Part shown: piece after piece, positions 1 to 11,521 of the stretch
How positions within the stretch are numbered: position 1 is the first letter of the stretch
How the letters are laid out: every line of letters starts with the position of its first letter
Origin: a virus
Taxonomy: Duplodnaviria > Heunggongvirae > Uroviricota > Caudoviricetes
Length of the DNA stretch: 11,521 bases
IMG/VR virus record: IMGVR_UViG_2657245124_000008
Direction: 5' to 3' (one strand)
Program-made: the position numbers and the translations under genes
Notes under the pieces: model-generated
The model's input: only the letters and a program-made list of their open reading frames with translations
What the model was told of the DNA's origin: nothing
Databases searched by the model: none

Positions 1-258
1 ATGCAAACCGTTATTTTTGGTCGTCCGGGTTGCCCTTACTGTGTGCGTGCAAAAGATCTGGCTGAGAAATTGAGCAATGAACACGATGATTTTCAGTATC
101 ACTATGTAGATATTCGTGCGGAAGGGATCACTAAAGAAGATCTACAACAAAAGGCAGGTAAACCCGTAGAAACCGTGCCGCAGATTTTTGTCGATCAGCA
201 ACATATCGGCGGCTATACCGATTTTGCTGCATGGGTGAAAGAAAATCTGGACGCCTGA
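1..258 (+). CDS. grxA: glutaredoxin 1 (85 aa)
   Basis: ATG at 1, TGA at 256-258. The product carries the CPYC active-site motif (residues 11-14) and matches E. coli Grx1 almost residue for residue from memory. Followed by a hairpin terminator. Confidence 0.93.
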   Translation: MQTVIFGRPGCPYCVRAKDLAEKLSNEHDDFQYHYVDIRAEGITKEDLQQKAGKPVETVPQIFVDQQHIGGYTDFAAWVKENLDA

Positions 259-269
259 TCGTCTGACAA

Positions 270-300
270 GCCCTCACGTTGAGGGCTTTACTGATTTTTT
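270..300 (+). terminator. rho-independent terminator after grxA (possibly shared with convergent ybjM)
   Basis: Stem GCCCTCA (270-276), loop CGT, stem TGAGGGC (280-286), then a T-rich tract TTTACTGATTTTTT (287-300). The ybjM stop codon on the opposite strand (288-290) lies in the tail. Confidence 0.55.
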
Positions 301-665
301 CTGTGCTGTGGTTTAAACAAACTACTGATAAATAAGAAACACAGTGCCCCCAGCGCACACCAGAACACCGCACTTAATAACCATGCCAGCTCTTGCCAGA
401 ATGAGCGCGTCGGTGAAAAAAACAGCCGCATAATGAGCATCGAACAGGGTGCCGCCAGCATTGCGCCAAACAGAGGTTTCAGGACTTCTCTACGCTGTGA
501 AAAGAAGCTGGCGACTGCTCCAGGAAGAATGAAAAATAGCAAGCCGATTTCAGGATGCCCGGCAGCCCGAAAAGCGCCTTTCATGTGCGTCGCCAGAAAA
601 AGGCACACCACAATGAAGAGGACAAAACAGCAGATTGCCCCCGCCCAACGTTGTTTATGTTTCAC
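288..665 (-). CDS. ybjM: small inner-membrane protein YbjM (125 aa)
   Basis: 125-aa hydrophobic product with several predicted transmembrane segments. Size and sequence match E. coli YbjM from memory, and its position between grxA and ybjL matches the E. coli locus order as I recall it. Confidence 0.8.
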   Translation of the reverse strand: MKHKQRWAGAICCFVLFIVVCLFLATHMKGAFRAAGHPEIGLLFFILPGAVASFFSQRREVLKPLFGAMLAAPCSMLIMRLFFSPTRSFWQELAWLLSAVFWCALGALCFLFISSLFKPQHRKNQ

Positions 666-934
666 TCGTTCCTCCTGACACTGCGTCTATCGAACACATT
701 TTTCGCCAGTGTGGCGTTCAGTAAGATAAAGCCGCTTCGCATTCCATGCTAATATAGGCCAACGCAATTCATATAGCCGTTGATACCTAATGTGATTACA
801 CTAGTAAAATATATTGTTACTTTACTATCGTTTAGGTGCGCTGAATGAATCTGCGCCCTGAATTCTGGTAAAAAACATTATCGTAAATTACCATTTCTTT
901 CAACAGCTTACTAGTAAACAAGAAGTTAGCCTCC

Positions 935-2620
935 GTGAATATAAACGTCGCCGAATTGTTAAATGGGAATTACATTCTGTTATTATTTGTGGTCCTCGCG
1001 CTTGGGCTATGTCTCGGAAAGTTACGACTTGGTTCGATCCAACTGGGTAATTCCATTGGCGTTTTAGTCGTATCGCTGTTATTAGGCCAACAACATTTCA
1101 GCATTAACACCGATGCGCTTAATCTTGGCTTTATGCTGTTTATTTTCTGTGTTGGGGTTGAAGCCGGACCGAACTTTTTTTCCATTTTTTTTCGCGATGG
1201 GAAAAATTACCTAATGTTAGCACTGGTGATGGTTGGCAGTGCGCTGGTGATCGCCTTAGGGTTAGGTAAGCTGTTTGGCTGGGATATTGGCCTGACGGCC
1301 GGTATGTTAGCAGGCTCTATGACGTCGACACCGGTTCTGGTCGGTGCTGGCGATACACTGCGTCATTCCGGCATGGAAAGCAGGCAGCTCTCACTGGCAC
1401 TGGATAATCTGAGCCTCGGGTATGCCTTAACCTATTTAATCGGTCTGGTGAGTTTGATTGTTGGTGCGCGTTACTTGCCGAAATTGCAGCATCAGGACTT
1501 ACAGACCAGCGCCCAGCAAATCGCCCGCGAACGTGGCCTAGACACTGATGCCAACCGTAAGGTTTATTTACCGGTGATCCGCGCCTATCGCGTCGGCCCG
1601 GAGCTGGTGGCCTGGACCGACGGCAAAAATCTGCGTGAACTGGGTATTTATCGACAAACCGGCTGCTACATTGAACGTATTCGACGTAACGGGATTCTGG
1701 CAAATCCAGACGGTGATGCCGTGCTACAAATGGGCGATGAAATAGCGTTGGTAGGCTATCCCGACGCCCATGCCCGACTCGATCCCAGCTTCCGTAACGG
1801 TAAAGAAGTTTTCGATCGTGACCTTCTCGACATGCGTATCGTCACTGAAGAAGTGGTCGTTAAAAACCATAACGCTGTAGGTAAACGTCTCGCACAACTG
1901 AAGTTGACCGATCACGGTTGCTTCCTTAACCGCGTCATTCGTAGCCAGATTGAGATGCCGATAGATGACAACGTCGTGCTTAACAAAGGTGACGTTTTAC
2001 AAGTCAGCGGTGATGCCCGTCGCGTAAAAACCATCGCCGATCGCATCGGCTTTATCTCGATTCACAGCCAGGTCACTGACCTGCTGGCATTTTGCGCCTT
2101 CTTTGTTATTGGGCTGATGATCGGGATGATCACCTTCCAGTTCAGCACATTCAGTTTCGGCATGGGGAACGCTGCCGGGTTGTTATTCGCCGGAATTATG
2201 CTGGGCTTTATGCGTGCTAACCACCCGACCTTCGGTTACATTCCGCAGGGTGCATTAAGCATGGTGAAAGAGTTCGGCTTGATGGTGTTTATGGCAGGCG
2301 TTGGTCTGAGCGCCGGTAGCGGTATTAATAACGGCCTGGGCGCGATTGGCGGTCAGATGTTGATTGCCGGATTGATTGTCAGTCTGGTGCCCGTGGTTAT
2401 CTGTTTCTTGTTCGGTGCTTATGTATTGCGAATGAACCGCGCGCTGTTGTTCGGCGCAATGATGGGCGCACGTACCTGCGCGCCGGCAATGGAGATCATC
2501 AGTGATACAGCTCGCAGTAACATCCCGGCGCTGGGCTATGCGGGCACCTATGCAATCGCCAACGTCCTGCTGACGCTGGCAGGGACAATCATCGTCATGG
2601 TATGGCCAGGATTAGGATAA
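935..2620 (+). CDS. ybjL: putative transporter YbjL (561 aa, AAE/YidE-YbjL type), GTG start
   Basis: 561-aa polytopic membrane protein starting [24 protein letters not shown], matching E. coli YbjL from memory. The start codon at 935 is GTG. Hydrophobic N- and C-terminal halves flank a soluble central region, as in YidE/YbjL proteins. Confidence 0.9.
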
Positions 2621-2732
2621 AACTGAAGTTGCCCTGAAAATGAAATTTTTTTGCACAACCGCAGAACTTTTCCGCAGGGCATCAGTCTTAATTAGTGCCA
2701 CTGCTTTTCTTTGATGTCCCCATTTTGTGGAG

Positions 2733-2776
2733 CCCATCAACCCCGCCATTTCGGTTCAAGGTTGATGGGTTTTTTG
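2733..2776 (+). terminator. rho-independent terminator-like hairpin in the ybjL/prophage junction region
   Basis: Stem CCCATCAACC (2733-2742) pairs with GGTTGATGGG (2760-2769) across a 17-nt loop, followed by TTTTTTG. The T-run is on the plus strand, so this most likely terminates ybjL. The same hairpin read on the minus strand may also terminate ogr. Confidence 0.5.
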
Positions 2777-2855
2777 TTGCCTGAAATTTATGTCGTTTAA
2801 AATCATGACGTTAGAAGCACTGTTTTTTAACGATGGCGACAAAATGGCGGCAGCG

Positions 2856-3074
2856 TCAAAGAGAGAGCGCCACCTGTCCTGATTTCATTGGATGCGGCTG
2901 AACCGGATTTGACTCTTTTGGCGTTGCAATCGAACGAACAAAAGTTTCATGGGTTACAAAAGTATGGCTGCAGTTAATATTCTGGCACTGGTTGTAACGC
3001 TCTTTGGTCAATGAAGATACCTGAAAACTGCTGCGAGTATGGGCGGCACTTCCACACAGTGGGCAAATCATCAT
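2856..3074 (-). CDS. ogr: Ogr/Delta-family zinc-finger late transcription activator (about 73 aa)
   Basis: Product MMICPLCGSAAHTRSS...KERYNQCQNINCSHTF... has the Cys-x2-Cys ... Cys-x4-Cys arrangement and KERY(H/N)QCQN(V/I)NC core of P2 Ogr. The six-frame ORF extends to 3167 only because no in-frame stop intervenes. The internal ATG at 3074 aligns with the P2 Ogr N-terminus and is preceded by GGGAGA. Confidence 0.75.
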   Translation of the reverse strand: MMICPLCGSAAHTRSSFQVSSLTKERYNQCQNINCSHTFVTHETFVRSIATPKESNPVQPHPMKSGQVALSL

Positions 3075-3110
3075 TTTTCGAGTTCTCCCATTTTTGCTAA
3101 ATTCACAATA

Positions 3111-3137
3111 ATGATACCGCATTATTCCATTTTGCAA
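3111..3137 (-). promoter_or_regulatory. candidate sigma70 promoter for ogr
   Basis: Read on the minus strand: -35-like TTGCAA (3132-3137) and -10 TATCAT (3111-3116) with a 15-16 nt spacer, about 35 nt upstream of the ogr ATG. This is a by-eye match only. Confidence 0.3.
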
Positions 3138-3163
3138 ACTTAAAAGTTCTCCATTGCGAAGAA

Positions 3164-4264
3164 TCATTCCATTTCGAAATCATCAATCTTCACTTCGAGT
3201 TCAATACTGGTTGTAAAACCGTTATCCGGGCTGACGGTATGTGTCAGAGTCGTAATGGTCCATTCCGCATCATCTATCGGCTGTTTAAAACCACTGACCT
3301 TCACAGGCATTTCCGTGTAGAGATCTGCCCGCCCTTCTGCCAGTTGTAGCGAAAATGACGCAACGCCGCGTTGCAGGCGTTCCCACTGCATTTTCGCCGC
3401 TCGTTCGGCGTTGCTCCGGTTGGCATAAGTGCGATTAAGTACCAGCACGTTTTCATCCGTACCCACCAGGTAATCGCCCTGCTTCGCTTCTGGCTCTTTC
3501 TTCTGCTTCTTAGTTCTGCGCTTACGCTTCACCGTGGTGCTTTCTTTCTTCGCAGGTTCGCGGGTATGCAACCAGCTGGCAATTACGCCCGTGTAGGCTC
3601 CGCGATCTGCCAGGGTAAATCGGTGACTGTCGCCGTCCTTGCGTGTGATAGTGATCACTGGCAGAGGTTTACCAGTGACGCTTTTGCCCTGCCCCTGCCG
3701 GATGAATAACAGATTGCCATTTTTCACCGACGCGATGGCACCGTATTGTCGCGCCAGCCGCATCAGAAAACTGCCGTCACTCTCATTAGTCTGGTCTATA
3801 TGCTCCACGGGCTTATCCGACAGGTCTTTACCCAGTGCCATCTTCAGCTTGTGCCGCGCGGCTATTTCCTTCACCACTTCCCCGACGGTGGTCTTATGCC
3901 ACGATTTTTCACGGCGGGTATTCAGCGTTTCCCGAAAATCAGCACTTCGCGCCCGGATAGTCAGGCGGTCCGGTGCGCCAGTGTGTTCAATCTCGTCCAC
4001 TGTGAATGCCCCTTTCGGGAAAAGCAGCTGCCCCTTCCAGCCCAGCGCCAGCGTAATGACCGCACCACGGCGCGGCAGCACGATTTTTCCGTCAGCGTCA
4101 TCCAACTCCAGATCAAGCTGGTCCGCTTCAAAGCCCCGGTTATCCGTCAGCGTCAAACTCATCAGGCGGTTATCCAGCACTGTGGTGATATCCCTGCCCT
4201 CAATACTGATGCTGAATGCGGGAGTTTTGTTGCCTTTGTTAAGCAGTTCTGAGCTGAAATTCAC
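3164..4264 (-). CDS. D: P2 gpD-like tail protein (366 aa)
   Basis: 366-aa product with recognisable similarity to P2 gpD, sitting immediately after U and before ogr as in P2. The start is GTG at 4264, overlapping the U stop (GTGA). Confidence 0.85.
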   Translation of the reverse strand: MNFSSELLNKGNKTPAFSISIEGRDITTVLDNRLMSLTLTDNRGFEADQLDLELDDADGKIVLPRRGAVITLALGWKGQLLFPKGAFTVDEIEHTGAPDRLTIRARSADFRETLNTRREKSWHKTTVGEVVKEIAARHKLKMALGKDLSDKPVEHIDQTNESDGSFLMRLARQYGAIASVKNGNLLFIRQGQGKSVTGKPLPVITITRKDGDSHRFTLADRGAYTGVIASWLHTREPAKKESTTVKRKRRTKKQKKEPEAKQGDYLVGTDENVLVLNRTYANRSNAERAAKMQWERLQRGVASFSLQLAEGRADLYTEMPVKVSGFKQPIDDAEWTITTLTHTVSPDNGFTTSIELEVKIDDFEME

Positions 4265-4746
4265 GACAGCAGCCCTCCCACCGTTTTACTGATATCGCTT
4301 AAGGCAGACGTTGCCGTGTCCTGCAGATTATTCAGTTGCGCACTGAGATCACCGAACATATCGGACAGGGATTCATCCACTCGTTTGAGCGACAGGGTGA
4401 ACTCAATCCGGCGCGGCATACCGTCGCGGAAAAACTCCGTTTTAGTCTGATTCAGTCCCTCAATCACATACATGCCGTAAATCGTGCCGCTGCCTTCAAT
4501 CAGGGGCCATGCTTTCCCCTGTTCTGCCATCTGCTCCAGTGCCAGCAACGACAGCCTGCCGCCTGTTATCTCCGGCATAAGAACACCGGAAAGCGTCAGC
4601 ATGTCGTTTTCCGGTCCCAGAAACTGCGTGGACGGACGTCGGTTTACCCGACTGTTTGCCGCATGTCGCCAGCTGCGTTGATACTGCAGTTCCTGATACG
4701 GAACGGTGCGCAGCATAAACACGTACAATCCCAGCACCATCATCAT
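4261..4746 (-). CDS. U: P2 gpU-like tail protein (161 aa)
   Basis: 161-aa product, similar in size and sequence to P2 gpU (about 159 aa from memory). Its ATG overlaps the T stop (ATGA), indicating translational coupling. Confidence 0.85.
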   Translation of the reverse strand: MMMVLGLYVFMLRTVPYQELQYQRSWRHAANSRVNRRPSTQFLGPENDMLTLSGVLMPEITGGRLSLLALEQMAEQGKAWPLIEGSGTIYGMYVIEGLNQTKTEFFRDGMPRRIEFTLSLKRVDESLSDMFGDLSAQLNNLQDTATSALSDISKTVGGLLS

Positions 4747-7700
4747 GCGTCGTATCCCCCCTGATCGCTGTAGTTACTCCTGGCTTTTGCCTTCAGCCTG
4801 CGTTCACGTTCATCAAGCTGGCGTGCCACCTCCCGCGCAATATCCTGCGCACTTTGTCCTGGCTGCGTCTGAATGATGATCTGCGTCGGTGCCTCAATCC
4901 GTTGAACGAGCGGCACAGTGGCTGCGCGACTCACAATTGCTTCTCCACCTTTCGCGGGAAGTGCCAAAGGGTGCAACGGTGGAAGCTCTGCTGGCGCGGC
5001 AGCAACGCCCATCATTCCGGCAACAACGGCAGCCAGTGCAGCTGTATTTCTCCGGCTGGTCACATTTGCCGGGCCGTTAACAATTTCCGGCCCGTTTTCA
5101 CCGACGATGCCAAACTGCCCGCGCGGGATATACCCGCCGCTGTCATACATCCCCGCAAAGCCATATCCCCATGATGGAAAACCACCCGATGGCATCATCA
5201 CTTTGCCGTCTGCATTCACCGTCGCAGGTTGCTGACGCGTCACGCTTTCCGGTAGTTTTGCCTTTGCGGCCTCTTTACTGACAATGCCGAGTTTCTCCAG
5301 CAACCAGGAAACGCCGGATTTCAGGGAGTCCAGCGGATGCATGACCATATTCAGCCCTTCCGCCAGAGCCTCCCCGAATCGTCGCCCCATTGCCGCTGCA
5401 CTCTGCAGTTCGGCAGAGGTCGACTTAACGGGCGTCAGCAGGTCAGTAAACCAGCCCCACAGCGCCTGCACTTTGTCGCCAATCCACTGGAACACAGGCT
5501 TAAGTGGTTCGAATGCGGCACTGACGGGACCTGCCGCCGCTTTGAATCCCTCCACCACGCCACCGAGAAATGCGGTGATGGGTTGCCAGTATTTCCAGAC
5601 AACCAGCGCCACGCCTGCCAGTGCAGTAACCACTAGACCTATCGGACTGAGCAGAGCACCTAACAGACCAGATATGGCATACAGGGCAACGCGCAGCATC
5701 GCCAGTGGACCAGATGCCAGTACTCGCTGCACCGTACCTGCGGCGGTCAGTCCACCGCGCAGTACCGCCAGAGGATTCATAAACATCACAGCAACCGCAC
5801 GTAAACCGGATAATCCAGACCGCAAAAGTGCAACCGGCGCACCTGCAACAGTTTTCAGGACATTTCCCGTCAGTGATGCCGTACGGCGCAAAGACGACAA
5901 CGGCGCAGTAAGTAAACCCGCTGCGTTACCCGATAAAGCAAGCCCGTGTCGCAGCAGTGCCAGTGGTGCGCCAGCCAGCCAGGACAACGCGCTGCTGGTT
6001 CGTGTTACTGCTGCCGTAACGGAAGGTAACGTTTTGATGCCCAGCACAGAGAATCCCAGACGGATGACTGCCAGCGGCCCCAGCACTGCAGCCAGCGCCA
6101 CAGCCAAGGTGCCGAGGCCGACGGTAACCGCAGCCACAATAGCGGCTACTTTCATCAGTGTGCCCGTCAGTTCCGGGTTAGCTTCCACCCAGCGACGCAA
6201 CGCTCCCGTAACGCTTTTCACCGTGTACAGAATATCCATCAGCGGCTGGCGCAGCGTTTCGCCCAGGCTGCTGAAGGTATTCTGCGCTCCGGTTTTAACC
6301 AGCAACCACTGAGCAGAAAGTGAGTCCTTGTTGATGTCGGATTCTTTCTGCATGGAACCGAGCGCATCATTGCCCGCTGTCAGTTTTAGCTGGCGCTGTA
6401 GTTCCGGCAGGTTGTTTGCCAGTTTCGCCGCGTCATCGCCAAACTCTTTACCAAACAACATGGTCATGGCAGACAGACGCTTGTCCTGCGGCAGTGCGTT
6501 CACCTTCTCCAGCACACGCTGGATAGTTCCCATCGCATCCTTCGTCATCTGCTTTTCAATCACTTCAGGATTGAGTTTCAGCAGATTCATCCCTTCAAAG
6601 AAACTCTTGCTTTGCATGGTGGCAATGGACAATTCACGCACCATCGCGTTTGCTGCACTGGCTGCAACCTCCGGCGCAGCGCCCAGTGTCAGAAAGGTGG
6701 AACCCAGTGCCGCCGCTTTACGATAATCCAGACGGTCAGCCACACCGCCCAGACGTTGCATCACATCAATGATGTCCGCCCCTTTCGACATGGCGTTATC
6801 ATCCAGATAGTTCAGCGCATCGCCGAGCTGTTCAATATTGCGGGTAGGTATTTTGTAGAGCTGGGCGATTTTCCCCAGACTTTCTGACAGTTCATCCGCT
6901 GGCAGCTCAAAGGCTGTTGCCGCCTTTGCTGCCGTACTGGCGAAGGCCAGCAGGTCACGTTTCTGGTCTTCCCAGCTGTCGTCAGGGTCTGCGACGTTCA
7001 TGCGCGCACCACCTTCAACCAGTGCAGCGAAGTCCACCGCACCGTTTTCCATCGGCAACTGTTCGCTGGCAGCCTTGATGGCATCCTGCATTTCATAAAA
7101 ACGTGCAGTACGGTTTCCATTATCGTCACGCAGACCATTGACCTGCTTTGCCACACCTTTCATGGCATCTTCCATGCTGGTATAGCTTTTTACTGCCGCC
7201 ATCACTGGCGTCCCCATTGCCAGCCCTGCAGCCGTGGTAGTGGCTCCGGCTCCTGCAATACGATCGCGCACCTCCAGCGAACGGGCATAACTGGCACGCG
7301 CCGCATTCATCCTGCGCTGAGCTTCACCCAGTCGCTTCAGCCGCGCCTCCTGTTTCGACAATTCCTGGTTATAACGTGATGTTTCACGGGCTAAACGGGC
7401 AGTTGCTCCCGCATCATCTTTCGCAGAAATTCCCGCCCGGTACAGTTCTGCACGCACAAGCGCCGTTTGCTTCTGCAAATATTTTTGTTGTTCTTCCAGG
7501 CGTTGGACTGCCAGCGTTTGCCGACCTAAAGCCACAAGGTGCCGTTGTGATGGTTGTTCCATCGCCTCCAGCTCAGAGCTAAGCAAATTAGCCTTCTGTC
7601 TGGCATAGTTCAGCCTGTCGCCTAACTTCTTGTTATCGGCCTGCAGCTTGCGAAATTTTTCCAGGCTGTTACCCGCCTGATTGAGTTGCTTTAATGCGTC

Positions 7701-7820
7701 ACGGGAGTTTCTGATTGCACCAGCCAGCTCTTTCGAACTGGCCTGTGCAGCACGGAATGGGCGGGTGAGTTTGTCAACCGCATTAAGAATGACCTGCAGG
7801 CGCAGGTTGTTATCACTCAT
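4743..7820 (-). CDS. T: tail tape measure protein (gpT-like, 1025 aa)
   Basis: Long ORF with a coiled-coil-like, Q/R/K/E/A-rich N-terminal region, a central Ala/Gly/Leu-rich hydrophobic repeat block, and a position between E/E' and U. All are typical of tape measure proteins. Confidence 0.9.
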   Translation of the reverse strand: MSDNNLRLQVILNAVDKLTRPFRAAQASSKELAGAIRNSRDALKQLNQAGNSLEKFRKLQADNKKLGDRLNYARQKANLLSSELEAMEQPSQRHLVALGRQTLAVQRLEEQQKYLQKQTALVRAELYRAGISAKDDAGATARLARETSRYNQELSKQEARLKRLGEAQRRMNAARASYARSLEVRDRIAGAGATTTAAGLAMGTPVMAAVKSYTSMEDAMKGVAKQVNGLRDDNGNRTARFYEMQDAIKAASEQLPMENGAVDFAALVEGGARMNVADPDDSWEDQKRDLLAFASTAAKAATAFELPADELSESLGKIAQLYKIPTRNIEQLGDALNYLDDNAMSKGADIIDVMQRLGGVADRLDYRKAAALGSTFLTLGAAPEVAASAANAMVRELSIATMQSKSFFEGMNLLKLNPEVIEKQMTKDAMGTIQRVLEKVNALPQDKRLSAMTMLFGKEFGDDAAKLANNLPELQRQLKLTAGNDALGSMQKESDINKDSLSAQWLLVKTGAQNTFSSLGETLRQPLMDILYTVKSVTGALRRWVEANPELTGTLMKVAAIVAAVTVGLGTLAVALAAVLGPLAVIRLGFSVLGIKTLPSVTAAVTRTSSALSWLAGAPLALLRHGLALSGNAAGLLTAPLSSLRRTASLTGNVLKTVAGAPVALLRSGLSGLRAVAVMFMNPLAVLRGGLTAAGTVQRVLASGPLAMLRVALYAISGLLGALLSPIGLVVTALAGVALVVWKYWQPITAFLGGVVEGFKAAAGPVSAAFEPLKPVFQWIGDKVQALWGWFTDLLTPVKSTSAELQSAAAMGRRFGEALAEGLNMVMHPLDSLKSGVSWLLEKLGIVSKEAAKAKLPESVTRQQPATVNADGKVMMPSGGFPSWGYGFAGMYDSGGYIPRGQFGIVGENGPEIVNGPANVTSRRNTAALAAVVAGMMGVAAAPAELPPLHPLALPAKGGEAIVSRAATVPLVQRIEAPTQIIIQTQPGQSAQDIAREVARQLDERERRLKAKARSNYSDQGGYDA

Positions 7821-8249
7821 CGTTGGCCCCGCTTCTCTGAATCGCTTTATACCGCCATTCCAGCACTTCGGTCAGCGGCATAACGTCAGTAACGGATGGC
7901 GGCCAGTGAAAAATGGTGGCGATATCTGCCACCAGATCGTCAACCGTCAGGCTGTCGGTAAACCGGCAAGCACCGACTTCTTCAACAAAAAAGTGACAAC
8001 CTCAACCGACATGGCTGTGAGATCTGCCGGGTCCATCTCTGCGATTTCCTGTGCAGTCAGTGCCGGACTGGAGATGCGGGGGATCACGGTCATCATCGCG
8101 TTCACATCCATATCCATAATGGCCTGCAGGCGTGTGCCGCGCAGCGCACCAGACTGCGGTTTACGCAACACAATTTCGGTAATTTCTGTTTTACCGCGCA
8201 TGATGGGGGTATCCAGTTGAATGGTCTTTTCAGTCTGTTTATCGCTCAT
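7813..8249 (-). CDS. E+E': gpE+E' tail assembly chaperone made by programmed -1 frameshift (about 144 aa)
   Basis: Translating by hand from the slippery site in the -1 frame gives an open frame running to a TGA at 7813-7815 (…VEEVGACRFTDSLTVDDLVADIATIFHWPPSVTDVMPLTEVLEWRYKAIQRSGANDE*). It overlaps the T start codon at 7820. The total length is close to the 142 aa I recall for P2 E+E'. Confidence 0.65.
7947..8249 (-). CDS. E: tail assembly chaperone gpE (100 aa, zero-frame product)
   Basis: Small ORF between FII and T. Its 3' end contains the slippery heptamer T TTT TTG. The ATG at 8249 is preceded by an AGGAC Shine-Dalgarno-like sequence. Confidence 0.8.
   Translation of the reverse strand: MSDKQTEKTIQLDTPIMRGKTEITEIVLRKPQSGALRGTRLQAIMDMDVNAMMTVIPRISSPALTAQEIAEMDPADLTAMSVEVVTFLLKKSVLAGLPTA
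7986..7992 (-). other. -1 programmed ribosomal frameshift slippery heptamer TTTTTTG
   Basis: The minus strand reads GTC ACT TTT TTG TTG AAG (V T F L L K) in the E frame. The heptamer T TTT TTG matches the P2 E/E' and lambda G/GT-type slippery sequence. Confidence 0.7.
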
Positions 8250-8303
8250 TTTGTTGTCCTGTAAATTAGGTTCTGGCGCGGCATTCCGCGCCGTTCAGAT
8301 ACA

Positions 8304-8819
8304 TCAGAGGCCGAGGGCGTTGCGGTGCGCTTCCATCAGGTCCACACCGTCCACAATTTCCACCATGTTGATAAGGTCCACTTCATAGAGCACCTCACCA
8401 TTGATGGTCAGCTTCGCGTAGCTGTTGGTACTGGTAACTTTGGTGGTGTTGCTTTCGCCCGTCTTCCACTCGCCGGAATCCACTTCTTTGTGACGTCCAC
8501 GCACGACAAGCTCCACGGCCTGCACTTCCCCAGTATCGTCACGCTGGATAGAGCCGGTAAAGCGCAGCTGGATGCCATCCACCGTGGATTTGCCCATCTG
8601 CTTAAACAGCAGCAGTTCAGTACCACCAATGGAAAATTCTGTATCCAGTGCACTGTCATCCAGTCCCAGATCCACATCCACCGCCCCCGGCATACCGCCG
8701 CCGCGATACTTCTCATATTTGCGGGTGAATTTCGGCAGCGTCAGCGACTCAACGATCCCCTGCCAGTTGTTCCCGTCGTTAAACAAGTTCAGATGTTTTA
8801 ATTTGCGTGGTAAAGCCAT
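8304..8819 (-). CDS. FII: tail tube protein (gpFII-like, 171 aa)
   Basis: 171-aa product similar in size and sequence to P2 FII (about 172 aa from memory), directly downstream of the sheath gene. Confidence 0.88.
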   Translation of the reverse strand: MALPRKLKHLNLFNDGNNWQGIVESLTLPKFTRKYEKYRGGGMPGAVDVDLGLDDSALDTEFSIGGTELLLFKQMGKSTVDGIQLRFTGSIQRDDTGEVQAVELVVRGRHKEVDSGEWKTGESNTTKVTSTNSYAKLTINGEVLYEVDLINMVEIVDGVDLMEAHRNALGL

Positions 8820-8828
8820 GTTGTCCCC

Positions 8829-10001
8829 TTACGCGCTGACCTGGCTGGCGAAATTCACCAGGTACTGATCGGTGATGCGCTGGCGCAGCATCAGATTTTC
8901 AAGTGGCGGCACTGGCGTGTAGTCATAGTCGATGGTGAGTTTTCCGGCTTTCAGCGTGTCTTTGTCGTTCACCGACTCATCCAGCCAGCAATCACCACCA
9001 ATGAGATACCCCTGACTGACCAGGCTGCGCATTTTGGCGCGGATACCTTCGATAATGTCGCGAGCCAGCGACGGATTCAGCGGTTTGTCCACCGCCCACA
9101 TGTGCGCTTCTGCCATCGTGTCCGTCAGTACCTGCGCGGTTCGGGTGTAGTTTTCGAAGGCAAAGAGCGGATCATCGCTCAGACAGCGGGAACCCCAGAA
9201 GCGGAAACCGTCTTTGCGGATAAGCGTGGTAACGTCGTTCTGGTTAAGCAGACCTGCATCGGTTGCCGGGTCCTGCAGATCCCAGAACACATCAGCAGAA
9301 ATTCCGGTGACACCGTTCACGCCCACGTTGGACAGGCTTTTGTGCCATCCGGTCTGCTCATCAATTTTGGCGCGCAGACCGAGCGCACGAGCAGTGGCAT
9401 ATGCCGTTGCTTCGGCATTCAGCACCGTGTCCCAGCCCGTAAAGTCAGGCCAGATCAGCATCCCTTCGCGCTGGCTGAAGTTTTCACGGTAAGTGATCGC
9501 CTCCTGTACCGTCTTGCAGCCATACGCTGACAGGTAAGCAAACCCACGCAGGCTTTGCGCCACGCTCAGCAACTCAGTCGCAACGGCTTTGTTATCGTGG
9601 CCTGGCACGCCGAGAATGCGCGGTTTAACGCCGAGCTGTGACTGGGCAGATAACAGAGCTTTCATGCCTGTTTTTTTACCTTCAGCAGTCACTGCGCCGA
9701 TGATATTGGTCGTGGTTTCTTCTTCCGTTTCACCCTGCGGCACACGCACAACAACGGTCACGGGTTTTGCCTGGTCAGCGATGGCATCCAGCGAACGGGC
9801 CAGAGTACCGGACTCACCCGCTTTACCGCCGGCAGTCAGCACATCAGTGATCAGCACGGGTTTATTAAGAGGAAACATTTTTGCATCGGCATCATCGCCC
9901 GTGCAGACCATACCCACGATGGCGGTGCTCACCGTGGTAATGGATCGGGTGCCTTCGTTGACTTCAACAACGCGCACCCCGTGGTGGTAATCCTGAGCCA
10001 T
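8829..10001 (-). CDS. FI: contractile tail sheath protein (gpFI-like, 390 aa)
   Basis: 390-aa product whose N-terminus ([19 protein letters not shown]...) and C-terminal [13 protein letters not shown] region match P2 FI from memory. An AGGAGG Shine-Dalgarno sits 9 nt upstream of the ATG at 10001. Confidence 0.9.
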
Positions 10002-10077
10002 AGTGGCGAACCTCCTGATTGGATTAGGCTTCGCCCTATGTTGAAGTGATTGTGCCTGACAAACAGCTAAGCGCAGT

Positions 10078-10095
10078 TGTACCGTTATTCATACA
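10078..10095 (-). promoter_or_regulatory. candidate Ogr-dependent late promoter element (TGT-N12-ACA) upstream of FI
   Basis: TGT (10078-10080), a 12-nt spacer, then ACA (10093-10095). The dyad centre is about 85 nt upstream of the FI ATG, which fits an activator site near -55 with a roughly 30-nt leader. The -10 region is not confidently identified. Confidence 0.45.
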
Positions 10096-10143
10096 AAATG
10101 ACGGTATTTGTCTACTTGCAGGGATAATCAAAATAATGCTGAT

Positions 10144-10566
10144 TCAGGGGGATTCATTGCTCTTATTTGCCGGAAATTTTCTATACATGGTAGAAACGCC
10201 TACATCAAAAATCAGTGCAATACGCTGTCTTGATTCTCCGGCCTCGAGTAAACGCCCAATCTGTGCCCACTGTTCGGTGGTCAACTTAGGACGGCGTCCA
10301 CCTACTCTGCCTTTAGCACGAGCTGCAGCCAGCCCTGCCCTAGTACGTTCGACAATAAACTCTCGCTCCATTTCAGCCAGGGCACCCATCACATGAAAGA
10401 AGAAGCGCCCCATAGGCGTACTCGTATCGATGCTATCCGTCAGGCTCCGGAAGTTAACACCTTTCTCCCGCAGTTCCTCCACTAACCCAACAAGATGTCG
10501 CATGCTGCGACCGAGGCGGTCACGCTTTCAGACCACCAGCGTATCGCCTTCAGATATGCATCCTTG
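10144..10566 (-). pseudogene. Pin/Hin/Gin-family serine DNA invertase, N-terminally decayed
   Basis: The 119-aa ORF (10144-10503) matches the C-terminal two-thirds of Pin/Hin-type invertases (MRHLVGLVEELREKGVNFRSLTDSIDTSTPMGRFFFHVMGALAEMERE..., with the C-terminal helix-turn-helix). Upstream in the same frame, homology continues as ...EGDTLVV*KRDRLGRSM, with a TGA (10528-10530) where the conserved Trp of GDTLVVWKLDRLGRS sits. A TAG follows at 10567-10569 and no recognisable catalytic N-terminal domain is found in any frame. Confidence 0.8.
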
Positions 10567-10666
10567 CTAAACTTAGATCGCCGGTCACCAACTAAGCATG
10601 CAGTATGCGTTATGTTTTTTATTGCTCCCAGGGTAATGTGTCCACTAACTAAACAAGGAGATAGTG

Positions 10667-11218
10667 ATGCTGCATACTATGAATTTCACGGTGCCCGTAA
10701 ATCAGTCCACCGTTAACGCTTTAATTAGCAATTGCCTTGGAGCTATCAATCAGGGGGCGACTGAGTTAAACATTTACATTTCCAGTCCGGGCGGTGACCT
10801 CGTTGCAGGTTTTACTGCTTATCACTTTCTAAAGGCCCTACCAATCCCAGTAAAGACCCATAACCTTAGCAATGTTGAATCAGTCGCTAATATCATTTTT
10901 CTTGCAGGGTCTGAACGTAAGGCGAATCCTGGGAGTCGGTTCTTACTGCATCCTTTTCACTGGGGCTTGATGGGCCCAAGCGTGGATCACTCACGCGTCA
11001 GTGAGTGGGGCGCGTGTCTCAATAATGACCTGGAGCGTTTTGTCGATATTTTGGAGAGTCAGATTGAGCTCAGTAAGAGCCGCAATGAGTGGAAGGAGGT
11101 TATCTCCGCCGCCACCATAGCCAATGCCTCCACAGCTCTGGATTGGGGGATGGTTCACGAGGTTGCCGCCGCCACTTACCCGCAGGCACCCGGCACATAC
11201 TGGTGGATTAACTGTTAA
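10667..11218 (+). CDS. stand-alone ClpP-like (S14-type) serine peptidase, about 183 aa
   Basis: AAGGAG Shine-Dalgarno (10655-10660) lies 6 nt before the ATG at 10667 (the ORF track begins at an in-frame GTG at 10664). The product aligns by eye to the ClpP core: IYISSPGG versus ClpP YINSPGG, Ser72 in ESVAN versus ClpP GQAASMG, and His95 in LLHP versus ClpP MIHQP. It lacks the ClpP N-terminal axial segment and is oriented against the late operon. Confidence 0.7.
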   Translation: MLHTMNFTVPVNQSTVNALISNCLGAINQGATELNIYISSPGGDLVAGFTAYHFLKALPIPVKTHNLSNVESVANIIFLAGSERKANPGSRFLLHPFHWGLMGPSVDHSRVSEWGACLNNDLERFVDILESQIELSKSRNEWKEVISAATIANASTALDWGMVHEVAAATYPQAPGTYWWINC

Positions 11219-11377
11219 CATAATTACCTCTCAAATTTAAATTGGGCAGAGATGCCAGCATCCAGGCTCGCGCCTGGACGATTGTCTGATGATGAAAAGT
11301 GCAGTTTAATCTGTGGCTGGATTATCTGGATGCACTGGAGCTGGTTAATACCTCCAGTGCGCCAGATATTGAATGGC

Positions 11378-11521
11378 CTACTCCTCCGGCAGTTCAGGCC
11401 AGATGACATCCGGTGCGGTGCTGGTATCTGTTGCCGTCACAGCGTCGATATAATCCAGCACAACGTTAAGTCGGGTAGTTTCTTCTTGCGTCAGTTTGCG
11501 CCCGGCCTGCAGCTTTAACTG
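11378..11521 (-). CDS. tail fibre assembly protein (gpG/Tfa-like), C-terminal 47 codons; gene continues beyond the window
   Basis: The minus-strand frame entering from the window edge is open and reads ...RKLTQEETTRLNVVLDYIDAVTATDTSTAPDVIWPELPEE, ending at a TAG (11378-11380). This resembles the conserved C-terminus of tail-fibre-assembly proteins (…D.S.AP.I.WP..P), and the position matches gene G in P2 order. Confidence 0.55.
   Translation of the reverse strand, partial: QLKLQAGRKLTQEETTRLNVVLDYIDAVTATDTSTAPDVIWPELPEE

Follow-up and report, generated by a model that had tools for sequence, protein, structure and literature searches.

The 235 bp that separate ybjL from ogr in the DNA analysed here in all likelihood contain attR, where the ogr-proximal end of a P2-family prophage (186/Fels-2-like regulatory type, PhiECO1 integration group) meets the host; the prophage, of 34.5 kb, looks complete, and is inserted in the 3' end of rybB, between ybjL and rcdA. 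No observation made here speaks against this interpretation. The prophage boundary can be given to the base: the DNA is host up to position 2764, the core shared by the two partners spans 2765-2778, and phage DNA starts at 2779. The window, i.e. the whole stretch analysed (11,521 nt of the viral record IMGVR_UViG_2657245124_000008), is 100% identical to E. coli 1297KP (NZ_CM173856.1), and was extended in this strain to a locus of 45.7 kb, called L001. P2/Fels-2-like phages are already known from published work to use rybB, which is a common site. Nothing reported here is new in kind, and the result tidies annotation rather than being a discovery.

Location of the junction

The genes and sequences that delimit the junction are the following, with positions referring to the window.

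935-2620, plus strand: ybjL, host flank gene, aspartate:alanine antiporter family (ORF; RefSeq annotation of the identical record; Pfam Asp-Al_Ex, 7e-84, and TrkA_C)
2765-2778, plus strand: att core ATGGGTTTTTTGTT, 14 bp, the same in attB, attP, attL and attR (four-way alignment; two copies in 45.7 kb)
2765-2791, plus strand: extended imperfect 27-nt direct repeat (repeat search; 24/27 against L001 37290-37316, spacing 34,525 bp)
2779-2855, no strand: phage-derived ogr-proximal arm of the att site (empty-site genomes unmatched past 2791; joined to the int-side arm in KP12 and in eight IMG/VR contigs)
2856-3074, minus strand: ogr, late-gene activator, last prophage gene (Pfam Ogr_Delta, 5e-22; RefSeq WP_000972391.1)
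3164-4264, minus strand: gene for a gpD-like late control/tail protein, anchoring the P2-type order D-ogr-att (Pfam Phage_GPD, 2e-26; annotation)

A preliminary description of this DNA had set the ybjL stop at 2620 and the ogr stop at 2856, about 235 bp apart, and had placed the junction and the att core in between. ORFs, RefSeq and Pfam agree on the two genes. Read from the ORFs, the ybjL stop is a TAA at 2618-2620, the stop of ogr, on the minus strand, is TCA/TGA at 2856-2858, and the gap covers 2621-2855, precisely 235 bp. Identity to the host is complete at 2621-2778, where the window matches K-12 MG1655 at 158/158 positions; alignment to the prophage-free site, as had been suggested, makes identity end at the core. 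Among 5426 complete E. coli genomes, those free of the prophage align with the window only as far as 2791, while another chromosomal copy of the same phage end aligns only from 2759, and phage records begin to align at 2765-2784. From the two partial matches, to 2791 and from 2759, it follows that the breakpoint falls inside 2621-2855. According to the four-way alignment of att sites, which sets the core at 2765-2778, the interval consists of 144 bp of host DNA, the 14 bp common to both, and then 77 bp from the phage. The preliminary description had allowed for an interval made entirely of ancestral chromosome, or for a true junction located elsewhere. With the empty-site match ending at 2791, K-12 identity reaching 2778, phage records starting at 2765-2784 and the core duplicated at the far end, there is a vanishingly small chance that either holds, and neither outcome was encountered.

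In K-12 MG1655 and BL21, rcdA, rybB and ybjL adjoin without any prophage, and the convergence of ybjL and rcdA, given in the earlier account for a prophage-free K-12, is what the K-12 annotation reports. In L001, rcdA resides at 37320-37856, beyond the prophage. The core lies 144 bp past the ybjL stop, and 16 bp from the rcdA stop in the empty site, and is thus nearer to rcdA.

The core and the reconstructed attachment sites

A directly repeated core was expected at the integrase end of the prophage, and has been found there. The second copy lies at L001 37290-37303, and adjoins the integrase side and rcdA. In the 45.7 kb ATGGGTTTTTTGTT occurs exactly twice, at the two prophage ends (0.01 copies expected), and the spacing of the two cores, 34,525 bp, gives the length of the prophage. 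When the four sites are aligned, attR results from the left part of attB joined to the right part of attP, attL from the left part of attP joined to the right part of attB. In the record of Klebsiella phage 4LV2017 (KY271398) the homologous 19 bp (window 2765-2783) are marked as attR, and the ogr-proximal nature of this end, proposed from gene order, is supported by that annotation.

The empty host site was rebuilt as a 71-mer made of the left flank from the window, the core, and the right flank from L001 (predicted joint sequence …GGTTGATGGGTTTTTTGTTATCTAAAATTTATC…, also given as …TTCAAGGTTGATGGGTTTTTTGTTATCTAAAATTTATCTAC…). This attB has been found at 100% over 71 nt, and is at least 80% covered in 4195/5426 complete E. 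coli genomes (77%). The phage site was rebuilt from the int-side and ogr-side arms with the core in between (predicted joint sequence …CCCGTTTACATAAATGGGTTTTTTGTTGCCTGAAATTTATG…). Klebsiella phage KP12 has it uninterrupted between int and ogr (97.6% identity over 250 nt), and eight IMG/VR viral contigs contain an exact match to 34 nt spanning the attP joint. A T at L001 37313, where K-12 and BL21 carry a C, was considered as a sign of crossover beyond the 14-bp core, and rejected, being a common allele of the empty site.

The target gene

2663-2690, plus strand: sigma-E-type promoter of rybB, AGAACTTTT (2663-2671) and GTCTTA (2685-2690), start at G2697 (sequence reading; same as K-12)
2697-2775, plus strand: rybB, 79-nt Hfq-dependent sRNA gene, integration target, intact in the lysogen (Rfam; K-12 annotation)
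2731-2771, plus strand: intrinsic terminator hairpin of RybB, followed by a U-tract at 2770-2775, with its 3' arm in the att core (RNA fold; Rfam structure line)

The preliminary description held that integration does not target a tRNA gene. This stands, as ARAGORN found no tRNA or tmRNA in the window. The interval is not an anonymous spacer, however: RybB, the only RNA reported by Rfam in the window, had been overlooked, and the core is the 3' end of its gene. The match to RF00110 spans 2700-2778 and model positions 1-79 of 79, and scores 105.3 bits (gathering score, 40); the rybB ncRNA annotated in K-12 (887979-888057) corresponds to window 2697-2775. The K-12 annotation has the gene between rcdA (ybjK) and ybjL, on the ybjL strand. 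The same location between ybjK and ybjL has been reported along with a strict dependence of rybB on sigma-E (Papenfort et al. 2006, PMC1804206). Compared to the sigma-E consensus, GGAACTTTT / GTCAAA (PMC1804206), the putative rybB promoter matches at 8/9 positions in AGAACTTTT and at 4/6 positions in GTCTTA.

The RNA corresponding to 2697-2778 folds at -25.2 kcal/mol (z = -3.3), and 0/200 shuffled sequences were as stable. A simple scan for terminators over 2550-3200, in which loops of up to 8 nt were allowed, found none; the loop of the RybB hairpin is larger, and structured. The core is made of the 3' stem arm ATGGG, six Ts and GTT, and takes in the final 11 nt of rybB and the 3 nt that follow. 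Phage and host have the same core sequence, so that insertion does not alter rybB, and the gene in the lysogen is identical to that of K-12. Hence an RNA gene is hit at its 3' end and restored intact by the very sequence that is shared. As the core coincides with the 3' half of the rybB terminator stem and the U-tract, the phage applies to an sRNA gene the strategy used to target tRNA genes.

Integrase, candidate arm-type sites and the attP hairpin

L001 34762-35781 (outside the window): integrase (Pfam Int_N, 2e-32, and Phage_integrase, 4e-21)
2834-2853, minus strand: candidate integrase arm-type binding site, two direct repeats 11 bp apart (the reverse complement, CTGCCGCCATTTTGTCGCCA, fits 186-type tgccGCCActt)
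L001 37176-37195, minus strand: matching candidate arm site in the int-side arm, CTGCCGCCACTTTGTCGCCA (fits tgccGCCActt)

The repeat bound at the arms by integrases of the 186 type is tgccGCCActt, that of the P2 type tgTGGaCa (Nilsson et al. 2011, PMC3448106). At least two direct repeats fitting tgccGCCActt are found on each side of the core, and represent candidate sites. The 20-nt motif TGGCGACAAANTGGCGGCAG, the reverse complement of which (CTGCCGCCACTTTGTCGCCA) includes tgccGCCActt, is present in only two copies in 45.7 kb, one per arm (0.02 expected), and the arm motifs are kept in KP12, E. coli HS and strain 18KM2445. By direct reading, P2-type tgTGGaCa is absent from both arms on either strand. 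Repeats of AACTTATTGTTTT, arranged in tandem in the int-side arm, are no more than candidates for IHF or Apl/Cox sites.

Just to the left of the core, attP carries a hairpin of its own, ACCCGTTT-ACAT-AAATGGGT, followed by a T-run (-7.9 kcal/mol). The core is therefore the 3' half of a terminator-like element in both partners. The hairpin (L001 37276-37295) differs between strains, and reads CCCGTTT in 1297KP, CCCATTT in the attL of E. coli HS. The G to A change turns a G·U into an A-U pair, and the stem is kept, which hints at selection on the hairpin.

In the model we favour, the tyrosine integrase would contact attP at the arm-type repeats on either side and at core-type sites around ATGGGTTTTTTGTT, and strands would be exchanged in the left part of the 14-bp identity. 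Because the core supplies the 3' stem arm and the U-tract of the RybB terminator, such exchange would rebuild rybB unchanged at attR, as is seen in the lysogen; attL would be left, as is also seen, with the small hairpin and the T-run of the phage, which carry the same ATGGG-T6, 16 bp from the rcdA stop. Excision would reverse integration through Int and an Apl/Cox-type factor. Binding of Int to the candidate arm and core sites is predicted from the repeats and the published consensus.

Probable crossover position and a secondary site

A related prophage (Int 94-97% identical) is found in strain 18KM2445 next to gnsB, inside a Qin-like prophage. Its ends map at 5686-5699 and about 40380-40393 of locus L010, and the empty form at 1549-1562 of locus L019. 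The secondary-site sequence, AGGTTTATGGGTAATTTGTA / ATGGGTAATTTGTA, has AGGTTNATGGGT..TTTGT in common with the rybB site. In its empty form, AGGTTT-ATGGGTAATTTGTA, the secondary site occurs in other genomes, and, once rebuilt as part of a 109-nt query, is at least 80% covered in 631 genomes.

The attR of 18KM2445 reads ATGGGTA-T-TTTGT-T, the attL ATGGGTA-A-TTTGT-A; at positions 8 and 14 of the core, attR has the alleles of the phage and attL those of the host. Both strand exchanges must therefore have taken place at or to the left of position 7/8 (2765-2772). Position 7 has the host allele at both 18KM2445 junctions, as it would if it fell within the overlap region, or if attP were a variant. 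Judging from this one natural secondary-site lysogen, strand exchange would be confined to about the first 7-8 nt of the core, and the crossover is likely to occur in ATGGGTT.

Since a non-rybB lysogen exists, the function of rybB is not needed for recombination. The insertion of a prophage with such a similar integrase at AGGTTTATGGGTAATTTGTA, by gnsB, lends some weight to the idea that the enzyme reads a short DNA word only, and that the overlap with rybB is incidental, no strategy directed at the 3' end of RNA genes having been selected. We regard this as unlikely. The same Int/att lineage is established at rybB in Escherichia, Klebsiella and Enterobacter, and the exact match of the core to the 3' arm of the terminator and the U-tract preserves the gene. 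Similarly, the attP hairpin ends in the same ATGGG-T6, the strain difference from G·U to A-U keeps its stem, and 186-type integrases tend to use RNA genes (PMC3448106). Reading of a short word and targeting of the 3' end of RNA genes differ mainly in the evolutionary interpretation.

Content and state of the prophage

Past ogr, the prophage carries a P2-type gene set that includes D, tail, baseplate, lysis, capsid, terminase, portal and replication endonuclease genes, then Dam, CII, Fil, CI and the integrase; rcdA comes next. Two regions are decayed, as a recombinase remnant is found at 10144-10557, and tail-fibre-assembly fragments at 11270-11728. These pseudogenes, together with the 1.4 kb of cargo that part int from its arm site, could be taken to mean that the junction is real, but marks a defective prophage, fixed in the chromosome, and an attR which no longer recombines. 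The genes are otherwise full-length (int, CI, CII, replication, capsid, tail, lysis, ogr), both cores are exact and both arm motifs intact. In addition, the relative that E. coli HS hosts at the same site (Int 96%) appears to be the inducible and transmissible DuoHS, and the site varies among genomes, being empty in 77% and occupied in about 20%, as would be expected under active turnover. That the prophage is a fossil is accordingly quite improbable, and attR is best seen as the junction of a prophage that looks complete.

The integrase is 1.5 kb distant from the core, unlike in relatives, because a two-gene cargo has been inserted in between. The int-attL gap (L001 35947-37175) hosts genes for a SocA/Panacea-domain protein (Pfam, 2e-19) and for a 251-aa protein. 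The latter has no match in Pfam or PADLOC, and the pair as such no match in PADLOC. The Klebsiella relatives are without this pair, and E. coli HS has a different small gene in the same place; to judge from these comparisons, the int-att gap looks like a variable cargo slot. The Panacea pair may be a toxin-antitoxin or defence module.

Other segments vary as well. Window 10144-11521, which sits between the tail sheath and the tail-fibre genes, contains the truncated recombinase pseudogene, a ClpP-like protease gene (10667-11218) and two tail-fibre-assembly fragments. At the same position strain 18KM2445 has an intact recombinase and an invertible-looking tail-fibre cassette. The host-range switch appears to have been broken here by the ClpP-like insertion. 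The ClpP-like protein has no PADLOC match. At L001 24747-26432, next to the portal gene, lie the genes for an ATP-dependent nuclease of the OLD family, for which PADLOC gave an Old-family match (1e-20) and no other, and, adjacent to it, for a hypothetical protein of 176 aa; this old/tin-type cargo position is taken by other genes in HS and 18KM2445.

Distribution among strains and hosts

The ybjL-rybB-ogr-D junction is found in 1115/5426 complete E. coli genomes (20.5%), as counted by coverage of at least 80% of a 1-kb query. The carriers come from sources that include humans, dogs, a calf igloo sample and a kangaroo. The insertion had been presented as strain-specific; it does vary between strains, but its frequency had been understated, and it is far from unique to one of them. 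An exact-pattern scan for the phage-side junction in one genome per species identified only Enterobacter sp. kpr-6 and Escherichia sp. E1V33, two loci that are too few for a statement on host range. In both, as in Klebsiella phage 4LV2017, the junction adjoins RybB.

Two phage records deserve a comment. The “complete genome” of 4LV2017 (KY271398 / NC_047818) runs about 100 bp past its own annotated attR (positions 1-100 of our locus L003), and thus holds the host rybB (Rfam, 103 bits). This trimming artefact could seed false annotations of a “phage-encoded RybB”. OM835953 (locus L004, Klebsiella phage KP12 clone KP12_3) is labelled Vequintavirinae, and region 26733-34795 carries P2-type repressor, integrase, ogr, gpD-like and tail genes, with the int-attP-ogr region intact. 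It looks as if either the taxonomy label is wrong, or the clone derives from a co-purified temperate phage.

Relation to known systems

In P2, attP lies between ogr and int, and chromosomal sites such as locI are used. The 1297KP prophage resembles P2 in the order D-ogr-attP-int, which is intact in the relative KP12, in having a tyrosine integrase, and in the presence of arm sites on both sides of the core. It differs from P2 because it lacks tgTGGaCa arms, and features a CI/CII switch rather than C/Cox. P2-type integrases insert mostly between other genes, and not into RNA genes (PMC3448106).

Coliphage 186 (tRNA-Ile) and Fels-2/SopEPhi (ssrA tmRNA) have an integrase of the same type as the 1297KP prophage, with arm repeats fitting tgccGCCActt, and likewise integrate at the 3' end of a structured RNA gene that is left intact (PMC3448106). 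Differences concern the target, here an Hfq-dependent sRNA gene instead of a tRNA or tmRNA gene, and the core, which is 14 bp long and includes 11 nt of the gene, whereas cores are long, and preserve the tRNA gene, in 186 and in relatives such as PhiESP and PhiKPN (50 and 110 nt).

The closest counterpart is PhiECO1. One common integration site has been assigned to PhiECO1 (E. coli HS 916812-948276), PhiECO2, PhiECO3 (CFT073) and PhiSEN1 of S. Typhi (PMC3448106), and hosts of the PhiECO1 group include E. coli HS, ATCC 8739 and CFT073 (Nilsson, Karlsson and Haggard-Ljungquist 2011, PMC3448106). The study of Nilsson et al. 2011 (PMC3448106) makes no mention of rybB. PhiECO1 of HS shares with the 1297KP prophage the rcdA/ybjL site, the 14-bp core, the arm motifs and the 186-type CI/CII/Fil switch; Ogr and CI are identical, and Int 96% identical. 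The spacing of the cores in HS, 31,464 bp, agrees with the published PhiECO1 coordinates, and compares with a length of 34,525 bp for the 1297KP prophage. The latter differs from PhiECO1 also in cargo, as it carries the Panacea-domain gene pair, the OLD-family nuclease, and the ClpP-like gene with the broken invertase near the tail-fibre genes. E. coli HS harbours a P2-like prophage named DuoHS, which is induced by the SOS response and lysogenises a cured strain that has a reconstituted attB (PMC12055606). DuoHS is probably the same as PhiECO1.

Felsduovirus prophages targeting rybB have been described at E. coli defence hotspot #29, “within the small RNA rybB” (Hochhauser 2023, PMC10121019). 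Bobay 2013 is cited for rybB by Hochhauser, and the gene is not named in its main text. In Klebsiella, Kpn38RybB has been reported (Hudson et al., 2014, PMC4048246). Kpn38RybB and 4LV2017 are similar to the 1297KP prophage in having a homologous attR at 2765-2783, and ogr-D DNA about 96% identical. They differ in the host genus, in the int region, where DNA identity is about 88%, and in the absence of int-att cargo.

Significance of the insertion

Integration may in principle have regulatory side effects, on the termination of rcdA transcripts, or through sigma-E-driven antisense transcription into ogr, but we deem this very unlikely. If it were so, the strong rybB terminator located 16 bp past the rcdA stop (-23.5 kcal/mol on the antisense strand) would be replaced by the weak phage hairpin, and transcription of rcdA could run antisense into the Panacea cargo. 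At the other end rybB is head-on to ogr in the lysogen, 81 bp from the ogr stop. Read-through from rybB under envelope stress could there give rise to RNA antisense to ogr, and such RNA would couple envelope stress to prophage development.

Knowledge of the att anatomy is of use for prophage curing, for strain engineering based on attB, and for the trimming of phage records derived from prophages. As for the biology of these phages, the target, supposedly intergenic, proves to be the 3' end of a conserved stress sRNA, and the sRNA survives the insertion undamaged.

What the first reader, a model, noticed from the sequence alone, without database searches (positions are those of the whole stretch)
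7813..8249. Directly visible E/E' programmed -1 frameshift with the E' frame overlapping the tape-measure start
The slippery heptamer T TTT TTG (7986-7992, minus strand) sits near the end of E. The -1 frame is open from there to a TGA at 7813-7815, just past the T start codon at 7820. This reproduces the conserved tail-chaperone frameshift of P2 E/E+E' and lambda G/GT and argues this tail module is functional, not decayed.
Basis: partly seen in the sequence, partly recalled or inferred. Interest (0 to 1): 0.45.

Follow-up and report, generated by a model that had tools for sequence, protein, structure and literature searches.

The report
P2-type tail chaperone programmed frameshift
This is the well-known "slippery" site at which ribosomes of P2-like phages occasionally slip back one base to make a longer tail-assembly chaperone (E+E'), here sitting intact in an ordinary E. 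coli prophage; it is real but already known.

Summary
On the minus strand, E (7947-8249, 100 aa) carries T TTT TTG at 7992-7986 in the X XXY YYZ register. The -1 frame is open from there to TGA 7815-7813, which overlaps the tape-measure ATG (7820) by 8 nt (ATGAGTGA). The 145-aa trans-frame product aligns without gaps through the junction to the annotated P2 E+E' (48% identity, E 5e-50). Pfam PF10109 hits the E part, and PF06528 (P2 GpE) hits only the -1-frame part.

In 79 of 80 diverse bacterial loci the E' homolog is in the -1 frame behind an in-register T TTT TTN. The codon supplying the first T encodes nine different amino acids but always ends in T. E' shows a coding-type substitution pattern.

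The window is 100% identical to E. coli 1297KP and belongs to a ~34-kb P2/186-like prophage beside rybB. The same segment occurs in 978 of 5,426 complete E. coli genomes. RefSeq annotates E' as a separate 39-aa gene, which I read as an annotation convention and not biology.

Verdict: already known, low interest.

Side leads:
- an SD-like GAGGU(G) 5 nt upstream of the heptamer;
- two candidate hairpins downstream of it;

The parts
7947..8249 (-). Gene E (zero frame), 100-aa tail assembly chaperone; ATG 8249, TGA 7949-7947
   Evidence: ORF list and translation. PF10109 Phage_TAC_7 E 2.4e-18 over residues 9-88. phrog_103 'tail protein' E 3.8e-42. RefSeq WP_001281016.1 'phage tail assembly protein'.
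7986..7992 (-). Slippery heptamer T TTT TTG in X XXY YYZ register with E
   Evidence: Sequence and frame arithmetic. Same heptamer and register as the annotated P2 frameshift site. In-register T TTT TTN in 79/80 genome loci and TTTTTTG in 79/80 IMG/VR relatives. The codon carrying the first T encodes 9 different amino acids but always ends in T.
7813..7986 (-). E' : -1-frame extension (57 codons plus TGA 7815-7813), read after G7986 is decoded twice
   Evidence: Translation. PF06528 Phage_P2_GpE E 2.9e-18 only in this frame. phrog_1756 covers residues 85-145 across the junction. Diversity by codon position 0.177/0.099/0.376. Conserved ADIA[TV]IFHW and WR..A..RSG motifs.
7813..8249 (-). Whole E+E' trans-frame coding span; predicted 145-aa product ...VEVVTFL|VEEVGACRF...
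   Evidence: BLASTP to P2 E+E': 48% identity, 139 aa, no gaps, E 5e-50.
8002..8004 (-). TGA closing the -1 frame three codons upstream of the heptamer, so a shift can join E to E' only between 8001 and 7947
   Evidence: Three-frame translation; m1open coordinate.
7813..7820 (-). ATGAGTGA: 8-nt overlap of the T start codon (7820-7818) with the E' stop codon (7815-7813)
   Evidence: Same arrangement in P2 (ATGAGTAA). ATGAGTGA in 77/80 IMG/VR relatives.
4743..7820 (-). Gene T, tape measure protein (1025 aa), the presumed client of E and E+E'
   Evidence: PF10145 E 2e-18; TIGR01760 E 1.9e-93.
8304..8819 (-). Gene FII, tail tube protein, immediately upstream of E
   Evidence: PF04985 E 1.2e-59.
7998..8003 (-). 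SD-like GAGGUU (GAGGUG in most relatives), ending 5 nt before the heptamer; candidate upstream modulator, role unproven
   Evidence: Anti-SD duplex energy of the 15 nt upstream: non-redundant set -7.22 against -4.45 +/- 0.46 kcal/mol for synonymous resampling with each locus's own codon usage, 0/400. Window itself -6.8.
7960..7979 (-). Candidate 7-bp hairpin AAGUCGG[UGCUUG]CCGGUUU beginning 6 nt after the heptamer; clade-specific, unproven
   Evidence: 92% of cells paired in 43 enterobacterial sequences with one-sided changes only; 40% in other lineages; absent in P2.

Best explanation
This is the E/E+E' tail-assembly-chaperone cassette of a P2/186-like prophage. Most ribosomes translate E (100 aa) and stop at 7949-7947. 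A minority slip back one base when tRNA-Phe and tRNA-Leu occupy UUU UUG of U UUU UUG (7992-7986). They re-pair on UUU UUU and continue in the -1 frame for 57 codons, making a 145-aa E+E' that ends 8 nt inside gene T.

By analogy with lambda G/GT, the shared E part would coat the tape measure protein T. The rarer E' domain would recruit the tube protein FII, so the fixed slip rate sets the E:E+E' ratio needed for tail assembly.

Shown here: the sequence anatomy, homology to P2 E and E', -1-frame purifying selection, and near-universal conservation of the in-register heptamer. Inferred: that slipping occurs in this strain, its efficiency, and the protein roles.
For: - Anatomy at the exact coordinates.
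- PF10109 hits the zero-frame part and PF06528 hits only the -1-frame part.
- The alignment to P2 E+E' is ungapped through the junction, 48% identity, E 5e-50. P2's record annotates a joined CDS and a '-1 translational frameshift' site at the homologous TTTTTTG.
- Gene order FI-FII-E-E'-T-U-D-ogr is as in P2.
- In 79/80 loci from Enterobacterales, Pseudomonas, Cupriavidus, Chromobacterium and others, E' lies in the -1 frame behind an in-register T TTT TTN.
- The first T is conserved across 9 different amino acids.
- The E' extension keeps its length in most of 78 loci (54-59 aa) and its motifs, while the zero-frame tail varies from 5 to 22 aa.
- Diversity is highest at third codon positions of the -1 frame in E'. 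In the dual-coding stretch the -1-frame pattern dominates.
- PMC3091744 summarises that in P2 the -1 shift at TTTTTTG yields the 91-aa E and 142-aa E+E' from one start, and that the site is conserved in P2-like Burkholderia phages.
- PMC5009743 describes the lambda G/GT chaperone model.
Against: No expression data exist for this strain. U UUU UUG-type sites are not the most shift-prone in E. coli (PMC5009743). No validated stimulator was found. The SD-like element sits 5-7 nt upstream, outside the 9-14 nt reported for -1 stimulation. The nearby hairpin shows no compensatory changes. RefSeq annotates E' as a separate 39-aa CDS starting at GTG 7932.
Confidence: 0.93

Rival explanations
1. E' is an independent small gene, as RefSeq annotates it: a 39-aa 'GpE family phage tail protein' initiated at GTG 7932, with no frameshift needed.
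For: PGAP annotation WP_000763311.1 at 7813-7932. A Val/Met codon (GTG/ATG) is common at this position in homologs. The 39-aa piece alone matches PF06528 over the full profile.
Against: - The SD match before GTG 7932 is weak (-3.0 kcal/mol).
- Some homologs have Ile, Gln, Tyr or Ala codons there that cannot initiate.
- The -1-frame residues between the heptamer and 7932 are conserved with P2 (VEEVGACRFTDSLTVDDL against VAELGAVTFPKNLSVDDL).
- phrog_1756 spans residues 85-145.
- The -1-frame codon pattern dominates in the overlap.
- It does not explain why the heptamer and its register are conserved in 79/80 loci.
- The P2 record and the literature describe a frameshift product.
Confidence: 0.03
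2. The -1-frame product arises mainly from RNA polymerase slippage on the T6 run (loss of one U or gain of two in the mRNA), not from ribosomal slippage.
For: The site is a homopolymer run. Conservation of the first T across amino acids also lengthens the run, so it does not by itself separate the two mechanisms.
Against: Productive bacterial transcriptional slippage is described for runs of about 9 A or T (PMC5009743), and here the run is 6. The run is always in the X XXY YYZ register, and the Z base is never C: G 62, A 12, T 1. The P2 site is annotated and cited as a translational frameshift.
Confidence: 0.03
3. E and E' are one gene broken by a frameshift mutation or a homopolymer sequencing error (pseudogene or artefact).
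For: Homopolymer runs are indel-prone. One relative (L040) has E and E' in a single frame.
Against: The two-frame arrangement is identical in P2 and in 79/80 diverse genome loci, 79/80 viral contigs and 978 E. coli genomes. L040 is the exception: an upstream deletion removes conserved residues.
Confidence: 0.01

Closest known systems
Bacteriophage P2 E / E+E' (NC_001895, P2p26/P2p25; Christie et al. 2002, cited in PMC3091744)
   Same: Homologous proteins (48% identity, ungapped through the junction). Same TTTTTTG heptamer, register and junction (FL|V). Same position between FII and T, and the same 8-nt overlap of the E' stop with the T start.
   Different: E here is 100 aa against 91 aa, because the zero-frame tail after the heptamer is 12 codons instead of 5. 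E+E' is 145 aa against 142 aa. T is longer: 1025 aa here, against a 2448-nt T gene in P2. The enterobacterial clade has a candidate hairpin 6 nt downstream that P2 lacks. The prophage has 186/Fels-2-type control genes (CI, CII, Fil).
Fels-2 / Escherichia phage Cartapus / Klebsiella phage 4LV2017 group of P2-like phages
   Same: 90-99% protein identity in E and 96-97% DNA identity over 7700-8400, with the same gene order.
   Different: Essentially none in the cassette. Their records also annotate E and E' as separate genes.
Lambda G / GT tail assembly chaperones (Levin 1993; Xu, Hendrix, Duda 2004, 2013, 2014, as reviewed in PMC5009743)
   Same: Two products from one start by -1 frameshifting near the end of the upstream ORF. 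Located between the major tail gene and the tape measure gene. The chaperone logic and fixed ratio also match.
   Different: No detectable sequence relationship: only PF10109 and PF06528 hit. Lambda is a siphovirus, so the partner there is gpV, whereas here it would be the tube protein of a contractile tail.
E. coli dnaX -1 frameshift cassette (A AAA AAG with an upstream SD and a downstream stem-loop)
   Same: Tandem-slippage heptamer. An SD-like element lies upstream and a hairpin may lie a few nt downstream.
   Different: The SD-like element ends 5-7 nt from the heptamer, not the 9-14 nt reported for -1 stimulation. The heptamer differs. Neither flanking element is validated here.

Membership tests
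P2-type gpE / gpE+E' tail chaperone frameshift cassette | Upstream ORF homologous to P2 gpE (Pfam PF10109 Phage_TAC_7) | tested here: met
   E 2.4e-18, 66.4 bits against a cutoff of 25, residues 9-88; BLASTP to P2.
P2-type gpE / gpE+E' tail chaperone frameshift cassette | Downstream segment in the -1 frame homologous to P2 E' (Pfam PF06528 Phage_P2_GpE) | tested here: met
   E 2.9e-18, 65.5 bits against a cutoff of 23, residues 107-143 of the trans-frame product only.
P2-type gpE / gpE+E' tail chaperone frameshift cassette | X XXY YYZ slippery heptamer (T TTT TTG) in the zero-frame register, inside the stretch where both frames are open | tested here: met
   7992-7986; the only such heptamer between the -1-frame stop (8004-8002) and the E stop.
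P2-type gpE / gpE+E' tail chaperone frameshift cassette | Location between the tail tube gene (FII) and the tape measure gene (T), with E' ending at the T start | tested here: met
   FII 8304-8819, T 4743-7820, 8-nt overlap.
P2-type gpE / gpE+E' tail chaperone frameshift cassette | E' lacks a convincing translation start of its own | tested here: inconclusive
   The only sizeable candidate is GTG 7932, with a weak anti-SD match (-3.0 kcal/mol). E's own SD is also weak (-4.0), so this criterion does not discriminate.
P2-type gpE / gpE+E' tail chaperone frameshift cassette | Trans-frame protein actually made at a low fixed ratio and required for tail assembly | not testable with these tools
   Needs a reporter, mass spectrometry or genetics. 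For P2 itself I could check only a secondary citation and the record annotation.
Lambda G/GT family (sequence membership) | Sequence similarity to the lambda gpG / gpT Pfam families | tested here: not met
   A Pfam scan at E <= 0.01 returns only PF10109 and PF06528. The cassette works like G/GT but is not a sequence member.
P2-like (Peduoviridae) prophage late tail operon | Gene order FI-FII-E-E'-T-U-D followed by ogr at the prophage end | tested here: met
   Pfam hits for sheath, tube, GpU, GPD and Ogr_Delta in that order. Matches the P2 map.

The most novel reading that the evidence does not exclude
The P2-type E/E' site may not be a bare heptamer, as the literature states for P2 and Burkholderia phages. 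It may carry conserved cis elements that tune the shift or local translation:

- an SD-like GAGGUG ending only 5 nt upstream, enriched well beyond synonymous-codon expectation, at a spacing that fits neither the known -1 optimum (9-14 nt) nor the +1 optimum (3 nt);
- a clade-specific hairpin 6 nt downstream;
- a hairpin with some double-sided changes inside the ADIATIF codons of E'.
Probability: 0.2. Interest if true: 0.3.

Novelty: already known. Interest (0 to 1): 0.1.

Why it matters
As biology it adds nothing new. It is one more intact copy of a textbook recoding site that is present in about a fifth of complete E. coli genomes.

Its practical value is for annotation. RefSeq and many phage records split E+E' into a 'tail assembly protein' and a stand-alone 39-aa 'GpE family' gene, so the real 145-aa product is missing from protein databases.

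The comparative set assembled here gives a clean test bed for whether this low-efficiency site has flanking modulators. It comprises the in-register heptamer in 79/80 loci, the SD-like element and the two hairpins.

Tried and rejected
- The primary paper (Christie et al. 2002, PMC135442) is not held. The P2 facts therefore rest on the GenBank annotation and on PMC3091744.
- A sequence search of the PDB with E+E' found nothing at E <= 1, and NCBIfam has no model for it. I did not run structure prediction, because it would not change the verdict.
- Rfam found only RybB in the window, so there is no known frameshift element. No tRNA genes were found.
- Hairpin GUCGGU..ACCGAC, 8 nt downstream (the MFE), is less well kept (81%) than the alternative AAGUCGG/CCGGUUU (92%). 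Neither shows compensatory changes, so I do not claim a stimulator.
- The GCCG/CGGU hairpin abutting the heptamer is paired in only about 72% of cells and is too close to act as a classical stimulator.
- My first automatic heptamer picker took a wrong T-run in at least one locus (L011). Some of the long (82-93 codon) extensions may be such mis-picks. Later analyses used the tblastn-anchored positions.
- The IMG/VR scan returned only close relatives (79-97% identical), so it does not replicate the SD-like signal independently.
- The PADLOC scan of the ClpP-like ORF found no hits.

Full report
**1. Observation**

Read on the minus strand, the window has an ORF from ATG 8249 to TGA 7949-7947 (100 aa). 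The string TTTTTTG lies at 7992-7986. Base 7992 is the third base of an E codon, so the zero frame reads AC-T TTT TTG, the X XXY YYZ register needed for tandem -1 slippage.

The -1 frame is closed by TGA 8004-8002 three codons before the heptamer. It is then open to TGA 7815-7813. The 1025-aa ORF 4743-7820 starts at ATG 7820, so the E' stop and the T start share 8 nt, ATGAGTGA.

TTTTTTG occurs only once on the minus strand of the window. A -1 frame open for 58 or more codons is seen in 6-8% of comparable positions or shuffles. The open frame alone would be weak evidence, so the case rests on homology and conservation.

**2. Identity**

The trans-frame product is MSDK...VEVVTFL|VEEVGACRF...SGANDE, 145 aa. 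Pfam PF10109 (Phage_TAC_7) matches residues 9-88. PF06528 (Phage_P2_GpE) matches residues 107-143, which lie only in the -1-frame part. Both score far above their curated cut-offs.

PHROGs gives phrog_103 for the E part and phrog_1756 for residues 85-145, which spans the junction.

The P2 reference record annotates E, a joined E+E' CDS and a 'site of -1 translational frameshift'. Rebuilding P2 E+E' from that record gives TTTTTTG in the same register. BLASTP against the window's product gives 48% identity over 139 residues, with no gap through the junction and E 5e-50. P2 also has the same 8-nt overlap with T (ATGAGTAA).

The neighbours, in P2 order, are sheath FI, tube FII, E/E', tape measure T, U, D and ogr.

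**3. Source and frequency**

The window is 100% identical to E. coli strain 1297KP. RefSeq names 7947-8249 'phage tail assembly protein'. It annotates 7813-7932 as a separate 39-aa 'GpE family phage tail protein' that starts at GTG 7932.

The prophage is about 34 kb. It carries 186/Fels-2-type control genes (CI, CII, Fil) and a full set of head, lysis, baseplate and replication genes.

The E/E' segment is present at 95% identity or more in 978 of 5,426 complete E. coli genomes. It is 96-97% identical to sequenced Klebsiella and Escherichia P2-like phages.

**4. Comparative evidence for the mechanism**

A scan of one genome per species gave 80 loci from Enterobacterales, Pseudomonas, Cupriavidus, Chromobacterium, Marinobacter and others.

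- Both halves could be placed in 78 of these loci plus the window and P2, a set of 80. In 79 of the 80, the E' homolog is in the -1 frame relative to E, and an in-register T TTT TTN heptamer lies in the overlap.
- Among 75 distinct site sequences, the codon supplying the first T encodes nine different amino acids (T, G, N, S, L, Y, F, I, V) yet always ends in T. The last base is G 62, A 12, T 1 and never C.
- The -1 extension keeps its length (54-59 aa in most) and its motifs (ADIA[TV]IFHW, WR..A..RSG). The zero-frame tail after the heptamer varies from 5 to 22 codons.
- In 33 distinct close relatives, nucleotide diversity in the E'-only part is 0.177, 0.099 and 0.376 at -1-frame codon positions 1, 2 and 3. 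That is the signature of a translated frame. In the dual-coding stretch the -1-frame pattern also dominates.
- Among 80 IMG/VR relatives, 79 keep TTTTTTG in register and 77 keep the 57-codon extension and ATGAGTGA.

**5. How it most likely works**

Established knowledge says that in P2 a -1 shift at TTTTTTG yields the 91-aa E and 142-aa E+E' from one start, and that the site is conserved in P2-like phages (PMC3091744). From memory, not checked here, Christie et al. 2002 measured roughly 10% frameshifting and showed that E' is essential. That paper is not held.

The lambda G/GT model has the shared part bind the tape measure protein. The rare -1-frame domain recruits the major tail subunit, and the ratio matters for assembly (PMC5009743).

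By inference, E coats T here, and E' brings in the tube protein FII. The slip rate at 7992-7986 sets the ratio.

**6. Rivals**

- Independent initiation of E' at GTG 7932, the RefSeq model. The SD match there is weak. Several homologs have non-initiator codons at that position. The -1-frame sequence upstream of it is conserved with P2. The model also leaves the conserved heptamer unexplained.
- Transcriptional slippage. The run is only six T. The review describes productive slippage on runs of about nine. The register is invariant.
- Pseudogene or sequencing error. Excluded by the conservation data.

**7. Flanking signals (side results, not claims)**

(a) The 15 nt upstream contain GAGGUU, which is GAGGUG in most relatives and AAGGUG in P2. 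It is complementary to the 16S 3' end and ends 5 nt before the heptamer.
- Against synonymous resampling with each locus's own codon usage, the mean anti-SD duplex energy in a non-redundant set of 33 is -7.22, compared with -4.45 +/- 0.46 kcal/mol (0/400).
- 39% of these sites are at or below -8 kcal/mol, compared with 2.7% of background windows.
- The review gives 9-14 nt as the stimulatory spacing for -1 shifts and 3 nt for +1, so this spacing is non-canonical and the role is open.

(b) A 7-bp hairpin AAGUCGG[UGCUUG]CCGGUUU begins 6 nt after the heptamer. It is kept in 92% of cells in 43 enterobacterial sequences, but only through one-sided changes. It is absent in P2 and in other lineages. 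This agrees with reports of no structure in P2.

(c) A terminator-like hairpin UGGUGGC-N7-GCCACCA followed by U5 lies at 7934-7914, inside the LVADIATIF codons.
- Across 69 sequences it is paired in 84% of cells, against 78.5 +/- 0.9% in shuffles (0/500).
- It has 34 double-change cells against 17.6. One is a doubly synonymous G-C to C-G swap in L042.
- Partners slid by +/-3 columns still pair in 64-71% of cells, so the result is suggestive only.

**8. 'Functional, not decayed'**

The FETUD-ogr block is intact and equal in length to that of a 97%-identical relative.

Immediately upstream, RefSeq flags the invertase (10144-10557) as a pseudogene, with the N-terminus missing and an internal stop. 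It also flags both tail-fibre-assembly genes as pseudogenes.

A relative carries an intact invertase plus a gp53-like fibre tip and yfdK at that place. The window instead has a 183-aa ClpP-like ORF (PF00574, E 1.1e-12).

The frameshift cassette therefore shows that the chaperone pair is under selection across the lineage. It does not show that this prophage can make infectious particles.

**9. Verdict**

The feature is a member of a well-characterised system and is already known. Interest is low. The main residual value is the mis-split annotation and the flanking-signal leads.

Noticed in passing
window 7813-7932 (-): RefSeq/PGAP annotates E' as a stand-alone 39-aa CDS from GTG 7932 (WP_000763311.1 'GpE family phage tail protein') and not as a joined E+E' CDS. 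Many phage records do the same, so the 145-aa product is missing from protein sets.
   Followed up: yes
window 7998-8003 (-), and 75 homologous sites: SD-like GAGGU(G) ending 5 nt upstream of the heptamer. It is enriched beyond synonymous-codon expectation (-7.22 against -4.45 +/- 0.46 kcal/mol, 0/400), at a spacing outside the 9-14 nt reported for -1 stimulation.
   Followed up: partly
window 7914-7934 (-): Terminator-like hairpin UGGUGGC-N7-GCCACCA followed by U5, inside the E' codons LVADIATIF. It starts 51 nt after the heptamer and 12 nt after the E stop. It is kept in many lineages with some double-sided changes (V..T, A..V and M..V codon pairs; a synonymous G-C to C-G swap in L042), but the codon-periodic slid controls are nearly as good.
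   Followed up: partly
window 7960-7979 (-): Candidate hairpin AAGUCGG[UGCUUG]CCGGUUU 6 nt after the heptamer. It is conserved in the enterobacterial clade (92% of cells paired) and absent in P2 and other lineages.
   Followed up: partly
window 8275-8292 (-): GC-rich hairpin GGCGCGG-AAUG-CCGCGCC in the 54-nt FII-E intergenic spacer, with no U tract after it (centroid -15.4 kcal/mol). It could set the expression step-down between the abundant sheath and tube proteins and E/T/U/D, or stabilise the upstream transcript. P2 has a different sequence there.
   Followed up: no
window 10144-11521: The invertible tail-fibre segment is decayed. The invertase is a pseudogene (N-terminus missing, internal stop) and both tail-fibre-assembly genes are fragments. 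A 183-aa ClpP-like ORF (10667-11218, +; PF00574 E 1.1e-12; closest PHROG 'head maturation protease'; no PADLOC hit) sits where relatives have a gp53-like fibre tip plus yfdK. This arrangement covers at least 80% of the query in 22 complete E. coli genomes.
   Followed up: partly
window 2700-2778 (+); L004 27546-27572: A full-length RybB sRNA gene (105 bits) lies between ybjL and ogr. Its 3' end, ATGGGTTTTTTGTT, and about 13 further bases (24 of 27 identical) are repeated at the far end of the prophage beside rcdA. This looks like the attachment-site repeat of a ~34-kb P2/186-like prophage integrated at rybB.
   Followed up: partly
L040 1498-1917 (Candidatus Symbiopectobacterium): This is the only locus of 80 in which E and E' are in one frame. 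A deletion just upstream of the T-run removes the conserved ..GKVVG.. residues and fuses the frames, so only a constitutive E+E'-like protein could be made. It is probably a decaying prophage in a symbiont.
   Followed up: partly
window 2856-3167 (-): The mechanical ORF for ogr is 103 aa, but the Ogr_Delta domain starts at residue 35 and RefSeq starts the gene at 3074 (72 aa, as in P2). The longer ORF is an artefact of taking the first start codon.
   Followed up: yes
one locus among L086-L165 (IMG/VR relatives): One close relative has the -1 frame closed after 13 codons, which truncates E'. Another has TTTTTTT in place of TTTTTTG. These are possible decayed copies and I did not identify which loci they are.
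   Followed up: no

What the first reader, a model, noticed from the sequence alone, without database searches (positions are those of the whole stretch)
10002..11377. Cargo island between tail sheath gene FI and tail-fibre assembly gene G (the P2 Z/fun position)
In P2 the late genes run ...H-G-(Z/fun)-FI-FII-E-T-U-D-ogr. Here the stretch between the G-like stop (11378) and the FI start (10001) holds a decayed invertase and an antisense peptidase gene rather than late-operon genes. It looks more AT-rich by eye than the flanking tail genes. This is the architecture of a swappable accessory hotspot, and the content differs from anything I recognise as a standard P2 gene.
Basis: partly seen in the sequence, partly recalled or inferred. 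Interest (0 to 1): 0.7.

Follow-up and report, generated by a model that had tools for sequence, protein, structure and literature searches.

The report
Dead tail-fibre switch carrying ClpP-like gene
Between the tail-sheath and tail-fibre genes of a P2-like E. coli prophage lies the wreck of a DNA-inversion switch for tail fibres, part of which was replaced by a small, well-conserved ClpP-type protease gene that travels among prophages as an accessory gene of unknown role.

Summary
Coordinates, the decayed invertase, the antisense peptidase gene and the lower GC (48.9% against 55.3%) are all real.

The interval is not one cargo island. It has four parts:
- 10002-10143: FI leader and probable late promoter, which is backbone.
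- 10144-10557: a dead Gin/Pin-type invertase gene. It lacks its first 51 codons and carries a Trp-to-stop change.
- 10557-11306: a 750-bp foreign block holding a 183-aa ClpP-like gene.
- 11307-11406: a stub of an inverted tail-fibre-assembly gene.

Intact relatives (phages 500465-1 and Cartapus) carry a Mu G-segment-like invertible tail-fibre cassette here. An invertase lies next to FI in about 670 of 5426 complete E. coli genomes. The foreign block replaced the invertase 5' end, one crossover site and the alternative fibre tip, so the fibre is frozen in one form.

The ClpP-like gene is under strong purifying selection (dN/dS 0.06-0.10). It belongs to an N-terminally truncated Ser-His family, one member of which has a solved structure (PpClpP1, PDB 9UXT). 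It recurs as a single antisense gene in late regions of P2-like, lambdoid, P22-like and Mu-like prophages. No defence model matches it and its biological role is unknown.

The Z/fun hotspot, including invertases and fibre swapping there, is already published. Interest is moderate.

The parts
8829..10001 (-). FI tail sheath gene (left border, backbone)
   Evidence: Pfam Phage_sheath_1, Phage_sheath_1C and Gp18_domIII_N. RefSeq names it 'phage tail sheath protein'.
10002..10143 (-). FI leader and probable Ogr-dependent late promoter PF, with a TGT-N12-ACA dyad at 10078-10095. This is backbone, not cargo.
   Evidence: About 90-91% identical to 500465-1 and Cartapus across this stretch. The dyad centre lies 85 nt upstream of the FI ATG; the annotated pF activator site of P2 lies 83 nt upstream. 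The motif alone is not significant: 5 found against 3.3 expected.
10144..10557 (-). Pseudogene of a Gin/Cin/Pin-family serine DNA invertase. It corresponds to codons 52-188 only and has a TGA at 10528-10530 in place of Trp.
   Evidence: Pfam Resolvase positions 79-144 of 145 and HTH_7. PHROG 125 DNA invertase, 2.5e-52. Translations compared with the intact 188-aa invertase of 500465-1. Homology to intact invertase genes ends at 10556.
10557..11306 (+). Foreign 750-bp block. It replaces about 920 bp of the ancestral cassette: the invertase 5' end, the invertase-proximal crossover site, the alternative fibre tip and the 5' part of tfa'.
   Evidence: blastn against L003 and L004 finds homology only up to 10556 and from 11307 onward. 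The replaced stretch in L003 is 5729-6648. The core 10605-11254 is shared at 87.6% with an unrelated prophage end in E. coli 100416.
10667..11218 (+). ClpP1-like peptidase gene of 183 aa. It is N-terminally truncated, keeps Ser72 and His95, and has Ala149 at the Asp position. An AAGGAG ribosome-binding site lies at 10655-10660.
   Evidence: Pfam CLP_protease 48.8 bits. AF2 model pLDDT 91.5. Foldseek top hit 9UXT, TM 0.88, 41% identity. Family profile against 9UXT gives E 1.9e-58. Invariant residues. dN/dS 0.06-0.10.
11307..11406 (+). 3' stub of the inverted tail-fibre-assembly copy (tfa'). It overlaps the active tfa tail-to-tail by 29 nt, as in intact cassettes.
   Evidence: Homology to L003 6649-6851 and to L004. 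RefSeq annotates a pseudogene, 'tail fiber assembly protein, frameshifted, missing N-terminus', at 11270-11406. The intact geometry is shown.
11378..11521 (-). 3' end of the active tail-fibre-assembly gene (G-like). The gene runs out of the window to equivalent position 11788 and is an intact 136-aa ORF.
   Evidence: ORF at L001 15479-15889, with its ATG overlapping the H stop codon. Pfam Caudo_TAP 9.1e-22.

Best explanation
The interval is a fossil of a Mu G-segment-like invertible tail-fibre cassette, which in this sub-lineage of P2-like phages fills the Z/fun slot. The ancestral layout was: H constant part, crossover site, fibre tip, tfa, inverted tfa', inverted alternative tip, crossover site, invertase, PF promoter, FI.

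One substitution put a 750-bp block carrying a ClpP-like gene in place of the invertase 5' end, the invertase-proximal crossover site, the alternative tip and most of tfa'. The switch is therefore dead and the fibre is locked in one form. The frozen cassette then spread between unrelated myovirus-type prophages by recombination in the shared fibre and invertase sequences.

The ClpP-like gene is the only live cargo. It is a self-contained single gene on the strand opposite to the late operons. By inference from its characterised homologue PpClpP1, its product forms ClpP-type heptameric rings with a wide, ungated pore. These rings cannot dock ClpX themselves but can stack on a ring of the host's own ClpP, which would change ClpXP/ClpAP proteolysis in the lysogen. 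I infer it is a lysogenic-conversion factor, most likely affecting competing phages or repressor/antirepressor stability.

Shown: the anatomy, the family membership, selection on the gene and its recurrent prophage slots. Inferred: oligomer state, partnership with host ClpP, expression in lysogens and the biological role.
For: Anatomy.
- Intact relatives have FI, invertase (567 nt), alternative tip (+), tfa' (+), tfa (-), H (-), with gix-like inverted repeats at both ends of the segment.
- Window homology to them stops at 10556 and resumes at 11307.
- Backbone identity of about 97% resumes exactly at the surviving crossover site inside H.
- The invertase lacks codons 1-51, which include the catalytic Ser region, and has an internal TGA.

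Frequency.
- FI-invertase adjacency is found in 672 of 5426 genomes.
- The ClpP-like block is in 26 of 5426 genomes, with the same pseudo-invertase and tfa' stub in P2-like, dacD-associated and Mu-like-tail prophages.

The gene.
- dN/dS is 0.06-0.10.
- The family has a constant length of about 180 aa, with an invariant GG oxyanion motif, Ser72 and His95.
- Family members occur as a single gene in late-gene regions: in P2/186-like Enterobacter prophages between gpU and tfa; in Klebsiella lambdoids between Rz1 and small terminase, antisense to both, the lambda bor slot by my recollection of lambda; and antisense inside Chromobacterium and Pantoea tail clusters.
- 105 IMG/VR contigs carry it.
- In the P22-like clade it is the second gene of an mnt-like operon in the immI region. 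In P22, mnt is a prophage-expressed gene (established P22 biology).

Homologue biochemistry (PMC12900304). PpClpP1 forms a homotetradecamer with a 42.7 A pore, has weak peptidase activity and does not bind ClpX. It forms a heterotetradecamer with canonical ClpP that does bind ClpX and is more active.
Against: - No promoter was detected upstream of the gene, and no LexA box lies near it.
- There are no expression data.
- No PADLOC model hits it.
- The window's clade lacks the Mnt partner found in the P22-like clade, so expression in lysogens is extrapolated from a clade only about 51% identical.
- PpClpP1 is only 41% identical and is a chromosomal Pseudomonas gene. A close relative of it lies beside LigD, not in a prophage.
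- Hetero-oligomerisation with E. coli ClpP is untested.
- In E. coli 100416 the gene follows a dinI-like gene, which hints at SOS-linked rather than lysogenic expression.
Confidence: 0.6

Rival explanations
1. The ClpP-like gene is a stand-alone anti-phage (superinfection exclusion or abortive infection) protease that acts on proteins of incoming phages on its own, without host ClpP. With its open pore it might, for example, degrade disordered early proteins or scaffold/capsid precursors.
For: It occupies the P2 fun slot (PMC9519451) and the mnt operon of P22-like phages. By my recollection of lambda and P22 gene order, its other slots match those of lambda bor and P22 sieA. Its best PHROG hit is the head-maturation protease family, 5.1e-27, so a prohead-protease-like specificity is conceivable. 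PpClpP1 alone has measurable peptidase activity (PMC12900304).
Against: No PADLOC hit. PpClpP1 alone did not degrade casein or GFP-ssrA (PMC12900304). There is no experimental phage-resistance phenotype for any family member in the searched literature.
Confidence: 0.2
2. The gene is a leftover fragment of a ClpP-type head-maturation protease from a degraded prophage, with no present function. On this reading the interval is simply junk between FI and tfa.
For: NCBIfam's best hit is Clp_rel_HeadMat and the best PHROG is head maturation protease. In phiv205-1 it is annotated 'head maturation protease'. In BR1220 a capsid-protein fragment lies nearby.
Against: dN/dS is 0.06-0.10 over dS up to more than 2. 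The length is uniform at about 180 aa, with conserved N- and C-termini, across Enterobacterales, Chromobacterium and Castellaniella. The NCBIfam score of 49.5 is far below the 120 cut-off. The gene is never next to portal or capsid genes and lies on the opposite strand to late genes in most loci. The host prophage has its own GPO scaffold gene. A family member is an active tetradecameric peptidase (PMC12900304).
Confidence: 0.04
3. The gene is the toxin or effector of a toxin-antitoxin-like or abortive-infection pair whose RHH (Mnt/Arc-like) partner has been lost here, leaving an inert or attenuated orphan.
For: In 42 of 80 viral loci an Arc/Mnt-type RHH gene overlaps its start by 1 nt. That is a type II TA-like layout, and Pfam also gives a FitA-like_RHH antitoxin hit.
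Against: The partner has the Mnt C-terminal domain and sits divergently from arc-ant. It therefore looks like the phage's own immI repressor, not an antitoxin. Several clades, including the window's, are solo genes under strong purifying selection. PpClpP1 is expressed in E. coli without reported toxicity (PMC12900304).
Confidence: 0.06
4. The gene serves the phage's own lytic cycle or induction, for example by degrading a repressor or a host factor after SOS, and is not a lysogenic-conversion function.
For: It is adjacent to dinI/humD-type SOS genes in E. coli 100416 and near a DinI-like gene in CT29. ClpXP is known to control stability of several phage regulators (general knowledge, e.g. lambda O and the Mu repressor).
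Against: It lies on the opposite strand to late operons in most loci surveyed. It is in the mnt operon in P22-like phages. No LexA box lies upstream in the window.
Confidence: 0.1

Closest known systems
P2 Z/fun accessory hotspot (between G and FI)
   Same: Same map position between the tail-fibre-assembly gene and FI. Contents vary between related prophages. Published as a second defence-enriched locus (PMC9519451) and as a mixed-purpose hotspot holding fibre/tfa swaps, DNA invertases and other cargo (bioRxiv 10.1101/2024.10.15.618418).
   Different: The content has no similarity to fun(Z). The live cargo is a ClpP-like peptidase not listed in PADLOC. Most of the 'island' is debris of the fibre switch, not inserted cargo.
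Mu G segment / P1 C segment / e14 P region: Gin/Cin/Pin invertible tail-fibre switches
   Same: Intact relatives have the same logic: a constant fibre part, two inverted crossover sites, two tip-plus-tfa sets arranged tail-to-tail, and an adjacent serine invertase. The crossover site resembles gix/hix-type sites (the AAACCNNGGT core is my recollection; the sequences are). Inverting segments in P2-like prophages of E. coli have been demonstrated (PMC4272514).
   Different: Here the invertase is truncated and carries a stop codon, one crossover site and the alternative tip are gone, and a protease gene sits in their place. The switch cannot operate.
PpClpP1 of Pseudomonas plecoglossicida (PDB 9UXT; PMC12900304)
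   Same: Both are 183 aa. Identity is 41% and Foldseek TM-score 0.88, and the family profile matches 9UXT end to end (E 1.9e-58). Both lack the N-terminal axial-loop region, both keep Ser and His, and neither has Asp at the third triad position (Pro in PpClpP1, Ala149 here).
   Different: PpClpP1 is described as a chromosomal paralogue. A close relative lies beside LigD/DUF2795. The window's clade is prophage-borne. Oligomer state and pairing with E. coli ClpP are untested for the window protein.
Alternative ClpP isoforms that form mixed rings (P. aeruginosa ClpP2, Listeria ClpP1/2, Mycobacterium ClpP1P2)
   Same: The concept is the same: a second ClpP isoform that is weak or inactive alone and modulates the ClpXP core by hetero-oligomerisation (PMC13056064, PMC6889138; Foldseek hits to 4ryf and 4u0h).
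   Different: Those are chromosomal housekeeping or regulatory paralogues with full N-termini, or are encoded in operons. None is reported as a mobile prophage gene (one search found no paper using 'phage-encoded ClpP' or 'prophage ClpP').
ClpP-related phage head-maturation proteases (NCBIfam NF045542, PHROG 94)
   Same: This is the best-scoring phage family by sequence.
   Different: The score is far below the curated cut-off (49.5 against 120). The gene is not in a head module, has no scaffold or capsid fusion, and the host phage has its own gpO-type scaffold.

Membership tests
P2 Z/fun hotspot cargo | Located between the tail-fibre-assembly gene (G) and the FI tail sheath gene of a P2-like phage | tested here: met
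   FI is 8829-10001 and tfa stops at 11378. In P2, fun(Z) lies between G and FI.
P2 Z/fun hotspot cargo | Content varies between otherwise collinear relatives | tested here: met
   The backbone is 95-97% identical to 500465-1 and Cartapus on both sides, but 10557-11306 is absent from them. This arrangement is seen in 1 of 5426 genomes.
P2 Z/fun hotspot cargo | Independent transcription unit expressed from the prophage | tested here: inconclusive
   The gene is on the opposite strand with a strong ribosome-binding site, but the scan found no sigma-70-like promoter or terminator. There are no expression data.
Gin/Hin/Cin/Pin serine DNA invertase | Complete N-terminal catalytic domain with the nucleophilic serine | tested here: not met
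   The remnant starts at the equivalent of residue 52. Pfam Resolvase matches only positions 79-144 of 145.
Gin/Hin/Cin/Pin serine DNA invertase | C-terminal HTH_7 DNA-binding domain | tested here: met
   HTH_7, 4.9e-15.
Gin/Hin/Cin/Pin serine DNA invertase | Uninterrupted reading frame | tested here: not met
   TGA at 10528-10530 where relatives have Trp.
Invertible tail-fibre segment (Mu G-like) | Two inverted crossover sites flanking the segment | tested here: not met
   Only one site remains, inside H outside the window (L001 16513-16538). No inverted-repeat partner is found. Intact relatives have both.
Invertible tail-fibre segment (Mu G-like) | Two alternative tip-plus-tfa sets arranged tail-to-tail | tested here: not met
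   Only a stub of about 100 bp of tfa' remains, and there is no alternative tip.
ClpP family (Pfam PF00574, MEROPS S14) | Profile match above the curated threshold, and the ClpP fold | tested here: met
   48.8 bits against a cut-off of 20.2. AF2 pLDDT 91.5. More than 1000 ClpP chains hit by Foldseek, TM-score about 0.83.
ClpP family (Pfam PF00574, MEROPS S14) | Ser-His-Asp catalytic triad | tested here: not met
   Ser72 and His95 are invariant, but the Asp position is Ala149 and varies across the family.
ClpP family (Pfam PF00574, MEROPS S14) | N-terminal axial loops that gate the pore and engage ClpX/ClpA | tested here: not met
   The protein begins at about profile position 20. The alignment with E. 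coli ClpP shows the N-terminal region is missing.
Canonical ClpP equivalogs (NCBIfam TIGR00493 and PRK models) | Score at or above the curated equivalog cut-off | tested here: not met
   27.7 bits against 308.6 for TIGR00493. All ClpP models score far below their cut-offs.
PpClpP1-like truncated ClpP subfamily | Full-length similarity to PpClpP1, about 183 aa, truncated N-terminus, Ser-His with a non-acidic third residue | tested here: met
   PMC12900304.
PpClpP1-like truncated ClpP subfamily | Homotetradecamer, and heterotetradecamer with the host's canonical ClpP | not testable with these tools
   Only single-chain prediction is available. The property is shown for PpClpP1 only (PMC12900304).
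ClpP-related phage head-maturation protease | Curated model score, and location in the head-morphogenesis module | tested here: not met
   49.5 bits against a cut-off of 120. The gene lies between tail genes, on the opposite strand to them in most loci.
Known anti-phage defence systems (PADLOC-DB v2.0.0) | Match to any defence-protein model | tested here: not met
   0 families for the ClpP-like protein and for the invertase remnant.
Type II toxin-antitoxin pair (RHH antitoxin plus toxin) | Adjacent upstream RHH partner gene | tested here: not met
   No Arc/Mnt-like partner in the window or its clade by tblastn. Only 107 bp separates the invertase remnant from the ORF.

The most novel reading that the evidence does not exclude
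Prophages of several unrelated types carry a truncated, open-pore ClpP subunit as a single-gene lysogenic-conversion factor. On this reading it co-assembles with the host's ClpP ring and reprograms ClpXP/ClpAP proteolysis to exclude competing phages or to control repressor/antirepressor turnover. That would be a new mechanistic class of prophage accessory function: hijacking the host protease core by supplying an alternative ring. It sits in exclusion-gene slots such as the P2 fun locus and the P22-like mnt operon.
Probability: 0.25. Interest if true: 0.7.

Novelty: new member of a known kind. Interest (0 to 1): 0.4.

Why it matters
The locus shows how a known phage hotspot evolves. A host-range switch (the invertible tail fibre) was sacrificed for an accessory gene. 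The resulting frozen cassette then moved between unrelated prophages, using the fibre and invertase sequences as handles for recombination.

The cargo is worth a test. It is a conserved, strongly selected ClpP paralogue found in at least 105 viral contigs. It recurs in accessory-gene slots of several temperate-phage types, yet it is absent from defence catalogues and from the phage literature I could search. The 2026 biochemistry of its homologue PpClpP1 gives a concrete, testable mechanism: mixed rings with host ClpP.

If that mechanism holds in E. coli, it links prophage carriage to altered regulated proteolysis. As it stands, the finding is a well-explained example of a known hotspot with one uncharacterised gene.

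Tried and rejected
- PADLOC scan of both proteins: no hit.
- NCBIfam: only sub-threshold ClpP and head-protease hits.
- Rfam over the whole window: nothing in the interval, only RybB at 2700-2778.
- tRNA scan: none.
- Promoter and terminator scan of 9950-11521: no sigma-70-like site upstream of the ClpP-like gene and no convincing terminator after it.
- Alignment of upstream regions from seven loci: only a weak shared A/T-rich element about 25-30 nt before the start codon, too weak to call a promoter.
- LexA-box search: none near the gene.
- TGT-N12-ACA as a statistical signal: not significant on its own, 5 found against 3.3 expected. It is kept only as positional evidence.
- Second crossover site or inverted repeats in the window's locus: none. 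In the IMG/VR relative L025, which has an intact invertase next to the ClpP-like gene, neither the pattern search nor the repeat search found a gix-like site, so whether that locus still inverts is unresolved.
- Mnt/Arc partner in the window's clade: absent.
- Literature searches for phage-borne ClpP as a defence or moron gene: nothing relevant.
- Head-protease-fragment idea: rejected on selection, uniform length and context.
- Idea that the tfa (G-like) gene is truncated, as PGAP flags it: rejected, because an intact 136-aa ORF is coupled to the H stop codon.
Full report
**Where the window comes from.** The window is identical to E. coli strain 1297KP chromosome NZ_CM173856.1. Locus L001 holds it with flanks, and window coordinate = L001 coordinate minus 4101. 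From left to right it holds host genes and then a prophage:
- Host genes grxA, ybjM and ybjL, and the sRNA gene rybB (Rfam RF00110 at 2700-2778).
- The right arm of a P2-like prophage read backwards: ogr, D, U, T, E/E', FII and FI (Pfam hits; RefSeq annotation).

Beyond the window the prophage continues with H, I, J, W, V, S, R, the lysis genes, the head genes, terminase and portal. It looks largely complete.

**Checking the observation.** Every factual element of the finding holds.
- FI is 8829-10001 on the minus strand.
- The tail-fibre-assembly gene stops at 11378.
- Between them lie a 119-aa minus-strand ORF with the C-terminal part of a Resolvase domain plus HTH_7, and a 183/184-aa plus-strand ORF with Pfam CLP_protease (48.8 bits, cut-off 20.2).
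- GC is 48.9% for 10002-11377 against 55.3% for the tail genes 3164-10001. No window of the same length inside the tail genes falls below 52.8%.
- In P2 itself, fun(Z) lies between G and FI, so the position is the Z/fun position.

**What the interval is made of.** Comparison with relatives resolves it into four pieces.

Phages 500465-1 (Wadgaonvirus) and Cartapus (Elveevirus) are 95-97% identical to the prophage on both sides. At this place they carry, in order:
- FI
- a 142-bp spacer
- an intact 188-aa DNA invertase on the FI strand
- an inverted alternative fibre tip
- an inverted tfa'
- tfa
- H

In 500465-1 the segment is bounded by 27-nt inverted repeats: TTTTCTTAAACGTTGGTTTGGGAGAAG next to the invertase, and CTTCTCCCAAACCAAGGTATGTGAGAA inside H. 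This is the architecture of the Mu G segment. Inverting segments in P2-like prophages of E. coli have been shown experimentally (PMC4272514).

In the window, homology to these phages runs from FI through the spacer and into the invertase gene, up to 10556. It resumes at 11307 inside the tfa' stub. The four pieces are therefore:
1. **10002-10143** is conserved backbone. It contains a perfect TGT-N12-ACA dyad at 10078-10095, centred 85 nt upstream of the FI ATG. P2 has its annotated pF activator-binding site 83 nt upstream. The motif alone is not statistically significant in the window (5 found, 3.3 expected), so this assignment rests on position and conservation.
2. **10144-10557** is an invertase pseudogene. 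It starts at the equivalent of residue 52, so the region containing the catalytic serine is missing. It also has TGA where relatives have Trp.
3. **10557-11306** is foreign DNA.
4. **11307-11406** is the 3' stub of tfa'. It still overlaps the active tfa tail-to-tail by 29 nt, exactly as in the intact cassettes.

The foreign 750 bp replace about 920 bp of the ancestral cassette: the invertase 5' end, the invertase-proximal crossover site, the alternative tip and the 5' part of tfa'. The other crossover site survives as an orphan inside H (ATCTCCCAAACCAAGGTATGCGAGAA, L001 16513-16538, outside the window). It is precisely where backbone identity to the relatives resumes. With a dead recombinase and only one site, the switch cannot work.

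The active tfa is intact. It is a 136-aa ORF whose ATG overlaps the H stop codon, although PGAP flags it as N-terminally incomplete.

**How common each layer is.**
- A 957-nt probe spanning the FI 5' end, the spacer and the invertase remnant is covered at 80% or more in 672 of 5426 complete E. coli genomes. An invertase next to FI is thus a regular feature of a large sub-lineage, not exotic cargo.
- The ClpP-like block (10558-11270) is in 26 genomes, 25 of them at 99% identity or more.
- Only the window's own genome has the block next to a P2-like FI.
- In the other genomes inspected, the same frozen cassette sits in different prophage backbones. The cassette is the same pseudo-invertase with the same internal stop, the ClpP-like gene, the tfa' stub, tfa and a glycine-rich fibre tip. 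One backbone lies near dacD, with DUF2612 and baseplate-J genes. Others have Mu-like tail modules, at dusA or elsewhere.
- Homology between the window and the dacD-associated copy runs from 10261 to equivalent position 12031.

The simplest reading is one ancestral substitution, followed by spread of the frozen cassette through recombination in the shared invertase and fibre sequences.

**The ClpP-like gene.** It starts at ATG 10667, preceded by AAGGAG at 10655-10660.

Similarity searches give the following:
- The protein is a distant ClpP relative. All NCBIfam ClpP and head-protease models score far below their cut-offs.
- PADLOC has no match.
- The best PHROG is a head-maturation protease family.
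- A search of 5.8 billion proteins finds a coherent family about 180 aa long in Escherichia, Enterobacter, Citrobacter, Klebsiella, Pantoea, Serratia, Rahnella, Chromobacterium and Castellaniella.
- A search of cluster representatives finds 615 clusters at E no greater than 1e-10.

Sequence features:
- The GG of the oxyanion region, Ser72 and His95 are invariant.
- The position of the catalytic Asp is Ala149 here and varies across the family.
- The N-terminal axial-loop region of canonical ClpP is absent.

Nei-Gojobori dN/dS against copies 76-88% identical is 0.06-0.10, so the gene is under strong purifying selection.

The AlphaFold model is confident (pLDDT 91.5). Its best structural match is PDB 9UXT (41% identity, TM-score 0.88), which the family profile also matches end to end (E 1.9e-58). 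9UXT is PpClpP1 of Pseudomonas plecoglossicida. The paper (PMC12900304) reports these properties:
- an N-terminal truncation and a Ser-His-Pro arrangement
- a homotetradecamer with a 42.7 A axial pore
- weak peptidase activity and no binding to ClpX
- a heterotetradecamer with the canonical ClpP that does bind ClpX and is more active

**Genomic contexts of the family.** In the loci looked at individually, the gene is a single insert inside prophage late-gene regions.
- In Enterobacter P2/186-like prophages it lies between gpU and tfa.
- In IMG/VR P2-like contigs it lies next to tfa, once beside an intact invertase (L024-L026).
- In four different Klebsiella lambdoids it lies between Rz1 and small terminase, antisense to both. 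From my knowledge of lambda, that is where bor lies.
- In Chromobacterium and Pantoea it lies antisense inside tail clusters.
- In E. coli 100416 it lies at a prophage end, after dinI.

105 IMG/VR contigs encode a relative. In 42 of the 80 loci fetched, belonging to a clade about 51% identical to the window protein, an Arc-plus-Mnt-domain repressor gene overlaps its start by one base. In the P22-like phage phiv205-1 this pair sits divergently from arc and an ant-like gene, between the ejection-protein genes and the tailspike. That is the immI region. In P22, mnt is expressed in the prophage (established knowledge). This is the best available hint that the family is expressed in lysogens, but the window's clade has no such partner.

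A member of the Pseudomonas branch lies in a non-phage chromosomal context beside LigD.

Only six of 50,697 deposited phage genomes carry a relative. No paper in the searchable library discusses a phage-borne ClpP paralogue.

**Mechanism.**

Shown:
- The fibre switch is dead.
- The ClpP-like gene is the only intact, selected element of the interval.
- It belongs to the PpClpP1-like truncated ClpP family.
- It behaves as a mobile single-gene moron.

Inferred:
- It forms ClpP-type rings.
- It cannot engage ClpX by itself.
- It acts by stacking on a host ClpP ring and changing regulated proteolysis in the lysogen.
- Its role is exclusion of competing phages or control of regulator stability.

I rate the anatomical account at about 0.9 and the mixed-ring lysogenic-conversion account at about 0.3-0.4. 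The combined statement is given 0.6 because most of it is anatomy. Rivals are a stand-alone exclusion protease, a lytic- or SOS-phase function, an orphaned TA-like effector and a decayed head-protease fragment. The last is essentially excluded by selection, uniform length and context.

**Comparison with what is known, and novelty.** The Z/fun locus was named a second defence-enriched hotspot of P2-like phages by Vassallo et al. (PMC9519451). The iLund4u preprint (10.1101/2024.10.15.618418) describes fibre/tfa swapping, frequent DNA invertases and other cargo at this very locus. The hotspot interpretation is therefore correct but not new.

Two things are new here:
- The resolution of this instance as a fibre switch destroyed by acquisition of a moron.
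- The recognition that the moron is a phage-borne clade of a recently characterised unusual ClpP family.

That makes it a new member of a known kind. Interest is moderate (0.4). The ClpP-like gene is a reasonable candidate for experimental testing, but nothing here shows a new mechanism.

Noticed in passing
window 2700-2778 (+): The RybB sRNA gene (Rfam RF00110, 105 bits) lies about 80 nt from the ogr end of the prophage (ogr 2856-3074). The P2-like prophage is therefore integrated right beside rybB, downstream of ybjL. The att core was not mapped.
   Followed up: no
L045-L092 (IMG/VR) and L099 4753-5537 (phage phiv205-1): In a clade about 51% identical to the window protein, the ClpP-like gene is the second gene of an mnt-like operon (Pfam Arc 4.9e-30 plus Repressor_Mnt 3.5e-12, 1-nt overlap). 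The operon is divergent from arc-ant in the immI region of P22-like phages. It is found in 42 of 80 viral loci.
   Followed up: partly
L002 9896-11468; L100 and L101 6597-8228: The identical frozen cassette (the same pseudo-invertase with internal stop, the ClpP-like gene, the tfa' stub and tfa) occurs in at least three unrelated prophage backbones and insertion sites in E. coli: near dacD, at dusA and elsewhere. This implies cassette transfer by recombination in fibre and invertase sequences.
   Followed up: partly
L001 16513-16538 (window-equivalent 12412-12437, outside the window): An orphan gix-like crossover site, ATCTCCCAAACCAAGGTATGCGAGAA, lies inside tail-fibre gene H. It is exactly where about 97% backbone identity to phages 500465-1 and Cartapus resumes.
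   Followed up: yes
window 11378-11521 and L001 15479-15889: RefSeq/PGAP marks the tail-fibre-assembly gene as a pseudogene missing its N-terminus. An intact 136-aa ORF with its ATG overlapping the H stop codon (ATGA) and a full Caudo_TAP match is present.
   Followed up: yes
L001 28848-29622 (outside the window): An 'ATP-dependent nuclease' gene sits next to the portal gene. That is the other classical P2 hotspot (the old/tin position) of the same prophage. By name and position it could be OLD-like, but I did not scan it.
   Followed up: no
L017 6739-10301: A member of the Pseudomonas branch of the family (P0055, about 45% identical to the window protein) is chromosomal. It lies between a DUF2795 gene and LigD, not in a prophage. 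The family thus has both chromosomal and phage-borne clades.
   Followed up: partly
L025 3229-5021 (IMG/VR P2-like contig): Here an intact 189-aa invertase lies directly beside a ClpP-like gene (81% identity) and tfa/H. No gix-like sites or suitable inverted repeats were found. Whether this locus still inverts is unknown.
   Followed up: partly
window 4743-7820 (-): The tape-measure gene T encodes 1025 aa here. In P2 it spans 2448 nt (L014 4851-7298, about 815 aa). The tail may therefore be longer than P2's.
   Followed up: no

Follow-up and report, generated by a model that had tools for sequence, protein, structure and literature searches.

Gene content of the prophage end

The stretch of DNA analysed here (hereafter the window; 11,521 nucleotides) is a segment of an E. 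coli chromosome, and differs from strain 1297KP (NZ_CM173856.1) by only three SNPs in its 11,521 bases. The window carries the host genes grxA, ybjM and ybjL together with the small RNA gene rybB; one end of a P2-like prophage comes after these. The whole prophage was examined in the near-identical 1297KP genome (L168 below, coordinates as in the window), in which it spans ~34.5 kb between rybB/ybjL and rcdA, and encodes 186-type CI, CII, Fil and Int as well as a complete late gene set. Its nearest sequenced phages are the Elveevirus/Felsduovirus-type phages of Klebsiella and E. coli (Cartapus, 4LV2017 and the Kp48xx series), with 92-96% DNA identity.

All prophage genes from the ogr homologue through FI are encoded on the minus strand. 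They are listed below with their Pfam matches, and the genes from D to FII are assigned also from the RefSeq annotation of the near-identical genome:

3074-2856, minus strand: ogr/B homologue, 72 amino acids (Ogr_Delta)
4264-3164, minus strand: D, F operon (Phage_GPD)
4746-4261, minus strand: U, F operon (Phage_P2_GpU)
7820-4743, minus strand: T, tape-measure gene, F operon (PhageMin_Tail)
7932-7813, minus strand: E', F operon (RefSeq annotation)
8249-7947, minus strand: E, F operon (Phage_TAC_7)
8819-8304, minus strand: FII, F operon (Phage_tube)
10001-8829, minus strand: FI, tail sheath, first gene of the F operon (Phage_sheath_1, 114 bits)

The FI protein of the window is 68% identical to that of P2, and the RefSeq annotation of the near-identical genome agrees with this assignment. 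The remainder of the F operon spans 3164-8819 on the minus strand. Within T, a segment of ~370 nt (7279-7646, minus strand) gave no blastn match to Cartapus, and its flanks are 94-95% identical to that phage; the segment is a local replacement inside the gene.

The prophage end adjoins rybB (2700-2793 region, plus strand), which was detected with 105 bits at 2700-2778 and was the only match of the Rfam scan. The sequence ATGGGTTTTTTGTT..CT.AAATTTAT, which overlaps the terminator of rybB, is repeated imperfectly and in direct orientation at the opposite end of the prophage (L168 37290-37318). Because the repeat is found at both ends and overlaps the terminator, the sequence suggests that the phage integrated at the 3' end of rybB.

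Beyond FI lie a truncated DNA-invertase gene (10557-10144, minus strand), a ClpP-like ORF on the plus strand and remnants of tail-fibre-assembly genes. The invertase, a member of the Gin/Hin family, is a pseudogene: its first 51 residues, including the catalytic-serine region, are gone, homology to the Cartapus invertase begins at residue 52, and the frame is interrupted by an internal stop. Thus, the tail-fibre inversion switch of the prophage is dead. The ClpP-like ORF (10664-11218), a putative moron, would encode a stand-alone serine peptidase of 184 amino acids, and sits between the tail-fibre-assembly remnants and the invertase remnant, at the place of the alternative tail-fibre segment. 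It matched Pfam CLP_protease with 48.8 bits and phrog_94 with 96.6 bits, fell under every NCBIfam cut-off, and seems by eye to retain the Ser and His of ClpP. Neither this ORF nor the invertase remnant was matched in a PADLOC scan, a megablast search of 10557-11300 among phage records returned no match, and a search of the P2-hotspot papers gave nothing relevant on Clp, Ogr or the late promoter. The same ClpP-like/truncated-invertase module was found in another prophage remnant, which adjoins dacD in E. coli BR1220 and others.

A dyad and candidate promoter parts upstream of FI

The earlier note on this DNA had proposed an Ogr-activated late promoter upstream of FI, pointing to an exact TGT-N12-ACA at a suitable distance from the ribosome-binding site and start codon of the gene. 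A pattern search of the window recovered the dyad at 10078-10095; it reads TGTACCGTTATTCATACA on the plus strand and TGTATGAATAACGGTACA on the minus strand, the direction of FI. Between its centre (10086.5) and the FI ATG downstream (10001) there are 85.5 nt, which bears out the claim on distance, as the corresponding figures are 82.5 nt in P2 and 81.5 nt in phage 186. The placement upstream of FI was also right, but the note left unstated the minus-strand orientation of both FI and the promoter. The dyad lies directly upstream of FI-FII-E-T-U-D, at the head of the late morphogenetic operon, and this position is syntenic with those of P2 PF and 186 pJ. The parts recognised in this region are as follows:

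10078-10096, minus strand: predicted binding dyad of an Ogr/B-type activator, (T)TGT-N12-ACA (exact match, conservation, and synteny with P2 PF and 186 pJ)
10061-10066, minus strand: weak -35-like hexamer CTGTTT (2/6 match to TTGACA; only T10065 and G10064 conserved)
10038-10043, minus strand: -10-like hexamer CAACAT (invariant A10042, A10039 and T10038; fixed, ungapped distance from the dyad)
10029-10031, minus strand: predicted transcription start, A10031 being likeliest (7 nt after the -10-like hexamer; A in 22/25 clusters of related loci)
10011-10016, minus strand: ribosome-binding site of FI, AGGAGG (read from the sequence)

The two hexamers are separated by 17 nt. The -35-like hexamer is poor, with only its TG conserved, and the -10-like hexamer, in spite of its invariant A, A and T, is itself weak (3/6). 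CAACAT aligns with GAAAAT of P2 PF and GACAAT of 186 pJ, and its last base is 48.5 nt from the dyad centre versus 49.5 nt in P2 PF. Since the -10-like hexamer is poor, the start point can be given only as a prediction: a start near A10031 would place the dyad at about -55.5 and leave a leader of ~30 nt. A scan for sigma-70 consensus promoters detected no stand-alone minus-strand promoter at the dyad region, as is expected for an activator-dependent promoter, and found a plus-strand site, which is described below.

To what extent the sequence of the dyad is informative depends on its background frequency. TGT-N12-ACA occurs five times in the window versus 3.26 times expected, a count equalled or exceeded in 43 of 200 shuffles, and eight times in the 34.5-kb prophage versus 8.4 expected. 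As the pattern is not enriched, the bare six-base match occurs at chance frequency and is no evidence alone; the case rests on position and conservation. These counts are what one would anticipate if the dyad were a chance pattern and FI transcripts came from elsewhere, either by read-through out of the V/tail-fibre operon upstream or from a different promoter, and read-through is conceivable inasmuch as the invertase remnant and FI share one strand. The comparisons among phages given below bear directly on this alternative.

The dyad could also be seen as the hairpin of a terminator, in RNA or DNA, for the upstream invertase or tail-fibre transcript, because the inverted repeat comes just past the stop codon of the invertase remnant (10144). 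Nevertheless, the repeat consists of 4-5 A/T-rich pairs around a 10-nt interior, and has neither a G+C stem nor a T run. When folded, 10050-10143 does no better than shuffled sequences (z = 0.15), the changes in the N12 among relatives are not compensatory, and a terminator scan found nothing at 10060-10110 while detecting three terminator-like sites elsewhere. We regard a terminator as extremely unlikely.

Comparison with P2, 186 and related viral contigs

The late promoters of P2 and 186 provide annotated references for the dyad in the window. According to the RefSeq record of P2, the activator site of PF occupies 17555-17583, transcription starts at 17626-17628 and the ATG of FI is at 17652; the dyad there is TGT-N12-CCA, and its centre (17569.5) precedes the ATG by 82.5 nt and the start by 56.5-58.5 nt. 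In the record of 186, the B-protein site of pJ is at 14091-14110, the transcription start at 14159 and the ATG of the sheath gene at 14183, and the dyad is again TGT-N12-CCA, its centre preceding the ATG by 81.5 nt and the transcription start by 57.5 nt. The dyad shared by P2 PO and PP lies 55.5 nt, and that of PV ~56.5 nt, from the record-annotated starts, and the annotated start of PV coincides with the start codon of V. Altogether, dyads fall between -55.5 and -58.5 relative to the starts given in the two records (P2 PO/PP, PV and PF; 186 pJ). The four late promoters of P2 have been summarised as Ogr-dependent and as sharing a common TGT-N12-ACA, and Ogr as a zinc protein with the arrangement C-X2-C-X22-C-X4-C (PMC3931495). 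Set beside the PF, PP, PO and PV sites of P2, a comparison that the earlier note had recommended, the dyad of the window occupies the homologous place, and the P2 starts fall 55.5-58.5 nt from their dyads.

The likeness to P2 PF is not restricted to the dyad. In both phages (i) the element is upstream of FI, the dyad centre preceding the ATG by ~82 nt and the start, which is a predicted one in the window, by ~56-58 nt, (ii) a poor -35 is combined with an A-rich -10 at the same offset, (iii) the left half is similar (TTGTG/TTGTA), and (iv) the gene of an Ogr-family activator lies beyond D. On the other hand, the right half-site is CCA in P2 PF and the exact consensus ACA in the window, the dyad and the -10-like hexamer are 1 nt nearer to each other in the window, and its predicted leader measures ~30 nt versus ~25 nt in P2. 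The upstream neighbour is fun(Z) in P2 and an invertase remnant in the window, and the activators are 51% identical. In 186, pJ is at the same place before the sheath gene J, and the prophage of the window has 186-type CI/CII/Fil control genes. The two differ in that pJ carries CCA, not ACA, that the terminator t45 is found just upstream of pJ where the window has the remnant of an invertase gene, and that B is 54% identical to the activator of the window. When up to one mismatch to TGT-N12-ACA is allowed, the dyad of the window is exact, and the reference sites of P2 and 186 each deviate at one position; the dyad thus matches the published consensus better than the PF and pJ sites do.

Closer counterparts are found in Fels-2 and the Elveevirus phages (Cartapus and Klebsiella phage 4LV2017), in which an exact TGT-N12-ACA is centred 81.5-85.5 nt before the ATG, together with a (G/C)AACATA -10 region; these sites are not annotated in the corresponding records and are predicted from sequence alone. 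The dyad of Cartapus differs from that of the window by one base, and Fels-2 has the exact dyad at 81.5 nt with the same AACATA -10 region. phiCTX has a dyad resembling TGT-N13-ACA instead, and the N12 rule is therefore not universal across P2-like genera.

We then compared the window with 80 IMG/VR viral contigs (L005-L084), in which FI is at least 90% identical. The exact TGT-N12-ACA was present in all 81 loci, the window included, centred 78.5-85.5 nt before the FI ATG, although these loci are of common ancestry and the counts are not fully independent. Among the 80 contigs, the N12 occurs in dozens of versions, and both the flanks and the upstream genes differ: the upstream neighbour is either the 3' end of an invertase gene, sometimes overlapping the dyad, or a terminator-like GCGGGGATTTTTTT. 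A dyad retained exactly at 81 of 81 loci within an 8-nt positional range, despite diverged inner 12 bases and flanks, is not what a chance pattern would leave, and the synteny with the annotated activator sites of P2 and 186 also argues against chance.

To view conservation base by base, the related loci were reduced to 25 clusters (<85% identical) and aligned in an ungapped, dyad-anchored profile. The TGT and ACA columns are the anchor of this profile, and their invariance restates the 81/81 count rather than adding independent evidence. Outside the anchor, the T preceding TGT (10096) is invariant in 25/25 clusters, as are A10042, A10039 and T10038 of the -10-like hexamer. G10064 is kept in 25/25 and T10065 in 24/25 clusters, making up the 'TG' of the -35, while the rest of CTGTTT varies; A10031 is kept in 22/25, and the remaining columns average ~0.5 bit. 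The fourth base of the dyad in the window is A (TGTA), as in PV of the same prophage, the commoner base being G (20/25 clusters). Across the clusters, the distance from the dyad to the -10 is constant, and that from the -10 to the ATG ranges over 7 nt. Such fixed spacing is the signature of a promoter with an activator held on one helix face relative to RNA polymerase.

A second set comprised 79 P2-group loci (L087-L166) with 63 distinct sequences upstream of FI. TGT-N12-CCA was found in 62 of the 63, centred 80.5-82.5 nt before the ATG; the remaining one, L157, gave no match even with one mismatch allowed. Both the P2 group and the group of the window have TGTG(c/t)CAT as the left half. The right half-site of PF, in turn, is lineage-specific, being CCA in the P2/186 group and ACA in the Elveevirus/Felsduovirus group (81/81 loci). 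Co-evolution with activators that are ~50% diverged could account for this split.

The same data bear on whether a regulator other than Ogr recognises the dyad, such as host CRP, a phage repressor, or the neighbouring DNA invertase through a crossover site or enhancer. Class I sites of CRP resemble the element of the window in that a symmetric TGT...ACA lies upstream of a weak -35 and activation proceeds via the alpha-CTD, albeit CRP belongs to another protein family. The half-sites of CRP, TGTGA-N6-TCACA, correspond to TGT-N10-ACA, and all 81 loci adhere strictly to N12. As for the invertase, the remnant of the Gin/Hin-family gene ends only 49 nt off; however, many relatives keep the dyad with the terminator-like GCGGGGATTTTTTT in place of an upstream invertase, and the local invertase is a pseudogene. 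A Gin/Hin crossover site, which is a 26-bp imperfect palindrome at the flank of an invertible segment and goes with an active invertase, was considered and rejected: the dyad is 3' of the invertase gene and not at a segment border. Recognition by another regulator is further countered by the recurrence of the motif at the V and O/P late operons (see below) and not at early or immunity genes, and we consider it very improbable. The operator of PpsR/CrtJ in purple bacteria has an identical written consensus, TGT-N12-ACA, but PpsR/CrtJ is an unrelated repressor of unrelated organisms, and the agreement is a notational coincidence.

Other late operons and the activator gene

In the complete prophage of L168, exact dyads recur at the other late operons. 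The dyad at 15944-15961 is centred 55.5 nt before the V ATG, and its geometry is the leaderless one annotated for P2 PV. The O/P intergenic region has another, at 21852-21869, whose centre precedes O by 87.5 nt and the ATG annotated for the terminase by 55.5 nt. The 352 nt of three late intergenic regions thus contain three of the eight matches in the prophage (Poisson P ~1e-4). Common to PF, PV and PO are ttTGT(a/g)t...ACAa and, at one offset, gCAAC(a/c)T, PV and PO having gCAACCT(T/A) at the -10 offset of PF, and the same three sites are present in Cartapus. Recurrence at V and O/P at P2-like distances, taken together with the 81/81 positional conservation, excludes chance for practical purposes, and we hold a fortuitous pattern with read-through into FI to be extremely unlikely.

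In L168, the annotated ATG is at a distance of exactly 55.5 nt both for V and its PV dyad (15897-15961) and for the terminase large subunit and the P side of the O/P dyad (21852-21927). From these distances, leaderless mRNAs are predicted for both genes, as annotated for P2 V. Alternatively, the terminase start may be mis-annotated in L168, given that P of P2 has a 23-nt leader.

The putative trans-acting partner of the dyad is encoded next to D. The 72-aa protein (3074-2856, minus strand) matched Pfam Ogr_Delta (PF04606) with 78 bits against a cut-off of 26.3, and retains an intact zinc-finger motif, C-X2-C-X22-C-X4-C. Its identity is 51% with P2 Ogr, 54% with 186 B and 100% with the Ogr/Delta activator of the Klebsiella phages 4LV2017 and ST512-KPC3phi13.2. 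On these grounds, we presume that the protein acts at the dyad. The ogr gene invoked by the earlier note is therefore real. The note's further claim of a complete late regulatory circuit is supported only by the full prophage in the near-identical 1297KP genome, the window alone being insufficient to judge it.

In the intergenic region between D and ogr (3126-3173, minus strand), we noticed three copies of AATGGA in 48 nt around a possible ogr promoter, TTGCAA-N18-CATTAT. The equivalent promoter of 186, pB, carries CI operators. The AATGGA copies may be repressor sites or may have arisen by chance.

A probable equivalent of PF and pJ in the Elveevirus/Felsduovirus lineage

Based on the above results, the dyad at 10078-10095 is very probably where the activator binds at the late promoter of the F (tail) operon, the equivalent of P2 PF and 186 pJ. 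Every prediction of the Ogr-activated reading that can be computed, namely position, conservation, recurrence and an activator gene, holds. We infer the binding, the start point and the activator dependence from sequence. During lytic growth, the Ogr/B-type zinc-finger protein would bind (T)TGT-N12-ACA at about -55.5 and thereby bring sigma-70 RNA polymerase to core elements (CTGTTT, a 17-nt spacer and CAACAT) which are too weak alone. In P2, Ogr contacts the alpha subunit of the polymerase at its C-terminal domain. From near A10031, transcription would then proceed through FI, FII, E/E', T, U and D, and probably on into ogr.

It is worth considering whether the single dyad works in both directions, like the shared PO/PP site of P2. 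On the plus strand, the promoter scan detected a sigma-70-like site, TTGTCT-18-AATAAT, at 10108-10137, whose -10 is ~45 nt from the dyad centre and mirrors PF as PP mirrors PO. No plus-strand gene occurs for ~520 nt past this site, and a weak terminator-like hairpin lies at 10213-10227. The plus-strand site is possibly a chance occurrence in A+T-rich DNA, and we think a bidirectional dyad unlikely. If the dyad were bidirectional, an Ogr-activated leftover promoter at this site would give a late antisense transcript over the invertase remnant, possibly to the ClpP-like gene at 10664-11218.

Regarding the dyad as the activator site of a minus-strand PF/pJ equivalent, the motif is an ordinary and well-understood phage control element, and the promoter is orthologous to those of a textbook class, in a prophage lineage that is common though uncharacterised. 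Two small refinements may be drawn from it: PF carries the full consensus ACA in this lineage while the P2 and 186 lineages fix CCA, and the spacing from the dyad to the -10 is invariant while the leader length drifts. Neither of them challenges the present understanding of Ogr-type activation, and their import beyond annotation is little. What is gained is that the F-operon late promoter and its parts can now be marked in this prophage, as well as in many relatives from Klebsiella and E. coli that lack such annotation.

Follow-up and report, generated by a model that had tools for sequence, protein, structure and literature searches.

A truncated Gin/Pin-type invertase pseudogene, very probably imported with a frozen ClpP-like cassette, in a P2-like prophage of E. 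coli

The window (the whole stretch of 11,521 nt that was analysed) carries what is very probably a non-functional relic of a DNA invertase that was imported into a P2-like prophage together with a frozen cassette containing a ClpP-like gene. The window begins with grxA-ybjM-ybjL, which are followed by P2-like late tail genes on the minus strand (ogr, D, U, the tape measure gene, E, the tube gene FII and the sheath gene FI, which extends to 10001). The invertase remnant is located between FI and a tail-fibre chaperone gene, an interval that in P2 is the Z/fun variable locus. Taken alone, the remnant matters little, as a textbook case of gene decay after the loss of a recombinase's substrate. 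The locus suggests, in addition, that a dead allele can spread horizontally, inactivate intact resident invertases by homologous recombination and lock fibre specificity, and that its vehicle is a small mobile cassette with a ClpP1-like protease gene, found in P2-like, e14-like and other prophages. Of the objects at this locus, the ClpP1-like gene is of more interest than the invertase remnant. The coordinates of all features are collected in Table 1.

Table 1. Features at the invertase remnant locus, in window coordinates
Feature	Position	Strand	Basis
Serine-recombinase (DNA invertase) pseudogene	10144..10557	-	tblastn, Pfam, phrog_125, Gin 3UJ3, PGAP
Residual 119-aa ORF, end of Resolvase (catalytic) domain plus HTH_7	10144..10503	-	ORF list, Pfam
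In-frame TGA for the conserved Trp codon (TGG) of the GDTLVVWKLDRLGRS motif	10528..10530	-	Translation and alignment
5' part of the remnant, apparently the shared 'dead' cassette allele	10342..10557	-	Mismatch map; 100% identity in 25 genomes
3' part of the remnant, apparently from the invertase of the resident P2-like prophage	10144..10341	-	~96% identity to L003
Spacer, remnant to ClpP-like gene	10558..10666	.	No crossover site on search
Upstream region of the ClpP-like gene itself, common to L023; SD AAGGAG	10628-10666		Within spacer
ClpP1-like protease cargo gene	10667..11218	+	Pfam, phrog_94, PDB 9UXT, L003 synteny
Tfa' C-terminal fragment, frameshifted, inverted orientation	11270..11406	+	Frame translations, L003 synteny, PGAP
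3' end of expressed-orientation tail-fibre assembly gene	11378..11521	-	136-aa ORF running past the window

The assignment to the Pin/Hin family that was made in the initial annotation was borne out by profile, structure and protein comparisons. Intact invertases of 184-188 aa, used as tblastn queries, aligned by residues 52-186 only, to window positions 10557-10153 (E 7.7e-82); the remnant corresponds to residues 52-186 of a 188-aa Gin/Pin-type invertase, and codons 1-51 and the start codon are missing. When the stop was read as Trp, Pfam Resolvase was matched at profile positions 61-144/145 (E 8.7e-32), with positions 1-60 unmatched, and was followed in the remnant by HTH_7 (E about 5e-15 to 6.5e-15). 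Matches were also obtained with phrog_125, 'DNA invertase' (2.5e-52), and with residues 53-184 of the Mu Gin structure 3UJ3 (E 1.7e-61). Gin (Mu), Pin (e14), Cin (P1) and Hin (Salmonella) form the Fis-dependent DNA invertase subfamily of small serine recombinases; the remnant is ~75-80% identical to Gin over the C-terminal catalytic part and the HTH and, like gin, pin and cin, adjoins tail-fibre and chaperone genes. It differs from them in lacking residues 1-51 with the Ser nucleophile, the start codon and the proximal crossover site, and in containing an in-frame TGA, and it cannot be a working member of the subfamily. In the Gin, Hin and Cin systems the Fis-bound recombinational enhancer is situated in the 5' coding region of the invertase, and since this region is deleted here, the enhancer is presumably gone as well. 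The interval 10144-10557 is labelled 'recombinase family protein; internal stop; incomplete; missing N-terminus' by RefSeq/PGAP, and the remnant is an ordinary pseudogene of a well-known invertase family, already flagged in public annotation. Such decay is commonplace in defective prophages; pinH of K-12 is a decayed Pin-family gene in a cryptic prophage, at another locus and with other lesions.

Translation of the minus strand gave W*PAI*V*QGCISEGDTLVV*KRDRLGRSMRHLVGLVEEL, which then runs on into the 119-aa ORF (10503-10144). The replacement of a conserved Trp codon by TGA, at 10530-10528, was confirmed by alignment with intact relatives, all three of which (L003, L004 and L005) have TGG in this column. 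The second codon after the TGA is also altered in the remnant (Leu to Arg, CTG to CGT), and three more in-frame stops are located 5' of the TGA (W*PAI*V*). The reported loss of the catalytic N-terminus likewise held: residues 1-51, sought by tblastn with residues 1-60 of three intact invertases as queries, were found in none of the six window frames (best E 0.09, in unrelated places), and the segment with the serine nucleophile (Ser9/10, Y6/R8 region) is absent from the window in all frames. An uninterrupted reading frame with a start codon is lacking in the remnant.

The possibility that the stop and the truncation are assembly or sequencing errors, or that the TGA is read through to give a full-length recombinase, had been raised at the outset. 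No point in support of it was found, and its probability is negligible. A segment of 289 nt over the stop and the breakpoint is 100% identical in 25 complete E. coli genomes from independent projects, which excludes a sequencing error, and an 81-nt subset of it, with the TGA and the breakpoint, is identical in five IMG/VR contigs. Read-through would meet the three extra stops 5' of the TGA, and it could not restore the catalytic domain because residues 1-51 are uncoded in every window frame; an intact N-terminus recoverable by error correction was not found.

High-identity homology (93% to L004/L005) starts at 10556-10557, nine codons 5' of the TGA and 110 nt from the ATG of the ClpP-like gene at 10667. 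The initial annotation had placed the loss of homology about 12 codons upstream, roughly 100 nt from the ClpP-like gene start; the number of codons is nine when judged by high-identity homology. Beyond the breakpoint, a 32-nt patch at 10589-10558 matched codons 38-48 of L004/L005 at 20 of 32 positions across an 8-nt gap, a score equalled by 7 of 5000 shuffles. The patch (10558-10589) may be a degraded continuation of the invertase, in which case the earlier figure of about 12 codons may fit. The same stretch also aligned to the invertase start region of the IMG/VR contig L023 (15/19; equalled by 93 of 500 shuffles), and a vestigial-start-like 'CATGCTTAGTTGG' was matched by 11, 119 and 301 of 500 shuffles against three references.

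The proposal that the remnant is the fossil of a lost invertible tail-fibre cassette was supported by comparison with L003 (NZ_AP027865), a closely related P2-like prophage with an intact 188-aa invertase at the matching position. L003 contains two 26-bp crossover sites of the gix/pix type (TTCTCCCAAACCAACGTTTATGAAAA), at 4767-4792 and 6613-6638, one of which lies just upstream of the invertase and the other inside H, and its gp53-like tip' and Tfa' are arranged in one orientation, opposite Tfa and the fibre gene H. Collinearity between the extended window locus (L001) and L003 reaches to window position 10556 and resumes at the crossover site in H (L001 8414). The flanks of the locus are 92-97% identical to L003, and the sole differing segment is that between 10556 and the H crossover site, where the ClpP-like gene is found at exactly the point at which the second tip, most of Tfa', the proximal crossover site and invertase codons 1-51 would be expected. 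Inverted tail-fibre fragments, which the initial annotation had proposed to look for, are represented by a Tfa' piece of 45 codons with 84% identity to L003 Tfa', its frames reading ...RLSDDEK / VQFNLWLDYLDALELVNTSSAPDIEWP, on which the expressed-orientation chaperone converges. One complete set of tip and chaperone (the H tip and a 136-aa Tfa) was found instead of two. The gix/pix-like sites that had likewise been proposed as a target were absent from the window when it was searched with the exact L003 site and with a degenerate consensus (<=3 mismatches), and L001 has one crossover site versus two each in L003 and L005. The synteny with L003, the Tfa' fragment and the single orphan site together support the reading of the remnant as a relic of an invertible tail-fibre cassette. 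The backbone and position of the two loci, from the fibre and chaperone genes to FI, are alike, and the window locus differs from L003 in having a ClpP-like gene for the second tip, a single site (outside the window) and a dead invertase.

The orphan 26-bp site (TTCTCGCATACCTTGGTTTGGGAGAT) was located inside H at L001 8413-8438, which is equivalent to 12412-12437 in window coordinates and lies outside the window. It is the point at which L003 homology resumes and the shared cassette ends, and it could recombine with sites in other prophages, given another active Pin-family invertase. A resemblance to the crossover site at 13 of 26 positions inside the ClpP-like gene, suggested by MAFFT, was judged to be due to chance.

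The Z/fun locus of P2 is a mixed hotspot for receptor-binding modules, invertases and defence-like cargo (bioRxiv 10.1101/2024.10.15.618418), and fibre segments of P2-like prophages invert in E. coli, including those of EPEC P2-like prophages (PMC4272514). The present locus resembles the exchange of Z/fun cargo ('moron') genes in that a foreign ClpP-like gene stands between the fibre genes and the PF late promoter/FI; it differs in that the cargo is embedded in what was once an invertible segment and moves along with a fixed fibre tip and the stub of a dead invertase.

Two minor observations were made on the genes flanking the differing segment. The tail-fibre assembly gene at L001 7379-7789 (window-equivalent 11378-11788) is designated 'incomplete, missing N-terminus' by PGAP and is nevertheless an unbroken 136-aa ORF (MNASYAVIENGMVVNV...), the ATG of which overlaps the stop of the fibre gene (TAATG); the equivalent gene is annotated as intact (408 nt) in TUM14664 and CT29. 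The 136-aa Tfa is probably a short but functional chaperone that partners the glycine-rich fibre tip. On the other side, a TGT-N12-ACA dyad (TGTATGAATAACGGTACA) is located at 10078-10095 on the minus strand, ~85 nt upstream of the sheath ATG (10001), and presumably represents the Ogr-dependent PF promoter, as it fits the pattern of P2 late promoters. With this dyad in place, the promoter of the late tail operon appears to have been left untouched by the neighbouring rearrangement.

The window matches E. coli strain 1297KP (NZ_CM173856.1) at 100% identity. Among 5426 E. coli genomes, 25 contain the combination of the ClpP-like gene with the identical truncated invertase, and the prophage contexts number at least five. 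These comprise a P2-like prophage at ybjL, represented by one of the 25 cassette-bearing genomes (1297KP), a dacD/sbmC-adjacent prophage (L002), a second P2-like prophage (L016) and e14-like prophages at two sites (L014, and L015 at dusA). In a per-base mismatch map, the remnant had no mismatches to the cassette copies elsewhere from 10557 to at least 10367 (~10342), an interval over which it is ~76% identical to L003. From ~10341 to 10144 its identity to L003 is ~96%, and it departs strongly from the other cassette copies, which places a recombination joint at ~10315-10342. The copies in other contexts each have their own, different invertase 3' half, and the opposite edge of the shared cassette is the crossover site in H (L016, L017, L020 and L021). 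This observed mosaic, together with the differing 3' halves, indicates that the remnant is a chimera of the shared cassette allele and the 3' half of the resident invertase, recombination being the process that we infer behind it.

An origin of the lesion within the present prophage, as the initial annotation implied, is not what this distribution suggests. Across at least five prophage contexts there is no base difference in the TGA, the breakpoint or the ClpP-like flank, and the dead allele was in all likelihood recombined into the prophage rather than made in situ. A transfer in the direction of the P2-like prophage is indicated by the count of one genome in 25 for this context and by the 3' half matching L003. 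Alternatively, the resident invertase might have been truncated here by insertion of the ClpP-like gene and have acquired the nonsense mutation later, locally. This alternative would agree with the position of the remnant, which is exactly syntenic with the intact invertase of L003, and with the ~96% identity of its 3' half to that gene, and it is improbable in view of the 5' 190-215 nt, which agree in every base with the copies in at least four other prophage types, as do the TGA, the breakpoint and the flank on the side of the ClpP-like gene, and which are just ~76% identical to L003. It would also need export from a rare context (P2-like/ybjL, 1/25) to all the others.

At the cassette border in L016 (NZ_CP073719, strain CX12; 1-3800), the remnant borders in opposite orientation on the tape-measure gene and a gene for a tail protein, and that side lacks the genes for sheath, tube and E, which points to a further inversion or deletion there.

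Displacement of the invertible cassette upon arrival of the peptidase cargo, which had been suggested initially, is not a sufficient account of the missing catalytic domain, as cargo arrival need not remove it: in L023, a ClpP-like gene 81% identical to that of the window stands beside an intact 189-aa invertase at 2732-3301 (minus strand). L023 shares with the window just the ClpP-like gene and ~36 nt upstream of it, at ~77% DNA identity, and its chaperone differs. Its single crossover-like site is located in the fibre gene, with none adjacent to the invertase; this 'orphan' invertase may act in trans, or may stand at the first step of decay. More extensive damage was found in other copies: L015 (CT29) has an extra frameshift ahead of the HTH, which is lost; a deletion in L022 fuses invertase codon ~116 to codon ~24 of the ClpP-like gene; and in L024 residues 91-183 are left, distributed over three frames. 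The series formed by L023, L015, L022 and L024 suggests that loss of the second site preceded the decay of the invertase, which, deprived of its substrate, degenerated independently in separate lineages. This order is derived by comparison, with L023 too distant to prove ancestry. Given the little that L023 shares with the window, and its different chaperone, it could have arisen by independent or secondary recombination instead of preserving the ancestral state.

The locus is best accounted for by the following history, in which the relic very probably came in as part of a frozen cassette. A Gin/Pin-type invertase would once have flipped a tail-fibre host-range segment of a P2-like prophage, at the G-to-FI (Z/fun) locus. 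In an ancestral form, probably residing in a prophage of another type, the ClpP1-like gene would have replaced the alternative tip, most of chaperone' and the invertase-proximal site, leaving one crossover site and, we infer, an invertase without a substrate. The latter would then have decayed by the loss of codons 1-51 and the TGG-to-TGA change, in either order. The resulting frozen cassette, consisting of the orphan crossover site, the glycine-rich tip, the chaperone, the chaperone' fragment, the ClpP-like gene and the truncated invertase, would have spread among unrelated prophages by homologous recombination, with two conserved flanks, namely the tail-fibre crossover region and the middle part of the invertase genes. 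In the present prophage the cassette would have overwritten the 5' half of the resident invertase, with the joint at ~10315-10342. The tail fibre would now be locked in one orientation, and the remnant itself is most likely inert.

The inertness of the remnant is deduced from missing signals, which make it most likely that it does nothing. The residual 119-aa ORF is probably not expressed. No Shine-Dalgarno sequence was found for it, its ATG is placed inside a 6-bp hairpin (GTCGCAGCATGCGAC), and the 800 nt upstream of it on the minus strand contain no promoter-like site. Scans for promoters and terminators yielded nothing that would convincingly indicate expression of the remnant, and the native promoter region of the invertase is deleted. 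The initial annotation considered that the surviving ORF could still bind DNA, which is possible in principle, as the HTH is kept, and is left unsupported by these signals and by the frameshift in the CT29 copy. In work of 1987, Bruist and colleagues reportedly found hix half-sites to be bound by the C-terminal domain of Hin on its own.

It could be supposed on this ground that the 119-aa product is made and has been domesticated as a DNA-binding protein, which binds the orphan site or co-resident crossover sites and blocks inversion there as a trans-dominant lock, or which regulates the divergent ClpP1-like gene. The stub would then be a trans-dominant inhibitor that locks host-range switches. 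Besides the reported binding by the Hin domain alone, for which structures of the DNA-binding domain exist (1HCR and others), this idea could draw on the ORF being open with an intact HTH_7 in four of the five contexts inspected. The intactness of the HTH is, however, no sign of selection, because the HTH halves differ from context to context and come from different, recently recombined resident genes. With the CT29 copy frameshifted 5' of the HTH, L022 and L024 more degraded still, the ATG in a hairpin, no Shine-Dalgarno sequence, no promoter-like site within 800 nt upstream and the native promoter region deleted, domestication is very unlikely. The same holds for a weaker variant, according to which the stub would persist as a homology 'handle' for cassette hopping among unrelated prophages.

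The cargo gene encodes a protein of 183 aa from the ATG, or 184 aa from a GTG at 10664, behind a strong SD (AAGGAG), and the product matched the Pfam family CLP_protease (PF00574; 1e-12, 48.8 bits vs a cutoff of 20.2) and phrog_94 (5e-27). The best solved homologue was ClpP1 of P. plecoglossicida (PDB 9UXT; E 1.3e-37), and the motifs ES(73) and HP(96), with the catalytic Ser and His, are conserved in the alignment with this protein; the roles of the Ser and His residues in PpClpP1 have been described (PMC12900304). PpClpP1 is an N-terminally truncated paralogue without ClpX-binding loops that assembles with canonical ClpP into mixed tetradecamers (PMC12900304). The ClpP-like protein stayed below the NCBIfam equivalog cutoffs for true ClpP and for this reason is regarded as a divergent paralogue and not as the housekeeping ClpP. 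Neither this protein nor the invertase remnant matched any PADLOC defence model, and no described function for phage-borne stand-alone ClpP-like genes was found in the literature.

A donor of the ClpP-like gene was sought in a plasmid collection, a phage collection and a one-genome-per-species scan, which returned just 48-69% identical proteins without invertase or Tfa neighbours; the informative intermediates (L022-L024) were obtained from IMG/VR. The 69%-identical protein is from Pantoea. Homologues of the ClpP-like protein are located next to arc/antirepressor genes in P22-like and other E. coli phages, and in EC.P3, phiv205-1 and PhiR12_x proteins with 51% identity directly follow an 82-aa Arc/Mnt-like gene, by the arc and antirepressor genes. 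A possible role of the ClpP-like gene is that of a phage moron, modulating the Clp proteolysis of the host.

Follow-up and report, generated by a model that had tools for sequence, protein, structure and literature searches.

The window analysed here, a stretch of 11,521 nucleotides, originates from E. coli 1297KP. It carries the grxA, ybjM and ybjL genes and the sRNA gene rybB, followed by a P2-like prophage, and the P2-like context was confirmed by the RefSeq annotation. The prophage late genes ogr, D, U, T, E/E+E', FII and FI are all located on the minus strand, with the start codon of FI at position 10001. An ORF encoding a ClpP-like protein is situated between FI and the tail-fibre genes. 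It is oriented on the plus strand, opposite both to the genes on the FI side (FI, FII, E, T, U, D and ogr) and to those on the other (tfa and H). RybB was the sole match in an Rfam scan of the window and is unrelated to the ClpP-like gene.

The frame of the ClpP-like gene is open from a GTG codon (10664–11218 in the ORF listing), and the ATG at 10667 gives an intact ORF of 183 aa. The preliminary description of this DNA had reported an intact ORF with a strong ribosome-binding site on the strand opposite to the late tail genes, and all three features were confirmed, with the AAGGAG sequence found 6 nt before the ATG. The same AAGGAG is kept in E. coli 100416, and AAGGAG or GGAG variants were detected upstream of the homologues in other contexts. 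The GC content of the gene was 0.45–0.48 versus 0.55–0.57 in FI. The coordinates of the features identified at the locus are presented in Table 1.

Table 1. Features of the ClpP-like gene and the adjacent tail-fibre/invertase region in the window.
Feature	Coordinates	Strand	Basis and remarks
DNA invertase pseudogene	10144..10557	-	RefSeq, Pfam (Resolvase C-terminal part and HTH_7), comparison with the intact invertase of L024
Block common to other E. coli prophage backbones	10261..11521, to about 12031 past the window	.	sequence comparison
Region replaced in comparison with canonical P2-like prophages	10550..11300	.	comparison with L024
Minimal mobile cassette (putative): gene with 62 nt upstream and 36 nt downstream	10605..11254	+	only stretch common with E. 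coli 100416, 87.6%
Ribosome-binding site AAGGAG	10655..10660	+	sequence read directly; ATG 6 nt downstream
CDS, N-terminally truncated ClpP paralogue	10667..11218	+	183 aa from ATG, stop codon included
Ser72 codon (TCA), catalytic	10880..10882	+	invariant in 40 homologues; aligns with S73 of PDB 9UXT
His95 codon (CAT), catalytic	10949..10951	+	invariant in 40 homologues; aligns with H96 of 9UXT
Thr150 codon, site of the canonical triad Asp	11114..11116	+	gapless 9UXT alignment; Pro151 in 9UXT
C-terminal WWINC motif, residues 179-183	11201..11215	+	WW[VI]x[C] kept across the prophage-borne clade
tfa' remnant (inverted tail-fibre-assembly gene), frameshifted	11270..11406	+	RefSeq; homology to the tfa'/tfa junction of L024
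Active-orientation tail-fibre-assembly gene, 3' part, continues past the window	11378..11521	-	RefSeq, L001 15379-15729

Family, predicted fold and catalytic residues of the ClpP-like protein

The protein matched the Pfam CLP_protease family (PF00574) above the curated threshold (E = 1.1e-12, 48.7 bits with a cut-off of 20.2). Its residues 7–168 corresponded to the model positions 21–180, indicating that the N-terminal part of the CLP_protease model is absent, and in the PRK00277 model the protein began at position 39. The score obtained for TIGR00493 was 27.7 relative to a cut-off of 308.6, and the remaining NCBIfam ClpP equivalog and subfamily models were likewise far under their cut-offs. 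Because all the equivalog cut-offs were missed by such a wide margin, the protein is not a housekeeping ClpP, and the product name assigned to the gene in RefSeq, "ATP-dependent Clp protease proteolytic subunit", is over-specific. The prophage ClpP-like family as such is labelled there as ordinary ClpP. Two earlier claims, the lack of the ClpP axial N-terminus and of a housekeeping character, were borne out by these profile matches.

A word-indexed search revealed 58 relatives of about 180 aa, encoded in E. coli, Enterobacter, Citrobacter, Klebsiella, Pantoea, Serratia, Proteus, Leclercia, Rahnella and Chromobacterium. Among these, 40 sequences with 28–90% identity to the window protein were used in a family alignment, in which S39, G42, G43, S72, R84, H95 and E113 were invariant. 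The S39-x-x-G42-G43 motif was thus invariant, and the Ser72 and His95 codons proposed previously as catalytic were found as stated, both residues being unchanged in all 40 homologues and aligned with S73 and H96 of 9UXT. The third triad position had the consensus [AST]-T-I and was never acidic. The C-terminal tail with Trp and Cys, also pointed out in the preliminary description, turned out to be a conserved WW[VI]x[C] motif of the prophage-borne clade, the Pseudomonadaceae proteins ending instead with QWSVH(A) or SWCIH(S). A HMMER search of 1.8 billion cluster representatives gave 615 clusters at E <= 1e-10 and six at E <= 1e-30. Most of the clusters listed were about 180–200 aa long, which indicates that short stand-alone ClpP-like proteins constitute a broad group.

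The AF2 model of the protein (pLDDT 93.2, pTM 0.89) contained a long handle helix at residues 108–132, and a terminal beta-strand was predicted at residues 177–181, in the WWINC region. A Foldseek search against the PDB identified 9uxt_A as the top match (TM 0.93, rmsd 1.7 Å over 181 columns, 40% identity), with canonical ClpPs next at TM of about 0.82 and the 4ryf chains at TM 0.84. As modelled, the protein is a ClpP fold comprising the head and the handle helix, and the S14 assignment proposed before stood up to both the profile match (PF00574, 48.7 bits) and the structural comparison (TM 0.82–0.93 to solved ClpPs).

The 9UXT structure is that of ClpP1 from Pseudomonas plecoglossicida (PpClpP1), a protein of 183 aa. 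The alignment with the window protein was near-gapless (E = 1.3e-37 with the single sequence, 6.7e-51 with the family profile), with an identity of 40% by structure alignment and roughly 48% across the N-terminal 140 residues by hand count. PpClpP1 was reported, on the basis of cryo-EM, to form a homotetradecamer with a 42.7 Å axial pore, without N-terminal loops or helix (PMC12900304). In the triad designated "Ser73-His96-Pro151", Ser and His were indispensable according to the mutagenesis, and the third residue was dispensable (PMC12900304). The peptidase activity of PpClpP1 was about 13-fold below that of the canonical paralogue, and PpClpP1 alone did not bind ClpX; with the canonical ClpP, it formed a stable heterotetradecamer of higher activity driven by ClpX (PMC12900304). 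Growth and motility phenotypes were reported for PpClpP1, and the paper contains no mention of phages (PMC12900304).

The likeness between the two proteins extends beyond their common length of 183 aa and the near-gapless alignment (TM 0.93). Both are devoid of the axial loops and the alpha-A helix, their Ser and His positions are identical and the third triad residue is non-acidic in each of them. They differ in the third residue itself, which is Thr in the window protein and Pro in PpClpP1, and in the C-terminal end, WW[VI]xC versus QWSVH. A further difference concerns genomic location, as the genes of PpClpP1 and of the Pseudomonadaceae homologues examined belong to the chromosome outside prophages, whereas the window gene and the enterobacterial and Chromobacterium homologues examined are prophage cargo. 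Judged by alignment and fold prediction, the window protein is a prophage-borne member of the PpClpP1-type truncated ClpP paralogues, found in a new biological setting. Because of the distinct WWxxC end and Thr, not Pro, at the third position, the behaviour of the prophage clade could differ from that of PpClpP1.

The Pseudomonas and Azotobacter loci examined represented ordinary chromosome, with the homologues located near KGG/CsbD-type general-stress genes. The idea of PpClpP1 as prophage cargo was therefore rejected.

The window protein resembles canonical ClpP (MEROPS S14; E. coli ClpP, TIGR00493) in its fold with the handle helix (TM about 0.82), in the SxxGG motif and in the placement of Ser and His. 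In contrast to canonical ClpP, it is short of about 20–38 N-terminal model residues and has no N-terminal axial loops or alpha-A helix, which are engaged in gating and in ClpX/ClpA docking. The catalytic Asp is also missing, Thr150 being present in its place, and the gene is unlinked to clpX. A divergent triad is likewise a feature of the partner-requiring ClpP paralogues, such as L. monocytogenes ClpP1, known from the PDB 4RYF heterocomplex (TM 0.84 for the 4ryf chains). The paralogues of the L. monocytogenes ClpP1 type are weak alone and activated in mixed tetradecamers, as reported for PpClpP1 (PMC12900304). However, they are chromosomal and about full length, and for the window protein the partnership with the host ClpP is one that we infer.

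The ClpP-like gene and the invertible tail-fibre segment

In about 700 of the 5426 complete E. coli genomes, P2-like prophages were found with a recombinase gene following FI. The L024 prophage, examined in detail, encodes an intact invertase of 188 aa beside a 2-kb invertible segment, which consists of a silent tail-fibre tip, tfa', tfa and the active tip and is bounded by 27-nt inverted repeats of the TTCTCCCAAACC type. In other P2-like relatives, tfa is located directly after FI. The close P2-like relatives thus have either FI, the invertase system and H or FI, tfa and H in this order, and the ClpP-like gene is absent from them.

The homology of the window to the L024 arrangement ended at 10549 and restarted at 11301, which means that 751 nt replace 1023 nt of L024. 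In comparison with L024, the window lost 161 nt of the invertase 5' end, the left crossover site, the silent tip ORF and most of tfa'. The invertase pseudogene is deprived of the N-terminus with the catalytic Ser and contains an internal stop. The pair of inverted repeats is also absent from the window and, with the invertase reduced to a pseudogene, the tail-fibre switch is frozen. As judged from this comparison, the arrival of the ClpP-like gene is a replacement, in which the invertase and the silent arm of the invertible segment were destroyed.

The stretch in common with the end of an unrelated prophage in E. coli 100416 was taken as a putative minimal mobile cassette. A longer block, which takes in tfa and the last ~245 nt of the tail-fibre gene H, was 93% identical over 1.78 kb to the corresponding part of the dacD-adjacent prophage, with 99.7–99.9% identity over 10560–11260. 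The module composed of the invertase remnant, the ClpP-like gene and the tfa fragment was present in at least four E. coli prophage backbones, with the cassette 99.7–99.9% identical. Such flanks shared across the backbones indicate that the gene was spread by recombination in the invertase/tail-fibre sequences, riding the host-range (tail-fibre-tip) block. The preliminary description had placed the gene in the FI–G slot, considered as a cargo site. The position of a hotspot was correct, but this P2-like lineage normally has the DNA invertase and the invertible tail-fibre segment there. Moreover, the gene travels with the tail-fibre-tip block and was found directly beside FI in one of the 26 E. 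coli carriers only (1297KP).

The neighbourhood of pseudogenes (the truncated invertase and the frameshifted tfa fragments) could mean that the ClpP-like gene, too, is debris, a fragment without function that is decaying within the tail-fibre/invertase wreckage that carries it. A scan for sigma-70 promoters upstream of the gene in the window revealed no convincing consensus match, and in PO06101 a 1-nt length difference shortened the annotated ORF to 160 aa, both of which would fit with decay. However, the dN/dS value was 0.097 relative to the homologue of 89% amino-acid identity and 0.060 relative to the homologue of 83%, that is, within 0.06–0.10. The catalytic and structural residues are invariant across homologues of 28–90% identity, the length of ~180 aa is kept in many independent contexts and the RBS is strong. 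In 25 of the 26 E. coli carriers, the annotation gives the gene at full length and without a pseudogene label. By its pattern of substitutions, the gene is under strong purifying selection and functional, and the debris reading, to which we assign a very low probability, was rejected on dN/dS and conservation.

Distribution of the homologues among prophages

The gene is rare, being carried by 26 of the 5426 complete E. coli genomes. The enterobacterial homologues examined and one from Chromobacterium were all single genes in prophage accessory slots, representing about ten contexts. In the P2-like prophage of E. coli 1297KP, the gene is placed between FI and the tail-fibre genes (FI/H). In P2-like prophages with the tail operon reversed, it was found between U and tfa, both in Enterobacter (a homologue of 83% amino-acid identity) and in E. 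coli PO06101 and N2512. Further E. coli contexts were a myovirus prophage, in which the gene adjoins dacD, and Mu/e14-like prophages, among them that of E. coli 100416, with DinI and a UmuD homologue (HumD) beside the gene. In the P22-like phage phiv205-1, the homologue is located in the immI region, as part of an arc/ant/mnt-like/ClpP-like module, and the same module is present between the tail genes L and K of the lambda-like phage PhiR12. In lambdoid prophages, the homologues were identified between Rz/Rz1 and the small terminase gene (Klebsiella) and between N and erf/ssb (Proteus). The remaining slots were the region between the tail fibre and lysis genes of a Chromobacterium myovirus, a few genes from umuDC-like genes, and a Mu-like tail module in Pantoea. 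In nearly all contexts, it stood alone, with the neighbouring genes on the other strand (convergent or antisense). Adjacency to portal or capsid genes of a head operon was sought in the homologue loci examined and was found in none of them.

In these properties, the gene resembles morons and the cargo of the P2 Z/fun hotspot and of equivalent sites in other phages, being one additional gene, usually reversed in orientation and of lower GC, that is placed between conserved late genes, missing from close relatives and exchanged among unrelated phages. It differs from them in the insertion site, since in the window the gene is embedded in a wrecked invertible tail-fibre segment and not between intact genes. 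A close parallel is the sopE cassette, which has moved between P2-like and lambda-like phages of Salmonella. The prophage accessory-slot contexts, the dN/dS values and the GC content, taken together, identify the gene as a functional mobile moron, neither a morphogenesis gene nor debris. The moron-like character suggested in the preliminary description is consistent with its absence from close P2-like relatives and its presence in unrelated phages.

The best matches of the protein in the phage family libraries were head maturation proteases of the same fold class (phrog_94, E = 6e-27; NF045542, E = 4.5e-13), and tail-fibre genes often adjoin the gene. Both observations would be expected for a virion morphogenesis protease, acting in prohead maturation or tail-fibre processing, but this role is highly unlikely. 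The NF045542 score was 49.5 relative to a cut-off of 120, the protein has no C-terminal scaffold/capsid-targeting extension, and a BFVD structure search gave a best viral relative of only 23% identity. The gene is located outside the head module, mostly antisense or convergent to its structural neighbours, in a slot that differs in each phage type. The prophage of E. coli 1297KP encodes its own GPO scaffold/protease, no homologue examined adjoins portal or capsid genes, and related phages manage without the gene. The reading of the protein as a prohead protease, discounted already in the preliminary description, is largely refuted by the context and was rejected on the context and the NF045542 score.

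Probable expression and possible functions in the lysogen

In the phages phiv205-1 and PhiR12, the ATG of the homologue overlaps the stop codon (TAATG) of an 82-aa ORF encoding an Arc/Mnt-like ribbon-helix-helix protein, which diverges from arc and the gene of the P22-type antirepressor (ant). In the immI region of P22, mnt belongs to a lysogen-expressed operon. The coupling to the mnt-like ORF in the two phages suggests, together with the behaviour of P22 immI, that the ClpP-like gene is expressed in lysogens. On the 3' side of the gene in the window, a terminator scan detected a weak hairpin only and no clear intrinsic terminator, and terminator-like hairpins were present 3' of the homologues in five other contexts.

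Such coupling to an Arc/Mnt-like repressor gene beside a P22-type antirepressor, observed in two active phages, may also point to a modulator of lysogeny and induction. The protease, alone or with the host ClpP, would then tune the stability of the antirepressor, repressor fragments or SOS factors of the UmuD/DinI type, so that prophage induction would be stabilised or timed. The DinI and HumD genes adjoining the homologue in E. coli 100416 and the umuDC-like genes a few genes away in Chromobacterium are consistent with this role. In other systems, ClpXP is known to process repressor fragments during induction (PMC10584840). However, there is no regulator near the gene in most contexts (P2-like prophages, Mu-like tail modules, Klebsiella lambdoids), and the adjacency to SOS genes, limited to two cases, may result from chance clustering of accessory genes at prophage ends. 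A modulator of this kind was considered rather improbable.

A somewhat better, though still doubtful, candidate function is single-gene phage defence or superinfection exclusion by a dedicated protease, which the prophage would express and which would cleave either a protein of the incoming phage or a host factor that the phage needs. The Z/fun locus is the second defence-enriched hotspot of P2-like phages (PMC9519451) and was also described as serving mixed purposes, a site where tail fibres are swapped and invertases are frequent (bioRxiv 10.1101/2024.10.15.618418). The claim that this slot carries defence cargo thus agrees with the literature (PMC9519451; bioRxiv 10.1101/2024.10.15.618418). 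The further slots of the gene, i.e., the P22 immI/sieA neighbourhood, the lambda N-proximal region and the slot after the lysis cassette, its high mobility between unrelated prophages and the purifying selection acting on it also argue for defence. In principle, an ungated chamber with a wide pore might degrade phage proteins that are ejected in unfolded form.

On the other hand, a PADLOC-DB v2 scan gave no family at E <= 1, and the gene is absent from the cargo named in the P2 hotspot studies checked. ClpP was found neither in the text of these papers nor in the searchable supplements of Rousset, in which only zf-C4_ClpX and CLP1_P appeared, and a literature search for ClpP-like prophage, anti-phage or moron genes gave nothing relevant. 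A sensor or partner gene is lacking, and the adjacency to tail-fibre genes in the window is explained by hitch-hiking with the host-range block. The Pseudomonadaceae homologues examined are chromosomal and placed beside general-stress genes, and the phenotypes of PpClpP1 concern growth and motility (PMC12900304). The defence role put forward in the preliminary description is a reasonable conjecture based on the location, with a low probability. The analogy to the Lit protease, drawn there as well, was not upheld. Lit, a zinc metalloprotease, cleaves EF-Tu once a phage peptide has activated it. The fold of the protein studied here is that of ClpP, and the HExxH motif was absent from its 183-aa sequence, so the likeness to Lit is not structural. 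The ClpP-like family is conserved, mobile and located in slots usual for exclusion or defence genes, yet absent from PADLOC, the one defence database searched.

PpClpP1, which was absent from the preliminary description, suggests another mechanism, a partnership with the host ClpP. The best explanation of the data, for which we see an about even chance, is that the gene is a moron, probably expressed in the lysogen, encoding a ring peptidase of the PpClpP1 type which probably partners the host ClpP. Such a moron would stand outside P2 morphogenesis and would probably be expressed from the prophage. Its product is predicted to keep the ClpP head and handle and the Ser72-His95 pair, with Thr150 in place of the acidic third residue. 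By homology to PpClpP1, it would assemble into heptameric rings or into tetradecamers, with a pore that is wide and ungated, and, when alone, would show weak peptidase activity and no docking to ClpX or ClpA. It would act most probably by forming mixed tetradecamers with the canonical ClpP of the host, by which the ClpXP/ClpAP-dependent proteolysis in the lysogen would be retuned. The pay-off may consist in the exclusion of other phages or in the control of lysogeny/SOS factors. In the window, the cassette took the place of the 5' end of the invertase gene and of the silent arm, and it has since spread through recombination within the invertase and tail-fibre sequences on its flanks.

The proposed co-assembly with E. 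coli ClpP is an extrapolation from one publication on a Pseudomonas protein of 40% identity. The recent structure of this Pseudomonas homologue makes the partnership with the host ClpP a concrete hypothesis, testable by mutagenesis. Many regulators of phages and of the SOS response are subject to control by ClpXP and ClpAP, and a ClpP subunit supplied by a prophage would be a simple route to altered host proteolysis.

In a broader and more tentative perspective, the family could represent a portable single-gene effector of temperate phages of several morphotypes, which either plugs into the host ClpP core or acts alone as an open-pore chamber, destroying the proteins of competing phages or rewiring the ClpXP-dependent control of lysogeny. 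If true, a portable ClpP effector would constitute a previously unrecognised class of prophage-encoded modules of proteolytic immunity or host takeover. The locus in the window also illustrates the spread of cargo by hitch-hiking on tail-fibre host-range blocks, the cost of which was the destroyed invertase switch.

Integration site and tail-fibre region of the prophage

The P2-like prophage is integrated immediately downstream of the small RNA gene rybB, next to ybjL, since only 78 nt separate rybB from the prophage gene ogr in the window. Comparison with a canonical P2-like relative (L024), which retains an intact invertase and an invertible tail-fibre segment bounded by 27-nt repeats, revealed that the window prophage has lost the left-hand one of these crossover repeats. 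As the invertase gene is also a pseudogene, the tail-fibre inversion switch of the canonical type is frozen in a single orientation. A recombinase gene is present at the same site in about 700 E. coli genomes. The tail-fibre-assembly gene in the active orientation is flagged in RefSeq as incomplete, with its N-terminus missing, and the prophage may be unable to produce functional tail fibres.

The cos-proximal hotspot, the main one of the prophage carrying the ClpP-like gene, also holds candidate defence cargo, an ATP-dependent nuclease regarded as such because its accession, WP_057698812, is also given in Rousset et al.

Coordinates of the features in the window and in the compared loci
Feature	Location	Strand	Remark
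RybB sRNA gene	window 2700-2778	+	Rfam RF00110, 105 bits
ogr, prophage gene	window 2856-3074	-	
DNA invertase pseudogene	window 10144-10557	-	
Intact invertase system, P2-like relative	L024 5295-5861 and 5917-5943/7889-7915		
Tail-fibre-assembly gene, active orientation	window 11378-11521, on to ~11728 (L001, source-genome locus, 15379-15729)		RefSeq
ATP-dependent nuclease WP_057698812	L001 28748-29522		outside the window
ClpP-like ORF, E. coli PO06101	L028 3678-4160		
ClpP-like gene as called, Klebsiella	L010-L013 8001-8717		
P22-type immI-like module, Escherichia phage PhiR12_5	L004 4525-6537		
P22-type immI-like module, phiv205-1	L003 4351-6537		
Stress-gene neighbourhood (KGG, CsbD), Pseudomonas/Azotobacter	L014 7693-7902; L017 8560-8751; L018 9362-9553		

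Variants and gene calls of the ClpP-like gene

The cassette of E. coli PO06101 is 1 nt longer than in other strains, and the annotated ClpP-like ORF begins further into the gene, with a length of 160 aa; the difference may represent an inactivating frameshift in that one strain. In the family alignment, the true start of the Klebsiella cluster representative P0040 falls at MIHTVHF. This shortens the product from the 238 aa called to about 186 aa, and the database model is thus probably over-extended at its 5' end.

Genomic settings of related genes

Genes for small general-stress proteins (KGG, CsbD) lie near the chromosomal gene of the type encoding PpClpP1, the P. plecoglossicida homologue with a solved structure, in Pseudomonas and Azotobacter. 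Such neighbours hint at a stress-related role for this chromosomal clade, which is not discussed in the PpClpP1 paper.

In phages, the ClpP-like gene was found in an immI-like module together with an antirepressor, small ORFs and an Arc/Mnt-like ORF. The module occupies the normal immI position in the P22-like phage phiv205-1 and, in PhiR12, is inserted between L and K, two tail genes of the lambda type. Because the two modules are the same, a whole regulatory cassette has been relocated into a tail operon in PhiR12.
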